This document shows, one piece after another, positions 1 through 60,494 of a DNA stretch of 60,494 nucleotides. The notes under the pieces were generated by a model. The model ran no database searches. It was not told where the DNA came from and saw only the letters and a list, made by a program, of their open reading frames with translations. How positions within the stretch are numbered: position 1 is the stretch's first letter; the number at the start of each line of letters is the position of its first letter. The translations under genes were made by a program, and so were the position numbers. The stretch is from a bacterium (GTDB taxonomy: Bacteria > Patescibacteriota > Patescibacteriia > 2-01-FULL-39-33), in NCBI GenBank assembly GCA_029558735.1, contig JAKQDP010000038.1, positions 1 through 60,494 of the forward strand, in the 5' to 3' direction.

Positions 1-537
1 GGCGAAGCAGTCACCCTGACTGCCCAAGCCGACGAAGGCTGGGGCTTTGACCACTGGACTGGCGATTTGGCCGGAACCGACAACCCGAGTGTCATCACTA
101 TGGATGGCAACAAGGAGGTCGACGCCGCCTTCAGCCAAGAACCGCCGGAAGAGGAAGGTGAAATAATCGTTGACCTGACTTGGGCTAACGGAACCTTGGG
201 TTTCACGGCTCGGCTGGGCAACGGTTATCCGGCGAACGGCTTCAGCGGCGTTGCCACTGAAGCCCAAATCCAAACAGTCGGCTTGGAACTGTATCATTTG
301 GCTGGTGGCGCACCCTGGATAGAGCGCGACACCTTCACCTTTAATGGGTGGCCGGTAAACGGAACGATTACCAAATTCCGTTTTGCCGACTCGCCAGTAC
401 TACGCTTTGAGGTGGTCGCCAACGCCATTAACGGCTATGGCGACATCTCCAAATTGGTTGTGCGGCTCAATGGAGAGCTTGTCCCTCGGGTGACCAATCC
501 CGAAGGCCAGACAGCTTTCCAGATTGAGCTGGAATAG
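1..537 (+). CDS. C-terminal part of a secreted/surface protein with an InlB B-repeat-like domain (5' truncated by window edge)
   Basis: Frame 1 is open from base 1: GEAVTLTAQADEGWGFDHWTGDLAGTDNPSVITMDGNKEVDAAF, a typical divergent InlB B-repeat pattern; stop at 535-537. Confidence 0.75.
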   Translation, partial: GEAVTLTAQADEGWGFDHWTGDLAGTDNPSVITMDGNKEVDAAFSQEPPEEEGEIIVDLTWANGTLGFTARLGNGYPANGFSGVATEAQIQTVGLELYHLAGGAPWIERDTFTFNGWPVNGTITKFRFADSPVLRFEVVANAINGYGDISKLVVRLNGELVPRVTNPEGQTAFQIELE

Positions 538-547
538 CACATTTACT

Positions 548-584
548 GGGCAGAGGAGCAAATGCTCCCCTGCCCTCTTTTTTT
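548..584 (+). terminator. Rho-independent terminator
   Basis: GGGCAGAGGAGC-AAAT-GCTCCCCTGCCC hairpin followed by a T tract. Confidence 0.8.
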
Positions 585-621
585 ATCCAAAATTAAACAA
601 AAAAATATTAATATTTATCTA

Positions 622-650
622 TTGACAAAAAGCTTGAAATATGATAAAAT
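622..650 (+). promoter_or_regulatory. sigma70 promoter of the glycosyltransferase gene
   Basis: TTGACA-17 bp-TAAAAT, about 30 bp upstream of ATG 682. Confidence 0.7.
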
Positions 651-681
651 TTATAGTTAAATTAAAACACTTTAAGCTAAT

Positions 682-1827
682 ATGAAAGTTGCATTTATTG
701 GTCAAAAAGGTATTCCGGCCCAACAAGGCGGAATCGAAAAGCATGTGGAAGAGCTTAGCGCCAAATTGGCCCAGGCCGGTCTTAATGTAACTGTTTATTG
801 CCGGTCCCATTATACGGGCAATAACAACAAATCATTTGCGGGAATTAGAACAATCAATCTGCCTTCGCTAAAAACCAAAAACTTAGATGCTATTTCCCAT
901 ACTTTTTTGGCGACTCTTCATGCTTTATTTCAAAATTACGACATTATCCATTATCATGGCGTTGGACCGTCGCTATTGTCATGGCTACCGAGAATTTTCG
1001 CTCCCCAAACCAAAGTGATTGCCACTTTCCACTGCATAGACCGAAAGCACCAAAAATGGAGCCGTTTTGCCAAGCTGATGCTAAAAGCCGGCGAATGGGC
1101 GGCTTGCCGTTTTCCCCATCAAACCATCACTGTTTCCCAGGCATTAAAAAAATATTGCCAACAGAATTTTAATCGAGAAACGACCTACATTCCCAACGGC
1201 GTTAGTATTACTCACAACGAAAACGAGAAAATTTTAGCCAATTTTGATTTAAAACAAAATAACTACTTTTTGGCTGTCTCTCGTCTGGTTCGGCATAAAG
1301 GCCTGCACACCCTGATCAGAGCTTACCAACAAATCACTACCGATAAAAAATTGGTTATCGTCGGCGCCGGCACCAATACTGACAGTTATGTTGACTACCT
1401 GCGCCAATTAGCTAAGGACAACAACAAGATTATTTTTACCGGCCAACAATCCGGTGCGAATCTGGAAGCGCTATTTAGAAACGCCTATCTATTTGTTCAG
1501 CCGTCAGAAGCCGAGGGGCTATCTATCGCCCTTCTGGAAGCAATCGCCTATGGCACACCAACTCTAATCAGCGACATTGAAGAAAATCTAGAAATTGCTA
1601 AAGGCTTAGCCAAAGAATTCAAAAATAAAGATATTGCCGGTCTGGCCCAACAATTAAGCTGGTCAGAACAAAATCAAGAAGCCATCAAAACTCAAGCCGC
1701 TGAAGCGGAAAAAATCATTAATCAAAAATATAATTGGCAACAAATAACCAAGGCCACCATTGCTCTCTATCAGCAAGCACTAACCAGTAAAAATCCCCGC
1801 CGGCTCTTAACGGCCGCTTTCAAATAA
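682..1827 (+). CDS. Glycosyltransferase family 4 (GT-B)
   Basis: MKVAFIGQKGIP..GGIEKHV N-terminus; SRLVRHKG and PSEAEGLSIALLEA (EX7E) motifs. Confidence 0.92.
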   Translation: MKVAFIGQKGIPAQQGGIEKHVEELSAKLAQAGLNVTVYCRSHYTGNNNKSFAGIRTINLPSLKTKNLDAISHTFLATLHALFQNYDIIHYHGVGPSLLSWLPRIFAPQTKVIATFHCIDRKHQKWSRFAKLMLKAGEWAACRFPHQTITVSQALKKYCQQNFNRETTYIPNGVSITHNENEKILANFDLKQNNYFLAVSRLVRHKGLHTLIRAYQQITTDKKLVIVGAGTNTDSYVDYLRQLAKDNNKIIFTGQQSGANLEALFRNAYLFVQPSEAEGLSIALLEAIAYGTPTLISDIEENLEIAKGLAKEFKNKDIAGLAQQLSWSEQNQEAIKTQAAEAEKIINQKYNWQQITKATIALYQQALTSKNPRRLLTAAFK

Positions 1828-1857
1828 ATACCCTGGCCAATAAAACTTTTTATGGCT

Positions 1858-1895
1858 AAAAATCCCCGCCGCCCAAGGCTAGCTGGGGATTTTTT
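1858..1895 (+). terminator. Probable terminator
   Basis: AAAAATCCCC...GGGGATTTTT inverted repeat with T tract. Confidence 0.55.
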
Positions 1896-2025
1896 AATTG
1901 CTAATAAGCGCCTAACCCTCAAAAAAAATTATGCCAACTACCGTTATTAGATATTTCTGTTTGGACTTTACAGATGATTTTGTGTTATAATAAATAACAA
2001 TTAAACAACTTAAGGTGACAAACTA

Positions 2026-3753
2026 ATGATCAATCAAAAAGATTTGGAAGAAATCCTGCTCCAAAACAAAATCTTGACAGAAAAACAAATCAAAGAGACC
2101 AAAAACAAAGCCAAAAAACTTGGAAAAATTTTTGAGGAATATTTACTGGAGCAAAAAATCATTTCACCGGAACTGCTATATGAAACCGCGGCTAAATATT
2201 ATGACCTGCCTTTTATCGAATTAAAAAATAAAACCATCAGAAAAGACATCTTGGAAATTGTTCCGGAAATCACCGCCCAGGCCCACCAAACTGTGGCCTT
2301 TGATAAAAATAAAAAAGAATTACTGGTGGCGACCCTGGATATTTCCAATATTGAATTGTTTGACTTTCTCGGTAAAAAAACTCAGCTGGAAATTAAAATC
2401 CATATCACTTCCCCCAAGGATATCCAGGAAGTTTTAAAACAATATCATAAGGGTTTAAGCGCCGAATTTGAAGAAATGGAAAAAGATTCTCAAGCCGACG
2501 AAAATGAAAAACCGGAAAACCTAAAAACGCTAGCTCAAGACTTGCCGATTGTCCGGATTGTCGACACTTTGCTGGAATACGCGATTTTAGAAAAAGCTTC
2601 GGATATCCATATTGAACCATCAGAAAAAGAAGTTACGGTTCGTTACCGCATCGACGGCGTTTTAAGAAATGTAATGACCTTGCCCAAAAACACCCACGCC
2701 GGCGTGGTCGCCAGAATCAAAATTCTTTCCAGTCTCAAATTGGATGAACACCGCTTACCCCAAGACGGCCGATTTAAAATCAAAACCGACACTTACCAGG
2801 TATCGTTTCGTGTTTCTATTTTACCCACCTTTGACGGCGAAAAAGTGGTAATGCGGTTGTTGCCAGAACAAAATAACCAACTATCGCTGGAACAATTGGG
2901 ACTTCAAAAGCAATCACTGGAAATAGTCAGGCGAAACATTGAAAAGCCCCATGGCATGATTTTGGTCACCGGCCCGACCGGCTCCGGCAAAACCACTACC
3001 TTATACACTATTTTGGCGGCGCTCAACAAACCAGCGGTAAATATTTCCACCATTGAAGATCCGATTGAATACCGGATGAATGGCATCACCCAAAGTCAAA
3101 TCCAACCTAAAATCGGCTTTACTTTCGCCACCGGCCTAAGGGCGCTATTACGTCAAGACCCGGATATTATTATGGTCGGCGAAATTCGCGACACTGAAAC
3201 AGCCGAAATTGCCATTAATGCCGCCATGACCGGGCATTTAGTCTTGTCCACCCTGCACACCAATGATGCGGTGACCACCATCCCTCGGTTCATTGATATG
3301 AAAATCCCCACCTTCCTAATCGCCTCAACCGTTAATGTTATTGTGGCCCAACGACTGGTGAGAAAAATTTGTAAAAATTGCATTGAGAGTTTTAATCTGG
3401 ACAAAAAAACCATTGACGAATTAGAGCAACAATTCAACCTGAAAAAAATGGAAAAAAACCTGTCTGACCATGGCTACTTGGACAAGAAACAAACCATTGA
3501 GTCGATTTTATTTTATCGTGGCAAGGGCTGTCAGCAGTGCGACAATACCGGCTACAAAGGCCGGCTTGGTATTTATGAAACCTTGGAAGTAGACGAAGAA
3601 ATTTCCCAAATGATTGTCCAAAAAGCCTCCCGAGACGAATTGGCTCAAAAAGCCACTGACAAGGGTATGATGACTTTGCTCCAAGACGGCTTTATTAAAG
3701 CCAAAAATGGCATCACTACCATTGAAGAAGTATTAAGAGTCACTCAAGAATAA
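2026..3753 (+). CDS. pilB: Type IV pilus assembly ATPase PilB/GspE
   Basis: ASDIHIEP, Walker A GPTGSGKTT, LRQDPDIIMVGEIRD, TGHLVLSTLHTN and tetra-Cys motif. Confidence 0.95.
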   Translation: MINQKDLEEILLQNKILTEKQIKETKNKAKKLGKIFEEYLLEQKIISPELLYETAAKYYDLPFIELKNKTIRKDILEIVPEITAQAHQTVAFDKNKKELLVATLDISNIELFDFLGKKTQLEIKIHITSPKDIQEVLKQYHKGLSAEFEEMEKDSQADENEKPENLKTLAQDLPIVRIVDTLLEYAILEKASDIHIEPSEKEVTVRYRIDGVLRNVMTLPKNTHAGVVARIKILSSLKLDEHRLPQDGRFKIKTDTYQVSFRVSILPTFDGEKVVMRLLPEQNNQLSLEQLGLQKQSLEIVRRNIEKPHGMILVTGPTGSGKTTTLYTILAALNKPAVNISTIEDPIEYRMNGITQSQIQPKIGFTFATGLRALLRQDPDIIMVGEIRDTETAEIAINAAMTGHLVLSTLHTNDAVTTIPRFIDMKIPTFLIASTVNVIVAQRLVRKICKNCIESFNLDKKTIDELEQQFNLKKMEKNLSDHGYLDKKQTIESILFYRGKGCQQCDNTGYKGRLGIYETLEVDEEISQMIVQKASRDELAQKATDKGMMTLLQDGFIKAKNGITTIEEVLRVTQE

Positions 3754-3756
3754 TCT

Positions 3757-4854
3757 ATGAATAATAATAACGACAACCCCAAAACTCCTCTCAAATCAAA
3801 AGACCTGGCATTTTTTTTAAAAATTCCGGTTTCGGCCAAAATTTTCTTTCTGCAAAACTTATCCGTAATGATCAAAACCGGCATTCCCTTGGCCGATGCC
3901 TTAAGAACCCTGGGCGAACAAACCAAAAACAAAAAACTCCAGGCCATTTTGCTGGCAGTTTATGAAAAAATCAAAAATGGCTCAACTTTTGGCGAAAGTA
4001 TCGAACAATACAAAAAGGATTTTGGTGAATTATTTATTAATATGATCAAGGCGGGCGAGGCGTCCGGTCGGCTGGAAGAATCACTCAATGAATTGTATCT
4101 CCAAAGCAAAAAAGATCATGAGTTGAAGATGAAAGTCAGAAATGCCCTAACTTATCCGGTGGTGATTATTATTGCCATGATCGGCATTGTCATTTTTTTG
4201 GTAATTTTTGTCTTACCGAATATTACCGCCCTATTTAAAGATTTAGATGCCGAATTACCCATCGCCACCAGAATTGTCATTGCTGTCAGTGATTTTTTCC
4301 AAGCCCATTCCATTGTGGTCGGCTTAAGTTTAGTGGTCGGGCTGACTATTTTCATTAAATTTATTCACACCAAAACAGGCAAAAAAGTCTTCGACCGCTT
4401 GTTTTTAAAATTACCAATCATTTCTCCCATTATTCAAAAAATCAACTTGGCCAGAATGTCGCGCAGCTTAAGCTCTTTAATTAAAACCGACATCGCCATT
4501 GTGGAAACTTTCAATATTACTTCTCGAATAGTGGGCAATACTATTTATAAAGAAACTTTGCAAGAGGTGGCCGAACAGCTGAAAAAGGGCCAAAAAATCG
4601 CTGAAGTAGCTAAAAAATATCCTCATGTTTTTCCACCGGTCATCACGCAAATGATTAGCGTTGGCGAGGAAACCGGCGCCTTGGACGAGGTCCTAGAAAA
4701 CCTCGCTAATTTTTATGAAGACGAGGTGTTCCAAACAATGAATACTCTGCCAACTATTATCGAACCAATCTTAATGCTCTGCATTGGTTTTGGGGTGGCG
4801 ATTATCGCTTTAGCCATCTTAATGCCCATGTATTCCTTAACGGAAAGCCTGTAA
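3757..4854 (+). CDS. pilC: Type IV pilus platform protein PilC/GspF
   Basis: Two T2SSF domains (AGEASGRL, VGEETGAL), ALTYP and IEPIL motifs; directly follows pilB. Confidence 0.93.
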   Translation: MNNNNDNPKTPLKSKDLAFFLKIPVSAKIFFLQNLSVMIKTGIPLADALRTLGEQTKNKKLQAILLAVYEKIKNGSTFGESIEQYKKDFGELFINMIKAGEASGRLEESLNELYLQSKKDHELKMKVRNALTYPVVIIIAMIGIVIFLVIFVLPNITALFKDLDAELPIATRIVIAVSDFFQAHSIVVGLSLVVGLTIFIKFIHTKTGKKVFDRLFLKLPIISPIIQKINLARMSRSLSSLIKTDIAIVETFNITSRIVGNTIYKETLQEVAEQLKKGQKIAEVAKKYPHVFPPVITQMISVGEETGALDEVLENLANFYEDEVFQTMNTLPTIIEPILMLCIGFGVAIIALAILMPMYSLTESL

Positions 4855-4858
4855 GACC

Positions 4859-5320
4859 ATGACTCACCTACTCCCACAATACCGCCGCCGTCAAACTGGC
4901 TTTACTTTAATTGAGGTGGCCATCATTTTGTCGGTAATCGGCATTATTGCCCTTGTTAGTCTGCCGGTTTATCAACAAATCCAGCCCAATATCAGCCTCA
5001 ATTCAGAAATAAGAGAAATTGTTTCTAATTTGCGTTACGCTCAACAATTGTCCGTCACCGAACAAAAAAAATATGGCATTGTCTTCAATCAGGGCTCCAA
5101 TAACTATGCCCTAAAAAATACCGACACCGGATCAATTATCAAAAATTTTGAAATCCGGTCACAAATCACCATTGCCGATATTTCCGGCTTTACTGATAAT
5201 ACGGTAATTTTTAATGTCGCCGGCGCTGTTTTAGAAAGTGGTACCATCACGATTACCAATTTACAAAATGAACAAAATATCATTGAAATTAAGCCGTCAG
5301 GTTATGTTAAAATCAAATAA
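4859..5320 (+). CDS. Prepilin, FimT/GspH-like minor pilin
   Basis: G|FTLIE class III signal followed by hydrophobic helix and LRYAQQ motif. Confidence 0.88.
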   Translation: MTHLLPQYRRRQTGFTLIEVAIILSVIGIIALVSLPVYQQIQPNISLNSEIREIVSNLRYAQQLSVTEQKKYGIVFNQGSNNYALKNTDTGSIIKNFEIRSQITIADISGFTDNTVIFNVAGAVLESGTITITNLQNEQNIIEIKPSGYVKIK

Positions 5321-5729
5321 TCAACGGGGGCTGACTTTATTGGAAGCGGCCATTGCTATTGCCGTCTTATTAATCGGCGTCTTAACTATTGTTCAAATTT
5401 TCCCTTTATCTTTCAAACTGGGCAAAACCGCCGAACAAACAACCATGGCGATTAACCTGGCTCAAGCAAAAATCGAGGAACTGTTTTATTTGGGTTATGA
5501 TAACCTTGTTGTCGGCACCGTTGAACCTAAGCACCGACTTGCTGCTGATTCAACTAATCCGTTTTATCACTATCAGCGACAAACGGACATTGAGTATGTT
5601 GACCAAAACCTTAATTACTCGGCCGGGGAAACTGGACTAAAAAAAATCACCGTAACAGTCTACTGGTATCACCCCCTCTTAAAGAATGAGAGCAGTCAAG
5701 AAACTATAATTCTAATCAGTAAAAAATGA
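5304..5729 (+). CDS. Prepilin, PilV-like minor pilin
   Basis: G|LTLLE prepilin motif; start reassigned to ATG 5304 (MLKSNNQRG). Confidence 0.85.
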   Translation: MLKSNNQRGLTLLEAAIAIAVLLIGVLTIVQIFPLSFKLGKTAEQTTMAINLAQAKIEELFYLGYDNLVVGTVEPKHRLAADSTNPFYHYQRQTDIEYVDQNLNYSAGETGLKKITVTVYWYHPLLKNESSQETIILISKK

Positions 5730-6289
5730 TTAACCATAAACAGGGCTTTACTTTAATCGAACTAACCATTGCTATCAGTGTTTCTGTTTTGTTGCTGCTA
5801 GTAGTCACGGCCACCTATTTAGTCGGCCAAAAAACCTACAACCAAACCGATTCCCGAGCGGAAATCATTCAAAACGGCCGGGTGATTATTGACCGGCTAT
5901 CCCGAGAAATAAGACAAACCAGCGATATTATCACAGAATTGCCGCCCAACAACAACGCTCCGGAAATTTTGCCCGACGGACTGACTTTTCAAGATGGACA
6001 CGAGACTAATCAAACCAAATACATCCGCTACTACTTGGAGGATCACGCCATCAAAAGACAGGAAATTATCTACTATTTTCCGGACGTGCCCGACACTTAT
6101 GTCTACTGGCACGAGACAAATCAGGAGGGCAACCCGCCAATAATGAAAATTACCGACGACCGAATTATTGGCGAATATATTGATGATATAGAATTTTGGG
6201 GGGATAAATTGATTAATATTAATCTGTATCTAAGCAAAAACGAAGAGACCCAAATAATTAATACCGCTATTTATGGCCGCAACCTCTAA
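5726..6289 (+). CDS. Prepilin, PilW-like minor pilin
   Basis: G|FTLIE motif; RLSREIRQ helix. Confidence 0.87.
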   Translation: MINHKQGFTLIELTIAISVSVLLLLVVTATYLVGQKTYNQTDSRAEIIQNGRVIIDRLSREIRQTSDIITELPPNNNAPEILPDGLTFQDGHETNQTKYIRYYLEDHAIKRQEIIYYFPDVPDTYVYWHETNQEGNPPIMKITDDRIIGEYIDDIEFWGDKLININLYLSKNEETQIINTAIYGRNL

Positions 6290-7502
6290 CAATCGAGGGT
6301 TTATTTTGGTTACTTCATTATTGGTAATGGGTCTATTACTATTACTGGCGACTTATGTGGTCAGTTTTATGATAACAGAATTTAAAATATCGTTAAGCCA
6401 AACCACCGCCACCAAAACTTATTACTTAGCCGAGAGCGGCATTGCTGAAGCGATTTGGCGAATAAAATACGACCCGATTTGGAAAGCTGGTTTTGAAACA
6501 AATCCCAATTGGACTATTACTTATACCCATGATCCGGCCCTCTACCCTAATGGCGCCTACCAGATTCAAATCACCAATTTCGGCCGGGCCCGAGGAGAAA
6601 TAATTGCCACTGGCTTTATTGAAAATAACGGCCAAATAGCTCAGCGGGTCGTTAAGACTTCTATTTATAAAGCTTTGGGCGAAAGCGTAGTCGGCAATAA
6701 CGGCGAATACGCTGACGGCAATATCGACGTTTCCGGCTCAGTGATAAATGTTCATAACGGCAGTCTATTTGCCAATAATAATCTTATCGTTAATTTTTAC
6801 AGCGTGATTAATACTGATGATACGGTGAGCGCGGTGACTAACATCAACCAGCATTGGACATCTGGTATTAACGCTCCCGGCGGCATTTTTTCTCCGGAAA
6901 ACCCACCTGCTCCCGAGCCAATTCCGATGCCGGCTATCTCCTTTGACGATATCAACGATCCCAATTCTTATATTAACCAAGCCGACCAAATTTATACCCA
7001 AAATCAATTTGCCGACCTGTTATGGAACAACCAAAATCTGACTTTAAATGGCATTACCTATGTAACCGGCGACATTGACATCAAGGGCGGCCAACAGCTA
7101 ACCATTAATGGCACCTTAGTGTCGGAAGGCGACGTTGAGGTGGGAAAAAACACTATTCTGTGCTGCTGGGGCGCTCGATGCGGCTTATCAAATATAACCA
7201 TTAACCGGCCGGCCGAACCAGAAATTCCCTCGGGGTTGTTGGCTCGGGGAAAAATCGATTTCGAGTTTTGTTTGGGAAATCTTAATGCCCACGGCTTGAT
7301 TTACGGCACCGACCAAATCAGTATCCTGAGTATTCCTCAACAATTTGAAGTGCTAGGAGGATTAATTTCCAGAAAAATGACCTTGACCAGTGTTTGGCAG
7401 GGCATTAATATCACTTTTGACAATGAAGTTATTAGCTATACCATTGGCAATCCTCAATACGCGCCAGTAGTGACCGTGGAACATTGGGAAGAAGAATATT
7501 AA
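6273..7502 (+). CDS. PilX-like minor pilin with large C-terminal domain
   Basis: RG|FILVT without E5; YYLAESGIAEA PilX N-terminal motif; ends in WEE. Confidence 0.82.
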   Translation: MAATSNNRGFILVTSLLVMGLLLLLATYVVSFMITEFKISLSQTTATKTYYLAESGIAEAIWRIKYDPIWKAGFETNPNWTITYTHDPALYPNGAYQIQITNFGRARGEIIATGFIENNGQIAQRVVKTSIYKALGESVVGNNGEYADGNIDVSGSVINVHNGSLFANNNLIVNFYSVINTDDTVSAVTNINQHWTSGINAPGGIFSPENPPAPEPIPMPAISFDDINDPNSYINQADQIYTQNQFADLLWNNQNLTLNGITYVTGDIDIKGGQQLTINGTLVSEGDVEVGKNTILCCWGARCGLSNITINRPAEPEIPSGLLARGKIDFEFCLGNLNAHGLIYGTDQISILSIPQQFEVLGGLISRKMTLTSVWQGINITFDNEVISYTIGNPQYAPVVTVEHWEEEY

Positions 7503-7613
7503 TTACAAAAATTATAAATTCAAAATTTCAAATTTCAAAATTTTATTATTTATATTTATGATTTTATCCTTTTCCTGCTATAATGATAATGAACTAATTA
7601 TTTTTAATATTTA

Positions 7614-8705
7614 ATGTCATTTTTTGAAACCAAGGAAACCGCCTTTGGCTTGGATATTTCTGAACGCAATCTCCGCCTGATTCAACTTAAAAAAAGAGGG
7701 AAAAAAATTGTTGTCCAATCATACAACGAAATAAAGCTTCCCCCCCAGTGCCTTGAGGAAGGAGAAATTAAACAACCTCAAGCCTTTTTGAATTCGCTTC
7801 ATAGGCTGACCAAAACCAAACAAGGCCGGGGCCGGTTAAGCGCCGAACTGGTTGGCGTTTTACCGGAGCGAAAAACTTTTCTCAAACTTATTGAACTGAC
7901 GCCGGACAATGACACCAAACCAGAAAAACCGGCTGACCAGCCCGCCGACATTGAAAAAAAAATTAAAAAAATATTGCCCGAGCATATACCAATTGACATT
8001 GATAATGCTTATATTGATTGGCAACTCATCAAAGAATGTCCGACTGGTCAGACTGTTTTGGTCGGCGTTTGTCCCCAAAATATTATTGATTCCTACGTCG
8101 ATATTTTTGCTCAGGCCAATTTGATTCCAACCGTCCTGGAAATAGAGGCGGCGGCCATTGCCCGGGTGGCCATTACCGAAGACAAAGAAAATGACACCCA
8201 AATAATCATTGATATTGGCGCCAATCGAACCGGCCTATTTCTTTATGACCAAGGAGTGATTAAATTCACTATTACCCTGCCCATTTCCGGCAACCAAACC
8301 ACCCAAATGATTATGGAAACTCTGGATTTTGATTTTGACAAAGCAGAAAAAGCCAAGATTATTTGCGGTTTGGACCGCCATAAATGCCACGGGGCGCTGC
8401 TAGAACTTTTTGCCGAAACCATCGACCAGCTTCAAAGCCACATTCAAAGAGCGATTGACTACTATCAAAGTAATTTTTATGAAACCAGCCCGGTCAGCCA
8501 AATAATGCTTTGCGGCGGCGGCTCCAATTTCATCAATATTGCCGAAATTATCCAAGAAAAAACCCAAATCAAAACCGTCAATTGCGACCCCTGGCATAAA
8601 ATTAAAAATCCCAACCCCAGATATTTTACTCCCCAAAAATCTCAATCTTTCATTACTGCGCTTGGTTTAGCTTTGCGAGGCATTGATTCTAAAAATCTAT
8701 TATGA
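7614..8705 (+). CDS. pilM: Type IV pilus assembly protein PilM
   Basis: FGLDIS, IIDIGA, LCGGGS and ALGLALR actin-like motifs. Confidence 0.92.
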   Translation: MSFFETKETAFGLDISERNLRLIQLKKRGKKIVVQSYNEIKLPPQCLEEGEIKQPQAFLNSLHRLTKTKQGRGRLSAELVGVLPERKTFLKLIELTPDNDTKPEKPADQPADIEKKIKKILPEHIPIDIDNAYIDWQLIKECPTGQTVLVGVCPQNIIDSYVDIFAQANLIPTVLEIEAAAIARVAITEDKENDTQIIIDIGANRTGLFLYDQGVIKFTITLPISGNQTTQMIMETLDFDFDKAEKAKIICGLDRHKCHGALLELFAETIDQLQSHIQRAIDYYQSNFYETSPVSQIMLCGGGSNFINIAEIIQEKTQIKTVNCDPWHKIKNPNPRYFTPQKSQSFITALGLALRGIDSKNLL

Positions 8706-9238
8706 TCCAAATCAATCTCAATCTGTTGTCGCCCGAACATAAGAAAGAACTGAAAGTTAAAAGAATTTATATCACCATCAAAGAAATGGTCATGTTAATT
8801 CTGCTCTTTACCTGCATCTCCGCCATTCTGCTGTTATTATCAAGATACTTTTTAGAAGAGCAGTTGGCGATGTTGATGGACAAAAACGCCACCGCCATCC
8901 GAGTCGGCGAAGAAATCAACAAAAAGGTGGTGACTTTTAATGAAAAAATAACCAATGCCTATAATATCCAGCAAAAATCCAAACACTGGTCACAGCTACT
9001 AGTTACAATCGCCACCATCACTCCGGCTGATATCGCCTATAATTCAATAAAAATCTATCCGGAAAAAACCCTGATTGAACTCCAAGGTACGGCCCAAACC
9101 AGACAAGCGCTGATTAATTTTAAAAACGAACTGGATGATAATGACTCCTTCTCGGAAATTGACTTGCCGCTGACTGATTTATTGGCCAAGGAAAATAATT
9201 CTTTTACTCTCAAAGCTAAAATTAAATTAGACCATTAA
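8702..9238 (+). CDS. pilN: PilN-like protein
   Basis: INLNLL PilM-binding motif, single TM helix, position after pilM. Confidence 0.82.
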   Translation: MIQINLNLLSPEHKKELKVKRIYITIKEMVMLILLFTCISAILLLLSRYFLEEQLAMLMDKNATAIRVGEEINKKVVTFNEKITNAYNIQQKSKHWSQLLVTIATITPADIAYNSIKIYPEKTLIELQGTAQTRQALINFKNELDDNDSFSEIDLPLTDLLAKENNSFTLKAKIKLDH

Positions 9239-9243
9239 AAATA

Positions 9244-9774
9244 ATGACTGGCGTCAAAAAAAATTTTATTTTTCCCATCTTAACCATCATCGCCGTCCTG
9301 GTGATAGTTGTTGTTTTTATTATTTATCCCACCCTGACAAAAATAACTACCATCAGTCAAGCTATTATCACTGAACGAATCGATTTGGAAAATAAATTAT
9401 CTTTCGGCATCAACCTGAATAAAGTCCAGAGAGATCTAGAGGACACTGCCGGCCTAGAAAAAGAACTGGAACAAATTTATATCAAAAAAGGACAAGAACT
9501 TGATTTTATTACCCGCTTGGAAAATTTGGCCGAAATCGACGGAGTCAATGTCAATATTGATTATGCCGATTTCAGCGGCAAGACAATCAGTCAAAATATC
9601 CGCGCCATTCCCCTGACAATAAACTTCAGTGGCGACTATAAAAATATTGTTAATTTTTTTCAATCACTCGAAACATTAAAGAATTACTATAATTTAGATC
9701 TGATTGTACTCGCTAAAAATCAACAAAATAACCTAAACGCCCAAACTGTCGGTCAGACTTATTTAATTGAATAA
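9244..9774 (+). CDS. pilO: PilO-like protein
   Basis: N-terminal TM, coiled coil, GDYKNIVNFFQSLE motif. Confidence 0.8.
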   Translation: MTGVKKNFIFPILTIIAVLVIVVVFIIYPTLTKITTISQAIITERIDLENKLSFGINLNKVQRDLEDTAGLEKELEQIYIKKGQELDFITRLENLAEIDGVNVNIDYADFSGKTISQNIRAIPLTINFSGDYKNIVNFFQSLETLKNYYNLDLIVLAKNQQNNLNAQTVGQTYLIE

Positions 9775-9777
9775 AAA

Positions 9778-10143
9778 ATGAAACTCTTCCAACTAAAATT
9801 CAAATTGCCGGCGACCAAAAATTTCTACTGGTTAAAATGCTTATACCCCATCACTATTCTACTGGTAATAATCGGCCTAACTTTGTTGCTGGTTTTCTTA
9901 TACCGCAATGTTTATCTGACACTGTCTCAAGCGGAAATAGTCACCATGCTTAAAAAAGAAACACCGGAACAAAACCTGGAAAAAAATAAATTAATGGAAA
10001 TTATTGAAAAATTAGAGGCAAAATCCACTCCACAACCTAAAATTGAATCAATCAGAAACCCCTTTCTACTGCCGGCGCTAATCGAACCAGTCGCGGAAAA
10101 TAATCCCGATCTGTTGCCAGCCACCACCACGCCCGAAAATTAG
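9778..10143 (+). CDS. Small membrane protein, PilP-like position
   Basis: Single TM and RNPF motif; last gene of the operon. Confidence 0.6.
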   Translation: MKLFQLKFKLPATKNFYWLKCLYPITILLVIIGLTLLLVFLYRNVYLTLSQAEIVTMLKKETPEQNLEKNKLMEIIEKLEAKSTPQPKIESIRNPFLLPALIEPVAENNPDLLPATTTPEN

Positions 10144-10168
10144 CTGACCAAAAAAACTTTTTCAAATT

Positions 10169-10200
10169 AAAACGGCCCCCAACTACCGGAGCCGTTTTTT
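10169..10200. terminator. Bidirectional terminator between the pil and isc operons
   Basis: AAAACGGC...GCCGTTTT between convergent genes. Confidence 0.6.
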
Positions 10201-10221
10201 AAAAAAACTTTTTTTCTGATA

Positions 10222-11418
10222 TTATAAGGGCGACATTTTCCTTAATCGCTTAACCGCTCGAGTAAGTTCCGTAACGAAATAATCAATATCTGTTTGACGA
10301 TTAAACCGGCCTAGACTAACTCGTAAGCTGCCATGAGCCAATTCCGGCGCCAGGCCAAGCGCCGCTAACACATGAGACGGTTCCAAAGAACCGGAAGAAC
10401 AGGCTGAGCCAGTGGAAACGGCGATTCCTCGCTCCGACAAAAGCAAAACCAAGCTCTCCCCTTCCACGCCCCGAAAAACAAAATTAGCGTTATTGGGCGA
10501 ACGCTTAACTAAGTCGCCGTTAAGGACAACCCCGCTAATCTCCCGCTGGACTGTCGCAATCAATCGGTCCCGCAATTTCTCAATCCGCTGATTCTCCCGC
10601 TGACGATTGCTAGCGCCAATCAGGTCAATGGCCGTTGCCAAACCAACAATCCCACTGACATTATAAGTACCCGGCCGAATATTATTCTGCTGATGCCCGC
10701 CAAAAAATAACGGCTCCAACACCACGCCTGATTTCAAATACAACCCGCCAATTCCTTTGGGGCCATAAATTTTATGGCCGGAAAAAGATAACAAATCCAC
10801 TCCCAAGTGAGACACCCGACAATCGCAATAATTTAAAGCTTGAGTTGCGTCAGTATGAAAATATATTTTCTGCGGACGTTTCCGATTAAGTTTAGCAATA
10901 GTGGCGCCAATTTTTTCAATCGGCTGTATCGTGCCAATTTCATTATTAACATACATAACTGAGACCAAAACCGTATTAGCCTTAACCGCCGCGACTAATT
11001 TTTCAACCTTCACCACCCCCCGAGCAGTCACTGGCACATAGCTTACTTCCGCTAAGCCTCTGGCGGCCAAAGCCCTAACCGACTCCAACACTGCGTCATG
11101 CTCAATACTAGACACTATCAGATGGGGCTGAAAACCGGGCTGATCCAGTCGTAATCGCTGAATCAAGCCCCAAATCGCCAAATTATTGCTTTCGGTAGCG
11201 CCGGAAGTAAAATAAATTTCTGCCTTGGAACAAGCAAAAAAATCAGCAATTTTTTTCTGCGCCCTGTCCACTGCCACTCGCGCGTCAAGACCAAATTGAT
11301 GAAGAGAAGAAGCGTTGCCAAAATTATTTTCAAAATAGGGCAACATTGCTTTTAAAACCCGACTATCGACCGGCGTCGTAGCGGCATTATCCAAGTAAAC
11401 TTTTTTTACTGAAACCAT
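10222..11418 (-). CDS. iscS: Cysteine desulfurase IscS/NifS
   Basis: YLDNAATT, SGHKIYGPKG (PLP lysine), GSACSS catalytic Cys. Confidence 0.95.
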   Translation of the reverse strand: MVSVKKVYLDNAATTPVDSRVLKAMLPYFENNFGNASSLHQFGLDARVAVDRAQKKIADFFACSKAEIYFTSGATESNNLAIWGLIQRLRLDQPGFQPHLIVSSIEHDAVLESVRALAARGLAEVSYVPVTARGVVKVEKLVAAVKANTVLVSVMYVNNEIGTIQPIEKIGATIAKLNRKRPQKIYFHTDATQALNYCDCRVSHLGVDLLSFSGHKIYGPKGIGGLYLKSGVVLEPLFFGGHQQNNIRPGTYNVSGIVGLATAIDLIGASNRQRENQRIEKLRDRLIATVQREISGVVLNGDLVKRSPNNANFVFRGVEGESLVLLLSERGIAVSTGSACSSGSLEPSHVLAALGLAPELAHGSLRVSLGRFNRQTDIDYFVTELTRAVKRLRKMSPL

Positions 11419-11436
11419 AAATTATAATTAAGATGA

Positions 11437-11667
11437 TTAAACCGCCAGCACCTCTTTGACTGCTGGCACCTTGGCTTTGATGGTCCGACCGATTCCCTCT
11501 TGCAAAGTAATCTGCGACATTGGACAACCCTGACAAGCGCCCATTAGTCGGACTTCCAATTTGCCGCTGGCCGAATCGAAAGAAATAAATTCCACATCGC
11601 CGCCGTCCATTTGTAAATGGGGCCGAAGATCATCGAGAACCTTCCTAATAGTTTTTTCAGTTGTCAT
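11437..11667 (-). CDS. NifU C-terminal (Nfu) domain Fe-S carrier
   Basis: RPHLQMDGGDVE and GACQGCPMS motifs. Confidence 0.9.
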   Translation of the reverse strand: MTTEKTIRKVLDDLRPHLQMDGGDVEFISFDSASGKLEVRLMGACQGCPMSQITLQEGIGRTIKAKVPAVKEVLAV

Positions 11668-11669
11668 AA

Positions 11670-12059
11670 TTATGATTTATTTTTATTTTGGCGGTAATCT
11701 GCCACCGCCGCTTTTAAGCCGTCATGAGCCAAAATTGAACAGTGAAGCTTAGCTTCCGGCAAGCCTCCCAGCTCTTGAGCGATTTCCAGCTTACCGATTT
11801 TAAGCGCTTCATCAATGGTTTTTCCTTTGGCCATTTCCGTTAACATCGAGGAGGTGGCAATCGCCGCGCCGCAACCTAAAGTCTCAAATTTAATATCTTC
11901 AATAATAGGAACGGAATCGGCATTCTGGCCAACCTTGATATAAATCTTCATAATATCGCCGCAAACCGGATTGCCGACCTGACCAATGCCATCGGCCGCT
12001 TTCATTTTGCCCTGGTTGCGGGGGTGGTGAAAATGGTCTAAAACTTTCTCGCTATACAT
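11670..12059 (-). CDS. iscU: Fe-S scaffold IscU/NifU-N
   Basis: YSEKVLDHF, GNPVCGD, GCGAAIA and KLHCS motifs. Confidence 0.93.
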   Translation of the reverse strand: MYSEKVLDHFHHPRNQGKMKAADGIGQVGNPVCGDIMKIYIKVGQNADSVPIIEDIKFETLGCGAAIATSSMLTEMAKGKTIDEALKIGKLEIAQELGGLPEAKLHCSILAHDGLKAAVADYRQNKNKS

Positions 12060-12081
12060 AAATGTTAAAATTAATTGTTGA

Positions 12082-12483
12082 TTAAATTAAATCTTTAAGC
12101 GTAAATCGCCTCAGAGTACTAATGATATTTTTCTGCAATTCGCCCCAAACCATCTTTGTCATACATTTTTCCGGCGAACAGGTCATTTTTCGCTGATTGT
12201 CGGACATGCAATAAAAAACCGCCAAAGCGCCTTCGAGCGCCTCCACCACCTCAAACACGCTTATTTTTTCCGGCGCTCTGGTCAGTAAATAACCGCCGCC
12301 CACGCCCTTGGAGCTCTTAACCAAATTATCGGCCTTAAGCTTAGCAAATAGTCTTTCTAGATAGGGGCGAGAAATATGCTCCCGCCGCGATATCTCCGCC
12401 AACGACAGGGGCTGAGTTTGACCATGTTTTGCTAAAGCCACCATTGCCCTCAGGCCATATTCAGTTTTAGTGGTAAACAACAT
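12082..12483 (-). CDS. Rrf2 family regulator, IscR-like
   Basis: TKTEYGLRA, YLERLF, GVGGGY and three C-terminal Cys; first gene of the isc operon. Confidence 0.9.
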   Translation of the reverse strand: MLFTTKTEYGLRAMVALAKHGQTQPLSLAEISRREHISRPYLERLFAKLKADNLVKSSKGVGGGYLLTRAPEKISVFEVVEALEGALAVFYCMSDNQRKMTCSPEKCMTKMVWGELQKNIISTLRRFTLKDLI

Positions 12484-12529
12484 AAAAAATTATTAAAGTT
12501 TATGTTCCCAATAAGCTGCTATTCACCCT

Positions 12530-12587
12530 ATATCATACTAAATTAGTAGGTTATAATTATCATATCAATTCAATTTTTTCTTGTCAA
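12530..12587 (-). promoter_or_regulatory. isc operon promoter with Rrf2/IscR-like operator
   Basis: Minus strand TTGACA (12587-12582)-17 bp-TATGAT; TACTA-AAT-TAGTA palindrome at 12536-12548 just downstream. Confidence 0.65.
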
Positions 12588-12594
12588 GGAAAAA

Positions 12595-13434
12595 TCATAA
12601 AATAATTCTAGATTTTTCCACCACTATTAACACTCTGGCTCCTTGGGCAATTTCTTCGTCTGTCATACCGTCTTCGGCCAAACGATGATCCCAATCATGA
12701 ATAGCCCCTATTAATCGGTCATAAGGATATCTAAAACCGTCACCCCGCTTGGTCCCCACATCATTGGTAATAAATTCCCGTTGATTATAGCCCTTAATTA
12801 CCAACATATGATAAATCGGACCGGGCGTTTGAAAATAAGGATTGCCCAATTCTCGGCCAGCAGCCGGAACAATAATCAAATTACCCAGAGATAATTCGTA
12901 TTTGATCCGATCTATTGTCGCTTCCGGCTCAACTCTGGCCGACAAACCGAAATAATCCGCCAGCACGGCTACTGCCTCAGTGGCGGTCAAATCAACCAGA
13001 TAGTCCTGCGCCGCCTCCCAGGCGATTAATTTTTGGATTTCTTCTTCCATAATTGAATGATTGAGCGACTGACCGCTAAAATAACGGCTGACTATAATCA
13101 TCGAAGCCTCTTCACAGGCTTCCTGATGAAGCTCGTCCCACCGACCAAATGGCGCTTGGGGCGCAAAAGCCACGGCTAATTCCAATTCAGTCGGGACGGC
13201 CGCGACGGCCGATCGAGGATTGTCCTCGCTACCAATAACGGCTGACTGCGACTGATTATTATCAGCTGACTCAACAACTGCCTCAGCTTCAATCGGTTTG
13301 GAGCCGTCAGAAACATCTTCGCTTACTGCTGATGGGGACAGATTGATTTGAACTTGTTCAAAATCCGGCTGTTTAAAACAGCCGGCTAAGCAACAACAAC
13401 CTAAAATTAAGCTAAGTATTTTGACTTGGTTCAT
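12595..13434 (-). CDS. Lipoprotein with peptidase C39-like domain
   Basis: LAGC lipobox; QAPFG..W..EACEEAS, HMLVIKGY and FITND motifs. Confidence 0.8.
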   Translation of the reverse strand: MNQVKILSLILGCCCLAGCFKQPDFEQVQINLSPSAVSEDVSDGSKPIEAEAVVESADNNQSQSAVIGSEDNPRSAVAAVPTELELAVAFAPQAPFGRWDELHQEACEEASMIIVSRYFSGQSLNHSIMEEEIQKLIAWEAAQDYLVDLTATEAVAVLADYFGLSARVEPEATIDRIKYELSLGNLIIVPAAGRELGNPYFQTPGPIYHMLVIKGYNQREFITNDVGTKRGDGFRYPYDRLIGAIHDWDHRLAEDGMTDEEIAQGARVLIVVEKSRIIL

Positions 13435-13440
13435 ACTGGA

Positions 13441-14067
13441 TTAGCAAGGATTCTGTTGGGTGGCTGTCTGCAACGCCTCTTCAACTATATTTTGACCGAT
13501 AATCATCACCTCGCCCTCATAAGCTTTCAAAAAACAGCACTGCCCATCAAGAAAATTAAATTTATATTTCCCGCCCGCCAAATCCGCCAACTGAATCGCT
13601 CCGAGTTGTTTGATTTTTTCGTATATTGCCAACTCAGTCGGCAAGGAATATTTGTTTTTCAAAAATTCGGCTAATTCAAAATTACGATCAATTATCCCCC
13701 GTATCGCTTCCGGCTCGACCGGCGAAGGAGTGCCATAACAAATCCCGGGCTCATATTTATCCACCAGATAAATCTTAACCATCAGCTCCTCAGTCACAAC
13801 AAAATTCCTAGTGGCCTCCTTATGAATCGGCGGATTGGCAATAGCCGAACTGTCCGGATAAAATTTTTCCACCTGAACGACGGTGGCGGTTTGACCGGTG
13901 TCAGTCTGAATAGTCGATACTGAAGGATGATCAAGGTCAATTGATGATTCCCTATTTTCCTGTTCGACCGGCTCGTTAATGCCAGACTGATTGACTGCCG
14001 ACCCAAATGAACAACCTGCCAAAACTAATGGCACCAATAATCCCGTAAAAAAGCTTATTTTCTTCAT
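13441..14067 (-). CDS. Hypothetical Cys-containing lipoprotein
   Basis: LAGC lipobox; PGICYG and DGQCC motifs; no recognised domain. Confidence 0.7.
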   Translation of the reverse strand: MKKISFFTGLLVPLVLAGCSFGSAVNQSGINEPVEQENRESSIDLDHPSVSTIQTDTGQTATVVQVEKFYPDSSAIANPPIHKEATRNFVVTEELMVKIYLVDKYEPGICYGTPSPVEPEAIRGIIDRNFELAEFLKNKYSLPTELAIYEKIKQLGAIQLADLAGGKYKFNFLDGQCCFLKAYEGEVMIIGQNIVEEALQTATQQNPC

Positions 14068-14233
14068 AGTGTTTTAATTAACTATTTGCTTCTTTCTTTA
14101 TTATACAGGATAAACCGGCCAGTATAAAGCTTAATGGCGCCACCAGACAACTAGCGAATAAAACTTGACTTTTAGCTGCTAATCAGCTAAAATAAGTACT
14201 GTTGAATTTATTTAATAATAACAGTAATAAAAT

Positions 14234-14506
14234 ATGGCTCATAAGAAAGCCGCCGGCAGTACTAGATTGGGCCGAGATTCCAACGCCCAGCGATTGGGCA
14301 TTAAAATCTACGGTGGTCAAACAGCCGTGCCCGGCGCCATTATTGTTCGCCAACGCGGCACTCGCTATCGCCCGGGTAAAAATACCAAAAAGGGCAATGA
14401 TGACACCATTTTCTCCACCACGGCCGGTACTGTCAAATTCACAAAGAAAAAAATCAAAAAATACGACGGCCGACTGCAATACTCCCAACTAGTCAGCGTC
14501 GAATAA
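14234..14506 (+). CDS. rpmA: 50S ribosomal protein L27
   Basis: [15 protein letters not shown] and IIVRQRGT motifs. Confidence 0.97.
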
Positions 14507-14644
14507 ATAAAAATCACCCCCCGAAATATTCCGGCTGGTGATTTTTTATTTCCACCCTTAAATCAATTTTAAAACCGCCAATAACCAGCGGCTTTAAAAA
14601 ACATTAATTATTTTAGCCTTAAGACGTTTATAAAATACCAGTCG

Positions 14645-15085
14645 CTAATCCGAGACAATTAGCATTATCTCCGCCTCCAACCCGTGTTCCAAATTAACCA
14701 TTAAGGGATACTCACCCGGCTCCTTGATCGGCTCGGGTAATTGAAGCTGCTTTTTATCAATGTTAAATCCCCGCTCTTTTAGTTTCTTGACCACCGCCGT
14801 CGCTGTCACCGCCGCATATAATTTACCTTGATCATTGGTCCGGCCGCTGATTTCAATAGCCAGTCCATTCAATCGGGCGGCGTTTTTCTCAGCTAACAAC
14901 AAATCATGCTCAGCTTGTTTGGCGAGTTGTTTTTGATTAGCGGCCAATGTTTGTACTGTTTGGTCAGTCGCTAATTCAGCCAAACCCCGGGGAAATAAAA
15001 AATTGCGAGCATAACCGTCAGCCACATCTTTAATGTCGCCGGCCTTGCCCAACTGACTAATTTTTTTAAGCAAAATTACTTTCAT
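14645..15085 (-). CDS. rplI: 50S ribosomal protein L9
   Basis: MKVILL..LGKAGDIKDVADGYARNFLFP; start reassigned to ATG 15085. Confidence 0.96.
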   Translation of the reverse strand: MKVILLKKISQLGKAGDIKDVADGYARNFLFPRGLAELATDQTVQTLAANQKQLAKQAEHDLLLAEKNAARLNGLAIEISGRTNDQGKLYAAVTATAVVKKLKERGFNIDKKQLQLPEPIKEPGEYPLMVNLEHGLEAEIMLIVSD

Positions 15086-15089
15086 ATAA

Positions 15090-15362
15090 TTACTTAATAA
15101 CAAATCGACGGTATTGTTTTTGAGCCGGTTGCCACTGATAATCAATCCGGTCCACCCGGGCCAACCTGCTTCCATTATAACACCAAGCTAAAAATTGCTT
15201 CAACTCCTCTTCCGGACCTTCAACTGCCGCCTCGACCGAACCGTCCGGCCGATTTTTTATCCAACCAGTCAGCCCCAAAGCATTAGCCATTGTCTGGGCT
15301 TGATAACGAAAACCAACTCCCTGTACTCGGCCAAAAATCTTTAGGGCCAAACGCTTGACCAT
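15090..15362 (-). CDS. acyP: Acylphosphatase
   Basis: GRVQGVGFR and GWIKNRPDGSVE motifs. Confidence 0.95.
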   Translation of the reverse strand: MVKRLALKIFGRVQGVGFRYQAQTMANALGLTGWIKNRPDGSVEAAVEGPEEELKQFLAWCYNGSRLARVDRIDYQWQPAQKQYRRFVIK

Positions 15363-16643
15363 TTAGTTATTGCTAAAAATAATTTCCACTGCTTTATCCA
15401 GTTGGGGATCACGGAATTGATCATAATCAGCTTCAATCATTTCCACCGCCACATCCGGTTCAATCCCCTCATCGTCAATGGAACGACCCTGGGGTGTAAA
15501 CCACTTCGCCACCGTCAGCTTAACTGAAGAACCGTCAGATAGATTATTTAAATCCTGAATCGAACCTTTGCCAAAGGTTTTCTCGCCGACAATTACTCCT
15601 TCACCCCAATCCTGGAGAGCGCCGGCGACAATCTCCGAGGCCGAAGCGCTGCCGGCATTAACTAGAACCACTGTCTGATAAGCGTCCAGCCTGGCTTTTT
15701 TGGTGGAATTATGGAGAATTTCGCTCCCGTCCCGCAACTTTTCAGACACGACCAACTTGCCATTAATCCACTCACCGGAAACATCAATCGCTGTTTGCAA
15801 ATAACCGCCAGGATTATAGCGCAAATCCAAAATAATTCCCCGAATATCGGGTCGACTCAAAATATCCAAAACAGCATCATTAAATAGTGGCATCGTCATC
15901 TCATTAAACTGACGAATTTTAAGATAAGCAATATTATCGCTTCTGATTTCCCATTCCACACTTTTGATATTAATCGCCTCCCGAGTAATACTGATTTCCT
16001 TGCTGCTTGACTGGCCTTCACGATAAACCAATAAAGTCACTGCCGTCCCCTGGGGCCCGCGAATCAGACTAACCGCCTCGTCAACCCCCATGCCCTCGGT
16101 AGTTTGGCCGTCAATCTCCAAAATCATATCTTTCGGCTTTAAGCCGGCTTTAAACGCCGGCGTATCCGGCAAGGGAGCAATCACCGTCAAAATATTATTG
16201 CGAATCCCGATTTCCGCGCCCACGCCCTCAAAATTACCCTCCAATTCTTCCTTGAAAAAATCCGTATTTTGGGGGGTTAAAAAGACCGAATGTGAATCCT
16301 CCAGAGCCGCCACTAAGCCAGATAACGCCCCATAAAATAATTTAGTTTCCGGAATATTCTTGTCATAATATTTATTTTTAATTAAATTCCAAACATCCCA
16401 AAATAATCGAAAATCAACATCCTTGGTTAGGTACTCGGGAATTTCGCCGTCGGCATTAATAATATCGCCATAAGTGGAAGTGGCAGTCGGATCAACCCCC
16501 TTAATCACTACCTGGCCGCCGCTGCGAGGCAAGAATTTCGCCCCAATCGCCAAGCCCAAAAAAAATACCGCTGCCAAAGATAATAACCCTATTAGCCAAT
16601 ATTGCCGTTTGATAATGCTTTTATTAGTCGCTGAATCGACCAT
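15363..16643 (-). CDS. ctpA: Carboxy-terminal processing protease (S41, PDZ)
   Basis: DLRYNPGG, SASASEIVAGAL and TFGKG motifs; N-terminal TM. Confidence 0.93.
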   Translation of the reverse strand: MVDSATNKSIIKRQYWLIGLLSLAAVFFLGLAIGAKFLPRSGGQVVIKGVDPTATSTYGDIINADGEIPEYLTKDVDFRLFWDVWNLIKNKYYDKNIPETKLFYGALSGLVAALEDSHSVFLTPQNTDFFKEELEGNFEGVGAEIGIRNNILTVIAPLPDTPAFKAGLKPKDMILEIDGQTTEGMGVDEAVSLIRGPQGTAVTLLVYREGQSSSKEISITREAINIKSVEWEIRSDNIAYLKIRQFNEMTMPLFNDAVLDILSRPDIRGIILDLRYNPGGYLQTAIDVSGEWINGKLVVSEKLRDGSEILHNSTKKARLDAYQTVVLVNAGSASASEIVAGALQDWGEGVIVGEKTFGKGSIQDLNNLSDGSSVKLTVAKWFTPQGRSIDDEGIEPDVAVEMIEADYDQFRDPQLDKAVEIIFSNN

Positions 16644-16699
16644 AATGATAAAATTCATTTTAATAGTAATATTTTAACAGAAAAAAGTTTTTTAGCAAA

Positions 16700-16741
16700 A
16701 TAAAAAAGCCGGTTAATTTTCCCATGGGAAACTAACCGGCT
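16700..16741 (-). terminator. Terminator after the lysozyme-like genes
   Basis: AGCCGGTTA..TTTCCCATGGGAAA..TAACCGGCT hairpin with an adjacent A-run on the plus strand. Confidence 0.65.
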
Positions 16742-16757
16742 AAGGCGCTTGAGCCAT

Positions 16758-17381
16758 TTATGCCTCCTCTTCGAGGAGCTGTTTGACCTTCCGCCAATAG
16801 CGGTCGGTCTTCTTCCACCAGGCCGGGTCGTCTTCAAACGGCCCGCCGTTCCAGATCCGGGCCAGAATCTCGGGATTGAGCTCCTTGCCCGTTTTCTTCT
16901 GGTAATCTTGGCCGTAGTGGTCAAGATATATCAGAAAAATTTCCCGCGACCTGGCCTGGTTATAGCGGTCGCGGCGGGTGTACTTCTTGTGACCGATGAT
17001 GCGATTAACATCATCAACCACTACCGGCCAAATTTGGACGATGCCGACGGCGTGACCGCGGTCGCCAATGGCCCGGTGCTCCAATTTCGATTCGACCCAA
17101 GCGATCAAGTAAAACAGATTGCCCGGGTCAATCGTTTCTTCCACCGCTACTGCCGGCTGAAGAATTGGCTCGACTGCCGAATTATTCACCGACGGATCAA
17201 CCGTTTCCGACGGATTCATCGGCTCAAACTCAAAAAAATTCTGAGTCGGCCGACCATTGCTCGGTTCCCTTTCAAGATAATCCGAGACCCGATCGAACAC
17301 TACCAAGCCGCCGATAAAAGCGGCCAACATCAGAAGAACTATCTTCTCAATGTTGTTGATGATTTTTTGAATGAACTCCAT
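16758..17381 (-). CDS. Membrane-anchored i-type lysozyme/destabilase-like muramidase (copy 1)
   Basis: VES..AIGD.G.AVG.VQI...DDVNR...YT..DRY...ILARIWNGGP; N-terminal TM; strong SD AGGAGG before ATG 17381. Confidence 0.78.
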   Translation of the reverse strand: MEFIQKIINNIEKIVLLMLAAFIGGLVVFDRVSDYLEREPSNGRPTQNFFEFEPMNPSETVDPSVNNSAVEPILQPAVAVEETIDPGNLFYLIAWVESKLEHRAIGDRGHAVGIVQIWPVVVDDVNRIIGHKKYTRRDRYNQARSREIFLIYLDHYGQDYQKKTGKELNPEILARIWNGGPFEDDPAWWKKTDRYWRKVKQLLEEEA

Positions 17382-17484
17382 TTTCAACTCCTCCTTTTTT
17401 GTTCTCCTGTTTCAGGCGGAACACTATTCCCGCCCACAACAAAAAATAAAAAATTAACAATCAAAAGACAAAAACCAATAATAA

Positions 17485-18123
17485 TTAGTTTTTTGCCAAT
17501 TTGTCCAACTCCTCGGCCTGGCTCTTCAATTGCCTATCAACCTTATACCAGTAATGACCAGTGCTGATTTTGCGCCAACCCTTGGGGCCGCCGTTCCAAA
17601 TCCTAGCGTAAATCTCATCAGTCGGCGCTAAGCCGGTTTGCCGCTGATAAACCTCGCCGTAAAAATCAACATAAATTTTAAAAATCTCTTTGGATTTTTC
17701 CGGATTATAACGGTCGTCATAAGAATAAGCCTGATAACCCAAAATCCGATTAACATCATCAATAGTGATTTTCCAAATCTGCAAAATGCCGATGGCCTGG
17801 CCATAATCGCCAACCGCCTGACTATTACCCTCTGATTCCACTTCAATACAAGCATTAATTAAATCTTCCCATTGGTCTTTGACTGTTTGGGAACGGTCAT
17901 TGCTCTGATGATTATTGACAGTCCTTTCGGTTTCGGTTAATACTAAGCCACAAATCGCTTTAACAATATTAATATTTTCAATAAAACAAGTATTATTAAC
18001 CGGCCAATTAATGGCTTGGGCCTTTCTGACGCTAATTCCATTAATCAGCAGCATTACCAAAAAAACAGCAAAAATTAGAGAAAAATTTGAATAAAAAGCT
18101 TTATTTTTTAGCATATTTAGCAT
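17485..18123 (-). CDS. Secreted i-type lysozyme/destabilase-like muramidase (copy 2)
   Basis: VESEG..AVGDYGQAIGILQI..DDVNR..YS.DDRY..YARIWNGGP.GW; N-terminal signal/TM. Confidence 0.78.
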   Translation of the reverse strand: MLNMLKNKAFYSNFSLIFAVFLVMLLINGISVRKAQAINWPVNNTCFIENINIVKAICGLVLTETERTVNNHQSNDRSQTVKDQWEDLINACIEVESEGNSQAVGDYGQAIGILQIWKITIDDVNRILGYQAYSYDDRYNPEKSKEIFKIYVDFYGEVYQRQTGLAPTDEIYARIWNGGPKGWRKISTGHYWYKVDRQLKSQAEELDKLAKN

Positions 18124-18264
18124 TAAGCTAATAAAAAATTGCTTTATCTCTAAAGCAACATACTATTATATCATATTTAGATAACTTTGTCAATAGTAAC
18201 TAATCTTCTTTAAGTCAACCCCCTACCCTACCAAAAAATCAAAAAATATGCAATAATGGATAAT

Positions 18265-19524
18265 ATGAGTAAATATCTAATCACTGGCCAAGCCAAATTA
18301 ACCGGCGAAATTGCCGTCACTGGCGCCAAAAACGCCGCCCTAAAGGCGATTGCCGCCTCTGTCCTAACTGATCAGCCTTGTGTTATTAAAAATTGTCCGG
18401 ATATTGAGGATGTCCGTCGCTTAACCGATATCCTGACTGATTTGGGAGCCATTATTAATTGGCAAGGCAACGCCCTGACTATTAATAATCGTCCGATCAA
18501 AAAAGCCAACCCCGATCCAAAACTGGTCAAAAAACTGCGCTCGTCAATTATGTTAGCTGGTCCCCTACTGGCCCGCTTCGGCGAAGTGACTTTGGCCCAT
18601 CCGGGTGGCTGCATTATTGGCCAGCGGCCAATTGATATGTTTTTGGCCGGCTTTGAAAAAATGGGCGCGACAATCAATGACCAGCAAACCGAAGATTGCT
18701 ACACCCTAACTGCCAAGCAGTTAACCGGCGCCAAAATAATTTTGCCCTGGATTTCAGTGACAGTGACCGAAAGTCTGATGTTAACCGCCTGTCTGGCCCG
18801 AGGCGTCACCACGATTATTAACGCCGCTATGGAACCAGAAATTCCAGCCTTAGCCGATTATTTAAACCGCCAAGGCGCTAAAATCAGCGGCGCCGGCACA
18901 CCCCGAATTACCATCGAGGGAGTGTCAGCGTTAACCGGCGGAGAAATTGAAATTATTCCCGATCGAATTGAAGCCGGGTCTTTTGCTATTATGGGTCTGG
19001 CGACCAACAGCTCAATTAAAATCACTCACTGCCGGCCCGAACATCTGGAAACAGTCATTTCCACCCTGGAAAGGGCTGGCGCCCGGTTGACTGTCGGTCC
19101 GGATTATATCATCACCAAACCCAGCCAACTGCGAGCGACAGAATTGCGAACTCATGAATACCCGGGCTTTCCGACTGATCTGCAAGCGCCCTTTGCTGTC
19201 CTGATGACCCAAGCCAAGGGCCAAAGCCTGATTCACGAAACTATTTACGATGGCCGGCTGTTTTATACCGACAAACTCAAACAAATGGGAGCCAATATCA
19301 TTATGTGCGATCCACATCGAGTCATTATTACCGGCCCCACCGAACTTTACGGCCGCCAACTGGAAAGTCCGGACCTGCGCGCCGGTATGGCGCTACTGAT
19401 TGCCGGACTAATCGCCACTGGCCAAACCACCATTGACAATGTCTACCAAATTGAACGCGGTTATGAAAATATCGTCAACCGACTACGAGCCTTGGGCGCC
19501 GCTATTAAAAAAATAGCCGACTAG
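18265..19524 (+). CDS. murA: UDP-N-acetylglucosamine 1-carboxyvinyltransferase
   Basis: GAKNAAL, PGGCIIGQRP, PDRIEAG, PGFPTDLQ and DLRAG motifs. Confidence 0.96.
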   Translation: MSKYLITGQAKLTGEIAVTGAKNAALKAIAASVLTDQPCVIKNCPDIEDVRRLTDILTDLGAIINWQGNALTINNRPIKKANPDPKLVKKLRSSIMLAGPLLARFGEVTLAHPGGCIIGQRPIDMFLAGFEKMGATINDQQTEDCYTLTAKQLTGAKIILPWISVTVTESLMLTACLARGVTTIINAAMEPEIPALADYLNRQGAKISGAGTPRITIEGVSALTGGEIEIIPDRIEAGSFAIMGLATNSSIKITHCRPEHLETVISTLERAGARLTVGPDYIITKPSQLRATELRTHEYPGFPTDLQAPFAVLMTQAKGQSLIHETIYDGRLFYTDKLKQMGANIIMCDPHRVIITGPTELYGRQLESPDLRAGMALLIAGLIATGQTTIDNVYQIERGYENIVNRLRALGAAIKKIAD

Positions 19525-19526
19525 CT

Positions 19527-20834
19527 ATGAATCTTATTTGTCGCCGAATTGTTTATCTAATTTTTGTCAGCGCTTTTTTTATCGTCACCCCGCTGATCTT
19601 AATGTACACTCAGGGGTATCGTTATAATTTCGCCAAAAGCCGCGTCCAAAAAACCGGCATTTTAATCATCAGTTCCCTGCCCAAAAAAGCGGAAATTTAT
19701 TTAAACGGCAAACTGCTGAAAAACCAATCCACTCCGGCTAGAATAGAAAAATTATTGCCGGCCGACTACGAAATCAAACTAACCAAAGACGGCTACCATC
19801 CCTGGCAAAAAAAACTGCCAGTCAATGAAAATGCCACTACTTTTGCCGAAGATATCATTTTGTGGAAACAAACCATCCCCTTGCAGCTGGCAACAGAAAA
19901 TATCAGTGATTGGTTAATTGCGCCAGAACGGGAAAAAATCGCCCTGCTAACCGCTGATAACCAATTAAAAATTTTAGACACCATTGACAGCCGGCTGACC
20001 ATTCCGAAAAATCAACCACCCCTAACCGCCCCGGAATTAATCGGCTGGTCCAATACAGGTAAAAAATTACTTCTTAAAGATTCAGTCCAGCAACAATCCC
20101 GCTACTACTTGCTCAATCTGTCCACTAATTCCGACAATCTCAGCAAAATCAACAGCCGTAATTATTTTTCAGTCAAATGGGACCAACAAAATGATAATCT
20201 GGTTTATGGCCTGGATAAAACCGGCCTGTGGGAAATTAACCTGTTTAATCAACAGGAAAAATTGATCTTTACCGATTCTCTTGATGATTTTTTGGTCACT
20301 GGCGGAGAAATTTTCATTTTAACGGGCTCCAATCTTTCTCGCTTGGACACCCCCGATAAGATTGATGCTCAATTAGACAGCCCTGACTATCAATTGATCG
20401 CCAAAGAAAATGGAAAAATTATCGCTATCAACAAAGCCCGTCAACAACTGGCCATTTTGGATTTGGCAACGCCGGCAAAAAATCTCCAGCTTAGCGCTAC
20501 CGGCTTTGACTGGCTAAATAATCTAACCTTATTGATTTTCAATGATTGGGAAATTTGGATTTATAATTTCCAAGACCAGGAACCGAAACTAATTACCCGG
20601 CTGGGCAAAAAAATAGCTGCTGCTGTCTGGCATAAAAGCGGCCAACATCTTATCTTTGCGGCGGAAAACGAATTGCGAATAATTGAATTGGACAACCGCG
20701 AATCGCGCAATATCATCACGTTGGCTGAGGTGCCGGAAATCCTTAAGTTGTCACTTGATCCGGCCGGCAAAAATATCTACTTCACCGGTCACTACTCCGA
20801 CCAAATGGAGCTCCTGAAATTAAATATCCGATAA
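19527..20834 (+). CDS. PEGA-domain membrane protein with probable beta-propeller
   Basis: TM, GYRY..KTG.LIISS.P..A.IYLNG..TP..I..L....Y.I.L.KDGY..W (PEGA pattern). Confidence 0.82.
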   Translation: MNLICRRIVYLIFVSAFFIVTPLILMYTQGYRYNFAKSRVQKTGILIISSLPKKAEIYLNGKLLKNQSTPARIEKLLPADYEIKLTKDGYHPWQKKLPVNENATTFAEDIILWKQTIPLQLATENISDWLIAPEREKIALLTADNQLKILDTIDSRLTIPKNQPPLTAPELIGWSNTGKKLLLKDSVQQQSRYYLLNLSTNSDNLSKINSRNYFSVKWDQQNDNLVYGLDKTGLWEINLFNQQEKLIFTDSLDDFLVTGGEIFILTGSNLSRLDTPDKIDAQLDSPDYQLIAKENGKIIAINKARQQLAILDLATPAKNLQLSATGFDWLNNLTLLIFNDWEIWIYNFQDQEPKLITRLGKKIAAAVWHKSGQHLIFAAENELRIIELDNRESRNIITLAEVPEILKLSLDPAGKNIYFTGHYSDQMELLKLNIR

Positions 20835-20865
20835 TTAGCCGACCGACTTTTAAAAGGCCATCTCG

Positions 20866-20912
20866 GCAATCAAAAAACATCCCGACCCAATGTCGGGATG
20901 TTTTTTGATTGC
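20866..20912. terminator. Bidirectional terminator
   Basis: Perfect 21-bp arms GCAATCAAAAAACATCCCGAC / GTCGGGATGTTTTTTGATTGC between convergent genes. Confidence 0.85.
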
Positions 20913-20920
20913 TTAAATTT

Positions 20921-21328
20921 TTATAACTGCTTCCTTATTTTTTCTACTACAACCGCCGCTTCACCGGCGGGATATGGTTGGCCGGACCAAAGTTCGCGGC
21001 CATCGTCTTTAAAACGAGGAATCAGATGAAGATGAACATGACCAACCGCCTGGCCAGCCACAACACCATTGTTGAGCGTCAAATTAAAACCAGCCGCGCC
21101 AACCCCCGTGATGATGGCCGGAGCAATTTTTCGCGCCACTATTACCAGCTGGACTGCCAATTGTTCGGGCAACGCCAATAAATCAGGATAATGCGCCTTG
21201 GGAATAACCAAAACATGTCCAGGATTAACCGGCGCAATATCCAAAAATGCCACCACCTCATCATCCTCGTAAATTTTATCGCTGGGAATTTCGCCGGCGA
21301 TAATTCTACAAAAGATACAATCAGTCAT
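20921..21328 (-). CDS. HIT family hydrolase
   Basis: CIFC, GHVLVIPK and HVHLH histidine triad. Confidence 0.95.
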   Translation of the reverse strand: MTDCIFCRIIAGEIPSDKIYEDDEVVAFLDIAPVNPGHVLVIPKAHYPDLLALPEQLAVQLVIVARKIAPAIITGVGAAGFNLTLNNGVVAGQAVGHVHLHLIPRFKDDGRELWSGQPYPAGEAAVVVEKIRKQL

Positions 21329-21350
21329 ATTTTTGAATTTAATTATTTTT

Positions 21351-22952
21351 TTAATTTAATTTATATAAAAATTCAGTCGGCGTTATTTCTGCTACCAGTT
21401 GCGGCGAAAAATCAGAATTATTAGTAATAAAATCAAGCTCGGCGCCGCTGTCAATGCTATAAAAATAAACCGGCGCCGCCTGAGAAATCAGCCGGATATT
21501 TTCCCAATAAGCGGGATCCTGCCAATAAAATATCACTCGACGTTTGGGGAAAAAAATTTTGTCGCTATAGCTGCTGACAATCACCGCCTCTGTTTCAGTC
21601 AGTGAGCGCACCTGCTTATTAATTTGGTGATAATTCTTGACCGTTGTCCGAATCGCCGCCAAACTTTCCGGACCAGCCCACCAAACTGAATTCAATGACC
21701 AATAAAACATCACCACCCCCAATGTCGCGCCGGCAATAAATTTAAAATTATCATTAGTAAACCGCTTGAATAACGCCACCAAAAAATAAACCGCCGGCGG
21801 GATAGCTAAAATATACAACGGCAAAAAATAACGCACCTGCGACGAGCCAATTAGCGGCCGTGCCAACAAATTATTATAAAAAAACCAGGAACCGTAATAT
21901 AGGAGCACCAAAGCGCCAACCAATAATAACGCCGCCAGATAAGCAATCTCTCTATTTTTAAGCTGACCCCGAAAATAACGCCAAATAATCAACGCGCCGC
22001 CCAAAAAACCGGCAACAAAGTACCACCAAAACATCCGGACATAGTAATAATAAAAATTATAAGCAAGATGGCGGAGATTGAAGCCAAAGGGAGCGACCAA
22101 TTGTTTGGCCAGGCCCAATAATTGATTATCGCCAAGCAATTTGGCATTGCCTTCGGGCACATAACCGGTCGTGAAGATGTTGCCATAAACCGCATACTGA
22201 TAACCGAGTACCGGTAAAAAAGAAAGCAAGCCCACAAACAGAAAAATAGAAAACTGAGTCCAGGAAAACTTTTTGGGATTAAAAATAAAAACTGCCAACA
22301 CCAACGATCCGACCCACAGTAAATCAGCAGTGCGAATAGTCAATGCCAAACCGATAAACAGGGCTGCCAATACCAACCGAGTCAAACCCTCCCGCCGCAA
22401 AAAATTAATTAACAGGCAAAAACCGATCAGTAAGAAATCAATAAACAGCACATTGTTAAATAGCGACCGGCTGTTGTAATACCAAAAAGCCGGCAAGACT
22501 AATAGCAACAAGGCTGAATAAAAAGCGATTTCCTGATTGAAAAATTCCTTAACCAATAAATAAAAACAGACTACGCCAATGATCGATACTAACGGAGTAA
22601 TAAACGGAATAAAGTGGACGGTAAAAACTGTGGCAAACATCCGGGCGATTAGAATAAAACCGAGAAAACTGGCCGGCGCAATGGCCTTATTAACCACCGT
22701 GGTGCTGCGCGGGTGGACTAAATTGAGCGCCCCGGAAACTTCGTTGAGCGGTTCCGGTTCAACCAGTTGGCCGGTCCGAGTGAATTTTTCAATAAAAAAA
22801 TAATTGGCTGTCTCATCGGGCGTATTAAAAATCCACATATCATTAGCCACGGCCGCTGGCCGGACACTAAAATATAAACTACTGTAAACAACAGTAAAAA
22901 TTACTGCCAAAACCAACAGAATCACGATGTAAGTTTTATTACTCAATTTCAT
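21351..22952 (-). CDS. Polytopic GT-C (ArnT/PMT-like) glycosyltransferase
   Basis: PDE motif in the first external loop, many TM helices, RYFLP motif. Confidence 0.72.
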   Translation of the reverse strand: MKLSNKTYIVILLVLAVIFTVVYSSLYFSVRPAAVANDMWIFNTPDETANYFFIEKFTRTGQLVEPEPLNEVSGALNLVHPRSTTVVNKAIAPASFLGFILIARMFATVFTVHFIPFITPLVSIIGVVCFYLLVKEFFNQEIAFYSALLLLVLPAFWYYNSRSLFNNVLFIDFLLIGFCLLINFLRREGLTRLVLAALFIGLALTIRTADLLWVGSLVLAVFIFNPKKFSWTQFSIFLFVGLLSFLPVLGYQYAVYGNIFTTGYVPEGNAKLLGDNQLLGLAKQLVAPFGFNLRHLAYNFYYYYVRMFWWYFVAGFLGGALIIWRYFRGQLKNREIAYLAALLLVGALVLLYYGSWFFYNNLLARPLIGSSQVRYFLPLYILAIPPAVYFLVALFKRFTNDNFKFIAGATLGVVMFYWSLNSVWWAGPESLAAIRTTVKNYHQINKQVRSLTETEAVIVSSYSDKIFFPKRRVIFYWQDPAYWENIRLISQAAPVYFYSIDSGAELDFITNNSDFSPQLVAEITPTEFLYKLN

Positions 22953-23794
22953 CGGGCGATATTAAATAAATTCAGGGCATTATTGCCGGTCTGTTCAATC
23001 ACCTGGCTAACCGGCAAATTTTTCAATTCGGCTATTTTTCGGGCAACCAGTTCAACATAAATCGGCTCATTACGCTGGCCCCGATGCGGCTCGGGTGCCA
23101 AGTAAGGGCAATCCGTTTCAATTAATATCCGGTCTAGTGGCGTATTTTTTGCCACTAATTCTAAGTCGGCCGCTTTTTTGCCAAAAGTAATGATGCCGGT
23201 AAAACCAAGATAAAAACCTAAAGCCAAAAACTTCTCCGCCACCGGCCAATCCGCACCAAAACAATGAATCACCCCCCGAATCGACTGCTGAGCCAAAACG
23301 TCCAACATCTCATCATAAGCGGCCAGCGGATTATCAGCTTGGCCGCGACAATGAAAAATAACCGGCAACTGTTTAGCTTGAGCCAGAGCCAAGTGGCGCA
23401 AAAAATATTCCCGTTGCCGAGCTCTAATAGTAACGGGATCGTCAACCAGCTGAAAATAATCCAAACCGGTCTCGCCGATCGCCACTACCTGAGGTTGACC
23501 GGCCAAAGTAATAATTTGTTTAAAAGCGCGCTCCAAATCATTGACCGCCTGATCATCAGAAGCAGCCGTTTCTTTGGTATCGCGGCGACAGCCGGCCAAA
23601 TGAATCGGGTGAATACCCACTGCCGCCGATAAACAATCAAATTGCTCAGCCAACTCCACCGCTCGACGCGAAGTTGACAGTTGCGACCCGACATTAATCA
23701 CTTTCATTGGCCGCTGTCGCACCCGGCCGATCACTTCGTCCAGGTCATGATTAAAAGCCTCAAAATTCAAATGAGCATGCGAATCAATCAACAT
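22949..23794 (-). CDS. tatD: TatD family DNase
   Basis: DSHAHL, IGETGLD, HCR, HCF and ETDCPYL motifs. Confidence 0.94.
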   Translation of the reverse strand: MLIDSHAHLNFEAFNHDLDEVIGRVRQRPMKVINVGSQLSTSRRAVELAEQFDCLSAAVGIHPIHLAGCRRDTKETAASDDQAVNDLERAFKQIITLAGQPQVVAIGETGLDYFQLVDDPVTIRARQREYFLRHLALAQAKQLPVIFHCRGQADNPLAAYDEMLDVLAQQSIRGVIHCFGADWPVAEKFLALGFYLGFTGIITFGKKAADLELVAKNTPLDRILIETDCPYLAPEPHRGQRNEPIYVELVARKIAELKNLPVSQVIEQTGNNALNLFNIAR

Positions 23795-24285
23795 TAGGGT
23801 AAAATATTAATAAATAACTGGGTAATAAAAACCACTAAATGAGCTAGCTGAGAATTATTTAGAGCAGTGACCAGCCAAAGCCAAGAACCGGAAAATTTAG
23901 CCAAGACATAAACACCGACGCCTAAAATAAACACCCCTTCCACTAATCCCAAAAACATACCGCCAAAACGGTTGATGCTTTTCAAAAAAGGAACCAGAGA
24001 AATAATATTAAACAGCTTGCTAATCAACCAAAAAATCAAAGCCGTTAAACGGTTAATCAATAAAAAAATGACAATAAACGATACGCTCTTGGCCAAACCG
24101 AGATTGCCCAACAGATAAGGCGATAACCAATTAGCGACCGGCTGATAAAAATTGTTGGCCACCCCAATACCGGCCGCCAAACCGACTAGAGCGCCAATTG
24201 TGCCAATTAAGCCCATCATAAAGCCAAGCGTCATAAAGACGACCAATAAACCGACTAAAATGACATCAACCAAGGTGAAAAGCAT
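23794..24285 (-). CDS. cvpA: CvpA (colicin V production) family membrane protein
   Basis: Four TM helices, INRFGG.FLG.VEG motif. Confidence 0.82.
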   Translation of the reverse strand: MLFTLVDVILVGLLVVFMTLGFMMGLIGTIGALVGLAAGIGVANNFYQPVANWLSPYLLGNLGLAKSVSFIVIFLLINRLTALIFWLISKLFNIISLVPFLKSINRFGGMFLGLVEGVFILGVGVYVLAKFSGSWLWLVTALNNSQLAHLVVFITQLFINILP

Positions 24286-24364
24286 GAAAATAAATTTTAA
24301 TTTTTAATTTCAAGCCTTAACTAAAATTAAAAAATTTAAATTTTAAAAGATAACGAAAAAACAC

Positions 24365-25870
24365 CTATTTTTCTAACCGGGGAAACAACGCCTCACCTTT
24401 GACGACCTTCGTCCCCGCCTTCAATCCTCCCCAGCGGCTCAAATCAGGCAAGCTGCTTGCCTGCCAATCCGTCTGACCCAAAGAAATTAAAATCTTATCG
24501 GCGGTTATTGGCATAATCGGATAAAGCATCAACGCCAAATGGCGCAGCGCCTCCAATAAATTATAAATCACCTTGGCCAATTGGTTATTATTAGTCTGCG
24601 CTAATGCCCAGGGCTTGTGGCGCTCAATATAACCATCGCAAAAGATCTGCCATTTTTTGATAACTTCAACGGCCTTATCAATTTGAAAAGCCGCCATTGC
24701 TTCGCGGTATTGCCGCCAAATACCGGCCATCTCATCGGCAAATTCCTTATCTTGATCAGGTGTTTTGCCGGCCAAAAATTTATCGGCCATCGCTAGGACG
24801 CGCGACACCAAGTTGCCAACACCATTAGCTAGGTCGCTATTATACTGAATGACAAAATTAGACGCCTTAACATCGCCGTCAGCGCCAAAAGGAAATTGGG
24901 ATAACAATAAATATCGAACCGCTTCCGCTCCTAATTCATCAATCAAAGCGTCCGGATCAATCACATTGCCCAAAGACTTACTCATTTTTTGACCATCCAC
25001 AGTGAAAAAACCATGGGCAAAAATCACTTTCGGCACCTCCAAGCCGGCGGCCAACAACATTGCCGGCCAGAAAATGGCATGGAATTTAATAATGTCTTTA
25101 GCCATCAAATGAATATCGGCCGGCCAAAACTTAGCGAATTTTTCATCTATTTGGCCGTAGCCTAAGGCGGTAATATAATTCTGCAAGGCTTCCACCCAGA
25201 CATAAGTCACTTGGCGGTTGTCAAACGGCAAACCGATCCCCCACTTGACGCTCTGGCGAGAAATAGAAAAATCATCCAACCCCTGACGCAACAACCCCAA
25301 TACTTCCTGATGCCGACTGGTGGGAAGAATCTTAAGTTCTCCGCTGTCCAATAACTCCTTAACTTTCGGCAAATAATCCTTTAACTTAAAAAAATAATTC
25401 TTTTCTTTAATAACCTGGGGCGCCTTATCATGATTTGGACATTTGCCGTCAACGAGTTCTTTTTCAGTGATAAAGTTTTCACAACCGGTACAATAAAGCC
25501 CCTGATACTCGCCTTCATAAATAGCGCCGGCCTCTTTCAGCCGATTCAAAAAAGCCGCCACTCCCTGTTGGTGATAAGACGAGGTAGTCCGAATAAAAGC
25601 ATCATTGCTAATATCCAACCGGTCCCAAAGCATCTGGAATTTAGCGGAATTTTCATCGCAAAATTCCTGCGGCGTTTTATTGGCCGCCTCGGCTGATTCA
25701 GCCACCTTAGCACCATGCTCGTCTGTGCCGGTCAGAAAAAAAACTTCCTCGCCGGCCAAACGATGATACCGCGCCAAAACATCAGCGGCAATCGTGGTAT
25801 AAGCATGGCCGATATGTGGCTTATCATTGACATAATAAATCGGCGTAGTGACATAAAACTTTTTTGCCAT
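24365..25870 (-). CDS. metG: Methionyl-tRNA synthetase (short form)
   Basis: YVTTPIYYVN, HIGH and KMSKS motifs; start reassigned to ATG 25870. Confidence 0.96.
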   Translation of the reverse strand: MAKKFYVTTPIYYVNDKPHIGHAYTTIAADVLARYHRLAGEEVFFLTGTDEHGAKVAESAEAANKTPQEFCDENSAKFQMLWDRLDISNDAFIRTTSSYHQQGVAAFLNRLKEAGAIYEGEYQGLYCTGCENFITEKELVDGKCPNHDKAPQVIKEKNYFFKLKDYLPKVKELLDSGELKILPTSRHQEVLGLLRQGLDDFSISRQSVKWGIGLPFDNRQVTYVWVEALQNYITALGYGQIDEKFAKFWPADIHLMAKDIIKFHAIFWPAMLLAAGLEVPKVIFAHGFFTVDGQKMSKSLGNVIDPDALIDELGAEAVRYLLLSQFPFGADGDVKASNFVIQYNSDLANGVGNLVSRVLAMADKFLAGKTPDQDKEFADEMAGIWRQYREAMAAFQIDKAVEVIKKWQIFCDGYIERHKPWALAQTNNNQLAKVIYNLLEALRHLALMLYPIMPITADKILISLGQTDWQASSLPDLSRWGGLKAGTKVVKGEALFPRLEK

Positions 25871-25886
25871 AGTATTAATAGTGAAT

Positions 25887-26582
25887 TTATTTTTTCTGCC
25901 CCTCAATTATAACAACCAACTCCCCCTTGGCGCTGGTCTGATCCAACTGGGCGATAATTTCGCCAATATTGCCGCGGTAAATAGTCTCAAATTTTTTGGT
26001 CAATTCGCGGCCGACAACTATTTTTCTTGCCTCTGACCCCGGCGGCATCATTTCGGCAAACACTTTCAAGGTTTTCACAATACGGTGAGTTGATTCATAA
26101 AACACCACCGTCTCCACACTGTCAATCATCTTTTTCACTACTGTCTGTTTGCCTTTCTTGTGCGGCAAAAAACCAAAAAAACAGAACCGATCACTGGGCA
26201 AGCCGGCAATTGATAAAGCGCAGGTCAATGCCGCCGGACCGGGAATGGGAATAACTTCCAATCCAGTGCCAAGTTTCTCAACCGCCAAAGCCACCAATTG
26301 GTTGCCCGGATCGGCAATACCCGGCGTACCGGCATCGGTAATTACTGCTACCTGTTTACCTTTGGCCAGCTCCCCAATGATAAAATCAACCTTAGCCCCG
26401 CCGCTATGCTGGTGGTAAGACACCAGGCGGGCATTGATTTGATGGTGGGACAATAATTTTCGCGACACCCGCGTATCCTCACAAGCAATAAAATCAACTC
26501 GCTTAAGCGTCTCAAGAGCGCGCAAAGTAATGTCGGCTAAATTACCGATCGGCGTCGCCACAATGTATAATCGTCCTGTCAT
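25887..26582 (-). CDS. rsmI: 16S rRNA C1402 2'-O-methyltransferase
   Basis: LYIVATPIGNL.D, CEDTR, DAGTPGIADPG and RELTKKFE motifs. Confidence 0.95.
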   Translation of the reverse strand: MTGRLYIVATPIGNLADITLRALETLKRVDFIACEDTRVSRKLLSHHQINARLVSYHQHSGGAKVDFIIGELAKGKQVAVITDAGTPGIADPGNQLVALAVEKLGTGLEVIPIPGPAALTCALSIAGLPSDRFCFFGFLPHKKGKQTVVKKMIDSVETVVFYESTHRIVKTLKVFAEMMPPGSEARKIVVGRELTKKFETIYRGNIGEIIAQLDQTSAKGELVVIIEGQKK

Positions 26583-26714
26583 AATGATTAAATAATAACA
26601 ATTTAAATCAATAAAATCAAGCTTAAATATTGACGACCAAGTCAATTTAAAAACAAAAAAGCCCAACCACTAAAATTAATGATTGAACTCGATTGATACA
26701 ATTGTTAAATTTTG

Positions 26715-27581
26715 TTATTGGGTGACAACAGGGGCGGCCGCGGATTCCACCGGAATTTCCACTTTGACGATTTCGCCGGTAGCCAAGTCCTTGTGCGTAC
26801 CCATCTCTTCCAATTTAGTAAAAATATAAGTGCCATCTTCAGTCACTTGGCCGACGCTCGACCAAACCTGGCTGAGATAATTATACACCGACAAATCGCC
26901 GGTCAAAATGATAGTCGGCGCCAAAGTAATGTCGTATTTTTCCACCAACTGTTTGCCCTCGTCACTGGCAACATCAATCGTCTGGCTGTCAATCGGATTC
27001 ATCCCTAAATTATTAAGCGCTAACAGATGGTCCTGATAATTATAACATTCCTGACAAGACTGATCGACCAAATAAGTGAGGGAAAATTTGCCCCTTACCT
27101 CACCGGTGGTCAGATCAATATAAGGAGGAAGAATATCGCGAAAAACGAACACTCCGTCTATAACTTCGCCCAACACCGGCCAAGCCGAGGCCAAAGTGGG
27201 ATTCTTGTCCAATTCACCGGCAATCAATACGGTCGGAACTTTAGTAATTTTGTATTTATCAATAAGACTTTGAGTGGCAGCATCATCAACATAAACTGTT
27301 TCTAGGCCCTCTTCTTTAATGTTATTCTGTCTTAAGGCGTTCAAAAATAAATTAACATCCCAGCAATCGGGGCAATCTTTTTTGGTGATAACCGTAATTC
27401 GCAGCGCCGCCTGCGGATTGTCAACCTGGCCTTCTGTCGAACCAGCTGGTGTTGGTTCGCCTTGTTTGTTAAGAAAGAAAAAAACACCAACGGCAATCAA
27501 AGCCACTATTACCAACGCCACTCCACCCCCTAAAATCGCGCCTTTGAGTATACCGGCGCTTTTTTTATTTACTTCTTCCAT
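26715..27581 (-). CDS. Membrane-anchored protein with two thioredoxin-like CxxC repeats
   Basis: TM, then two similar domains with CPDC and CQEC, each followed by KY.IT..PT. Confidence 0.7.
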   Translation of the reverse strand: MEEVNKKSAGILKGAILGGGVALVIVALIAVGVFFFLNKQGEPTPAGSTEGQVDNPQAALRITVITKKDCPDCWDVNLFLNALRQNNIKEEGLETVYVDDAATQSLIDKYKITKVPTVLIAGELDKNPTLASAWPVLGEVIDGVFVFRDILPPYIDLTTGEVRGKFSLTYLVDQSCQECYNYQDHLLALNNLGMNPIDSQTIDVASDEGKQLVEKYDITLAPTIILTGDLSVYNYLSQVWSSVGQVTEDGTYIFTKLEEMGTHKDLATGEIVKVEIPVESAAAPVVTQ

Positions 27582-27642
27582 GATTTTGAGTTAAATAATT
27601 AACGACTTAATTTTAACAAACTAAAAAATAAAAAGCAACTGG

Positions 27643-28779
27643 CTAAATCTGATTTTCCCTGTTATTTTCCTTTAACGGCCGAGGGGTATAAAACCAGACC
27701 GCCATTATTGTCGCTAACGGAATAGCCAAAGCCAAACCAATACAACCAACCAATGTTCTGACAATCTCCGTCGCTACCAATTCGCTACTAATCACTTGAG
27801 TCAGTGACAAAAACGGCGGCTGTTTAATACTAAACAACAACAATAGAGAAAAGGAAGCGCCGGCATAAGCCAAAAACAAAGTGTTAATCACCGACCCTAA
27901 ATGGGCATTGCCAACGGCCATAGCCATCTTAAACAATTTTTTTGCCGGCAAACTGGGATTGGCTTGCTTGATCTGGCCGACCGCTTCGATTTGGCCAACC
28001 ACCACATCATCCAAGATGCCTAAAGCGCCGATCAAAAACGCCGCCAACAACAAACCCTGGAAATTAATGTGCCCATAACCGGCACTAACCAAAAAAGCGG
28101 TTTCTTCTTGAACCGTGCCGCTCAAACTCAATAAGCCGACGAAAAAATCCGCCAGCAAAAAAACTAAAATTAAGCACAAGAAAATGCTTAAAACTGCCAA
28201 ATGAGATTTCCGATTAAACCCTTCGGTCAAATAAATTAACAACAATAAAATAAAAAAAGAACCGATTAAAGCAATAATAAGCGGATTGGAGCCAGCCAAC
28301 ACTCGGGGCACGATGAATTTTAAAATCACCAGAAAACTCATCACTAAAGCCAAGAGCGCCCGCAATCCCTTGCTCCGACCAACAATTAAAACCACCACTA
28401 CAAATAAACCGAATAAAAGATAAATATCGTTTCGCCGCACTTTTTCCAATACAAAAAATATCTCACTACCATCAGCGTCTTTGGTATAATTAACTAGCAC
28501 TCGATCGCCGATTTTGTAACTGCCACTACCAATCACCTCAATATCGCCAATACCATAATACTCAAATTGCCGATCAGTAAAGGCGCCGGTCAACCCTTCC
28601 AATTTAAGATTCTGTTGGATTTTTACGGCTTGATCACTGGTCAATGTCCGTTCTTCCAAAATATCAATCACCCGGGCCTCAAACACCTCGCCAACCGTAC
28701 CGCCTTCCTGAGCTGACAAATAACCAATCGGGGTCAGGACAAACAATAATAATATAATCAATAATACTTTTTTCACCAT
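27643..28779 (-). CDS. YibE/F family membrane protein
   Basis: IGALGILDDV, INTLFLAYAG and EIVRTLVG motifs. Confidence 0.88.
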   Translation of the reverse strand: MVKKVLLIILLLFVLTPIGYLSAQEGGTVGEVFEARVIDILEERTLTSDQAVKIQQNLKLEGLTGAFTDRQFEYYGIGDIEVIGSGSYKIGDRVLVNYTKDADGSEIFFVLEKVRRNDIYLLFGLFVVVVLIVGRSKGLRALLALVMSFLVILKFIVPRVLAGSNPLIIALIGSFFILLLLIYLTEGFNRKSHLAVLSIFLCLILVFLLADFFVGLLSLSGTVQEETAFLVSAGYGHINFQGLLLAAFLIGALGILDDVVVGQIEAVGQIKQANPSLPAKKLFKMAMAVGNAHLGSVINTLFLAYAGASFSLLLLFSIKQPPFLSLTQVISSELVATEIVRTLVGCIGLALAIPLATIMAVWFYTPRPLKENNRENQI

Positions 28780-28788
28780 TTTAAAAAA

Positions 28789-30015
28789 TTATTTCCAGGC
28801 CAAAAATTCCGGCCTGAATAAAATAGCTAAGCCCAAAAGCAGTAAGGCCAGTCCGCTAATCAATTTGATCGCTTTTAAATATTTTTCACTCACCTTGGTC
28901 ACCCGCAAAGTAATCACCGCCGCCAAAAAAATCAAAAAATCATCCAGCATATAAAAACCAATATAAACTAACAGGTAAAAATAATAAGAAACGGAGGGCA
29001 AACTAAAACCGGTCAAAATTTTGGTATAAGCTACCGGAAAGCCGAAGGAACAGAAGAGCTCAATCAAATTAATGCCGGCCGCCACCGTTGCTACTGTCAC
29101 CAAAACCAGCCATAATGGCATACTCGAATCGGTCACTTTAGTCATAATGGCAAAAAGTTTCCGCTGCCATTTAGTCAGTCGACCTTCGCGACCGTCTTGG
29201 GGCACATCGCAAATTTTACAAATGATGCCGGAAAAATAATCTTTAAGCAAAAACAGGGAAAATAATACCACCCCTATACCGACGACCATGGTAATAATCC
29301 GTAAATAACCCAAAAACATAAATAAATTCAACCAAGCGGAAATAAATAAAAAATAAATCAACCCGGAGACAAGAATAAATGTTCCCCCAATCAGAAATAC
29401 CTTCCGCCGATCAATGCTCTCGCCGCCCAAAATCATTGCCAATAAAAAGCCCAAGGCCACCATGGCGCAAGCATTAAAACCGTCAAGTCCGCCCATTACC
29501 GCGCTCAAGGTCAAAGGCGACAGTCCGGACAAGTTAATGGCGCCAATAAAAGGCAAAGATACCCGACCGCTAGTAGTCGATTCAATAGCATCATTGTCAT
29601 TGGGTTGATGATTGTCTCCCTCTAGAGCGATCAATCGTTGAACATAGCCCTCAATGGCTTCATCAACACTCTCGCTATAGCCGATCATATATTTTCCACC
29701 AACCCCTTCGGCTTCAATAAAGCTGACCGGCGTGCCGCCCCGCTTAGACTGCTCAATTTGATATTTATCATAAAAAGACTGCAATAAATCATAGCCATCA
29801 CTAGTGGTAACATTAATGCGCCTAATTGCCAATTGGGAATAATTAGCCTCAAGCCGCTCAATCAATTTTGACTGGCGGGCGCAGACTGAACAGGTTGGAC
29901 TGTAAAAAAAATAAAAAATCGGCTGGCTTTGAGCCTCGGCCACTGGCGCTAATAATCCCAGCAAACAAAATCCGACCAAAAACAAAATAATTAATCTGAC
30001 CGATGACTTAACCAT
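28789..30015 (-). CDS. Thioredoxin/glutaredoxin-like domain fused to a DsbD/CcdA-like membrane domain
   Basis: FYSPTCSVC; GLDGFNACAM and ELFCSFG.P TM Cys motifs. Confidence 0.78.
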   Translation of the reverse strand: MVKSSVRLIILFLVGFCLLGLLAPVAEAQSQPIFYFFYSPTCSVCARQSKLIERLEANYSQLAIRRINVTTSDGYDLLQSFYDKYQIEQSKRGGTPVSFIEAEGVGGKYMIGYSESVDEAIEGYVQRLIALEGDNHQPNDNDAIESTTSGRVSLPFIGAINLSGLSPLTLSAVMGGLDGFNACAMVALGFLLAMILGGESIDRRKVFLIGGTFILVSGLIYFLFISAWLNLFMFLGYLRIITMVVGIGVVLFSLFLLKDYFSGIICKICDVPQDGREGRLTKWQRKLFAIMTKVTDSSMPLWLVLVTVATVAAGINLIELFCSFGFPVAYTKILTGFSLPSVSYYFYLLVYIGFYMLDDFLIFLAAVITLRVTKVSEKYLKAIKLISGLALLLLGLAILFRPEFLAWK

Positions 30016-30026
30016 ATTTTAAAAAA

Positions 30027-30293
30027 TTATTTATCTTTATGTTGATTGATCAGCTCGCTTAGTTCCTCCTTTTCAACTAGGCCATTGAGCCGCAAAATTT
30101 CTTGGTCGGCCTTATCCAAAAAAATAAAGGTCGGCACATGATCGATTTGATATTGCTTTTTAATCTCCGGCTGCTGGTCGTAATCAATATATTCAGTTTG
30201 CAGTTCTGGCATCGCCCGCTCTATTTCCGCCCATCGTGGTCGCATAATGACGCATTCCGGACACCAAGTGGTGCCAATTTTTAAAATTTTCAT
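30027..30293 (-). CDS. Thioredoxin family protein
   Basis: WCPEC active site and VPT motif. Confidence 0.9.
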   Translation of the reverse strand: MKILKIGTTWCPECVIMRPRWAEIERAMPELQTEYIDYDQQPEIKKQYQIDHVPTFIFLDKADQEILRLNGLVEKEELSELINQHKDK

Positions 30294-30295
30294 AA

Positions 30296-31045
30296 TTATT
30301 CAAAAAATATTTTTAAAAACCACATTAAAACCAAAGCCGCTCCGAAAACCACAAAATTCAATAATGAATTGGCAATCTTTTTTGTTTGGTGCAATTCAGG
30401 CACTAAATCAGAAGCGGCGATATAAATAAATCCACCGGCCGCTAACGGTAATAAAAAATCTTCGATTGACAGATTATAATAATAGAAAATAAAAGCGACT
30501 ATCACACCGGCAAAGCTTAACAGCGCGGAAATGAAATTGTAGACCAAGGCCTTGAAACGGCTGAATCCGGAATAAACCAAGACACCGAAATCGCCCAATT
30601 CTTGGGGAATCTCATGAAAAATTATTGATAATAACACCGGCCCGCCCAATAATGGCCCGACACTGAAAGCGGCGAATATCACCATGCCGTCAATAAAATT
30701 ATGAACACCGTCCCCCACTAAATTAAGCCAGCCCAAATGAGCATGGGTGTCGCAATGCCCCTTGTGGCAATGATGCCAACGCAATATTCTTTCCAAGAAA
30801 AAAAACAGGCAAAAGCCGGCAACCACATAAACAAACAACTGCAAGCTATCATTGCTAGCCTCAAGCTGTTCAGGTAAGATATGAAAAAAAGCTCCGCCCA
30901 TCAGACTGCCGGCGGCGAAAGATACCAATATAATTAATGCCTTATCTAAGATATTTTTGCTGAATATCAAACCGATTACCCCTACCAAAGACGCCAAACT
31001 GACCACCAAAACAGCCAATAAAGACAAAATTAAATTATTACTCAT
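30296..31045 (-). CDS. ZIP family metal transporter
   Basis: HHCH loop, DGVHNFIDG and HEIPQELGD motifs. Confidence 0.93.
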   Translation of the reverse strand: MSNNLILSLLAVLVVSLASLVGVIGLIFSKNILDKALIILVSFAAGSLMGGAFFHILPEQLEASNDSLQLFVYVVAGFCLFFFLERILRWHHCHKGHCDTHAHLGWLNLVGDGVHNFIDGMVIFAAFSVGPLLGGPVLLSIIFHEIPQELGDFGVLVYSGFSRFKALVYNFISALLSFAGVIVAFIFYYYNLSIEDFLLPLAAGGFIYIAASDLVPELHQTKKIANSLLNFVVFGAALVLMWFLKIFFE

Positions 31046-31081
31046 ATCTAATATTCTACCAATAAAAAAGAAAGCTGGCAA

Positions 31082-32122
31082 TCAATCGTTTTTCCTCTCC
31101 AGTTTGGAGCCGCAAACCGGACAAACCGTCTCTTGGCAGGGACGGCTGCGCTGATGGCTTTGTTTATGACCGCATTTAGGACAAAAGCACTGGCCGCCCG
31201 GTCCGGAACCGGACAATTTACTGCCCCAACGCCTAAGAAAACCGCGGCCGATATTTTTCTGCTGGGCAGAAACCTGCAAATCTAAAGACTTTATCCGCAA
31301 AACCACCTGGCTCAACTGGGGAATTTCTGCCAATAATTTCTTTTCTAAAACCTCCATCAAAGAAGTGGCCCGATTAATATTTTCATTGGCTCGGCATAAT
31401 AGAGATATCTCGCCATAAGTGTTCAGGCCAATTTTTCTGGTTTTTATTTCCGAAAAGGATATGCCGTCGCCTTCCAAGATATTTTTTATTTCCGCCTCTA
31501 CTTTTGGATCATACTTATCAACCAGTGAGTCAACTGATTCACCAATGATATGCCAACCCTCATAAAACACATAAACCGAAACACCAATGGCCAAAAGACT
31601 GTCCAGCCAAGAAAAATAACCGACCAGCAACAAACCGATAAACACTACCACCGAAGAAATGGCATCAGCCCGAGAATGTTCGGCATCAGACAACAAAGCC
31701 AAAGATGAATCTCTTTGGCCAACCCGAAACTTCAGTCTGGCCATAATCTCATTAATAATAACAGTAGATAAAATCAACCCGGCGCCCAATAAGGAAAACC
31801 TCACCTGATGCGCGCCGGAAAGAATATTAACAACCGCTTCCCACAGTATCAAAATGGCCGAGACAAACAATAAAAGCACAATTACAAAAGCGGCCAAGCT
31901 TTCATATTTTTCATAGCCGTATTGGTGCTGCTGGTCCGCCGGTTTGGCGGCGGTCTTAATGCCAAAAAAGGCGACTGCCGAAGACAACACATCCAATCCG
32001 GAATGTATGGCATCGGCAATAATGGCCATACTGCCGCTAAACAGTCCAACGGCCAATTTGGAAACTGCCAATATTAAATTAACCGCCACTGACAATAATG
32101 ATGTTTGTTTGGCGCTCATCAT
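31082..32122 (-). CDS. Cation diffusion facilitator with C-terminal Cys-rich extension
   Basis: ADAIHSGLD, KPAD..H.YG..K.E and DAEHSRAD motifs; tail C.CPKCG...C....CPVCG. Confidence 0.92.
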   Translation of the reverse strand: MMSAKQTSLLSVAVNLILAVSKLAVGLFSGSMAIIADAIHSGLDVLSSAVAFFGIKTAAKPADQQHQYGYEKYESLAAFVIVLLLFVSAILILWEAVVNILSGAHQVRFSLLGAGLILSTVIINEIMARLKFRVGQRDSSLALLSDAEHSRADAISSVVVFIGLLLVGYFSWLDSLLAIGVSVYVFYEGWHIIGESVDSLVDKYDPKVEAEIKNILEGDGISFSEIKTRKIGLNTYGEISLLCRANENINRATSLMEVLEKKLLAEIPQLSQVVLRIKSLDLQVSAQQKNIGRGFLRRWGSKLSGSGPGGQCFCPKCGHKQSHQRSRPCQETVCPVCGSKLERKND

Positions 32123-32126
32123 ATCT

Positions 32127-32402
32127 TTATTGAATTATTTCAATCGCTTTGCCCTCTACCAACGCTTGAGCCACTTTTTTGTTGGCCGAAGCCAAAATGC
32201 GCTGAAAAGTGCTTTGCGAGGTATTCATTTGTTTGGCCGCTTCAATCTGCTCTAAACCAAGTTCATATTTCAAACGCAAAGCTTCCAATTCCTCATGGCT
32301 CAAAATAACCACCTCAAGCTGCCTCAAGGGAATGCCTTGAGGCTTAAAAAATTTAACTTGAGGATTAAAAGCTATTCGACGGCACAATCTTGGTCTGGTC
32401 AT
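32127..32402 (-). CDS. DUF134 family predicted DNA-binding protein
   Basis: RPR.CR.I..FKP.G..ELEALRL..Q.EAA..M.TS..TFQRIL..A..KVA.ALV.G. Confidence 0.88.
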   Translation of the reverse strand: MTRPRLCRRIAFNPQVKFFKPQGIPLRQLEVVILSHEELEALRLKYELGLEQIEAAKQMNTSQSTFQRILASANKKVAQALVEGKAIEIIQ

Positions 32403-32405
32403 AAT

Positions 32406-32645
32406 TTATTTCCCCTTCTTCAGGCTGGCGATCTGCTGGTCAATCGACTGCATTTCTTCGGACAATAGTTTTTTCTCATTCTCCAATTCCTCAACGCCAT
32501 AAGCGCGATTTTGGCCTTGGCCGTAAAAAAAACGACCGCCCCAGCCGCGACCGCGGCCCCAAGCCATACCTCGACCGCAAGGACCAAGTCCTTGACCGGT
32601 CATCGGACCTTGGCCCATCGGGCCGGTACCATTAAATCCTGGCAT
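32406..32645 (-). CDS. DUF5320 family Gly-rich small protein
   Basis: MPGFNGTGPMGQGPMTG.G.GPC N-terminus and C-terminal coiled coil. Confidence 0.85.
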   Translation of the reverse strand: MPGFNGTGPMGQGPMTGQGLGPCGRGMAWGRGRGWGGRFFYGQGQNRAYGVEELENEKKLLSEEMQSIDQQIASLKKGK

Positions 32646-32667
32646 ATTATTTAATTTATGAATTATA

Positions 32668-32701
32668 TTATGAGTATATACCCATAACTAAAGTTTGTCA
32701 A
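32668..32701 (-). promoter_or_regulatory. Promoter with overlapping 20-bp palindromic operator
   Basis: Minus strand TTGACA-17 bp-TATACT; TTATGAGTAT/ATACCCATAA palindrome (9 of 10 arm match) covers the -10 box. Confidence 0.75.
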
Positions 32702-32717
32702 GCCATAAATCCAATTA

Positions 32718-32746
32718 TTGACAAATATATTAAAATATGATATAAT
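32718..32746 (+). promoter_or_regulatory. Consensus sigma70 promoter for the large surface protein
   Basis: TTGACA-17 bp-TATAAT, exact consensus. Confidence 0.8.
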
Positions 32747-32809
32747 TATATATTAACCATAAAAATTCTAAATAAAATAATTATTATCTAAATTTAAACA
32801 AAAAATAAT

Positions 32810-35533
32810 ATGAATAAACACAACCTTAAGCCAATAATTATCCTGCCCATAACTATCACGGCTTTTTTCTTTGGTTTATTTTTGCCGGTCCAAAACGCTT
32901 TTGCCGGCAATATTCCCCTGTTAATTAAATCGCCTAATGACAATGCCATTTATTTTGTCAGCGAAAGCTTAAACGCCAAAAAGCTGATTAACAGTGAAAC
33001 CGTTTTTTTGTCTTACGGTGATAAGTGGGAATGGGTCAAAACCGTCCCCCAATCCACCATCCAATCTTATCGCGATGTCCGACTGGTAAAAACTAGTGAC
33101 AGCAATAATGTTTATTATATTTTTAACGGCGCTAAACGGCTGGTTCCCTCGCCGGAAGTCTTTAAGTCTTTAGGCTTTAATTGGAATGAAATTCTGACTA
33201 TCAACCAAATCGATCTGGACAGTTACCGCCCTGAAGCGCCCCTGGGCGCCGGTATGAGTATTTCCGGCGACAGCCAAATTGCCACCAGCCACTTGGCTGT
33301 TTCCTTAGTCGATGAACAATTGCCTACGGTGGTGGTGCCGGACAATGTCTGGTTTAATTTTACTAAAATAAAATTTACCGCTACCGGCAATCAGCCAATT
33401 TTTATCAACGGCCTGACTATTAATCTCTACGGTTTAAATAACGGCGACCAGCAAATCGGCGAAATTTATCTTACAGATATCAATGACCGGCCCATCGGCC
33501 AACCTCAGATATTTCGCGGCCGGCGAGCCACTTTCAATCTGGCCAGTGAACCAATAATGATCCCAGCCGGCCAGAGCCAAATAATCAAAGTCTGGACCAG
33601 CGCTAAACTGCCCAACATCTATGTTGGTTTCGGCTTGGAAACGGCGGACTTCATTTATACCACCGCCCAAATTAGCGGCCAATTCCCTATCAAGGGCTAC
33701 CAATACCGTATTGTTGACCGCACCGGCCTGGCCGGCCAGGCCACTATAGAAGCGTTGGAAATTTCCAGTCAGATGCGGGAAGTGGTCATCGGCGCCGACA
33801 ATCAAATCATTACCAAATTCAGAATATTGGAAACCTCCCAACAACAGAATATCCTGCTTAAAAAAATAATCCTAACTGCCAAAGGCAATTTTGATAATGA
33901 CAATTTAACCAATATCGACCTAGTGGACGAACGCAACCGAGTCTTGGCGACTGCGCCGCAAATGATTGGCGGCCAAGTAATTTTCGACCTTAGCGCCAAG
34001 CCGCTCAAGATTGAAGCCGGCCGCTTTGCGACCGTCTCCGTTCGCGGCGACTTTAAGGGTGGCCGGGACCAGTCATTGCAATTGGTTATCAACAGCCAAA
34101 ATGATCTCTGGCTTGAAAACGAAGAATCTGGTTGGCGACTACTGGCCCAAAATGATTTCCCTGTTGGCTTAACTGGCGGTACGACTTTTAATAAAGTCAA
34201 GCCGGTTAGTCGACCGGCCTCGCTTTATGCCAGCTATTCCGGCCAAACCGGCGATATTGTTGCCGGCAGTCGCGATGCCAAGCTGGGCGCCTTCACTATT
34301 AAGGCCACCGGCGAAGAATTGGAGTTTAATGGTTTTGCCTTGAAAATCAACCGCGGCGGTCAATACCCGCTGATCGGCCACCTTATTGTTAAGCTTAACG
34401 GCGAAACTATTGCTGATTATTATGCCCGCGATTTTGCCGATAAATTCAACCGCATTAATTTTGAAAAAGATGTCCGCTTGACGGAAAACCGCACCTATCA
34501 ATTTGAAATCTTGGGCAGCGTTGATGACCGCGCCAGTAATCTTGACTCTTACCAATTAACTTTTGCCAATTTTAACTTACGTAACGATAATCATGATTAT
34601 TTTGGCGATAACTTAGAAATTAACAGCCCCACTATCCGCGTTAAAACAGTCGAAGCCAAAATAACACTCAATAACAAATACGAAAGTTTCGCGGTGATTG
34701 CCGACCGTGACAAACAGCTTATCGGCAGCTTTAATCTGGCCGTTGGCGCCGCCGAAGATGTGGAAATCACCAGCGCCAGCATTGCCAATTTAAGCGGCAA
34801 TTATTTCTATGACAAATTATATTTGAAAATCGGCAACCGACTGGTGGCCACATTGGACAATCCCCTGTCCTCGCCTCATATTTTCACCCTGACCAAACCG
34901 TATAAACTGTCACGCGGTAAAACCTACCAACTTAATGTTTATGCCGACATCGCGCCTGACGCTCACGGGGACCAAACCGCTTTAAGTGTTGTCGACCTCA
35001 CCTTGGCCGGCAAAAATTCCCAAGTCGCCGCCGAGCTGACCAATTTACCGCTTGATGGCCAACCAATATTATCGCTGGTTTCCAGTATCGATTTAAACCA
35101 AGAACCAACCAACACCACTATCGTTGCCGGCGAAAAAAACCAATCAATCGCCAAACTGACCATTACTAATAACTCGGCGGAAAAAGTAAAAATCAAAGAA
35201 ATTTATGTTTATCAAACTCCGGATTCTGACGAGTTTTCCTATGACAGCGGGTTCAGCAACCTGCAGCTGGTCTTAAGCGACAATCAGCGCAAACGGATTG
35301 GCAAAAAAGTCAGCAAACCAATTTTTGGTGGCAATAATCTAGGGGGCTTTAATTTGAACCCCTTCGAAAGCCTGACCTTAAACTTAATGGTTGACACTTC
35401 ACTGGCAGCAGGCAATAAAACCATCGAGCTAACCATCCAAGACATCATCGGCTATGGCTATACTTCCAAACAGAACCTGCCGATAAATGTGTCCGGCGAC
35501 AGCAACTCGATCAATATCAATCACCTGGATTAA
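32810..35533 (+). CDS. Large secreted surface/S-layer-like protein with repeated beta-sandwich modules
   Basis: Signal peptide, two N-terminal LIK..VYY...KR...F...G..W repeats, then beta-rich repeated modules. Confidence 0.72.
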   Translation: MNKHNLKPIIILPITITAFFFGLFLPVQNAFAGNIPLLIKSPNDNAIYFVSESLNAKKLINSETVFLSYGDKWEWVKTVPQSTIQSYRDVRLVKTSDSNNVYYIFNGAKRLVPSPEVFKSLGFNWNEILTINQIDLDSYRPEAPLGAGMSISGDSQIATSHLAVSLVDEQLPTVVVPDNVWFNFTKIKFTATGNQPIFINGLTINLYGLNNGDQQIGEIYLTDINDRPIGQPQIFRGRRATFNLASEPIMIPAGQSQIIKVWTSAKLPNIYVGFGLETADFIYTTAQISGQFPIKGYQYRIVDRTGLAGQATIEALEISSQMREVVIGADNQIITKFRILETSQQQNILLKKIILTAKGNFDNDNLTNIDLVDERNRVLATAPQMIGGQVIFDLSAKPLKIEAGRFATVSVRGDFKGGRDQSLQLVINSQNDLWLENEESGWRLLAQNDFPVGLTGGTTFNKVKPVSRPASLYASYSGQTGDIVAGSRDAKLGAFTIKATGEELEFNGFALKINRGGQYPLIGHLIVKLNGETIADYYARDFADKFNRINFEKDVRLTENRTYQFEILGSVDDRASNLDSYQLTFANFNLRNDNHDYFGDNLEINSPTIRVKTVEAKITLNNKYESFAVIADRDKQLIGSFNLAVGAAEDVEITSASIANLSGNYFYDKLYLKIGNRLVATLDNPLSSPHIFTLTKPYKLSRGKTYQLNVYADIAPDAHGDQTALSVVDLTLAGKNSQVAAELTNLPLDGQPILSLVSSIDLNQEPTNTTIVAGEKNQSIAKLTITNNSAEKVKIKEIYVYQTPDSDEFSYDSGFSNLQLVLSDNQRKRIGKKVSKPIFGGNNLGGFNLNPFESLTLNLMVDTSLAAGNKTIELTIQDIIGYGYTSKQNLPINVSGDSNSININHLD

Positions 35534-35611
35534 ATATCATTTTACACCACCCCGCGCTCAAGCGCGGTGTGGTTTTTTTATTATTAAATCAATATCTGCT
35601 ATAATATCATT

Positions 35612-36487
35612 ATGGACAAGCAATTAATCATTTTGCCTTTCGATCATCGCCATTCATTCTTGCGCGATATTTTAGGCTTAAAAAAAAATCCTTCCTGGCG
35701 CCAAAAGAAACAAGTCACTGCTTTGAAACAAATAATTTTTGACGCTTTTTTATTAGCCGCTAAAAACTGCCGCCAGCCCCAAAACTTGGCAATCTTAATT
35801 GACGAGGAGTATGGCGCCAAAATCATCAAACAGGCCCAAAAACGAAAAATAAAAATTTGTCTGCCAGTGGAAAAAAGCGGCCAAGACGAGTTCGATTTCA
35901 ATTACAGTGAAAAATTTTCCAGCCATATCACTAAAATCAAGCCAGATTATGTCAAAGCGCTAGTAAGATATAATCCGTTGGAAAAAGAAAAAAACAAACG
36001 CCAGCTTAGCAAGCTAAAAAAATTAAGCGATTGGTGCCGGCAAAAACATTATCCACTGATTTTGGAGCTACTGGTCCCGCCGACCGACCAAGACCTCAAA
36101 TTAGCCGGCTCCAGAAAACAATACGACCAAAAACTGCGTGGCCGGCGGACCATTGCCGCTATTAAAGAAATAAGAAAAGCCCTCACAATCGCCCTTTGGA
36201 AGCTGGAGGGATACGATGATGAATTATCTTGCCGACAAATCACTCACGCCGTCGGCCCTCGGGAAAAAATTATCATTTTAGGCCGCGGCGAAAATAAAAG
36301 CCAAGTTGAGCGCTGGTTGAAAAACAGCAAACCGAATCAAAATGTAATCGGTTTTGCTATTGGCCGAACAATTTTTCTAAAAGCGCTCCAACAATACGTC
36401 GCCAACCCAAAAAACAAAAAACAAACCACTGAAATTATTGCCAAGAATTTTCTTCATTTCATCAATTACTGGGAAAATATTAAATAA
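35612..36487 (+). CDS. DUF2090 (IolC-associated, aldolase-like TIM barrel) protein
   Basis: ILPFDHR, KALVRYNP, WKLEG, ILGRG and GFAIGRTIF motifs. Confidence 0.82.
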   Translation: MDKQLIILPFDHRHSFLRDILGLKKNPSWRQKKQVTALKQIIFDAFLLAAKNCRQPQNLAILIDEEYGAKIIKQAQKRKIKICLPVEKSGQDEFDFNYSEKFSSHITKIKPDYVKALVRYNPLEKEKNKRQLSKLKKLSDWCRQKHYPLILELLVPPTDQDLKLAGSRKQYDQKLRGRRTIAAIKEIRKALTIALWKLEGYDDELSCRQITHAVGPREKIIILGRGENKSQVERWLKNSKPNQNVIGFAIGRTIFLKALQQYVANPKNKKQTTEIIAKNFLHFINYWENIK

Positions 36488-36499
36488 ACCAACTGAAAT

Positions 36500-36531
36500 A
36501 AATCTCGGCCCGAATGTTCGGGCCGAGATTT
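36500..36531. terminator. Bidirectional terminator
   Basis: AAATCTCGGCCCGAA-TG-TTCGGGCCGAGATTT perfect hairpin. Confidence 0.8.
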
Positions 36532-36626
36532 TATATTGATAATTAAAATTTGACTAAAGACCAGCTCATTTCACCCCCTAAAGGATTAACCAAGCTCAAC
36601 AGACTTTCTGACTTTATGGCGCGGAC

Positions 36627-38201
36627 TTATCTAATCACACAAGTACCGGTCATTTCCGGATCCTTAGGTAAGCCGACTATCTCCAAAATGGTCGGCGCCA
36701 CATCGGACAAGATACCGGCCGGCCGCATCAATGATAAATCCTCGCCTGATTGATTGGCGCTAACAAATTTCGGCGCGGCAACAATAAAAGGAACCGGGTA
36801 AATATTATGTTCCTTATCCACCTGACCGGTAGCCAAATTAAACATCTCTTCGGCGTTGCCATGGTCGCCGACAATAAAAGCAATGCCGCCCTGTTCCAAA
36901 ATCGCCGGCACCACTCTAGACAAGCACTCGTCAACCGTCTCAATGGCTTTAATGGTCGCCGACAAATTGCCGGTATGACCGACCATATCCGGATTGGCAT
37001 AATTAACGGCAATAAAGCCATATTGTTTACTCTTAATCGCCTTCAACAACTCTTTTGTCACCTCCAAAGCCGACATCTCCGGCTTTTGGTCATAACTGGT
37101 GACCGCCGGTGATGGCACCAAAATCCGCTCTTCGCCGGCAAACGGCTGCTCAATCCCCCCATTCAAGAAAAAAGTGACATGGGCATATTTTTCTGTCTCG
37201 GCAATATGCAACTGCTTGATATTATAATCGCTAAATATCTTAGCCAAAGGATTGGTGATGTGCTCCGGCTCAAACAATACCTCGGCCGGTAAATTCTGAT
37301 CGTATTCGGTAAAAGTCAGCAACATTAAATCATTAAATTTCTTGTTGGCAAATTCTTTAAAATCTTGGCCGACTAAGGCTTGGCTCAGCTGCCTGGCGCG
37401 ATCCGCCCGAAAATTAAAAAATATTACTGTATCGCCGTCGTTAATCGGGCCGACGGGTTGATTCTTTTTATTGATAATCACTGTCGGCTCAAATTCTTCG
37501 TCAAAAATATTATTAGCATACGACTGCTCAATCGCTTTAACCGGGTCACTGGCCGTCTGAGCCGCCTGACCCAAGACAATCGCCTCATAAGCTTTCTTAA
37601 TCCGGTCCCAATTGTTATTGCGGTCCATCCCGTAAAAGCGTCCGCCAAGGGAAGCAATTTCGCCGGTTTTTTCTTTTTTGCATAAACGAAGCAATTGAAC
37701 CATAAAATCCTTGCCGGCATCGCGGGCGCTGTCACGGCCGTCTAAAAAAAGATGCAAATAAACCCGCTTGTTGATCTTAGCGGTCCGGGCAAAGTTTATC
37801 AGCGCCTCCAGGTGATCTTGGGAACTGTGAACCCCGCCCTTGCCAATCAGACCAATTAAATGCAGGGCGCCTTTATTTTTTTTGATTCGCCCAATTACCC
37901 CCTCCAGGGGAGGCAATTTAAAAAATTGACCAGTGGAAATTGATTTGTCTATCCGGGGCAGGCTCTGATAACGCAGAATGCCCGAGCCAATGGTCAAGTG
38001 CCCGACTTCACTGTTGCCCACTTCACCCCACGGCAAACCAACCGCTTCACTTGAGGCCTCTAATAATACCGTCGGATAAGTAGCCACCAGTGAATCGATA
38101 AAGGGCTTTTTGGCCAGACTAACAGCATTGGATTTGCTCTGAGGCGCAATACCAAAACCGTCCAACACAATTAGGGCGACTGGAAAAAAATTCAAAGCCA
38201 T
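36627..38201 (-). CDS. gpmI: 2,3-BPG-independent phosphoglycerate mutase
   Basis: LDGFG, GNSEVGH, AETEKYAHVT, NPDMVGH and DHGNAE motifs. Confidence 0.96.
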   Translation of the reverse strand: MALNFFPVALIVLDGFGIAPQSKSNAVSLAKKPFIDSLVATYPTVLLEASSEAVGLPWGEVGNSEVGHLTIGSGILRYQSLPRIDKSISTGQFFKLPPLEGVIGRIKKNKGALHLIGLIGKGGVHSSQDHLEALINFARTAKINKRVYLHLFLDGRDSARDAGKDFMVQLLRLCKKEKTGEIASLGGRFYGMDRNNNWDRIKKAYEAIVLGQAAQTASDPVKAIEQSYANNIFDEEFEPTVIINKKNQPVGPINDGDTVIFFNFRADRARQLSQALVGQDFKEFANKKFNDLMLLTFTEYDQNLPAEVLFEPEHITNPLAKIFSDYNIKQLHIAETEKYAHVTFFLNGGIEQPFAGEERILVPSPAVTSYDQKPEMSALEVTKELLKAIKSKQYGFIAVNYANPDMVGHTGNLSATIKAIETVDECLSRVVPAILEQGGIAFIVGDHGNAEEMFNLATGQVDKEHNIYPVPFIVAAPKFVSANQSGEDLSLMRPAGILSDVAPTILEIVGLPKDPEMTGTCVIR

Positions 38202-38207
38202 AAAAAA

Positions 38208-38441
38208 TTATTGGTTACCGGCTTCAAAAATACTTTTAATCTTCGCTTCTGTTTCCGCCAACTCTTCGATGATTTGCTTTTTTCGATAAGCGTCGGCTTC
38301 TTTCTCGTAGTTGACAACCTGGAGGTTGTAATCATAAATAACATCCGTGAGGAGCGGCAGTAACTTGGCTTTTTGATCGGCGTCAGTAACGCCATGGTCC
38401 TGAAAAAACGATTCAATCGTTTTTTGAGAAAAATCACTCAT
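38208..38441 (-). CDS. Small hypothetical helical protein
   Basis: 77-aa ORF tightly packed between the response regulator and gpmI. Confidence 0.6.
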   Translation of the reverse strand: MSDFSQKTIESFFQDHGVTDADQKAKLLPLLTDVIYDYNLQVVNYEKEADAYRKKQIIEELAETEAKIKSIFEAGNQ

Positions 38442-38445
38442 CTGC

Positions 38446-38832
38446 TTAAGTTAAATATTTTTTAGTTTTCTCCACAATATCATTAATGGCAAAATTGCTC
38501 TTAATCAAATAATCTTTAGCGCCAAGTTGTTTGGCTTTGGCAATGTCGCTATCCTGCCCCAGATTGGACATCACCACCATGTTAATCTTTTTAGTCGCTG
38601 GATTTTTTTTAATTTCCTCCAGCGCCTCGAAACCGTTTTTTATCGGCATAATGATATCCAACAAGATTAATTGGGGTTGCTCGCTGACGGCTTTCTTAAC
38701 CGCTTCGGCGCCGTCTTTGGCTAAAACCACCTGATAGCCACGCCGAATCGGCTTGTTCATCAGTACCGAAGATAATGACTTATCATCTTCGGCTAAAAGT
38801 ATTTTTGCTCCCGGTGTCGGTTGTTTGGCCAT
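38446..38832 (-). CDS. Single-domain response regulator (CheY-like)
   Basis: ILLAEDD, LLDIIMP, SNL and DYLIK motifs. Confidence 0.92.
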   Translation of the reverse strand: MAKQPTPGAKILLAEDDKSLSSVLMNKPIRRGYQVVLAKDGAEAVKKAVSEQPQLILLDIIMPIKNGFEALEEIKKNPATKKINMVVMSNLGQDSDIAKAKQLGAKDYLIKSNFAINDIVEKTKKYLT

Positions 38833-39019
38833 AACTCTTAATTAATTTTTAAAACCAATATTATTTTATCAGCTGTTTTATCTAAAAAATCGATTTTACC
38901 CCTGAATCCCCTCTCGCCCAATCCTAACTTCGTTGCCGTAATTGGTCAAAATAATCGCCCATCGCGCCAAGGGATATGCTTAAGTGCCATTTTATTGGTC
39001 TATAATCATTATACAACAA

Positions 39020-41330
39020 CTAGCCTGGGCCGGCTAATCCCTTCTCGCCTTTTATCTTTTTACTGCCAGATAATGGCAAGGAGAAATAAAAGACGCTGCC
39101 CTGGCCTTCTGTTGATTCAAACCACAACCGGCCACCGGAAATTTCCACAATCATTTTAGAAATATATAATCCCAAGCCCGAGCCTTCTGTTTCCATTTTT
39201 ATCACATTGTCGGCGCGGAAAAATTTTTCAAAAATTCGACTTTGATTAATCTTAGGTATGCCCACTCCGTTATCTTGGATGGCAAAAATCACCTCCCGTT
39301 TGTTGGTCTTTAAGATAACTGTCACAATGCCGGTTCTGGAAGCGGCTGAATACTTAATAGCATTGGAAATAAAATTGGTCACTACTTGCCGGATTAAAGA
39401 GCTGTCAATATTTATTTTTTGGTTTCAGCTTTGGGGTCTTGAAATTAATGACACAATTTTTAGACTGGGCGATCGGCTGATACTCCTTGATCACTCCCTT
39501 AATTAGGGCAATCAAATCAGTCGGCCGCGGATCAACGCTCAACCGGTCGATTTCCAGTCTCGAGACATTCAATAAATCATTGACCAAGTTCATCATCCGC
39601 TCGCTGGATTCCAAGGACTGATTGAGGTAATCCCTCTGTTGCCCGTTGAGTGTTCCCAATTCTCCGCTGGCCAATTCTTCCAATATCCAACGAATGGCGG
39701 TCAGCGGGGTCCGCAATTGATGCGAAGCGACCGAGACAAATTCTGTTTTCATCTTGTCTATCTCCCGCTCTTTGGTCACGTCACAGAAAACCACCACGCA
39801 ACCGGTAACCGCGCTAGCCGAATTTTTAATGGGCGCGGCGGAATCAGCCACCGGCAACTGACTGCCGTCCTTTCTAACAAGCAAGGTATGATTGGACATT
39901 TCCTGAATTTTGCCGGTAGTAAGGGCATTGTTAATAAACTGATCATTAACTATGCCGTCTTTTTCAAAAATAAATTTCAATACCTGGTCATACTTTTGGC
40001 CAATCGCCTCTGTGATGCTAAAACCGGACAACTGAGCGGAAATTTCATTATACATAATAATTTTCAAATCTTTATCTACCACAAATACGCCGTCACCAAT
40101 GCTGTATAAAATGGCATTAGACTTTTCTTTTTCCAAAAATGCCGCCTCTTTTTCCGCTTCGGCGTCCTCCAAAATATTCAACATCGCCGTTTATTGTTTT
40201 TCTAACGCTTTATTTTTTGCTGAATTTCTTTGGTTTGCTCGGCGACTTGCCGGTCAACCTCAGCCCGAGATTTTCTAACTTCTTTCGACATCTGGTTAAA
40301 AGCCCGGAAAAGTTCGCCGATTTCGTCCCGATCTTTCAAGCCAACCCGATAATCCCAATTGCCCCGGCCGATCTCCTTGGCGCCTAAACTCAGCTTGGAC
40401 AATGATTCCGTCACTCCCTGAGTAATCCATTGGGTAATAAAAAAATAAAAAACCACTGAAGTCAAAAAAATAAAAATTAAAAAAACCAGTAGCGCTATTG
40501 GCGCCGCCATAATTTCTCGGTTGTCAATCTTAGCCACTAGCCCCAATTCAAAATCATCAACATAACTGGAAACAGCTACCGCTTTCTGCTGACGATAATC
40601 AAAAATATTAAAAAAGACTGTCTCAACTCCAGCTAAGGCCTGAAGCATTGGCACGGACACCGCATCAAGCGACTGATCATCAAATCGCCTGGCCACCGGA
40701 TACTTAACCTCACCCGCCTCATTTCTAAAAGCTAGTACAACTTCGCCGGTCTTTCCCAGACCGATAGCGCTTTGGATGATTTGCGACAATTTATCAATAT
40801 TGACCACGCTAATGCCCAACGCCACCAACTTCCCATTGTTAAAAATCGGCCCGGAAACGAAAATCTTATAAACACCGTCTTCCTCGACAAAATAAATGCC
40901 ATTATCTTTTAGGCCACCAGTAAAAAATTTTTATCCGCCACCTCGCGGCCGATAAATCGGCTATCGGTGGGAGCGATTATCCGGCCATTCAAATCAATTA
41001 TGCATACTCTCTCAAATTCTCTGATTGGTTCCTTGGCGTCGCTAATAATCTTAATAATTTCCGCCCGGACTGCCTCAGCCGGCTGGTCTCGATAACTGGC
41101 AATCAATTTTCTCAACTGTGTCCGACTGCTGATCAACTTAAATCTCTCTATATTCTGATTAAGATAAGTCGCAACATGTTCGGCGTGCGATTCAGCCGCC
41201 GACTTAAGTAAAGCCACTGATTCTTGGCTGATTGACGAAAAAGAAAACCAACCGACGACTAAAATAATCAACGCCATCAATACAAAAAAGGGGAGAAAAA
41301 AGCCAGATTGATTTTATTCCTAATTCTCAT
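39020..41330 (-). pseudogene. Sensor histidine kinase (Cache-like/HAMP/PAS/HisKA/HATPase) broken into at least four ORFs
   Basis: Collinear fragments: 40909-41280 (extracellular), 40202-40828 (HAMP, DEIGEL), 39405-40184 (PAS plus SHQLRTPL), 39020-39382 (NAIKYS, DNGVG, GSGLGL); breaks fall at A/T runs, plus an in-frame TAA. Confidence 0.85.
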
Positions 41331-41336
41331 AAAAAA

Positions 41337-41537
41337 TTATTTCACCAAATTTAACAGCGCTTTAGCTATCTTCATGTGTTTGACCTCATCATTCCTAATC
41401 TGACTAATTATTTTCCGAGCCTTATCGTCTTTGAGGGTAGTCAGAAAATCATCATAAAGCTCCTTCGCCTGTTTTTCCAATAAATACAAATCCGACATCA
41501 TTTTAATCAGCCGATTTTTGTTTTTTATTTCGTTCAT
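41337..41537 (-). CDS. Small ferritin/rubrerythrin-like helical protein
   Basis: E..A..LY and IRNDEVKH (DExxH) half-ferritin pattern. Confidence 0.6.
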   Translation of the reverse strand: MNEIKNKNRLIKMMSDLYLLEKQAKELYDDFLTTLKDDKARKIISQIRNDEVKHMKIAKALLNLVK

Positions 41538-42326
41538 AATTAATCAAGCTATTAATTTTTCGACGATGACTAACGTTTTCTTTCGTCAACTGACTCAACA
41601 GCGCTTTGGCTCGCCGTTTCTTAAAAAAACTGATCGTTGATTCTTCAATTGCCTGCCGATAAGTATCGTTCAATTGCCAAATAACATCTTCTTCCATGGC
41701 CACCACTTCTTTAAACTTGTCCGACCAAGATCGGCTTTGGCTTTTGGTGCCACCTTCGCTTTTCCGGTTAAGGCTCTTATTTTTTCTTTCAGTTCCACCA
41801 TTTTTAATTCTCGACCAACCATCAAATCATTAAACCTCTCCAATTGATTGATCTTCTCCTTCAGCTGAGACACGTCATTCATGGTGCCGACCATCCGTTG
41901 CTTGTCTACCAACACCCCCGCGTCTTCAATAAAAGCATACTGACCGTTTTTTCGCCGAAACCGGTATTCAATGTGATATTTGGTTCGCGTTTTAATCGCT
42001 TTGGCCAATAATTTCGCCGCCAATTTTCTGTCATCAGGATGAATTAGTTTCTCCCAGCGAGCCAAATCGCAATCAATAAATTCTGCCGGCGAATAGCCGG
42101 CCACGCTAGAAATATTACCCGACCAAACAATCCGGCCGGTTTTTAAATTGAAGTCATAAAGCAATTGCTTGCTGTTTTCCAAAGCGACGCGATAACGAAT
42201 TTCCAGTTCTGTTAATTTTTTAAGCACGGCTGAACCGGTTACGGCCAAATCAACTTACCGCCCCTGGGCGGAAGCTTTTGTTTTCTAACTCGGATGTTTG
42301 TTGCTGCCAGTTGGTTTGATTGCCAT
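41503..42326 (-). pseudogene. PAS-domain sensor with probable ferritin-like C-terminus, degraded
   Basis: ATG 42326 is in frame with the PAS ORF but separated by TAG and TAA; PAS motifs IHPDD and EYRF; MVGRELKM coil; frameshift to the 41503-41706 piece (MEED..ENVSH). Confidence 0.7.
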
Positions 42327-42415
42327 TAGTCACCTTGTTCAATATTTTTTTAATTATAACATTTTTCCCAGAAAAAAAATACGCCGCTCTAGCGGCGTAA
42401 CAATTGGCCAACCGA

Positions 42416-43183
42416 CTAACTTTCCATTCGACTAAACAACCAACTGCCGACACTTAAAATAATCGTCACCAACGCCATAAGCACCAAAAAATCCCAACTA
42501 ATTGAATAATGAAACTGACCGGTTAGACCGCCCCGTACGCCGTCAACACCATAGCTCAATGGATTGAATCGAACAATAACTGACAGGCCGGCCGGTAAAT
42601 CCTCCACCGGAAAAAGCGCTCCCGACAAAAAAAATAGGGGCATCACAATCATATTAATAACCACCGGAAAAGCGTGCATATCATTGAAAAAAGTCGCCAA
42701 TAAGGTGCCAAAAGCGGTAAACATTAGGGCGATTAAAAACATAAACATTAACGCCAGCAACCAGCCGCCCAAAGAAATCGGGGTAAAACCGATTAAAAAA
42801 GCGATAAAAAAAACCAGCAACCCCTGTAACATCGCCACTGAAGCTCCCCCCAATGTTCGTCCCAACATAATCGCCAGCCGAGAAATCGGCGCCACTAAGG
42901 TTTCCTTGAGAAAACCGAACTGCTTATCGCTAATCACTTCGGTGCCGGTAAACATCGCACTAAAAATCACACTCATGGCAACAATGCCCGGCGCCAAAAA
43001 AGTAATGTAATCGCCCTGACCGGCTTGGGCGTAAACATTTTTAAAACCAAAACCAAAAGCGACCAAAAATAATACCGGTTGAAATATCGACATAACCAAC
43101 CTGGCCTTGGAGCGAAGATGCCTCTTGATTTGACGCAACCACAGAATATAAACTGCGGCTAATTCATGATTTATTTTTTCCAT
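42416..43183 (-). CDS. ABC-2 type exporter permease (DrrB-like)
   Basis: FLAPG, GFLKE.LVAP, FFLSGALFP and NPLSY motifs. Confidence 0.92.
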   Translation of the reverse strand: MEKINHELAAVYILWLRQIKRHLRSKARLVMSIFQPVLFLVAFGFGFKNVYAQAGQGDYITFLAPGIVAMSVIFSAMFTGTEVISDKQFGFLKETLVAPISRLAIMLGRTLGGASVAMLQGLLVFFIAFLIGFTPISLGGWLLALMFMFLIALMFTAFGTLLATFFNDMHAFPVVINMIVMPLFFLSGALFPVEDLPAGLSVIVRFNPLSYGVDGVRGGLTGQFHYSISWDFLVLMALVTIILSVGSWLFSRMES

Positions 43184-43962
43184 TTTCTTTGATTTAATAA
43201 GCGCAGCCGTTCAGCGGCGCTGATATTTTCATCGCGAAGGTCATAGCCGGTCAGCTTTAAAAAAGCCTGTTCCAAGCTATCACTGTCCGTTTGCCGCTGC
43301 AAATCTTGCGGAGTACCTCGAGCAACAATTTGACCCCGATCAATAATGGCAATTTGATCGGCATAACGCTGGGCCTCATCCATATAATGGGTGGTAAAAA
43401 ATACCGTCAACTGGCGTTGTTGATTCAAATTCTTGATGTAAGCCCAGATATGATTGCGCGTTTGCGGATCCAACCCCAAGGTCGGTTCATCCAAAAACAA
43501 CACTTTCGGCTCATGGAGTAAACCGCGGGCAATCTCCAGTCGCCGCTTCATGCCGCCGGAAAAATCCTTGACCAGACTTTTCTGCCGCTCGGTTAAATTG
43601 ACCAACTCCAATAATTTGGCAATTTTTGCTCGACGTTCAGCTTTGGGTAAGGCGTAAATCAGCGCATGAAAATACATATTTTCATAAGCCGTCAGCTCAT
43701 CATCCAGACTGTAATCTTGGAACACTACCCCAAATGAACGGCGCGCTTGGGCCGGAGCGGCCAAAACATCAAAACCGTTTATTTCCAATTGACCACTAGT
43801 TGGCTTGAGCAGGGTGACTAACATTTTTATAGTGGTGCTTTTGCCGGCGCCATTAGGACCCAAAAAAGCGAAAATACTGCCCGGCGCCACGCCAAAAGAA
43901 ACGCCATCAACGGCCTTAAGACCATCAAATTGCTTGGTTAGATTGTCAACCTTAATTATCAT
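43171..43962 (-). CDS. ABC exporter ATP-binding protein (DrrA-like)
   Basis: GPNGAGKST, FSGGMKRR and LDEPT motifs; start reassigned to ATG 43962. Confidence 0.94.
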   Translation of the reverse strand: MIIKVDNLTKQFDGLKAVDGVSFGVAPGSIFAFLGPNGAGKSTTIKMLVTLLKPTSGQLEINGFDVLAAPAQARRSFGVVFQDYSLDDELTAYENMYFHALIYALPKAERRAKIAKLLELVNLTERQKSLVKDFSGGMKRRLEIARGLLHEPKVLFLDEPTLGLDPQTRNHIWAYIKNLNQQRQLTVFFTTHYMDEAQRYADQIAIIDRGQIVARGTPQDLQRQTDSDSLEQAFLKLTGYDLRDENISAAERLRLLNQRKWKK

Positions 43963-44136
43963 TAAATGATTTATAATAATTAAACCAAGAAGCACCAACT
44001 AAGCAAGCTGCTTACTCCTGGTCCAAATTCTCCGGGGGCAATCTTACCGGAAGCAAAAGGAATTTGAGCAAGCCTAACTTTAAAATTATTAATTATGAAG
44101 GCTGACATCTTTATAGCATTTTTTAAAAAAAGATAC

Positions 44137-44172
44137 AAAAAAAGAGCGGATTAGATTTTAATCTAATCCGCT
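44137..44172 (-). terminator. Rho-independent terminator
   Basis: AGCGGATTAGATT-TT-AATCTAATCCGCT with T tract on the minus strand. Confidence 0.8.
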
Positions 44173-44188
44173 AAATTTGGCGGCGCTT

Positions 44189-45604
44189 CTAAGGAATAAC
44201 AAATTCCCAAGCGCCATTGTTGGCAATAATCTCCCTTTCCTCCTCAAACGCCTGCCAGACGTCGGTGTTGATATAATGATAATTGCCAGCTTGATCAATG
44301 GCCACTATCGTTAATCGGGCGCGGGGCGAATATTGTTTCAATTCCAGATAAGCCGGCCAGCCCTTAAACTCAATCGGCTCTTCTTCGACAATCCACGGTG
44401 CCTGGGGGTAATAATGGATCACCACTAACTGGCTGATCTGAGTCTGCTCCTCAAGCCCCCAAAACAATCCGCGCATATCCCAGTCGTCAGCGTCTATAAC
44501 CGCATACGGCTGAGGACCGGTTGCAGTCGACCACCTGCCAAATCTCAATTGGGCCATTGGCGCCTGATAATCGGCCAAAGAAAATTCAATAATGCTGTTG
44601 CCACTGCCGTCATCTTTAATCAGTTGACGATTGGCGCCAAAACTGAATTCCCAATCAGGATTGTCGGGCGGGCCAAGATTGAAATAAACCACCCGCGCCA
44701 AATTGGTGATCACAAACGGCGTGCCGCGAAAATGGTAATTGGCGTCAAAGCCGGTCACCAGATTGGTAATCGGCAAGCCTTCAAATGGATAAACATCCGC
44801 CGAATCCTCGCCCCAACCATGAGGACCGCCAACGCCAACTTCGTAAATCGTCTCGTACAGCAAAAAATCAAATCCCGGCACCAGAAACTCGGCCACTTGG
44901 CGGTCCGGCGGCAGTTCCAAAATCAATCTCAACTGTCCCGAATCATCAGGGTACAAGAATCGGCCGCGGGGCTTATTTGCCTCAGGTGTTACCAGCGACG
45001 AATGGTTGCCGGCCTTATCTCGGCCTTGAACGGCAAAATCATATCCCCCGTTCTCAACCGGCAGAACAAATTGAAACACTCCGCTACTGGCGGCAATCTC
45101 CTGGCTGGTTGGCTGCCAAACTTCGCCAGTCGGCTTAACCCACAGCCGAACTGTCTCTAACCCGCTGCCTTCAATCAAAGAACCACTGGGCGCATCCTGG
45201 GCCTGACTATAACCAATCATTGAAGTCCGGTCATCAGACATCACGCTGGCCGCCTTAACTTGCGGCTGACTGTTGTCAACAATGACGGCGCCGGCATTGG
45301 GCACTTTGATTCGCCAATCCGGCCCAACCACTATCGGCTCAACTGGTAACGAAACTGATTGGTTATTGCTAATATCAACGCCAATTTCCGGTTCACCTGA
45401 ATCTTCCGGCCAATAAAATTGTTCCGGCTGACTGATTGGCTGATAAGAATTGCCAATCGGTTGGGGCAAGTAATCGGATATTGGCTCTTGACCGCCTAAA
45501 AAAGAATCATTAGGTTGATAATAACTCTCTTCCATGGACGACTCAGGGCATCCGCTTAAGCAGATCACTATGCCCGCCATTAACCAATATTTCTTCATCA
45601 TCAT
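44189..45604 (-). CDS. Hypothetical lipoprotein
   Basis: LSG|CP lipobox, SD AAGGGAG, Ig-like DKAGN/DQAGN motifs. Confidence 0.7.
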   Translation of the reverse strand: MMMKKYWLMAGIVICLSGCPESSMEESYYQPNDSFLGGQEPISDYLPQPIGNSYQPISQPEQFYWPEDSGEPEIGVDISNNQSVSLPVEPIVVGPDWRIKVPNAGAVIVDNSQPQVKAASVMSDDRTSMIGYSQAQDAPSGSLIEGSGLETVRLWVKPTGEVWQPTSQEIAASSGVFQFVLPVENGGYDFAVQGRDKAGNHSSLVTPEANKPRGRFLYPDDSGQLRLILELPPDRQVAEFLVPGFDFLLYETIYEVGVGGPHGWGEDSADVYPFEGLPITNLVTGFDANYHFRGTPFVITNLARVVYFNLGPPDNPDWEFSFGANRQLIKDDGSGNSIIEFSLADYQAPMAQLRFGRWSTATGPQPYAVIDADDWDMRGLFWGLEEQTQISQLVVIHYYPQAPWIVEEEPIEFKGWPAYLELKQYSPRARLTIVAIDQAGNYHYINTDVWQAFEEEREIIANNGAWEFVIP

Positions 45605-45923
45605 CTCCCTTTCTTTGTGTTTTAGGAGCCCAAAAGCTCCGCCACTAAAGAAAGGGAGCTAATCGACTCCTGAGGCTGACTTGTTTTTAAAGTACTAAAT
45701 TAACCATATATTTTAGCAAAATATCCTATAATTGTCAAACTTAAATCTGCTTAAACCCTTAAAGCCACCAACATCAACAACAAAAATAAAAAAATAAATA
45801 TTTAATTTACCTAAACTTAGCGACAATTTAGCTTATAGACAACCACTAATATAAAAGATAAAATACAAATAGCCAAGGGTCGGCATTGTTCTTTATGTTT
45901 CCTTTAAAAAATAACTGAAACAT

Positions 45924-46814
45924 ATGAAAAAAACAATTATCGCTGTTGCCGGTTTAATTGTCTTATTGGGCTTGGCCGACGGAGTCGGCGCTGAAGTCAA
46001 TTCTGTCACCCCCAGCACCAATGACCTTAACCGCACCAGGGGCTGGGCCCATGTCAACCAGCTAAGCGCCGGCATTGGCACGACCAATTTGCAATTTGTC
46101 AGCACCAGAGGCTTTCTAAGCTGTTTTGAATACCGTACTGACGGCGACACCGGCCAGAAAATCAGCGACACTAATTACAATACCAATATTACCGACGGCC
46201 TTTATCCTTATTACTGCGAGAATAACAGCTCCAGCACCCACACCTTTACTGCCAACCATTATGTGGAAGTCAGAATGGTGTTTGGCGCTGAGACTGATGA
46301 GCGCTTTGACTGGACCAGATTTGACGTGATTTATCCACGCAGCGCTTCAATTACTGCCCCCACCTCCAGCGCCGAAGTCTACGACTTGGTCGATTTTACC
46401 GCCTATCTTAACGACGATAACATCGACCCGATTCAATGGACGATTAGGCAGGGCACTTGCGCTGCCGGCACCAACACTGTCTTGGGCAATGTAGACGGTC
46501 ACAATGATGTCGCCATTATTGATACCAGCGATTTATCACATCAGACTTTTTCCTTTACCGCCGATGTCAGCGGTTTGGCGCTAGGCGATTACTGCTTTAT
46601 CTATAACCCGACTGAAGACAGTGGTGAAACCAATATCCGAAAAACTGTTGAATTCAAAGTAATTGACGAGCCGACTCCACCGCCGGTCGGACCAACCAGC
46701 AAAGACGACTGCAAGCAAGACGGCTGGAAAAGCTTTACTAATCCGTCATTTAAGAATCAAGGCCAATGCATCAGCTACTTAATGAGTAACTACCACGCCG
46801 GCAAAAGGGATTAA
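45924..46814 (+). CDS. Secreted protein with C-terminal CK..GW..F....FKNQG.C motif
   Basis: Signal peptide; PTSKDDCKQDGWKSFTNPSFKNQGQCISY tail. Confidence 0.72.
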   Translation: MKKTIIAVAGLIVLLGLADGVGAEVNSVTPSTNDLNRTRGWAHVNQLSAGIGTTNLQFVSTRGFLSCFEYRTDGDTGQKISDTNYNTNITDGLYPYYCENNSSSTHTFTANHYVEVRMVFGAETDERFDWTRFDVIYPRSASITAPTSSAEVYDLVDFTAYLNDDNIDPIQWTIRQGTCAAGTNTVLGNVDGHNDVAIIDTSDLSHQTFSFTADVSGLALGDYCFIYNPTEDSGETNIRKTVEFKVIDEPTPPPVGPTSKDDCKQDGWKSFTNPSFKNQGQCISYLMSNYHAGKRD

Positions 46815-47117
46815 TTTCCCAATGATAAAAATAAAATTCTCCGGAGATAGCTCAATAGATATCTTCGGAAATTTTTGTTTGATTCTAATAAAAAAACTGC
46901 CGGCCGACAATAAACTGAGTTATCAAATATTTCAATTTAATTGCCCTTGACGGGGCTTCTTTTTTACTTTCTTACTAAATCAATTATCAATACTCCCTTG
47001 TCTAATGTTGGTTTTATCCACCTATACCCCTCTTCTTTGATTGTTTTTATCATATAGGTACTCATTCCCTCATTTTAGAGAAAACCGCCATATGTGTGTG
47101 CACATCATCCTTTAAAT

Positions 47118-47196
47118 TTGACTTTCTATCAAGCAAGAGGTATGATTAAATTAGTGTTCTTTGTAAATTGACCAATAAACACAACCAAAAAGGAGT
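47118..47196 (+). promoter_or_regulatory. Promoter, boxA-like element and SD of the GH17 gene
   Basis: TTGACT-17 bp-TATGAT; TGTTCTTTGTAA at 47155-47166; AAGGAG before ATG 47204. Confidence 0.6.
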
Positions 47197-47203
47197 CAGA
47201 AAG

Positions 47204-49096
47204 ATGAGACAGTCTGTTTTGCAGGGGAGTTTAATGAAATTAGTGGTTATTTCCTTGGGAGTGATGTTGATAGGATGTCCTCCCCCCCTGGGTCCAATCA
47301 ATGGCCCCGGCGATCCGACAATTGAGTTTACTCATGTGCCGAAAATCGGTAGTGCTGAGGATTTGGAAGGTCAAGTCTGGCATGTTACTGCGGCTGATCA
47401 CGGTGTAGCTGTTTATATCAAAGTTGGGGTTGGTTGGTGGACAAAACCCTACTGGGATCAACCAGTCTCTTTGATCTATCCCGACGGCAGCTGGCGGTGT
47501 GATATCACTACCGGCGGCTATGATCAACAGGCTACTGAAATAATTGCTTTCTTGATCGAAAGTGATTATGATCCACCTTTGGCCCAAAATATCCAATCCT
47601 TGCCCGAAGAGATCTTTAATCAAGCTCTGAATTGGGTGAAAGTCAACAGAGAACAGAAACCACCGGCTACAGTGGTCGTACCAAATGTAGTCGATTTGAC
47701 CGAATCCGAAGCTCGGCAACTGATCGAGGCCGCCGAGTTGGCAGTCGGTCAGGTTAGCACCGAGTATCACGAAACAGCTTCGGTTAATCAGGTAATCTCC
47801 CAATCGCCTCAGGCCGGAGTGGAACTGGAAATCAATTCTCAAGTTAACTTAACTGTTTCTCTGGGTTCGAAACCACCGGCATATCAAGTTTACGGATTAA
47901 ACTTCGGTCCGTACACCAAGGAAGGCCAAAATCCGGAGCACGGGACAGTGATCCCGAAAGAACAGATCAGGGAATTGTTGGAGATAATCGCTCCTTATAC
48001 TCAGTGGGTACGAACCTTTGGAACTACTCACGGTTTGGAGCATGTTGGACCAATAGCCAATGAGCTTGGCTTGAAGGTGGCAGTCGGTGCTTGGCTGGAC
48101 TCTAATTCGGAGACTAACCAAGAACAGATCGACGGAATGATTGAAATAGCTAATGCCGGTTATGCCGATCTTCTGATCGTTGGCAGCGAAACTCTACTAC
48201 GTGGGGATCTGTCTGCCTCTGAGCTGATAGGTTATATCAATCAAGTTAAATCTCTGGCTCCCGGACTGCCAGTGACTACCGCCGATATCTATGGTAATTT
48301 ACTGAACGAACCGGAAGTAATTGAGGCCGTAGACATAGTCCTAGTCAACTACTATCCGGTTTGGGAAGGGATATCAATAGACTACGCCGTAGCTCACCTT
48401 CACCAACAGCATCAAATGATGCAAGAAGTAGCTGGTGACAAGCAGGTTATAGTCTCAGAGACCGGCTGGCCTAGCCAAGGTGAACCGTTAGGTCAAGCCG
48501 TGCCGTCTAAAGAAAATGCCGCTTTCTACTTTTTGAATTTTGTCTCCTGGGCTCGAGCCGAAAAAGTGGACTACTTCTACTTCGCTGCCTTTAATGAACC
48601 CTGGAAACAAGAATGGGATTGGGGCCCCTACTGGGGCGTCTGGGATCAATTCGGTCAGATGAAACCTGGCATGGAAGCGGTGTTTGAAGACATGACCATA
48701 CTGGATAACTGGAGCGGTCAGGAAATTATCGGTGGTTGCGGTGATCCAGTGATCGAATTCACTTTTGTACCGGATTGTGGCAGCTACGATGACCTCGTCG
48801 GTCAAGTCTGGCATGTTGCTGCGGCTGATCACGGTGTAGCTGTTTATATCAAAGTTGGGGTTGGTTGGTGGACAAAACCCTACTGGAATCAACCAGTCTC
48901 TTTGATCTATCCCGACGGCAGCTGGCGGTGTGATATCACTACCGGCGGCTATGATCAACAGGCCACTGAAATAATTGCTTTCTTGATCGAAAGTGATTAT
49001 GATCCACCTTTGGCCAATGGCGATCAAAATCTGCCGGCCGAGCTAGAACAAAATGCTTTGGTCTGGGTCGAGGTCAAACGAGATCCAGATTCATAA
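47204..49096 (+). CDS. Lipoprotein: repeat domain - PASTA - GH17 beta-1,3-glucanase-like - repeat domain
   Basis: LIG|CP lipobox; VVPNVV..SQSP.AG PASTA; GH17 VGSETLLR, NYYP.W, VSETGWPS and F.AFNEPWK motifs. Confidence 0.87.
   Translation: MRQSVLQGSLMKLVVISLGVMLIGCPPPLGPINGPGDPTIEFTHVPKIGSAEDLEGQVWHVTAADHGVAVYIKVGVGWWTKPYWDQPVSLIYPDGSWRCDITTGGYDQQATEIIAFLIESDYDPPLAQNIQSLPEEIFNQALNWVKVNREQKPPATVVVPNVVDLTESEARQLIEAAELAVGQVSTEYHETASVNQVISQSPQAGVELEINSQVNLTVSLGSKPPAYQVYGLNFGPYTKEGQNPEHGTVIPKEQIRELLEIIAPYTQWVRTFGTTHGLEHVGPIANELGLKVAVGAWLDSNSETNQEQIDGMIEIANAGYADLLIVGSETLLRGDLSASELIGYINQVKSLAPGLPVTTADIYGNLLNEPEVIEAVDIVLVNYYPVWEGISIDYAVAHLHQQHQMMQEVAGDKQVIVSETGWPSQGEPLGQAVPSKENAAFYFLNFVSWARAEKVDYFYFAAFNEPWKQEWDWGPYWGVWDQFGQMKPGMEAVFEDMTILDNWSGQEIIGGCGDPVIEFTFVPDCGSYDDLVGQVWHVAAADHGVAVYIKVGVGWWTKPYWNQPVSLIYPDGSWRCDITTGGYDQQATEIIAFLIESDYDPPLANGDQNLPAELEQNALVWVEVKRDPDS
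47369..49015 (+). repeat. 216-bp near-identical direct repeat inside the GH17 gene (47369-47584 and 48800-49015)
   Basis: Manual alignment gives only 3 mismatches (A/G, G/A, T/C). Confidence 0.95.
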
Positions 49097-49120
49097 TAGA
49101 AAAAATTGGTTTGTTTACTC

Positions 49121-49148
49121 AAGCGGCTTCTCCGGAAGTCGCTTTTTT
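49121..49148 (+). terminator. Rho-independent terminator
   Basis: AAGCGGCTTC-TCCG-GAAGTCGCTT followed by T tract. Confidence 0.75.
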
Positions 49149-49348
49149 AGTTGGAGTGATCAAATCGAACAAAAATGGTGATTAACTCCATTTTCACAGA
49201 AACAAGGTTTAGCCCTTTTATTTTTTAAAACAAACAAAATAGGACTTGTCGATTGGCAAATCCGAAACAAACTGAATGAAGAAACAATTACAACCATCTA
49301 TCTTCCCCTTTCTCGCAATCTTCTCAGAATCTTCTTTCTTCTTCTTCC

Positions 49349-50508
49349 TGGCAGGTACCCCTTTTTTAAGACAAAGTTTCTACATTTCTGTTAATAAACT
49401 TTTATATTTCATATTGCCCGGCGAAAGCATTAGGCGCCATATTAAGCGAAGTGTGAATTCGCTCTTGATTGTAGTAATAGATTTGTTGATAAATTAAGAC
49501 CATCAGTTCCCCTAGTAATTGAAGGCGACCAGGATCACCTAATTCAACCTTAAATTGAGAACAGAATGATTCTTGGTAGCCATTCTCTCAAGGGCAACCT
49601 TTACCGGCCATGGAGGGAGTAATACCAACCTGTTTGAGTAGATTTTGATAATCTCGGGAGCAATACTCTCTACCATGATCGGAGTGAATAATTTCAAGAC
49701 GACCGTAATGAGCCAAAGCCGATAGTAGGGAGGTAATAACTAGATGTCGATCATGATTTTTGGAAATAGCCAGACCAACAATACGTCTAGTGAATAGATC
49801 AATAATGGTGGCTACATACAACCAAGCTCCATCAAACCAAAGAATAGGTAAAGTCTGAAGCCCAGATGTGATTAGGGTAGCTTGGAGTATTGGTAAGTGG
49901 TAGATTAGGATGGTCTACTGCTCCCACGGCTTTGTTTGGCTGTTTTCTGCCTCTTCGGCGATAGGGTTTAAGGTTGTAGAGTTTCATTACTCGAAGAACT
50001 CTCTTTTTGTTTAACTTTTAATGTCCGGCTAATCATTTGTGACCATAGGCCGGATGTTTACGGAGAGCTTCTTCGATCATGATCTTAACCTTCTCGTCTT
50101 TTTGGGGTTGTTTAGCTTGATAGTAGAGATTGGAACGGGATAGACTCAACAGACCAACCTGATTGGTTTTATTGCCCTGATACCTCATGATTAACTGTTT
50201 TTTGGGGCTCGTTTGAGTTCCATGGTAACTTCACCGAGCATTTCCTTGAGAGTCTGATTTTCTTTCTTTAAACGAGAATATTCCAATAGGCTGGGTTGAT
50301 TACTAATACCTTTAGAAAACCAAGGGTAGATAGTGCGATTACTGATTCCGTGATCAGAAGCGGCCTGACTAATACTTACTCCTTCATTTTTAATACGATT
50401 GATAATTTGTTCTTTAACTTCTTTAGAGATTTTATTTGTCTTTTTCATATGCCCCTATTTTAACTTAATTGACATAGAATGTTTGTCTTACATTTGGGGT
50501 ACCTTGCA
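49349..50508 (-). mobile_element. IS3-family insertion sequence, degenerate (1160 bp)
   Basis: TG...CA ends with 34-bp imperfect inverted repeats (26 of 34 match; 49349-49382 and 50475-50508); orfA HTH at 50191-50448; orfB from 50188 with W..DF, IIDLFTR.IVG, HSDHG and GCP*ENG.QESF, interrupted by stops. Confidence 0.9.
50191..50448 (-). CDS. IS3 transposase OrfA (HTH)
   Basis: SKEVKEQII..GVSISQAA..HGIS..TIY.W plus leucine-zipper LKKEN..LK. Confidence 0.85.
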   Translation of the reverse strand: MKKTNKISKEVKEQIINRIKNEGVSISQAASDHGISNRTIYPWFSKGISNQPSLLEYSRLKKENQTLKEMLGEVTMELKRAPKNS

Positions 50509-50738
50509 ATAGGATTTTGGAAATCTTGAAAATCACTTATGTCAAGTTTGTTTTGTACAGAGTAACTATTTAATATTAGATAGTTTATTACCTCCAATAA
50601 AGTTGTTTTTCCATTCCCATTTTCACCAATCAAAATATTTAAACCGCTTCCTTTTTCTCCATTTGGAATCGCTAAATCTTCAAAGGTTTTATCTCCGAAA
50701 CATTTGAAATTTTTTATTTGTAAAGTTTTTATAAACAT
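50509..50738 (-). pseudogene. N-terminal fragment of an ABC/AAA ATPase (OLD/AAA_15-like), truncated by IS3
   Basis: MFIKTLQIKNFKCF..GLNILIGENGNGKTTLLE; reading frame runs into the IS end at 50508. Confidence 0.82.
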
Positions 50739-50773
50739 ATTTAAAAATTCAAAATTTCCCAACCTTTGAAAGA

Positions 50774-51036
50774 TTGATCAATAGAAGAAAATTATTAAGA
50801 GACAGAGCTCTATCATATAAAGGCGGGAAATGCGAGCTTTGTGGATACGATAAATGTCAACAGGCATTAGAATTTCATCACCTAGAATTAACCAGGAAAG
50901 ACTTCGGTATTTCGGCAAAGGGATTTGCCAGATCCTGGAAAAAATCATAAAGGAATTGGATAAATGCATATTGGTTTGCGCCAACTGCCATCGGGAAATC
51001 CACAGTAAAGCCCAAACAATAAAAAAAGAGGCCTAA
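50774..51036 (+). pseudogene. HNH endonuclease with a single frameshift
   Basis: GGKCELCGYDKC..ALEFHH..KDFGIS..RSWKK continues as IIKELDKCILVCANCHREIH after a shift at the A6 run 50939-50944. Confidence 0.85.
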
Positions 51037-51050
51037 ACCTCTTTTTTTAT
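51019..51050. terminator. Bidirectional terminator after the duplicated tRNA 3' end
   Basis: ATAAAAAAAGAGG..CCTCTTTTTTTAT. Confidence 0.75.
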
Positions 51051-51053
51051 CTA

Positions 51054-51204
51054 GCTCCGCGAACTGGATATTTATCCTTCACCGCTCCGACGGTGAAGGT
51101 CGCCTTCCAGTCAAGACGGCTTCCGCCGTCTTGCCTTCAGGCCGGCCCTCGCGGTCCGTCTCGTCAAATTACTCGCCGGACATCGCTCCGGGCTTCGAAT
51201 CCAG
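51054..51204 (-). repeat. Duplicate of the tRNA-Asn T-arm/acceptor 3' end, interrupted by a 125-nt hairpin-rich insert
   Basis: 16-bp direct repeat GCTCCGCGAACTGGAT at 51054-51069 and 51276-51291; TTCGAATCCAG at 51194-51204. Confidence 0.85.
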
Positions 51205-51239
51205 ACGCAAGCCAAGCAGTTGGCTTGCTTTCGCTTTTC

Positions 51240-51275
51240 AAATAAAAAATACGCCAAAAGGCGTATTTTTTATTT
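51240..51275 (-). terminator. tRNA terminator
   Basis: AAATAAAAAATACGCC-AAAA-GGCGTATTTTTTATTT perfect hairpin abutting the tRNA 3' end. Confidence 0.85.
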
Positions 51276-51276
51276 G

Positions 51277-51616
51277 CTCCGCGAACTGGATTCGAACCAG
51301 TAACCTACCGGTTACACTTGTCTTTAATTTTCATTAAAGTGTGGACTATATCATTACCATAACCCCTGCTTCCCGAAAAAATCGAGAATGACAGATGCCT
51401 TAGGTATCGGGCGCTTCGCCCCGATCCCGAGTACTCGGGATCGGGACTACTCCCATATGGGATAGTCTCTGCACGTTTCTCCGCCGAGGCGGAGACTTCG
51501 CTCAGGATCACCATTTTAAAGGCTTCCCTGAATTCACCCGATTTACATTCCGAGGTTTCCCCCGAAAGCTGCGTATTTGTTCACAGCCGGTTGCTCTACC
51601 ATTGAGCTATCGCGGA
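51277..51616 (-). tRNA. trnN: tRNA-Asn(GTT), intron-split (exons 51616-51583 and 51314-51277)
   Basis: Joined exons TCCGCGA TA GCTC AATGGTA GAGC A ACCGG CTGT^TAA CCGGT AGGTT ACTGG TTCGAAT CCAGT TCGCGGA G form a fully paired 72-nt cloverleaf; CCA not encoded. Confidence 0.95.
51315..51582 (-). ncRNA. Group I self-splicing intron (268 nt) within the anticodon
   Basis: 5' exon ends in U and intron ends in G; P1 GCTGT/GCAGC with U.G pair; P AATTCAGGGAA, Q ATCCTGAGC, R GCAGAGACT, S GATATAGTCC; P3 ATCGGGTG/CGCCCGAT; P9 CTTTAAT-GAAA-ATTAAAG. Confidence 0.93.
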
Positions 51617-51644
51617 ATATTGTTGAGTTGTGAAAAAGAACGTT

Positions 51645-51787
51645 GCCGGTTGCTCTTCCTGGGCAGCGCTGAATGCTCCCAGAGGTTGCATCCATCGTCG
51701 TCTCGCCTGCTCCGCCTATCGGCGGATTGGCTCACTCCTGCCCGTTGGTCGCTATCGCTACCAACCCATTGAGCTATCGCGGAATAT
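51645..51787 (-). repeat. Duplicate of the tRNA-Asn 5' half, interrupted in the D-loop by a 109-nt structured insert
   Basis: CCATTGAGCTATCGCGGAATAT at 51599-51620 and 51766-51787; GCCGGTTGCTCT at 51586-51597 and 51645-51656. Confidence 0.88.
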
Positions 51788-51825
51788 ATTTTTTACAAGG
51801 ACCTAAAAATAATAACACCCTAAAC

Positions 51826-51854
51826 ATTTTAGCAAATTTTAGAGACAAAGTCAA
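51826..51854 (-). promoter_or_regulatory. Promoter of the tRNA locus
   Basis: Minus strand TTGACT-17 bp-TAAAAT with an extended -10 TG. Confidence 0.7.
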
Positions 51855-51863
51855 CAAGTGTCC

Positions 51864-51891
51864 GTAACTCGCAACTCGTAACTCGCAACTC
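51864..51891 (+). repeat. Heptamer tandem array (GYAACTC)x4
   Basis: GTAACTC GCAACTC GTAACTC GCAACTC. Confidence 0.9.
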
Positions 51892-51904
51892 GAAAAAACA
51901 AAAA

Positions 51905-52279
51905 TTATTCCATTATATCTGCCGTTGCCCTGATGAGTCCGTTCAATATTTGCATCACCTGTTTAGCTCTTTGGCCCATGTTTTTATAATCATCAAAAGT
52001 AATAAATCCCAGATCTCTGGATAAAATCAAAAAATTCTGCACCTCGGCGGCCGACCCTCTCGATTGATAATAAAACTTTATTTTATCCTTGAAATGATAA
52101 CGCTCGAAACCCTCCGCGATATTGGCCGTAATTGAACTCGCCGCTCTTCTTAATTGACTTACCAGACCAAAAATCTCGGTTTGGAGAAATTGCTCCGTAA
52201 TTTTATAAACATCCAAAACCAACTGATGGGCGACCTACCAAGCATCCAATTCATAAAAATTTTGAATCTTGCCGTCCAT
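51905..52279 (-). pseudogene. Four-helix-bundle protein (23S rRNA IVP / TIGR02436-like) with in-frame TAG at codon 15
   Basis: MDGKIQNFYELDAW*VAHQLVLDVYKIT..E.FGLVSQLRRAASSITANIAEG..SRGS..E; TAG at 52237-52235. Confidence 0.85.
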
Positions 52280-52294
52280 TTGTAATTTTAATTC

Positions 52295-52315
52295 CGAATT
52301 ACGAATTACGAGTTA
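52295..52315 (-). repeat. Heptamer tandem array (CGARTTA)x3, inverted relative to 51864-51891
   Basis: CGAATTA CGAATTA CGAGTTA; reverse complement is TAACTCG TAATTCG TAATTCG. Confidence 0.8.
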
Positions 52316-52321
52316 TCCCCC

Positions 52322-53638
52322 TTAAAAATCCCTCAGCTTCTCAATTCCTCTGATCTTCTCGATTTTCTCCAGTGCCTTAGCTTCAATCTGACGGATGCGC
52401 TCACGAGTGACATCAAATTCCTGCCCCACCTCTTCCAGGGTGTGGGCCACGCCATCTCTAAGCCCGAAACGCATTTCCAAGACTTTTTGTTCTCGCGGCG
52501 TTAGTTCGGAAATCACTTGTTGGACATAATCACGCAACACTTCCAAGGCCGCCGCCCGGTCCGGACTGATTGTTTTCCTGTCTTCGATAAAATCCTCCAA
52601 GACACTGTCATCGCTGTCGTCGCCGACCGGCGTACCCAAAGAGATGGTCTCCTGGGAAATTTTGATAATATGATTGACCTTGTTCAATTCCTCGCCCATT
52701 TCGGCAGCAACTTCTTCCGGCATTGGCTCCCGTCCCAAATCCTGAACCAAGCGCCGCTCCACCTGCTGAAATTTGTTGATATTTTCCACCATGTGAACCG
52801 GAATACGAATCGTCCGTGACTGATCGGCCAAAGAGCGGGTAATCGCCTGTCTGATCCACCAAGTGGCGTAAGTGGAAAATTTATAACCCTTGTGATAATC
52901 AAACTTATCGACCGCTCGAAACAAACCAATATTACCCTCTTGGATTAAATCCAACAGGGATAAGCTTTTACCGGTAAATTTTTTGGCAATCGACACCACC
53001 AGGCGCAAGTTGGCCTTGATTAATTGCTGACGCGCTTCAATATCACCCCGTTCAATCCGCTTGGCCAACGCTACTTCCTCATCCGATTTTAGGAGCGGCA
53101 CCCGGCCAATTTCCCTAAGATACATCTGAATGGAATCGGCGGAAATGTCACCCAAATTAATATCGCCAGTAGCTAAGGCTTTGACTTTCTTTTTGTCCTT
53201 ATCCGGTTCTGGTTTGGGCGCCTCTTTTTTAATCACCGAAGCGAAAAATCCGTCCCCTTCGACCAAGGCAATATTCTGCCGATCCAGGATTTCCAATAAT
53301 TCTTCATAACGCTCGACATACTCTTCCAATTCCGGCAAGGCCATTAAAATTTCTTGTTCAGTAATAAAACCACGCGATCGGCCCTTTTTGATTAAGTTTT
53401 CGATCGCTTGTTCGTCAGCCTGAATTTTGGTTTTAGAAATTTTTCTTTTTCGCTTCTCCGAAGAGCTGGTCCCCTTGGCGTGTTTGGTGGCTTTCTTCTT
53501 AGTGCCAGCGTTTTTAGTTTTTCGCCGAAGGGGTGACTTGGTTTTTTTGGTTTTCGGAGAACTGGATTTTTTTCTTACCTTTTTCCTGCTCACTTTTTTA
53601 CCGGTAGTGGGTTTGCCTTTATTTTTCTTAGCAGGCAT
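52322..53638 (-). CDS. rpoD: Primary sigma factor RpoD with Lys-rich N-terminal extension
   Basis: [31 protein letters not shown] and [14 protein letters not shown] motifs. Confidence 0.97.
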
Positions 53639-53671
53639 TGTTTATCTAAAATTATTTTATAGAGTTAAGAG

Positions 53672-55486
53672 TTAGTTATTTTTTTCCATAATCAACTGCT
53701 GGAGCTTGATATAAAGACGTTCACTTTCCGCCTGCTCCCCGCGTTTCTCCGCCGCTATCAACTGCAGTTTCAAATCGTTAATCAGTTGATCGAGCGACAA
53801 ATTTTTTATTTTTTTCACAAGACCAGAAAATTCTTTCTGGGCCGAATCAAAATCAATCTCAACAAAAGAATTCTGGCCGACTAAAAAGGCCTCCTTGACC
53901 AGTTTGTTATCGTCAGCTTCGCCCAGCCAAGTTAACATTGAATCCAGCAAATCACCTTGGCTGACGGAGTTATCCACATCCAATTTGGTAATTGAGTCAA
54001 CATTTTTAGTATAAAATAATATTATTTTTTTGTAAAGGTCGAGGGTGGCCGGATCAGTCAAATAATCAATCAGCCCGGCCTGAGCCAGCTTGCTATATAG
54101 CCGGGGGAAAATAAAGCCCAAACCCAATAATTTTTGGAGTAAATCCAACTGCGGGTTGACCGGCGGAGCAACTGGTGGCTGGCTAACCGGCTGACGAGAC
54201 AAAGCGGCTCCGGCTGATTTGGGTTTGACAATCAATTCGCGCAAAATCGCTTCGGAGATTGACAACCGCTGAGCCAATTCCTTGAGCCAATAGTCCCGTT
54301 CAATCGGATTGCCAATGGCGCTGATTTTGGCCAACAAAAATTGGCCGATTTTTTTCTTAGCTTCCGGCTTGGCCGCTGGCCATTGACCAAACGCTAGGTC
54401 AAAAAAATAATCCAATGCCGGTTGAGCTTGCTCAATGGCCCGGCGCCAATCGTCCGGATTGGTTTTGATGCATTCGCCCGGATCTTTGCCCTGGGCCAAG
54501 GTAAGAACCCGAACATTCATCTCCTGGCTCAAAGCCAAATCAATGCTCCGTTCGGCGGCCTGACGGCCAGCCGCATCCATATCCAAGGCAATCGCCAAAT
54601 TGTTGGAATAACGCTTAAGAAGTTTTATTTGCTCCAGCGTCAGAGCAGTGCCGGAAATCGCTACCACATTCTTGACGCCGATCTGATAAGACGGAATCAC
54701 ATCCATATACCCCTCGACCAAAATCGCCAAGTCCTTTTCCTTGATCGCCGCTCTGGCTTGGTAAAGGCCATATAATACCGCGCTCTTGTTGTAAATGACG
54801 GTCTGGGGCGTGTTGATATATTTGGCCAGGTCATCAACCTTTAGGGCCCGCGCGCCAAAGCCGACCGTTCGGCCATGTAAATCAATAATCGGAAAAGTAA
54901 TCCGATCGCGAAAACGATCATAAAAGCCAATGCCCTGATTTTTTTTGACACTCAAGCCGGCGGCAAATATTTCCGCCTGACTAAATCCCCGCCCGGTTAA
55001 AAATTTCAACAAGTTGTCCCAGGAATCAACCGCATAACCAAGATTAAAATCTTCAATTGTTTCTTCTGACAAGCCCCGCTGCTGCAGGTACGCTCGAGCG
55101 TTCTGTCCTTTGGGCGACTCCCGAAGCACCTTGTGCCAATAACGGGCGGCTAACCGGCAAATATCATAGTGACGATTGCCCTTGTCCTGTTTCGCTTGAT
55201 TCATCCCAGACAGCTTGACCCCCGCTTTATCGGCCAATAGCTTCAGAGCCTCACCGAATTCCACCCGTTCAATGCCCATTAAAAAATCAAAAATATCGCC
55301 GCCGGCGCCGCAACCGAAACACTTCCAAATCTGCTTGGACCGGCTGATCATCAAGGATGGCGTTTTTTCATTATGAAACGGACACAACGCCCGATAGTTC
55401 ATTCCGGCCGGCGTTAACCTTATGTATTCGCTCATCAAATCCACCAGATCCAATTTAGCTTTTATTTCTTCAGTTTCCCGACTCAT
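53672..55486 (-). CDS. dnaG: DNA primase
   Basis: CHC2 zinc finger CPFH..CFGC, DRFRDRI.FP, KYINTP, VEGYMDV and DMDAAG motifs. Confidence 0.97.
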   Translation of the reverse strand: MSRETEEIKAKLDLVDLMSEYIRLTPAGMNYRALCPFHNEKTPSLMISRSKQIWKCFGCGAGGDIFDFLMGIERVEFGEALKLLADKAGVKLSGMNQAKQDKGNRHYDICRLAARYWHKVLRESPKGQNARAYLQQRGLSEETIEDFNLGYAVDSWDNLLKFLTGRGFSQAEIFAAGLSVKKNQGIGFYDRFRDRITFPIIDLHGRTVGFGARALKVDDLAKYINTPQTVIYNKSAVLYGLYQARAAIKEKDLAILVEGYMDVIPSYQIGVKNVVAISGTALTLEQIKLLKRYSNNLAIALDMDAAGRQAAERSIDLALSQEMNVRVLTLAQGKDPGECIKTNPDDWRRAIEQAQPALDYFFDLAFGQWPAAKPEAKKKIGQFLLAKISAIGNPIERDYWLKELAQRLSISEAILRELIVKPKSAGAALSRQPVSQPPVAPPVNPQLDLLQKLLGLGFIFPRLYSKLAQAGLIDYLTDPATLDLYKKIILFYTKNVDSITKLDVDNSVSQGDLLDSMLTWLGEADDNKLVKEAFLVGQNSFVEIDFDSAQKEFSGLVKKIKNLSLDQLINDLKLQLIAAEKRGEQAESERLYIKLQQLIMEKNN

Positions 55487-56066
55487 AATGTTTGAACTTA
55501 ATAATCTGCCTGACTGCTAAACGCAAAACTGCCAGCCCCACCAAAACCAACAGCAACGAATATTTTATATAAGAATTATATTCACTCAGTCTATTCCAGG
55601 AAAAACCCAGCAAATAGCCGAGAGAAACAACTATAATTATCCAAATTATAATACTTAATAAATTGTAATAAAAAAATTTTCGGTAAGGCACTTTTTTGTA
55701 ACCGGAAGTAATCATCGTGACAATCCGGGTGCCGTAAACAAACTTGCTTAGAATGATCAGCTTGCCGTAATGGCTATTAAAATAACGATCCAGCAACCGG
55801 TTGTGATAATTTTTCAAGCACAGCCAATTTTTGCAGGTGAGGATAAAATTTTTTCCCTTTCGACCCAACAAATACCACAAACTATCCGAGAGGATAATGC
55901 CAGCCAAGCTGATCAGCACTACGGCGTAAATATTGAAATAACCCAAAGAAGCCATAAAAGAGGCGGCTAGAATAAAAATCTCACCGCCGGCCACCGCGCC
56001 AAAAAAGACAATTAGATAACCGTACTGCTCCAAAAAATGAAGCGCCATCGGAATTAATTCTTCCAT
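55470..56066 (-). CDS. DedA/VTT family membrane protein
   Basis: GE.FIL.A, D.LWY.LGR, SKFVYGTR and FFYYN motifs. Confidence 0.87.
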   Translation of the reverse strand: MEELIPMALHFLEQYGYLIVFFGAVAGGEIFILAASFMASLGYFNIYAVVLISLAGIILSDSLWYLLGRKGKNFILTCKNWLCLKNYHNRLLDRYFNSHYGKLIILSKFVYGTRIVTMITSGYKKVPYRKFFYYNLLSIIIWIIIVVSLGYLLGFSWNRLSEYNSYIKYSLLLVLVGLAVLRLAVRQIIKFKHYESGN

Positions 56067-56074
56067 GCTTTAAA

Positions 56075-56455
56075 TTATTCGGACTGCCATAAGCCGTGGA
56101 GATTGCAATACTCCCTAGCAATAATAGTCTGACCGCTGATAGTAAACTCGGCTTCCGGCAACTCACCCGGCTTGAGCCAGTGACGATAACTCCGGCCATC
56201 AACAATCGCCTCGATCCATTCAATATAATGACTAACCTCCATCGGATGGGCCACGGCGCCAATTTTAATTTTGATGCCACTAGCAGTCTTGGTAATGACC
56301 GGCACATGTTTTTCGGCCGCCGCGTCAACCGTCCCGGCCGCCAGTTGCTCCATCTCTTTACTACAGCAAACCAGGGTACCACCGCCAACTCGAACTACCG
56401 CCACCATATTCCCGCAGACCGAGCAACGATAAATTTCATTGAGCTTTTTAACCAT
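56075..56455 (-). CDS. dfx: Desulfoferrodoxin / superoxide reductase
   Basis: YRC..CGN, LVCC, EKHVP, HPM..H and CNLHGLW motifs. Confidence 0.94.
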
Positions 56456-56488
56456 AAAAAATTTAATTATTATAAACCGCCTCTAGCC

Positions 56489-57073
56489 TTAATAGGTCTC
56501 GCACTTCAATTGATAAAAAGCCTGAGCGTGGTCGCAAGACGGGCATCGTAAGGGCGCTTCTTTACCAAAATGCTGATAACCGCATTCGCGGCAAACCCAC
56601 CATGTCTCCTCGTCTTTTTTAAAAATCATATTGGCTTCCACTTCTTTGAGCAGCTTTAAATAGCGCTCCTCATGATGTTCCTCGGCTTTGGCAATAGCCC
56701 GAAAACGAATAGCGATTTCCCGCAACCCCTCTTTTTCGGCAATGTCGGCAAAGACCGGATACATTTCTCTATATTCATACTTCTCACCGGCCGCCGCCGC
56801 CCGCAAATTGGTTGCCGTATCGCCATAAGCGATCGGCGCAGTCGCGCTAACCGTAATTTCCGGCATCGATTCGCCGGATTTATCTTTCAAATCCTGGATA
56901 TGGACAAATAATTTTTTAGCATGCTGACGTTCCTGTTCAGCCACCTCTTCAAAGATGGCCGCAATTTGCTCAAAACCCTCTTTGCGAGCCACGGAAGCAT
57001 AAAAACTATAACGATTTCTAGCCTGAGATTCGCCAATAAAGGCTTTGGCTAGATTTTCCAAAGTTTCTTTCAT
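56489..57073 (-). CDS. rbr: Rubrerythrin
   Basis: [12 protein letters not shown], ExxH pairs and C-terminal CRECG..CPSC rubredoxin-like domain. Confidence 0.94.
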
Positions 57074-57147
57074 AATTTTTTATTTGATTAATGATTAAAA
57101 CTGGCTATTGTGCTATTTTAACATCAATAAAAATAAAGGGCAAATCA

Positions 57148-57399
57148 CTAAATCGCCCCTTCTTGTTTCAGTTTGGCCAGCTTTTGGGCTGAGCCCCGAT
57201 TATAACCGCCCGGCCGGCCGTCGCTCCTAATGACCCGATGACAGGGTATAGCCGAATCATAGTTCCGACTGAGAATATTACCCACTGCCCGGTACGCCCG
57301 GGGCCAACCGGCTTGACACGCCACCGCCTGATAGGTCCTGGTCTGGCCGGCGGGAATCTGAGAGACAATTTTTAAAACTCGCTGAGAAAAATCTTTCAT
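57148..57399 (-). CDS. MGMT/Ogt family alkyltransferase (C-terminal domain only)
   Basis: IPAG.T.TY, RAVG and PCHRV active site. Confidence 0.9.
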   Translation of the reverse strand: MKDFSQRVLKIVSQIPAGQTRTYQAVACQAGWPRAYRAVGNILSRNYDSAIPCHRVIRSDGRPGGYNRGSAQKLAKLKQEGAI

Positions 57400-57401
57400 A
57401 A

Positions 57402-57842
57402 TCAAATATCGGGGCAATTGTTGGATTTTTTCCAGCCAGCTTGAAGGGCTTCCGCTTCGGAACAGAACCAACTATCGCCGTTATCCAAATTGATTGTTAC
57501 ATTGTCGTAATTCAAGCACTGGGGCAAATGATAAATCTTGTCGCCTTGGCCGTTGATATTGCCTTTAATCTGGCAGCCATTTTCTGAAGGACAATTATTG
57601 GACTTTCTAAAACCGGCTTGCTGAGCCTCAGCTTCGGTGCAAAAATATCTTTCCCGCTGCTTCTGACTGATACCAATCTGGTCATAGCCAAAACACTCCG
57701 GCAAATGATAGACTTTCTCCCCCTCAGTGTTGATATTACCCTTGATTTGGCAGCCGGCCAGATAATTACGAGAAAAATCAGCCTGACAGCCAGCCAAAGC
57801 CAAAACGGCAAGCACCGCCAAAGAAAGCCAAATTTTTTTCAT
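57402..57842 (-). CDS. Lipoprotein with two tandem IKGNI..K.YHLP..F.SE.EA..AG domains (Ada-metal-binding-like, usually nuclease-associated)
   Basis: LAGC lipobox; two repeats CQIKGNIN..G.K.YHLP.C..Y....FC.EAEA.QAG. Confidence 0.8.
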   Translation of the reverse strand: MKKIWLSLAVLAVLALAGCQADFSRNYLAGCQIKGNINTEGEKVYHLPECFGYDQIGISQKQRERYFCTEAEAQQAGFRKSNNCPSENGCQIKGNINGQGDKIYHLPQCLNYDNVTINLDNGDSWFCSEAEALQAGWKKSNNCPDI

Positions 57843-57916
57843 TCTTTTAATAATAATTATTACAATGACAGTATAATCCAAAAAAAGCATTTAAACAAGA
57901 CCTCGTCTTTGACCGC

Positions 57917-58108
57917 TTAATCAAAAATAAATAATTTATCAATAGTAGTTTGAAGCGCCTTAGCCACATCATGAGCCAATTTTAACGATGGATTATACTT
58001 GCCCTGTTCCAAAAAAACAATTGTCTCCCGCCGCACCCGAGCCAACTCCGCCAACTCCTCTTGAGTGATGGCCAATTTGGTTCTGAATTCCTTGATTCGA
58101 TTTTTCAT
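57917..58108 (-). CDS. XRE family HTH regulator
   Basis: MKNRIKE.R..TQEELA..V.RETI..LE.GKYNPSL.LA. Confidence 0.93.
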
Positions 58109-58139
58109 AAAAATTTATTGACTGGTTTAGGGCCGGAAT

Positions 58140-58517
58140 TTATTTATGCCGGCGCAAATATTGAAAGATAAAACTATAAGTCAGCATTATACCGCAGAGC
58201 ATCAGCGACAAAGTCATGCCAATCGCTTCATAGAGCGGGTCAACCTCCCGCCGAGCATAAAAAACAAACATTACCACCACGGCCAACCAGGAACAAATTT
58301 GAATGGACAAGAACGCGGCGCGGCCAGCCAAAGCCCAATCGCGCTCGTCAGCCAACACTCCGGTCACTTGCCGCCGCAAATAAAATAACAACAAAAAACC
58401 GACGACTAAAACGGCAATCGGTACAAAATAATTTTTCAAAACCAGCGCCTGGCTAAAAATTAGCGCTAATACCGCCACCACCACTAATTTGGCCCCTTGA
58501 TACTGTTTGAGAGTCAT
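58140..58517 (-). CDS. DUF2178-like membrane protein
   Basis: Four TM helices with DER motif; paired with the XRE gene. Confidence 0.75.
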   Translation of the reverse strand: MTLKQYQGAKLVVVAVLALIFSQALVLKNYFVPIAVLVVGFLLLFYLRRQVTGVLADERDWALAGRAAFLSIQICSWLAVVVMFVFYARREVDPLYEAIGMTLSLMLCGIMLTYSFIFQYLRRHK

Positions 58518-58523
58518 AAACTT

Positions 58524-58578
58524 ATGTTGGAATTAATTAACATAAATTTATGTTATATTATTCTAACATTATTGTCAA
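58524..58578 (-). promoter_or_regulatory. Promoter with tandem ATGTT-N10-AACAT operators
   Basis: Palindromes at 58524-58543 and 58550-58569; TTGACA on the minus strand at 58578-58573. Confidence 0.65.
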
Positions 58579-58709
58579 GAGCGATTATCGCCGCTTGGGG
58601 CTCCTGTCGATGGCTCGGCCGACCGGTTGTGTTTTTTATCTATTGGAGTAAAATAGAATCACCCCAATCAACAATTGGCTTCGCACCTTAACAAAAAGGA
58701 GGTTTTTCC

Positions 58710-60239
58710 ATGGCCCCACCCCGAAAAATTCTGAAAAGTTTGCCCCTGGTCGGTTTCGGCCAAACCCCAATGGAACTGGACCGGCGCGCCGACTGGGAAA
58801 ATTTCGCCTTGAAAATCATTAACCATTTTCGCTCCGGCAATGTCGCTTTGGTGGCGGAAACCGGGGCTGGCAAAACCGTCATCGCCCTGATGGCGATTAT
58901 CGCCAAAGATTGGCGGACGCTGTTTCTAGCGCCGCAACGCTATTTGGCCGGCCAACACCAAAAATTGCTAGATCGGATTTCCGGCGAAAGGGTGCCCAGC
59001 CAAATGTACACCGGCCTGACCAAAAAACGAGACTGGAACAGTTTGGCCGACCGGATTATTTTTGCCACGCCCCATATCGCCCTCAATGATTACCGGCGGC
59101 AATTAATCGACCTGTCTCAATTTGACCTGGTCGTCATTGATGAATTTCACAAAGCGATCGGCGATTATCCTTATGTGTCGCTCGCCCAAGTCGCCAGCTC
59201 AAAACGGCTAAAAATTCTCGCCCTGTCCGCCTCACCGGGCGGCGATTTGGAAAAAATTGAAACAGTCCGAAAAAATTGCCGTATCAGCCACTGGCTCAAA
59301 GCGGAAATCAAAACTCCGACAAAAAACGAATACCTCGAAATGGTCAAGCTGGACGACAATCTGAAAAAAATCGAGCAACTGTTTTTGTCCCTGCTAAGAG
59401 ATACTGCTCTGGACCTGACTTGTTACGGTTTGACCGTTAATGAAAAAAAACTGCCGACCATCAAAGAGCTGAATCGGCTCAAGGAATGCGTCGACAGTCT
59501 TAAAGGCGAAGAAGTATTCTACCCGGCGATTTCCGCCTATGCTCGTTACGCCAAATTGCGCCACGCTTATGCGATTACCATTTCTGAGGGCTATGGTTCG
59601 TTTTTGGCCTATTTGGAAAAACTGCGTAAGGATCAAAGCCGGGCGGTCCATGATATTTTCCAGAAAAACGACTTCCACGAAATTGTCGCCTTGGCGCGAC
59701 AAAACCAGCTCAACCACCCCAAAGTCTATCAGCTGCTGCAACTGGCCAGCAATTTGAAAGAACGGGGCAAAACTGCGCTGGTATTTGTCGGTCTTAAAGA
59801 CACCGCCGAAATGCTGCTTGATTTTATGGAGCGCTATAAAATCAAAGCCGACATCGTTTTTGGCGGCGCTGACAAAAATCTTAGTCACCAAGAAAAAGTC
59901 TTGGACCAATTGGCCGACCGCCAATTGGACTGTCTAATTTGCACCTCCGTCATGGAAGAGGGGGTATCAATCGGCGAAGTGGATAGCGTTATCCACTACT
60001 CAATGCCGCCGACGGAAATCTCCCGCCTGCAACGAAGCGGCCGAACCGGTCGGCTGCGTAGCGGCGAAGTGATTTATTTGGCGATTGACCATGCGCTGGA
60101 CACCAATCGCTACTTTGCCACCAAAAGAAAGCTAGAGCGAATGAAAGAGGCCTTGCGCCAAAATTCGTTCGACCCGGCCGATTCAGAAACTATCCGCTAC
60201 CACAAGCGGAAAATCGACCGGACTCTGCCACTTATTTAA
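58710..60239 (+). CDS. Hef/FANCM/Mph1-like SF2 helicase (no ERCC4 nuclease domain)
   Basis: ETGAGKT, ATP, DEFHKA.G.YPY, SASPG, HPK, TSVMEEG and QRSGRTGR motifs; SD AGGAGG. Confidence 0.87.
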   Translation: MAPPRKILKSLPLVGFGQTPMELDRRADWENFALKIINHFRSGNVALVAETGAGKTVIALMAIIAKDWRTLFLAPQRYLAGQHQKLLDRISGERVPSQMYTGLTKKRDWNSLADRIIFATPHIALNDYRRQLIDLSQFDLVVIDEFHKAIGDYPYVSLAQVASSKRLKILALSASPGGDLEKIETVRKNCRISHWLKAEIKTPTKNEYLEMVKLDDNLKKIEQLFLSLLRDTALDLTCYGLTVNEKKLPTIKELNRLKECVDSLKGEEVFYPAISAYARYAKLRHAYAITISEGYGSFLAYLEKLRKDQSRAVHDIFQKNDFHEIVALARQNQLNHPKVYQLLQLASNLKERGKTALVFVGLKDTAEMLLDFMERYKIKADIVFGGADKNLSHQEKVLDQLADRQLDCLICTSVMEEGVSIGEVDSVIHYSMPPTEISRLQRSGRTGRLRSGEVIYLAIDHALDTNRYFATKRKLERMKEALRQNSFDPADSETIRYHKRKIDRTLPLI

Positions 60240-60244
60240 AAGAC

Positions 60245-60278
60245 TATCCCGTCCCGAATCCTCGGGGCGGGATATTTT
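60245..60278 (+). terminator. Terminator
   Basis: TATCCCGTCCCGA..TCGGGGCGGGATA followed by TTTT. Confidence 0.7.
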
Positions 60279-60288
60279 AATTCCATAT

Positions 60289-60494
60289 TTGTTAAAAAAA
60301 ATCGAAACGATATTAGCAGTTGAAGCCAAACCGCAAGCCCAACAGAAAAAACACGCCGAGCGAGGCCGCTTTCCCGGGGTGGCACCGATTGGCTATCTCA
60401 ACGACCGGAAAAATAAGACGCTTCTTGTTGATGAAGTAAAAGCACCATACATTAAAATGGCTTTTGAGTTTTATGCTACCGGCAAGCATTCGTA
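60289..60494 (+). CDS. Serine-recombinase 'Recombinase' domain fragment (runs off window)
   Basis: Open frame from TTG 60289: ..HAERGRFPGVAPIGYLNDRKNKTLLVDEVKAPYIKMAFEFYATGKHS; not in the ORF track. Confidence 0.7.
   Translation, partial: MLKKIETILAVEAKPQAQQKKHAERGRFPGVAPIGYLNDRKNKTLLVDEVKAPYIKMAFEFYATGKHS

What the first reader, a model, noticed from the sequence alone, without database searches (positions are those of the whole stretch)
51019..51854. tRNA-Asn nested between insert-interrupted duplicates of its own 5' and 3' ends
Seen on the minus strand, in order: promoter; a copy of the tRNA 5' half with a 109-nt insert in the D-loop; a short spacer; the real tRNA with its group I intron; a terminator; a copy of the T-arm/acceptor 3' end with a 125-nt insert in the T-loop; a second terminator. 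Both outer copies retain tRNA sequence on both sides of their insert, which a simple integrase att duplication would not produce. Both inserts are GC-rich hairpin clusters in AT-rich surroundings. Inference: a family of small non-coding elements that target tRNA D- and T-loops and regenerate an intact gene by duplication, or decoy/regulatory half-tRNAs that affect maturation and splicing. The outer copies cannot form a complete tRNA, because the anticodon 3' strand and variable loop are missing.
Basis: partly seen in the sequence, partly recalled or inferred. Interest (0 to 1): 0.9.

Follow-up and report, generated by a model that had tools for sequence, protein, structure and literature searches.

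The report
Small structured inserts that target tRNA genes
A tRNA-Asn gene of a tiny Patescibacteria genome is flanked by broken copies of its own ends, each split by a small folded GC-rich insert, and these inserts belong to large, apparently undescribed families that sit beside many different tRNA genes in related genomes and look like mobile elements that spare the gene by duplicating part of it.

Summary
The left part of the downstream "T-arm copy" is the reverse complement of the T-loop plus 3' T-stem, not a direct copy.

The 110-nt insert contains an ~87-nt three-way-junction module, here called E1.
- E1 has 9 copies in this genome. All lie 42-286 nt from a tRNA gene, on the tRNA's strand.
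- E1 occurs in 28 of 33 genomes of the same family, but only sporadically elsewhere.
- 24 of 26 base pairs covary.

The 124-nt insert belongs to a second family, E2, with the same layout. It was found in 12 of 34 family genomes.

Both modules sit inside partial copies of the neighbouring tRNA. 5' copies are interrupted in the D-loop or variable region, 3' copies in the T-loop. Exact direct repeats of local DNA up to 80 nt flank them.

A filled/empty pair within one genus shows that about 50 nt of the target was duplicated, from the T-loop to past the terminator. Congeners differ in occupancy. E1 also occurs in REP-like hairpins and inside a reverse-transcriptase gene.

Best reading: these are protein-less mobile modules that target hairpin or tRNA loops and survive because the target is duplicated. 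The enzyme is unknown. No Rfam match and no published description was found.

The parts
51826..51854 (-). Sigma-70-type promoter TTGACT-17-TAAAAT that must drive the whole unit (E1 leader plus tRNA-Asn)
   Evidence: 10 of 12 consensus positions, TG extension. The same promoter sits directly before the tRNA in the congener G001, which lacks the insert (L060).
51766..51787 (-). Direct repeat copy 1: 'atat' + tRNA-Asn positions 1-18 (the interrupted 5' copy)
   Evidence: D2 (22 nt, 100%).
51745..51765 (-). H5 adaptor hairpin (GUUGGU...ACCAAC) directly 5' of the E1 core
   Evidence: Hairpins of the type GUC...GAC are seen in this position in the H5-form copies listed (28 copies classed H5).
51658..51744 (-). 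E1 core: ~87-nt three-way-junction module. P1 is GGGCAG/CUGCCC; P1a-P2 has tandem G.A pairs; P3 is the third arm.
   Evidence: Model R1 scores 83.7 bits. 24 of 26 pairs covary in 45 distinct copies.
51645..51657 (-). AA + GAGCAACCGGC (tRNA positions 22-32): the rest of the interrupted 5' copy
   Evidence: D3.
51621..51644 (-). 24-nt AT-rich spacer between the interrupted copy and the real gene
51276..51620 (-). Direct repeat copy 2 ('atat', 51620-51617) followed by the real tRNA-Asn(GUU): exon 1 51616-51583, group I intron 51582-51315, exon 2 51314-51276
51239..51275 (-). Terminator-like hairpin with U-run after the real tRNA
   Evidence: I2. The consensus terminator scan did not list it.
51207..51228 (-). 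H0 hairpin, the conserved 5' part of E2 units
   Evidence: conserved in most of the 10 aligned E2 units; covariation.
51194..51204 (-). Anti-T segment ('guide') CTGGATTCGAA: reverse complement of the tRNA's T-loop plus 3' T-stem
   Evidence: I5. It co-varies with T-loop variants at other tRNAs.
51070..51193 (-). E2 core (124 nt, GC 0.63): second family of structured module
   Evidence: 42 predicted pairs, 21 with compensatory change.
51054..51069 (-). Displaced copy of the tRNA 3' end (ATCCAGTTCGCGGAGC, from the T-loop to the 3' end)
51019..51053 (-). Second terminator hairpin
   Evidence: I3 (13-nt arms, 100% complementary) and D1 (74% identical to the first terminator region).

Best explanation
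The locus is the only tRNA-Asn(GUU) gene of this genome, and it carries a group I intron. It has been hit on both sides by small protein-less structured insertion modules of two families.

The two forms:
- E1 in 'H5 form' lies in the D-loop of a 5' copy placed between the promoter and the real gene.
- E2 lies in a T-arm-like hairpin of a 3' copy placed behind the terminator.

Shown:
- The modules are multi-copy, structure-conserved and strand-specific.
- They are almost always embedded in a partial copy of the adjacent tRNA.
- They are bounded by direct repeats of local DNA. For 5' copies the repeat runs from the hit loop out to the leader; for 3' copies it runs to past the terminator.
- They are present or absent at orthologous sites in close relatives.
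- They occur in tandem arrays, and occasionally in non-tRNA hairpins and in a coding gene.

Inferred:
- They are, or recently were, mobile non-autonomous elements that insert into hairpin or tRNA loops.
- Because each tRNA gene is single-copy and essential, only insertions accompanied by duplication of the target segment survive. This leaves one intact gene beside an interrupted partial copy.
- The direct repeats then allow precise loss and tandem expansion by homologous recombination.
- In the T-loop form, an 8-14 nt segment complementary to the cognate T-loop/T-stem lies directly 5' of the core. I read it as a target-pairing segment or as a footprint of a fold-back step in insertion.
- The folded strand is the tRNA-sense strand, as RNA or as single-stranded DNA.
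- The enzyme acts in trans and is unidentified.

In this window E1 must be transcribed as part of the pre-tRNA leader.
For: Family and tRNA linkage:
- R1 finds 9 copies in the genome, all on the tRNA's strand and 42-286 nt from a tRNA.
- 28 of 33 genomes of the same family have copies, against 3 of 27 other families of the class and 2 of 150 other genomes in a phylum sample. Of the four copies in those two genomes, three lie 56-71 nt behind a tRNA and one has no tRNA in its locus.
- In the fetched loci, 39 of 46 copies have a tRNA in the locus. All 39 are on the same strand, and 35 of them lie 19-73 nt away.

Structure:
- 94.3% of cells are paired, against 24-38% when partners are slid.
- 24 of 26 pairs show compensatory change.
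- G.U 38 against A.C 12.
- E2 shows 21 of 42 pairs with compensatory change.

Mobility and duplication:
- Exact flanking repeats of 80, 75, 67, 59, 43, 42 and 35 nt that include non-tRNA flank.
- Filled/empty pair G015/G024. The terminator between the tRNA and E1 is a copy of the local terminator, and the flank resumes after the 3' copy.
- Congener G001 has the intron but no upstream unit. Upstream E1 is present at 6 of 25 syntenic tRNA-Asn loci.
- Tandem arrays occur.
- Copies with near-identical cores and similar flanking hairpins lie in REP-like hairpins in G001 (L092-L094; two cores are identical and the third differs by one base).
- An in-frame insertion sits in a reverse-transcriptase gene.

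Anti-T segment:
- Its reverse complement matches the cognate tRNA over 8-14 nt in 20 of 22 T-form units. The mean match to non-cognate tRNAs is 4-8 nt.
- It follows T-loop variants: TTCAACT, TGCGAAT, TTCGAGT.
Against: - No enzyme was identified. In this genome IS110 and TnpB were not found.
- In the 34 family genomes, Y1 transposase occurs in 9, reverse transcriptase in 24 and large serine recombinase in 30. None tracks E1 presence.
- Staggered cuts 22-80 nt apart are not a known transposase property.
- The anti-T segment is not explained by simple target duplication.
- In three loci (L008, L037, and Ser-gct in this genome) the second repeat ends with a solo anti-T segment and no module follows.
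- Six syntenic Asn-upstream copies keep the fold, with 7 compensatory pairs. This could mean selection in place, that is, a function for the host.
- No reads or RNA data could be examined.
Confidence: 0.55

Rival explanations
1. E1 and E2 are host-functional cis-acting RNA domains of pre-tRNA leaders and trailers. Possible roles are processing, stability or folding control, or half-tRNA decoys. On this view the partial tRNA copies are part of the functional RNA. Mobility would be secondary or absent. This reading can coexist with a mobile origin.
For: - Strong covariation, including among six copies at the syntenic rpoD-tRNA-Asn site.
- Always on the tRNA's strand.
- G.U in excess over A.C.
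- In the window E1 lies between the only promoter and the tRNA.
- Of the nine E2 units displayed, the seven with a tRNA gene upstream in the fetched locus start 22-29 nt (five units) or about 68-107 nt (two units) after it. No terminator-like hairpin with a T-run is apparent in the short spacers.
- The anti-T segment could pair with the nascent T-arm.
Against: - Patchy presence at orthologous sites, even within genera.
- Copy number ranges from 0 to 23 per genome.
- A terminator usually separates the tRNA from T-form E1 units.
- Exact repeats of non-coding flank.
- Copies in REP-like hairpins and, in antisense, inside a coding gene.
- 5 of 33 family genomes have none.
Confidence: 0.2
2. The units are miniature or decayed derivatives of site-specific recombinase islands that integrate into tRNA genes and bring their own replacement tRNA end (Campbell integration and accretion). 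The recombinase could be a large serine recombinase or a tyrosine integrase. E1 and E2 would be conserved arm sequences next to the att site.
For: - A metagenome relative (L115, RpoD 97% identical) has a 1.7-kb insert with a large serine recombinase gene directly behind an intronless tRNA-Asn. An anti-T segment, E1 and 3' copies follow it.
- Serine recombinase genes lie within about 0.6 kb of the 3' end of a tRNA gene, in convergent orientation, in about 18 of 27 loci.
- Arrays resemble accretion.
Against: - The sequence duplicated with E1 is local, not foreign (exact repeats).
- E1 is not enriched at recombinase-occupied tRNAs: 4 of 19, against 8 of 48 tRNAs in this genome.
- L115 reads as three successive layers, with a degenerate 3' copy between the recombinase element and the E1 unit.
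- 5' copies interrupted in the D-loop and non-tRNA insertions do not fit this model.
- The module sits between the two half-sites of the presumed att site.
Confidence: 0.15
3. The outer pieces are parts of a split, permuted or multi-intron tRNA gene, and the inserts are removed from the RNA.
For: The inserts lie at D-loop and T-loop positions, where archaeal non-canonical introns occur (recalled knowledge, no call).
Against: - The outer copies lack positions 33-53, so no full tRNA can be joined.
- An intact gene lies between them.
- The same is true at other loci.
Confidence: 0.03
4. Assembly artefact or chance repeats.
For: - Repeats break assemblies. Many copies lie at contig ends.
- No reads could be laid on the region.
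Against: The same architecture appears in dozens of independent genome and metagenome assemblies.
Confidence: 0.02

Closest known systems
Genomic islands and prophages that integrate into tRNA genes by site-specific recombination (sublocations anticodon loop, T-loop, 3' end; tandem accretion). The classification is recalled; no call.
   Same: They hit tRNA genes and leave an intact gene plus a displaced partial tRNA copy. They pile up in arrays at one tRNA. A serine-recombinase element occupies the same tRNA-Asn in L115.
   Different: - The units are 110-220 nt and have no recombinase gene.
- The duplicated DNA is local and includes leader or terminator.
- 5' copies are interrupted in the D-loop.
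- The core has a covarying fold.
- An anti-T segment is present.
MITEs, REPINs and palindrome-associated elements (non-autonomous bacterial repeats)
   Same: They are small, protein-less, multi-copy and GC-rich folded elements with patchy distribution. Some E1 copies sit in REP-like hairpins.
   Different: - There are no terminal inverted repeats with a short fixed target duplication; flanking repeats here are 22-80 nt.
- Strong tRNA-loop preference and a single orientation.
- Y1 transposase does not co-occur.
Non-canonical introns, split and permuted tRNA genes of Archaea and red algae (recalled; no call)
   Same: Foreign sequence at D-loop and T-loop positions of tRNA sequences. tRNA pieces are separated in the genome.
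   Different: The interrupted copies here are incomplete and lie beside an intact gene. The organism is bacterial. Splicing signals (bulge-helix-bulge) were not tested.
[quoted passage not shown]
   Same: Structured RNA inserted in loops of tRNA-like genes. The real tRNA-Asn here carries such an intron. The preprint mentions 'ghost exons' near real ones.
   Different: E1 (~87 nt) and E2 (~124 nt) are too small and give no Rfam group I match. They sit in partial copies, not in the working gene.
Guide-carrying RNAs of mobile elements (IS110 bridge RNA, omega RNA of IscB/TnpB; recalled; no call)
   Same: A short target-complementary segment lies directly beside a conserved folded scaffold.
   Different: No IS110 or TnpB homologue was found in this genome. 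No adjacent protein gene. Pairing with the target is untested.

Membership tests
Group I intron (Rfam RF00028) | Covariance-model score above the gathering threshold over the full model | tested here: met
   95.7 bits against 50, model positions 1-253 of 253, at 51592-51322 on the minus strand.
Group I intron (Rfam RF00028) | U.G wobble at the 5' splice site in P1 and a terminal G | tested here: met
   The P1 alignment puts the U.G at CUGU|G. The intron ends ...AAGUG.
tRNA-Asn(GUU) | The spliced sequence gives a 73-nt cloverleaf with anticodon GUU | tested here: met
   The exons match intronless tRNA-Asn of relatives over positions 1-38 and 35-73 at 95-97%. This is the only candidate Asn gene among the 48 tRNAs ARAGORN finds. 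ARAGORN's own call is Thr(tgt), from a splice site shifted by 2 nt.
Integrase-type tRNA island (att duplication) | A recombinase gene inside the inserted segment | tested here: not met
   No ORF with a recombinase domain lies between the repeats in the window. The inserts are 110 and 124 nt.
Integrase-type tRNA island (att duplication) | The replacement tRNA end and its flank are brought in by the element (foreign flank) | tested here: not met
   In the G015/G024 pair the duplicated terminator is the local one. Exact repeats include local flank.
MITE | Terminal inverted repeats and a short target duplication of fixed length | tested here: not met
   Flanking repeats are 12-80 nt and variable. 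The only inverted repeat is the anti-T segment against the T-loop copy.
IS200/IS605-derived palindromic elements | Co-occurrence with a Y1 (HUH) transposase | tested here: not met
   Y1_Tnp occurs in 9 of 34 family genomes; E1 occurs in 29 of 34.
IS110 bridge-RNA or TnpB omega-RNA systems | The cognate recombinase or nuclease gene is present | tested here: not met
   PF01548 and PF07282 gave no match in this genome, which is 99% complete.
Any Rfam 15 family (for the two inserts) | A match at or near the gathering score | tested here: not met
   In E-value mode over 50900-52000, only the group I intron passes. Other rows are 10-26 bits against thresholds of 29-144.
Archaeal-type tRNA intron or split tRNA | The exons together give a complete tRNA | tested here: not met
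   The outer copies hold positions 1-18, 22-32 and about 59-76 only.
Archaeal-type tRNA intron or split tRNA | Bulge-helix-bulge motif at the junctions | not tested
   No tool run.

The most novel reading that the evidence does not exclude
E1 and E2 are nucleic-acid-guided self-targeting elements. A short segment complementary to the universally conserved T-loop region, fused to a conserved folded core, selects tRNA loops as RNA or as single-stranded DNA. Insertion then proceeds through a fold-back or hairpin-capped intermediate that copies the target. That would be a protein-less or host-enzyme-driven way of invading essential genes without killing them, possibly with ribozyme chemistry in the three-way-junction core.
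Probability: 0.15. Interest if true: 0.9.

Novelty: new variant of a known kind. Interest (0 to 1): 0.75.

Why it matters
If these are mobile, they show how selfish DNA can colonise single-copy essential tRNA genes in minimal genomes: the hit part of the gene is duplicated instead of a replacement being carried in.

They also add two abundant structured motifs to a phylum whose non-coding RNA is almost unexplored.

They explain practical problems:
- tRNA finders miss or miscall these genes.
- They may account for the 'ghost exons' reported near real tRNA exons.
- They can break assemblies at tRNA loci.

The target-complementary segment next to a conserved scaffold raises a testable question: is this a new guided insertion mechanism, or a new kind of tRNA-linked regulatory RNA?

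Tried and rejected
Leads that went nowhere:
- **The 23S_rRNA_IVP (Avd-like) gene at 51905-52222.** It is one of only 3 copies in the genome, and the other two are not near E1. The link was dropped.
- **Y1 transposase, IS110, TnpB, reverse transcriptase and tyrosine recombinases as mobilising enzymes.** They are absent or show no co-occurrence. The small tyrosine recombinase on the 1.49-kb contig C33 showed no tRNA or E1 link.
- **Large serine recombinase.** It is attractive because of L115, but it is not enriched at E1 sites, and L115 is layered.
- **Viral contigs.** One scan with a degenerate E1 pattern gave a single match inside a GC-rich coding region. It is not an E1 element.
- **A tree of 46 E1 cores.** It was too noisy to separate vertical descent from movement.
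- **My reading of the H5 hairpin as a T-loop mimic.** The minimal forms are plain GUCC-GAA-GGAC hairpins, so I dropped it.
- **L131.** I first took it for a close relative. It reads the same as the G010 locus (L046) over the stretch compared by eye, so it was not counted.
- **Simple models.** Short-stagger target duplication, Campbell integration of a foreign circle, and unequal crossing-over each fail to explain the anti-T segment and the solo anti-T segments after the second repeat.

Literature: seven searches found no description. Only listings and abstracts were seen, except for the Williams preprint, of which part 1 of the text plus a term search were read. Supplements were not opened.

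Not done: read mapping, RNA evidence, bulge-helix-bulge test, protein phylogenetic profiling, 3D modelling.
Full report
**1. What is in the window**

Read on the minus strand (coordinates verified), the order is as follows.
- A strong sigma-70-type promoter at 51854-51826.
- 'atat' plus tRNA positions 1-18 at 51787-51766.
- A 110-nt GC-rich insert at 51765-51656.
- tRNA positions 22-32 at 51655-51645.
- A 24-nt spacer.
- The same 22 nt again (D2), which here open the real gene at 51616-51276.
- The real gene holds a 268-nt group I intron (RF00028, 95.7 bits). The U.G wobble in P1 places the splice after CUGU, which gives anticodon GUU.
- A terminator hairpin.
- A conserved hairpin at 51228-51207.
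- CTGGATTCGAA at 51204-51194.
- A 124-nt GC-rich insert at 51193-51070.
- ATCCAGTTCGCGGAGC at 51069-51054.
- A second terminator.

No other tRNA-Asn is among the 48 tRNAs of the genome. ARAGORN calls this one Thr(tgt), and in default mode it finds nothing in the window.

CTGGATTCGAA is the exact reverse complement of the tRNA's TTCGAATCCAG (I5), not a direct copy of the 5' T-stem.

Context:
- Upstream lie dnaG, rpoD and a 23S_rRNA_IVP-family gene.
- Downstream lie a frameshifted HNH-like ORF pair, an AAA_15 fragment and IS3 fragments.
- Named relatives of RpoD are Patescibacteria, Parcubacteria and Candidatus Buchananbacteria.

**2. The D-loop insert is one member of a large family (E1)**

BLAST against the genome gave an 81%-identical 90-nt copy beside tRNA-Asp. 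Sensitive BLAST gave more copies, all near tRNAs.

Six copies aligned into a three-way junction, with 15 of 26 pairs showing compensatory change. The covariance model R1 gave these results.
- It finds 9 copies in this genome. All are on the strand of a tRNA gene 42-286 nt away. The tRNAs are Asn, Asp, Leu-caa, Gln-ctg, Gln-ttg (two copies), Gly-gcc, Leu-gag and Ser-gct.
- tRNA genes with 300-nt margins cover roughly 3% of the genome (my arithmetic), so this linkage is far from chance.
- Across relatives, 28 of 33 genomes of the same family carry 2-23 copies. 3 of 27 other families of the class have copies, as do 2 of 150 other genomes sampled across the phylum. Of the four copies in those two genomes, three lie 56-71 nt behind a tRNA and one has no tRNA in its locus.
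- In 34 fetched sources there are 46 copies. 39 have a tRNA in the locus, always on the same strand, and 35 of them lie within 19-73 nt. The 7 without a tRNA are mostly at contig ends.

On the 45 distinct sequences, 94.3% of cells pair, against 24-38% when partners are slid, and 24 of 26 pairs show compensatory change. This alignment was fitted to the model, which favours the structure. G.U outnumbers A.C 38 to 12, so the folded strand is the tRNA-sense strand. Rfam has no match for either insert.

**3. Two architectures of E1**

Among 63 distinct copies, 28 are 'T form', 28 are 'H5 form' and 7 are unclear.

T form:
- The order is tRNA, usually a terminator, then a segment that is the reverse complement of that tRNA's T-loop plus 3' T-stem. 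The E1 core follows, often a GUC...GAC hairpin, then a copy of the tRNA from T-loop positions 56-60 to its 3' end. More flank often follows.
- The anti-T segment matches its own tRNA over 8-14 nt in 20 of 22 units. Matches to non-cognate tRNAs average 4-8 nt.
- It follows unusual T-loops: TTCAACT gives AGTTGAA, TGCGAAT gives ATTCGCA, TTCGAGT gives ACTCGAA.

H5 form:
- The order is leader copy, tRNA 5' part up to the D-loop GG (or up to the variable loop), a GUC...GAC hairpin, and the E1 core. After AA come the D-stem 3' strand and the anticodon-stem 5' strand, then a spacer and the intact tRNA.
- The left junction always follows RGG.

The window's upstream unit is an H5 form.

**4. The T-loop insert is a second family (E2)**

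E2 relatives occur in 12 of 34 family genomes.
- They lie behind tRNA-Asn (this genome, G001, G013), Ser-gga, Ser-tga, Ser-cga, Pro-ggg and Leu-tag.
- Where a tRNA lies upstream in the fetched locus, the unit starts 22-29 nt after it in five of seven cases, and no terminator-like hairpin is apparent in those spacers.
- The order is a conserved hairpin, an anti-T segment, the core, and then the 3' copy.
- The anti-T loop part is exact in 8 of 10 units. The two exceptions are the same Ser-tga site in two genomes.
- RNAalifold predicts 42 pairs, 21 of them with compensatory change. One predicted helix lies between the anti-T segment and the sequence just before the 3' copy.

Other partial tRNA copies in this genome carry only mini-hairpins of the type TCCGCC...GGCGGA, or no insert at all (Arg-tcg, Ile-gat).

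**5. Evidence that units are gained and lost**

- Exact repeats that include non-tRNA DNA flank E1: 80, 75, 67, 59, 43, 42 and 35 nt. 40 of 52 copies have a repeat of at least 12 nt.
- The rpoD-tRNA-Asn site is syntenic in all 24 loci where RpoD was found.
  - E1 lies upstream of the tRNA in 6 of 25 such loci (this genome, G010, G011, G013, G015, G027).
  - Other inserts with a partial 5' copy lie there in 2 loci (G008, G016).
  - The remaining 17 have nothing upstream, including congener G001, where the conserved promoter leads straight into the tRNA.
- The group I intron is present in 8 of these 25 loci, independently of E1.
- A clean pair exists within one genus.
  - G024 has tRNA-Gly(tcc), a terminator and flank.
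  - G015 has the tRNA and a near-identical copy of that same terminator. Then come 'acagatggc', the anti-T segment, E1, a hairpin, the 3' copy, the (decayed) terminator and the same flank.
  - So about 50 nt of target, from T-loop position 59 to past the terminator, was duplicated. The element proper, including the anti-T segment, is about 165 nt.
- Tandem arrays exist: three units behind Gln-ttg in this genome, and a 158-nt period in L026.
- G001 holds three copies with near-identical cores and similar flanking hairpins inside REP-like hairpins, not at tRNAs. Two cores are identical and one differs by one base.
- In G008 an E1 with such hairpins lies in frame, on the opposite strand, inside a DGR-like reverse-transcriptase gene next to an Avd-like gene.

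**6. The search for the enzyme**

- IS110 and TnpB were not found in this genome.
- In the 34 family genomes, Y1 transposase occurs in 9 and reverse transcriptase in 24. Neither tracks E1.
- A metagenome relative with 97%-identical RpoD (L115) has an intronless tRNA-Asn with no upstream unit.
  - Directly behind the tRNA is a 1.7-kb insert encoding a large serine recombinase (Resolvase + Recombinase + Zn_ribbon_recom). Its reading frame runs on through the antisense tRNA.
  - After it come a degenerate 3' copy with a terminator, then anti-T + E1, then 3' copies and the native terminator.
  - This is accretion of at least two elements at one tRNA.
- Such recombinases occur in 30 of 34 genomes, at 7 places in this one. 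They lie convergent with, and within about 0.6 kb of, a tRNA gene in about 18 of 27 loci.
- E1 is found at only 4 of 19 such tRNAs. That is about the base rate of 8 of 48 tRNAs in this genome. The recombinase is therefore a candidate helper, not a demonstrated one.

**7. Interpretation**

Shown: two families of structure-conserved, strand-specific, protein-less modules that sit in loops of partial tRNA copies beside the intact gene. They are bounded by duplicated local DNA, vary between close relatives, and sometimes land elsewhere.

Inferred: they are non-autonomous mobile elements that insert into hairpin or tRNA loops. Because these tRNA genes are single-copy and essential, only events that duplicate the hit segment are seen. 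The repeats then allow precise loss and array growth.

Unexplained:
- How repeats of 22-80 nt arise.
- How the anti-T segment arises. It is templated by, or selected to match, the cognate T-loop, even where no partner remains in the 3' copy (L019).
- Why a solo anti-T segment ends the second repeat in three loci.

One model fits the junctions but was not tested: a fold-back or hairpin-capped intermediate at a break in the T-loop, with the module as the loop.

A host function is not excluded. The six syntenic Asn-upstream copies keep the fold, with 7 compensatory pairs. In this window E1 is necessarily part of the pre-tRNA leader.

**8. Novelty**

No Rfam family and none of seven literature searches describes these elements. 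[quoted passage not shown] This may be the same phenomenon, unrecognised.

I file the finding as a new variant of tRNA-gene-targeting mobile DNA. A guided or ribozyme mechanism remains a bolder possibility.

Tools that could not be used: the search of earlier findings (closed) and the look-up of sequencing runs and read laying.

Noticed in passing
window 51315-51582 (-); loci L040-L068: The group I intron in tRNA-Asn is present in 8 of 25 syntenic family loci, with lengths from about 234 to 577 nt. It is absent from the 97%-RpoD relative L115. Its presence is independent of the E1 unit.
   Followed up: partly
window 51905-52222 (-): A 23S_rRNA_IVP / four-helix-bundle (Avd-like) gene lies between rpoD and the tRNA. 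In L115 a PD-(D/E)XK (PF13366) gene takes the same slot. This small-gene slot behind rpoD appears to be variable.
   Followed up: partly
window 51863-51890: An exact 14-nt tandem repeat (CGTAACTCGCAACT, two copies) lies just upstream of the promoter (D4). By eye, short tandem repeats of different sequence lie at the same place in G001, G007 and G017.
   Followed up: no
window 49588-51036: Mobile-element debris lies behind the tRNA complex. It comprises two overlapping ORFs of a frameshifted HNH-like gene (50774-51036, weak Pfam match), an AAA_15 ATPase N-terminal fragment (50460-50762) and IS3-type transposase pieces (HTH_Tnp_1, rve).
   Followed up: partly
L230 (G008:C7) 560-1750 (-), insert at about 1003-1120: A DGR-like reverse-transcriptase gene, next to an Avd-like gene, carries an E1 module with REP-like hairpins on the opposite strand. 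The 396-aa frame stays open.
   Followed up: partly
L115 5280-6845 (-); loci L195-L217: Reading frames of large serine recombinases run on through the antisense of the adjacent tRNA. In L115 inverted repeats of about 40 nt (5570-5608 and 6878-6917) bracket the gene. GGTTCGA-like words recur 135-205 nt behind several of these tRNAs.
   Followed up: partly
G000 C68 (Pro-ggg upstream), C13 (Ser-gct upstream), C25 (behind Arg-ccg): A third kind of insert in partial tRNA copies: mini-hairpins of about 15 nt of the type TCCGCC-NNN-GGCGGA, alone or in pairs. They are also seen before tRNA-Asp and in G016.
   Followed up: no
L045, L048, L054, L057 (downstream of tRNA-Asn): A conserved motif, '...cggtcgttttggttctagaccga...', follows a hairpin behind tRNA-Asn in several genomes. 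It also precedes the E1 unit in L038.
   Followed up: no
G000 C7 13874-14983 (-): ARAGORN in intron mode reports a tRNA-Ser(cga) with a 1015-nt intervening sequence. A second, uninterrupted tRNA-Ser(cga) lies on C55.
   Followed up: no
G000 C33 (whole contig, 1490 bp): A very short contig that encodes only a 197-aa tyrosine recombinase, with GC-rich hairpins at its 5' end.
   Followed up: partly

Follow-up and report, generated by a model that had tools for sequence, protein, structure and literature searches.

How a bacterium reads its asparagine codons when no tRNA-Asn gene is found in its genome is the question raised by this locus. A standard ARAGORN run on the window (the whole stretch of 60,494 nucleotides analyzed here) returned no tRNA, and none of the 47 tRNAs that ARAGORN lists for the host genome is a tRNA-Asn. 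This genome, a Patescibacteria assembly, has 75 contigs totalling 991,184 bases, with an estimated completeness of 99.2%. An initial annotation, made from the letters alone, had placed a group I intron within a tRNA-Asn anticodon and had warned that annotators tend to miss such genes, which is what the ARAGORN results bear out. From the comparisons described below, we consider it very likely that the single tRNA-Asn(GUU) gene of this Parcubacteria/Buchananbacteria-like genome is split between U35 and U36 by a group I intron that is genuine and functional.

The interrupted tRNA-Asn gene

The minus strand from 51315 to 51582 is a group I intron of 268 nt that lies in the tRNA-Asn anticodon. A cmscan of the whole window gave a single gathering-level Rfam match, to RF00028 at 51322-51592 on the minus strand (95.7 bits, E 1.9e-23; gathering score, 50), with an alignment that covers model positions 1-253 of 253. 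The boundaries proposed in the initial annotation, which left the strand unstated, are exact, and the complete catalytic core that it described is borne out by this full-length match. Exons joined by script were recognized by ARAGORN as a canonical cloverleaf tRNA-Asn(GUU) of 73 nt, so the break falls between anticodon nucleotides 35 and 36 (GU^U), in agreement with the split first read from the DNA as GT^T. The 5' exon, which ends in CUGU, contains the 5' strand of the acceptor, the D arm, the 5' strand of the anticodon stem, and the loop nucleotides C-U-G34-U35, and it differs from the intronless genes of relatives at 0 to 3 positions. The 3' exon starts with UAACCGG and supplies U36, A37, A38, the 3' strand of the anticodon stem, the variable loop, the T arm, and the 3' strand of the acceptor; the discriminator is G, and CCA is unencoded. 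When introns were allowed, ARAGORN reported a tRNA-Thr(tgt) with a 268-nt intron, which we rejected as a misreading because the intron position had been set wrongly.

The paired elements of the intron are collected in Table 1 together with the other features of the locus. In P1, the exon end and the first intron G pair with the internal guide strand, placing a U.G wobble at the 5' splice site, and the last intron nucleotide is the G at 51315; both features uphold the splice junctions as first read. Between P7 and P3', the intron carries 47 nt more than the Rfam consensus, and this insertion forms the two extra hairpins that had been called P7.1/P7.2-like. An unconstrained free-energy fold recovers both of them along with P2, P3, P4, P5, P6/P6a, and P9, and none of 200 shuffled sequences was equally stable (z = -6.2). 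Read from the sequence, P10 amounts to at most 1-2 bp, and P1 takes up 1-2 pairs of the anticodon stem. With so short a P10, the exons would probably be aligned and held mainly by the anticodon stem of the tRNA itself. The open frames that overlap the intron in the window encode 69 and 50 aa (stop-free stretches reach at most 88 aa) and resemble nothing in the homologues; no homing-endonuclease ORF was found in this copy, for which the initial annotation had noted no internal ORF.

Table 1. Coordinates of the features discussed in the text (window positions unless a locus or contig is named)
Feature	Location	Strand	Basis or remark
5' exon, 34 nt	51583..51616	-	script and ARAGORN on joined exons
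3' exon, 38 nt	51277..51314	-	script and ARAGORN on joined exons
P1	51582-51587 / 51568-51573	-	6 pairs, U.G at splice site
P2	51560-51567 / 51548-51555	-	GAAA loop
P3	51535-51542 / 51406-51413	-	
P4	51526-51531 / 51502-51507	-	
P5	51521-51523 / 51510-51512	-	
P6	51499-51501 / 51473-51475	-	hairpin P6a within
P7	51463-51467 / 51344-51348	-	
P7.1	51459-51462 / 51451-51454	-	4-bp hairpin
P7.2	51435-51447 / 51418-51430	-	perfect 13-bp hairpin
P8	51356-51405	-	
P9	51333-51339 / 51322-51328	-	GAAA loop
Promoter-like site (TTGACT, 17-nt spacer, TAAAAT, TG before -10)	51826..51854	-	consensus scan, 10/12 matches
R1 unit, 139 nt	51645..51783	-	sequence reading; covariance model, 87.9 bits
Terminator-like hairpin (7-bp stem, UUUU loop, then U tract)	51241..51266	-	read from sequence
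Second partial-copy unit, downstream of the tRNA-Asn terminator	51055..51212	-	pattern search, sequence, fold z = -3.9
HNH-like ORF, intact	L005:1180-1530	+	P1 loop
HNH-like ORF, intact	L008:1735-2055	-	P1 loop
HNH-like ORF, frameshifted	L010:1810-2106	-	P1 loop
R1 copy beyond the window (G000)	C6:41594-41686		
R1 copy beyond the window (G000)	C29:84203-84303		
R1 copy beyond the window (G000)	C6:23274-23355		
R1 copy beyond the window (G000)	C55:15178-15274		
R1 copy beyond the window (G000)	C29:15693-15793		
R1 copy beyond the window (G000)	C55:14164-14257		
R1 copy beyond the window (G000)	C29:24217-24311		

Probable splicing and the supply of tRNA-Asn

Whether this is the only tRNA-Asn gene, a point raised with the first reading, was addressed across the 991-kb host genome: ARAGORN found no other among its 47 tRNAs, and BLAST found no second copy of the pre-tRNA. 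A lowered ARAGORN threshold produced an 'Asn(att)' at C6:61988-62068, which was discarded because Rfam gives no tRNA match there at E<=1 and open frames enclose it. tRNA-Trp is likewise undetected among the 47 tRNAs, tmRNA is not listed, and no group I match in the genome accounts for the missing tRNA-Trp. With the assembly in 75 contigs and tRNA-Trp undetected as well, the absence of a second tRNA-Asn is no proof that none exists. A further RF00028 match, AT-rich and below gathering at 30.3 bits, lies inside the 23S rRNA gene (L002:1501-1793, which is G000 C55:3200-3492, plus strand) and looks like a second, group I intron-like insert in this host.

Since asparagine codons are unreadable without tRNA-Asn, and since the exons and the core are under purifying selection, the intron must be removed. 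By far the likeliest route, given the elements that can be read from the sequence, would be the ordinary two-step guanosine-initiated pathway. Transcription would start from the promoter-like site and would include the R1 unit upstream of the tRNA, and the intron would fold after transcription. The internal guide (the strand with ACGCAGC) would then base-pair with GCUGU at the end of the exon and with the first G of the intron to form P1, with the U.G pair at the splice site. An external guanosine would attack after U35, the terminal G of the intron would next enter the G-binding site in P7, and the exons, aligned mainly through the anticodon stem, would be ligated. RNase P, 3' trimming, and CCA addition would complete the tRNA. 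Contigs from two sequencing runs labelled RNA-Seq and taken as possible RNA (X18 and X20) cover 51200-51351 and 51443-51665 and contain both exon-intron boundaries in unspliced form, and they may represent either DNA or precursor RNA. The spliced joint of the host organism was not seen in the contigs of these runs, which cannot show its absence. An apparent joint from 51305 to 51592 with 18 letters between was set aside, as it comes from the intronless tRNA-Asn of another organism.

The alternative that survives best, although we think it improbable, holds that the intron is real but inefficient at splicing itself in the cell, with a maturase-like protein or chaperone as a helper and a possible control point for the supply of tRNA-Asn. 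In vitro self-splicing of small tRNA introns from bacteria, for instance Azoarcus and Anabaena, counts against such a dependence. The very short P10 and the overlap of P1 with the anticodon stem would fit it, and dependence on helper proteins in vivo has been described for many group I introns (Hausner et al. 2014, PMC3984707). Against this stand the complete core, the two GAAA tetraloops (L2 and L9), and the extra stabilizing hairpins, and the window copy encodes no intron protein of its own.

Far less credible is that the interrupted gene is a dead pseudogene, with a working tRNA-Asn in the unassembled part of the genome or supplied by a host. The assembly is in 75 contigs, tRNA-Trp was not found either, and no spliced reads were seen, all of which would be compatible with a dead gene. 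However, each exon differs at only 0 to 4 positions from the intact genes of relatives, with changes that are mostly paired across stems, and the ribozyme core has been kept through compensatory changes in 8 genomes. The completeness of 99.2% and the failure of both exon BLAST and ARAGORN to find a second copy also weigh against this reading, and we know of no tRNA import in bacteria. An assembly or binning artefact that joined an intron to two tRNA halves can be dismissed almost entirely, even for a metagenome-type assembly in 75 contigs, because a 651-nt stretch is present with half or more of the sampled words in at least 17 runs (20 rows, 13 studies), one 5-kb DNA contig, from a run that is possibly the source itself, spans the stretch without a difference, and the identical architecture is found in 7 other genomes. 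Removal of a functional intron by splicing remains our preferred reading of the locus.

Distribution, proposed mobility, and affinities of the intron

When 61 genomes, the host's own included, were searched at the DNA level with the pre-tRNA, 40 gave matches, and 30 loci (L003-L032, from relatives and the own genome) were fetched and searched for the exons with a cut-off of 8 mismatches. Both exons are present in 26 of the 30 loci, one exon only in 3 (at contig ends), and none in 1. Eight of the 26, own genome included, carry an insert exactly between CUGU and UAACC with G as its last nucleotide; these inserts measure 234, 251, 268, 272, 408, 548, 555, and 577 nt. The gene is uninterrupted at the remaining 18 loci, with the identical junction. 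Genera g13, g14, and g15 each contain intron-bearing and intronless genes, as expected for the gain and loss of a mobile element.

The eight homologues were aligned after ORF insertions and one hairpin insert had been trimmed by script. Double compensatory changes occur at several positions of P2, two each of P3 and P4, one each of P6 and P8, and three of P9. No pairs are broken in P1, P3, P4, P6, or P8; P2, P5, and P7.1 each have a single unpaired cell, and P9 has three, all at its outermost pair. P1 with its U.G pair and both strands of P7 are invariant in all eight. The two hairpins between P7 and P3' are likewise present in every homologue: P7.1 pairing is kept in 7 of 8, and P7.2 covaries, with a sequence that differs in every genome and a pairing that is always kept. 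Because P7.2 pairs despite this change of sequence, the extra hairpins are a conserved trait of the lineage. In two of the relatives' introns (L009 of G001 and L007 of G017), the same G-rich/C-rich hairpin repeat is inserted in the P2 and P5 loops, and it looks like a small palindromic repeat that may be colonizing the intron.

Beyond close relatives, the phylum was scanned in 401 genomes with a 15-nt pattern that covers the end of the intron and the start of the 3' exon and that matched 7 genomes, against 4 for a reversed control pattern. A tRNA-Asn-like 3' half follows all six matches outside the own genome; a 5' exon ending in CUGU precedes four of these, 195, 255, 280, or 568 nt upstream, and an RF00028 match above gathering (57-76 bits) lies directly upstream in three. 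For L065 and L066, which have a tRNA-Asn-like 3' exon, a regular-expression search of 1300 nt gave no 5' exon, and RF00028 did not match. One distant homologue, L064, follows the same P1 logic in flanks checked by eye. The 35/36 site of tRNA-Asn is occupied in other Patescibacteria classes too. A 44-nt pattern of the lineage's 3' end was found in 6 records among 185,579 species genomes; by their titles, these are one Parcubacteria group MAG, two Candidatus Buchananbacteria MAGs, and three 'uncultured Gammaproteobacteria', the last of which we infer to be mislabels. A host from the candidate phyla radiation fits these titles, as well as the genome size of about 1 Mb and the intron in the 23S rRNA gene.

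The three longest homologous introns contain an open frame in the P1 loop, intact in two of them (116 and 106 aa). Pfam gave weak HNH matches to these ORFs (PF21368, E 1.6e-3; PF01844, E 1.1e-3), both below the cut-offs. In tblastn, the HNH-like ORFs matched 550 phage records, led by HNH endonucleases annotated in Bacillus and Bacteroides phages (E 5e-31 to 1e-29, 51-57% identity). The P3-P6 part of the window intron itself has weak blastn matches to interrupted phage genes, the beta22 thymidylate synthase gene among them (E 3e-6 to 0.3), which offer no more than a lead. We propose that an HNH endonuclease, with its gene in the P1 loop, lets the lineage home into position 35/36 of tRNA-Asn, and that the window copy would have lost this ORF and would persist through continued splicing. 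The window copy is thus best described as an apparent ORF-less derivative of a mobile, HNH-bearing lineage, and the full, decaying, ORF-less, and intronless alleles, as read from these genomes, make up what appears to be a complete homing-cycle series.

Extra helices P7.1 and P7.2 between P7 and P3' are typical of subgroup IA, reportedly by the definition that Michel and Westhof gave in 1990, and IC3 is the subgroup of the classical bacterial tRNA introns. The IA feature is present here. Together with the phage-like HNH ORFs and the weak matches to interrupted phage genes, P7.1/P7.2 points to phage-type IA rather than IC3 as the putative subgroup of the window intron.

Recombinase genes also border tRNA genes in this group of genomes. 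A large serine recombinase gene with Resolvase and Recombinase domains abuts the 3' end of tRNA-Asn in one relative (L008:34-1527, plus strand), another of the same domain composition abuts the 3' end of tRNA-Asp in the own genome (L076:1684-3093, minus strand), and a similar C-terminal ORF fragment overlaps the 3' end of tRNA-Asn in a further relative (L005:1738-2148, minus strand). These neighbors suggest that integrated elements may occur at tRNA-Asn and tRNA-Asp genes.

Group I introns in Patescibacteria tRNA genes are reportedly the subject of a 2025 preprint by Nakagawa et al., which may already list the tRNA-Asn 35/36 case. That preprint aside, our literature search returned no paper naming a group I intron in a bacterial tRNA-Asn; matches for 'tRNA-Asn' or 'tRNAAsn' were mitochondrial, plastid, or unrelated papers. 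The caution of the initial annotation about recent reports of tRNA introns in Patescibacteria is justified by Lui et al. (2021, PMC8172020), according to whom some tRNAs of the candidate phyla radiation (CPR) carry group I introns and are hidden by them from detection; the available portion of that paper gives no tRNA identity or position. Both reports concern the same phylum and the same kind of element as ours. This kind of element is therefore already known in the phylum, and the tRNA-Asn locus is an added, well-supported example. Genes for fMet and Ile2 have also been described as hidden by group I introns (tRNAscan-SE 2.0, PMC8450103). Bacterial group I introns lie mainly in tRNA and rRNA genes and include subgroups IA1-3, IB4, IC1, IC3, and ID, and the phage introns known by 2014 were all in protein-coding genes and not in tRNA genes (Hausner et al. 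2014, PMC3984707), whereas the present intron occupies a tRNA gene.

Several known systems share features with the window intron. The Bacillus phage introns with HNH endonucleases (SPO1, Bastille, and beta22) have P7.1/P7.2 and the weak P3-P6 match in common with it and the HNH match in common with its relatives. A bacterial 34/35 anticodon intron of another tRNA is likewise a small group I intron inside the anticodon, and its exons are aligned by the anticodon stem, as proposed here; this alignment is said to have been described by Zaug et al. in 1993. That intron belongs to subgroup IC3 and, unlike the one in the window, has no P7.1/P7.2. It also has no endonuclease ORF and is largely vertically inherited, whereas the window lineage appears mobile and has HNH relatives. 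The cyanobacterial tRNA-fMet intron, which has its own endonuclease, is sporadic among close relatives, as is the window lineage, but it resides in a different tRNA and uses a different endonuclease family in place of the HNH-like ORF in the P1 loop seen here. The introns of Azoarcus tRNA-Ile(CAU) and Agrobacterium tRNA-Arg(CCU) are inserted 3' of the anticodon, whereas the window intron lies within it, and we know of no endonuclease-bearing relatives of either. At about 200 nt, both lack the P7.1/P7.2 hairpins. Both belong to IC3, and their host genes are also missed by annotators (PMC8450103).

Neighborhood of the gene and the R1 element

On the minus strand, genes for a primase, sigma-70, and a protein of the 23S-rRNA-intervening-sequence family are followed by the promoter-like site, the 139-nt R1 unit, a 28-nt spacer, and the interrupted tRNA-Asn gene; next come a terminator-like hairpin and a second partial-copy unit with a terminator-like hairpin of its own. 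The promoter-like site probably drives the whole unit, R1 first and then tRNA-Asn. The hairpin directly behind the tRNA gene is not listed on the minus strand by the consensus scan. The second unit consists of a T-stem-like 5' strand, a structured insert of about 130 nt, and a duplicate of the final 16 nt of tRNA-Asn at 51055-51070 with one mismatch. BLAST found no relation between this insert and R1, and the unit occurs as a single copy in the genome.

The R1 unit is built from a copy of tRNA-Asn nucleotides 1-18 (51766-51783), a hairpin, a three-way-junction core (51654-51747), and a copy of nucleotides 22-32 (51645-51655), such that the insert replaces the D-loop of a partial tRNA-Asn copy and the fold closes on the D stem. 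A covariance model of the core, which spans about 95 nt, was built from 13 copies. It identifies 8 copies in the 1-Mb host genome, all beside tRNA genes and on the same strand as these. Copies upstream of the genes for tRNA-Asp, Asn, Gly, and Lys have the core enclosed by a truncated 5' version of the respective tRNA, whereas in those downstream of tRNA genes for Gln (two) and Leu (two) the core occupies the T-loop of a truncated 3' version and the trailer is duplicated. Depending on the copy, R1 interrupts the truncated tRNA at its D-loop, its variable/T region, or its T-loop. In a sample of the class, R1 occurs in 38 of 151 genomes, with at most 9 copies in each. For 30 of 39 copies examined, an ARAGORN tRNA lies within 350 nt, in all 30 cases on the same strand and mostly 55-67 nt away. 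R1 also precedes intronless tRNA-Asn genes and is therefore independent of the intron.

An alignment of 41 R1 matches, fitted to the model and so favoring the structure, pairs in 95.6% of cells, and 19 of 21 pairs change on both sides. The covariation score in this model-fitted alignment is 0.565, whereas shuffles give 0.17 and slid partners no more than 0.08. R1 has no Rfam match at E<=5 and no blastn match in phage records; two exact matches of an 18-nt R1 pattern in viral contigs were rejected, since they fail the model and have no tRNA nearby. Pfam searches of 36 open frames near R1 revealed no partner that recurs (apart from one reverse transcriptase and one serine recombinase, these are housekeeping genes), and a literature search on integrative elements returned nothing specific for R1. 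The arrangement, in which a tRNA segment and its flank are repeated with the element in one copy, fits insertion of a small circle by recombination, although this is a guess, and we would only conjecture that tRNA processing sets the RNA free as a by-product. A reverse-transcriptase gene (RVT_1, E 6e-21; L106:104-1270, plus strand) lies 231 nt upstream of an R1 copy at 1501-1602 on the same strand in one genome of the class; as a single case, this may be a coincidence.

A broader reading, which we regard as possible though doubtful, is that an uncatalogued IA-like, HNH-mobilized lineage at tRNA-Asn 35/36 occurs in several Patescibacteria classes and has become fixed here in the sole tRNA-Asn gene, that this gene is cotranscribed with and flanked by truncated tRNA-Asn copies with structured elbow-loop inserts, and that R1 is a new tRNA-specific, multicopy RNA or mobile-element family. 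If this were true, all asparagine decoding in the host would depend on ribozyme activity. The interrupted gene by itself accounts for an essential tRNA that seems to be missing from a reduced genome, and it shows that tRNA counts from annotation pipelines are too low in CPR bacteria. The short classical list of bacterial tRNA introns gains tRNA-Asn, position 35/36, and an intron with phage-like features (P7.1/P7.2 and HNH). The full, decaying, ORF-less, and intronless forms within one bacterial family also offer a compact natural series of the homing cycle. R1, if confirmed as new, may outweigh the intron in importance, with 8 copies in 1 Mb, all beside tRNA genes, and strong covariation.

Farther downstream of the tRNA locus, the region at 50000-51000 is low in GC (32-37%) and contains short open frames that match the HTH domain of an IS3-type transposase and the N terminus of an AAA ATPase. 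This stretch probably represents mobile DNA that has decayed.

Follow-up and report, generated by a model that had tools for sequence, protein, structure and literature searches.

The window, the whole 60,494-nt stretch of DNA analysed here, contained a tRNA-Asn(GUU) locus with all of its features on the minus strand. In tandem order, the locus was composed of a promoter-like site, a pseudo 5' half of the tRNA with an insert, a 24-nt spacer, and the intron-bearing tRNA-Asn(GUU) gene. The sigma-70-like promoter (51826–51854), TTGACT-17-TAAAAT with TG before the -10 element, was the best match of the promoter scan (10/12). The pseudo-half began with an outer repeat, A (51766–51787), which consisted of a 4-nt leader and tRNA-Asn nt 1–18, spanned the acceptor 5' strand, the D-stem 5' strand and the D loop to GG, and formed an exact 22-nt direct repeat of 51599–51620. 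The initial annotation had set the start of this half at 51787; the repeat does start there, but 51787 is the first repeated leader base, and the tRNA copy begins at 51783. Where the true gene has one T, the truncated copy had 109 nt (51657–51765), and the sequence and the repeat search agreed with the earlier description of a single D-loop base replaced by this insert. The inner remnant, B (AGAGCAACCGGC, tRNA nt 21–32; 51645–51656), was composed of the D-stem 3' strand, nt 26, and the anticodon-stem 5' strand. It was located by the repeat search, as part of a 15-nt pair (51645–51659 and 51586–51600, 93%), and by the minimum free energy fold, in which B closed the D stem around the insert. The spacer (51621–51644) had no counterpart in a genome of the same genus (G001).

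The true gene (51616–51277) contained a 5' exon ending in CUGU (51583–51616), a 268-nt group I intron between anticodon nt 35 and 36 (51315–51582), and a 3' exon extending to the discriminator G (51277–51314), delimited by the sequence and the fold of the joined exons. The intron matched RF00028 with 95.7 bits (E 1.9e-23; gathering score 50). In the Rfam alignment, the U·G pair of P1 followed CUGU and the intron ended with a G at 51315, in keeping with the group I criteria. RNase P RNA was also encoded in the genome of the window, G000 (158 bits). ARAGORN with default settings found 0 tRNAs in the window, and with introns it called the gene Thr(tgt), with the same intron length but shifted by 2 nt. 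With the -i option the program listed 27 tRNAs versus 47 without it, which is a tool effect and not biology. When the exons were joined, the spliced RNA folded into a perfect cloverleaf with the anticodon loop CUGUUAA. The intron-less orthologues in G013, G010, and G011 read CTGTTAA at this position and were called Asn gtt by ARAGORN, and G000 encoded Thr(tgt) separately and had no second Asn gene. Therefore, the Thr(tgt) call was a 2-nt misplacement and the gene is tRNA-Asn(GUU).

A terminator-like hairpin with a T-run, read in the sequence, followed the tRNA (51239–51274) and was missing from the terminator scan, its stem being too poor in G-C pairs. It formed part of a 53-nt repeat, the second copy of which (51017–51069) comprised tRNA nt 59–73 (ATCCAGTTCGCGGAGC) and another terminator-like hairpin and was 74% identical to 51239–51291. 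Between the two copies lay a second structured element, named E2 (51070–51241; match of its model R2 at 51241–51137, 114.5 bits), which contained a 9-bp hairpin, an inner T-stem arm (CTGGATTCGAA, 51204–51194), and an insert of ~124 nt within the T loop of the duplicated 3' end. The duplication of the 5' end, regarded as an oddity in the initial annotation, is therefore not isolated: the same locus has a 3' duplication with a structured T-loop insert. A reading of the outer 5' and outer 3' halves as one disrupted ancestral gene was considered, since both are present in G013, and was ruled out as a general account because most loci were one-sided. E2 was present once in G000, and R2 matched 49/151 genomes of the class. 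The E2 copies placed relative to tRNAs followed those for Ser (6 loci), Leu (3), Asn, Pro, and His. In several E2 copies a 5' stretch matched the acceptor 5' strand of the neighbouring tRNA, and by eye such a unit could form an acceptor stem together with a single long hairpin and a T arm that is interrupted.

The insert was located between the sole good promoter-like site, the best match of the scan at 51854–51826, and the tRNA, as had been noted before. The scan found 3 sites versus 3.0 in shuffled sequences, so the promoter match alone is weak; comparable arrangements in four other genomes (G001, G010, G011, and G013) back it up. A promoter-like site also preceded the pseudo-half in G010, G011, and G013, and no such site was present between the pseudo-half and the tRNA in these genomes or in G000. 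The recurring order of promoter, pseudo-half, and tRNA-Asn makes co-transcription likely, and by this comparison the insert at tRNA-Asn is likely to be part of the primary transcript, as the initial annotation proposed. Two putative RNA runs of one study (X18 and X20), which may contain DNA, gave unspliced contigs at 51443–51665 and 51147–51351, with no joint lacking the element. Contigs assembled from DNA ended at the same place (51655–51665); therefore, the stop represents an assembly break at the repeat and is no guide to transcript ends, splicing, or expression. No listed holder of the sequence was recorded as RNA.

The proposed competition of the pseudo 5' strand for the 3' acceptor strand was conceivable in the equilibrium fold. 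When the spliced precursor was modelled as an equilibrium ensemble, pairing of the 3' acceptor strand with the true 5' strand had a predicted probability of 0.64–0.75, and pairing with the pseudo strand one of 0.21–0.25. A regulatory folding switch would thus be thermodynamically possible, but these values have no bearing on function, and no sign of a switch emerged. However, G001 has the same promoter-like site followed by a leaderless tRNA-Asn with its intron, so the leader is dispensable for both the tRNA and the intron.

Structure and distribution of the E1 family

The 143-nt segment (51645–51787) had a folding energy of -57.7 kcal/mol, compared with -44.95 ± 3.99 kcal/mol in 200 shuffles (z -3.2), and 1 shuffle was equally good. 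The three helices named in the initial annotation (GTTGGT/ACCAAC, GGGCAG/CTGCCC, and CCGCC-GATA-GGCGG) were all present in the minimum free energy fold. A fourth helix, a 10-bp hairpin at 51697–51667 that was absent from that description, proved to be the best conserved part of the family to which the insert belongs. The insert is one copy of a multi-copy, non-coding, strongly folded repeat family of about 72–110 nt, named E1 here. The E1 plan is composed of an optional hairpin 0, a closing stem P1 of 6–7 bp, a purine-rich junction, a variable hairpin A, and a conserved 10-bp hairpin B. In the window copy, hairpin 0 was at 51765–51744, P1 was formed by 51743–51738 with 51666–51661, hairpin A was at about 51731–51704, and hairpin B was at 51697–51667.

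A BLAST search with the 901-nt locus matched 29 of 41 relatives, and the insert alone matched many places per genome; a 146-nt query found matches in 23/34 genomes of the family. A covariance model, R1, was built from 26 aligned E1 copies, and it matched the insert at 51748–51655 with 80.5 bits (E 5.6e-19). In the MAFFT alignment of these copies, RNAalifold predicted 18 pairs, compensatory changes were seen in 13, and G·U cells outnumbered A·C cells on the tRNA sense strand (17 versus 2). Among 80 model-aligned matches (68 distinct rows), 97.3% of the cells were paired and both sides varied in 17/18 pairs, in an alignment fitted to the model and thus favouring structure; the independent MAFFT/RNAalifold result agreed. 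The covariation score was 0.493; shuffles scored 0.181, and slid partners did not exceed 0.088. Conserved unpaired stretches and loops (GACC..GGGA and AAGCGAG) lay beside the covarying stems. As judged from these alignments, the E1 structure is under selection.

R1 found 9 copies in the 0.99-Mb genome G000, 9 in G013, 19 in G007, 26 in G020, 11 in G008, and 12 in G015, and 8 strong copies in G001; close relatives thus carried 8–26 copies. Matches were present in 37/151 sampled genomes of the class versus 3/151 sampled genomes of the phylum, G000 being one of the latter three. Records with exact matches to the core were metagenome-assembled genomes (MAGs) of Parcubacteria, Paceibacterota, Patescibacteria group, Kerfeldbacteria, and Moraniibacteriota. 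Exact core matches were also observed in three records, belonging to two MAGs, labelled Gammaproteobacteria.

The Rfam and covariance-model searches suggested in the initial annotation had a divided outcome: no Rfam model matched the leader, and R1 recovered a multi-copy family. In Rfam 15, RF00028 was the sole match in the window, and with E values up to 10 over 50900–51950, 0/20 matches overlapped 51645–51787. Six further E1 and E2 loci gave just tRNA and weak tRNA-overlapping Rfam matches. Compared by eye with their consensus structures, E1 had no likeness to the hammerhead, twister, HDV, or K-turn motifs. No description of E1 or E2 was found in Rfam 15 or in the literature searched, outside subscription journals and supplements, and E1 is a previously undescribed repeat in this sense.

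E1 copies in partial duplications of tRNA genes

All 9 copies of G000 were located within 300 nt of a tRNA gene. They were upstream of the tRNAs for Asn, Asp, Gly-gcc, and Lys-ttt and downstream of those for Gln-ctg, Gln-ttg, Leu-caa, and Leu-gag, and one more was near Cys on the opposite strand. Across genomes, the tRNAs with an adjacent E1, on either the 5' or the 3' side, belonged to at least 19 isoacceptor species, and some copies were away from tRNAs. In a census of 69 distinct copies from 70 loci, 47 were co-oriented next to a tRNA (21 upstream and 26 downstream) and 1 more was in the opposite orientation. No ARAGORN tRNA was present within 350 nt of the remaining 21, one of which was the copy of the window, counted as tRNA-less because the intron hides its tRNA from ARAGORN. 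Upstream copies were positioned 28–70 nt before the tRNA, and downstream copies mostly 24–66 nt after it.

The tRNA-linked E1 was always located within a partial duplicate, whose long outer arm was identical to the intact neighbouring tRNA and its leader or trailer and whose short inner arm closed a helix around E1. In 21/21 upstream loci, the sequence before E1 was a copy of the leader and the 5' part of the tRNA, with its end at the D-loop GG (nt 18/19) in 15 loci and at the variable-loop GG (nt 46/47/51) in the other 6. In downstream loci, the copy of the tRNA 3' part followed E1 and started mostly 16–22 nt before the 3' end, in the T loop. This outer copy often extended past the tRNA end, by as much as 85 nt, and took in the trailer and terminator. 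At Gln-ctg, E1 was flanked by an 86-nt repeat as read, with 79 identical nt by local alignment, in a downstream survey in which several loci could not be parsed. The flanking direct repeats were 18–60 nt upstream and up to 102 nt downstream, and were asymmetrical around E1. Two to three units were arranged in tandem after tRNA-Gln(ttg) on contig C29 of G000.

The inner arm differed by site. D-loop copies used the natural strand of the D stem, variable-loop copies a non-tRNA complement, and T-loop copies a 7-nt reverse complement of the first 7 nt of the outer copy, including loop nt 58–60. In the T-loop comparison, 29 rows were reduced to 19 by leaving out 8 without CGAAC and 2 without a copy of at least 12 nt; the complementarity was 7/7 in 5 loci and 6/7 in another 5, and the identity to the 5' T strand of the tRNA itself never exceeded 5/7. 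One strand of the helix enclosing E1 was thus target tRNA sequence, paired either as the D stem or with the 7-nt complement. Remnant B of the window is specific to its tRNA, so it could not be carried between tRNA species. Of the hallmarks of miniature inverted-repeat transposable elements (MITEs), canonical terminal inverted repeats were not evident at E1 copies, and short target duplications of fixed length were absent.

The Gly-gcc pseudo-copies shared a non-tRNA tail (GCAGACCT...) in G000 and G001, which indicates one origin. The tRNA-Gly-gcc genes of these two genomes differ in the anticodon stem, and each pseudo-copy was identical to the tRNA of its own genome. Therefore, the outer arms evolve in concert with the gene.

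Turnover, probable mobility, and alternative explanations

At tRNA-Asn, G001 had the same promoter hexamers and spacing and the same intron-bearing gene without a pseudo-half, and the extra DNA in G000 was 167 nt, corresponding to the element, B, the spacer, and a second A. Only 2/8 strong G001 copies (upstream of Gly-gcc and downstream of Leu-caa) were at sites with E1 in G000, and the other 6 faced E1-free sequence. Within and between G007, G020, and G008, E1 copies were 96–97% identical, whereas the copies of G000 were older, the best pair (Asn and Asp) being 78% identical. G008 contained an inverted E1 pair. Short E1 copies were also nested in another G/C-rich repeat, which occurred without E1 in the G001 intron, and one such composite was read in frame as part of the linker in a glycosyltransferase ORF of 402 aa. 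In the two copies common to G000 and G001, where the flanking regions were ~72% identical, several compensatory changes preserved P1 and hairpin B, and the loop did not differ. This upkeep of the helices is more than would be expected of a dead passenger, unless paralogues convert one another. All 47 co-oriented tRNA-adjacent copies were on the strand of the tRNA, which also fits a function at the transcript level.

No transposase, integrase, or reverse transcriptase was found to track E1, with RVT_1 and Y1_Tnp tallied by hand in the 151 class genomes. RVT_1, expected for a retroelement-derived (SINE-like or retroplasmid-like) repeat, was present in 67/151 (18/37 E1-positive versus 49/114 E1-negative), and G066, G040, G094, and G165 had 4–9 E1 copies and no RVT_1 match. 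Y1_Tnp was present in 91/151 (25/37 E1-positive versus 66/114 E1-negative), with no match in the complete genomes G013 (9 copies) and G066 (5 copies). Among the high-copy genomes, Y1_Tnp was found in 2/5 and the TnpB domain in 0/5. The sole reverse transcriptase of G000 was a 305-aa ORF on C25, next to a helix-turn-helix ORF.

The explanation preferred here, with a probability of roughly 0.55, is that E1 is a mobile, structure-constrained, probably selfish element residing in partial tRNA-gene duplications that restore the gene, and carried in tRNA precursors. E1 would behave as a site-specific mobile insertion module within one class of Patescibacteria. Its copies occupy loops of tRNA-gene sequence, just past the GG in the D or variable loop or past T-loop nt 58. 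A single-copy essential tRNA gene would tolerate an insertion only if a tandem partial duplication restored it at the same time. The duplication might arise when a small circle bearing E1 and a fragment of the target integrates in Campbell fashion, or from a template switch, and gene conversion would afterwards hold the outer arm to the sequence of the gene. At the locus of the window, E1 would be a passive part of the 5' leader when the tRNA-Asn precursor is made from the promoter at 51854–51826, and would be removed by the RNase P cut at 51616.

Several known systems share parts of this pattern. Rickettsia palindromic elements are ~100 nt long, non-coding, and stably folded, and occur in many copies, in frame in protein genes and in RNA genes; we know of no transposase for them. 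E1 was similarly small, non-coding, stably folded, and multi-copy, and was found in frame in a protein gene. In contrast to these elements, it was tied to tRNA genes (48/69 copies), with defined loop positions and a gene-restoring partial duplication. The REP/BIME repeats with RAYT (Y1) and the palindromes derived from IS200/IS605 resemble E1 as hairpin repeats with structure conservation on one strand. However, E1 is not a simple hairpin but a three-way junction, had no conserved 5' tetranucleotide that could be seen, and was present in complete genomes without a Y1 match (G013 and G066).

Integrative elements that target tRNA genes (attL/attR), and their cis-mobilisable remnants, leave an intact tRNA, an insert, a displaced 3' copy, and tandem arrays, as at the downstream E1 copies. 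Unlike these elements, E1 had no integrase and interrupted the repeated arm at its T loop, and about half of the tRNA-linked copies went with a duplicated 5' part broken off at the D or variable loop. In archaea, tRNA introns occur at non-canonical positions, including the D and T loops, and split tRNAs have halves encoded apart. E1 differed from such introns in that an intact tRNA was present beside each truncated, interrupted copy, that no bulge-helix-bulge motif was needed or seen, and that the host is a bacterium with a group I intron. Dictyostelium TRE5 and TRE3 and yeast Ty3 are protein-coding retroelements of compact eukaryotic genomes, guided by Pol III factors. They insert close to tRNA genes, at a fixed short distance on either side, and these genes are safe sites in gene-dense genomes (PMC5006619, PMC6101501). 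Unlike these retrotransposons, E1 is tiny and bacterial, lies inside copied tRNA sequence, and showed no link to reverse transcriptase (18/37 versus 49/114).

The main rival is that E1 is a host-functional cis RNA domain of tRNA precursors, which would tune folding, RNase P or 3' processing, splicing, or stability, with the tRNA half identical to the cognate tRNA pairing with, or competing for, the complementary half; this generalises the proposal of the initial annotation. The co-orientation and tight spacing of E1 to tRNAs, the promoter upstream of the pseudo-half in 4 genomes, and the pseudo strand's predicted 21–25% share of acceptor pairing are consistent with such a role. Compensatory changes that keep the structure in orthologous copies, together with the sense-strand G·U excess, point in the same direction. 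The outer arm is also kept identical to the tRNA, but leader bases that are unable to pair were kept identical as well, which points to gene conversion and not to selection for pairing. Moreover, E1 was dispensable at tRNA-Asn in G001, was not found in 114/151 class genomes, and ranged from 0 to 26 copies, and the set of E1-bearing tRNAs varied by genome. Copies were present in an ORF, in other repeats, and away from tRNAs (21/69), and downstream copies were mostly located after the terminator. A cis function is therefore regarded as a minority reading, clearly less probable than a mobile element.

A broader and equally tentative proposal covers both E1 and E2. Both may be protein-less, structure-guided insertion modules, whose short arm would pair with the target flank at exposed tRNA loops (GG|U in D and variable loops; nt 58/59 in T loops) and which, by an RNA or single-stranded DNA route, would duplicate the target outward to the transcript end and so rebuild the tRNA at each event. 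Otherwise, both may be domesticated RNA domains of the precursor that act on tRNA maturation.

The partial tRNA copies might instead be att scars of integrase-mobilised, later reduced elements, with E1 as their conserved end and tandem accretion of units. Downstream copies were attR-like, with the displaced tRNA 3' end and trailer repeated after the insert, and a direct repeat of the tRNA 3' part bounded the insert at Gln-ctg and at the window locus (51069–51017 versus 51291–51239). The tandem units after tRNA-Gln(ttg) also fit such scars, as do three Phage_integrase (tyrosine recombinase) matches in G000, which were on other contigs (C23, C35, and C33). However, E1 was inside the loop of the repeated arm, with arm sequence on both sides and no adjoining intact core site. 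The element between the repeats was just 150–250 nt and had no ORF, no integrase gene was next to the copies read, and the E1 core had 0 exact pattern matches in the viral collection, where exact search alone was used. To our knowledge, tRNA-targeting integrases do not leave upstream insertions in the D or variable loop with 5' duplications, and an origin of E1 as an att scar is considered improbable.

It is similarly improbable that E1 is a small RNA gene whose tRNA-like flanks serve as processing signals, and which is freed by RNase P or RNase Z to act in trans. The conserved single strands and loops beside covarying stems, and the presence of E1 in both leaders and trailers of tRNA transcripts, would suit such an RNA, and the sister element E2 has both acceptor strands and could fold in a tRNA-like manner. 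The E1 flanks, however, have no partner acceptor strand, so they form no stand-alone substrate for RNase P or RNase Z; the patchy distribution and the copies in ORFs also argue against a trans-acting RNA. Finally, tandem tRNA duplicates and their decay are common, but a decaying tRNA-Asn duplicate with a chance, unrelated insert and no wider meaning is already contradicted by ~80 homologous inserts with the same fold, by the same breakpoints in 21/21 upstream loci, and by the z value of -3.2.

E1 and the pseudo-halves mislead tRNA finders, as the tRNA of the window was missed by default ARAGORN and miscalled as Thr when introns were allowed, and E1 repeats break assemblies at tRNA loci. If E1 is functional, it would represent a widespread, unannotated RNA domain of tRNA precursors. 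If it is mobile, a selfish element would be using essential RNA genes as landing sites without the death of the host, which would point to a mechanism of insertion with duplication that requires no encoded enzyme. Patescibacteria have genomes of ~1 Mb with single-copy tRNA genes, yet these genes have up to 26 E1 copies, and E2, set against them.

Group I intron in tRNA-Asn and the flanking repeat

The tRNA-Asn(GUU) gene of the contig was interrupted between nucleotides 35 and 36 by a group I intron (window 51315–51582, minus strand), and the intron-bearing gene was wrongly named Thr(tgt) by ARAGORN with introns allowed. The intron was present in this genome (G000), its congener G001, and the related genomes G014, G016, and G017, and tRNA-Asn(GUU) was found without it in G010, G011, G013, G015, and G041. 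No tRNA-Trp was found by ARAGORN in the whole G000 genome, which is rated 99% complete; the gene may be interrupted, as is tRNA-Asn, or else unassembled. Directly upstream of the promoter-like site of the tRNA-Asn locus, an exact tandem repeat of 14 nt (family D4; CGTAACTCGCAACT, two copies on the plus strand) occupied window positions 51863–51890.

Further arrangements of E1 and its E3 host

The structured repeat E1 occurred in several other arrangements. At L013 (G000:C6, 1400–1470), a pseudo-tRNA-Asp upstream of the true tRNA-Asp contained an E1 copy 3' of the variable-loop GG and an additional D-loop insert of 18 nt. The 3' side of tRNA-Gln(ttg) in the same genome was followed by an E1-like tandem array (C29, 15300–16150, minus strand) of two to three consecutive units, each composed of a terminator, an inner arm, an E1-like element, and a copy of the tRNA 3' end. 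At L096 (G008:C27), two head-to-head E1 copies (1501–1590, plus strand, and 1624–1695, minus strand) formed a large palindrome.

In G007, G008, and G020, E1 copies were hosted by E3, a G/C-rich repeat of two hairpins (CCCTCTCC..GGAGGGGG..GGGGGAGGTC). Two E3 insertions were located in loops of the group I intron of G001 (L047, C23, about 470–420 and 350–300, minus strand). A combined E3 and E1 insert of ~40 codons lay in the interdomain linker of a 402-aa glycosyltransferase ORF (L041, G020:C7, 944–2152, minus strand), the reading frame of which was uninterrupted.

Transposase and reverse-transcriptase ORFs and the E2 family

A Y1 transposase ORF of 157 aa (G000:C55, 10282–10641, minus strand) lay ~2.5 kb from a site where tRNAs and E1 copies cluster; genes for such transposases were very common across the class (91 of the 151 sampled genomes). 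A 305-aa reverse-transcriptase ORF and an adjoining helix-turn-helix ORF were located on C25 (140–1416, minus strand) of the same genome.

The second structured repeat, E2, was present as a single copy in G000, within the T loop of the tRNA-Asn 3' pseudo-copy (window 51017–51241, minus strand), and was matched in 49/151 class genomes. Some E2 copies included both acceptor strands of the adjoining tRNA and thus resemble a tRNA-like RNA without D and anticodon arms.
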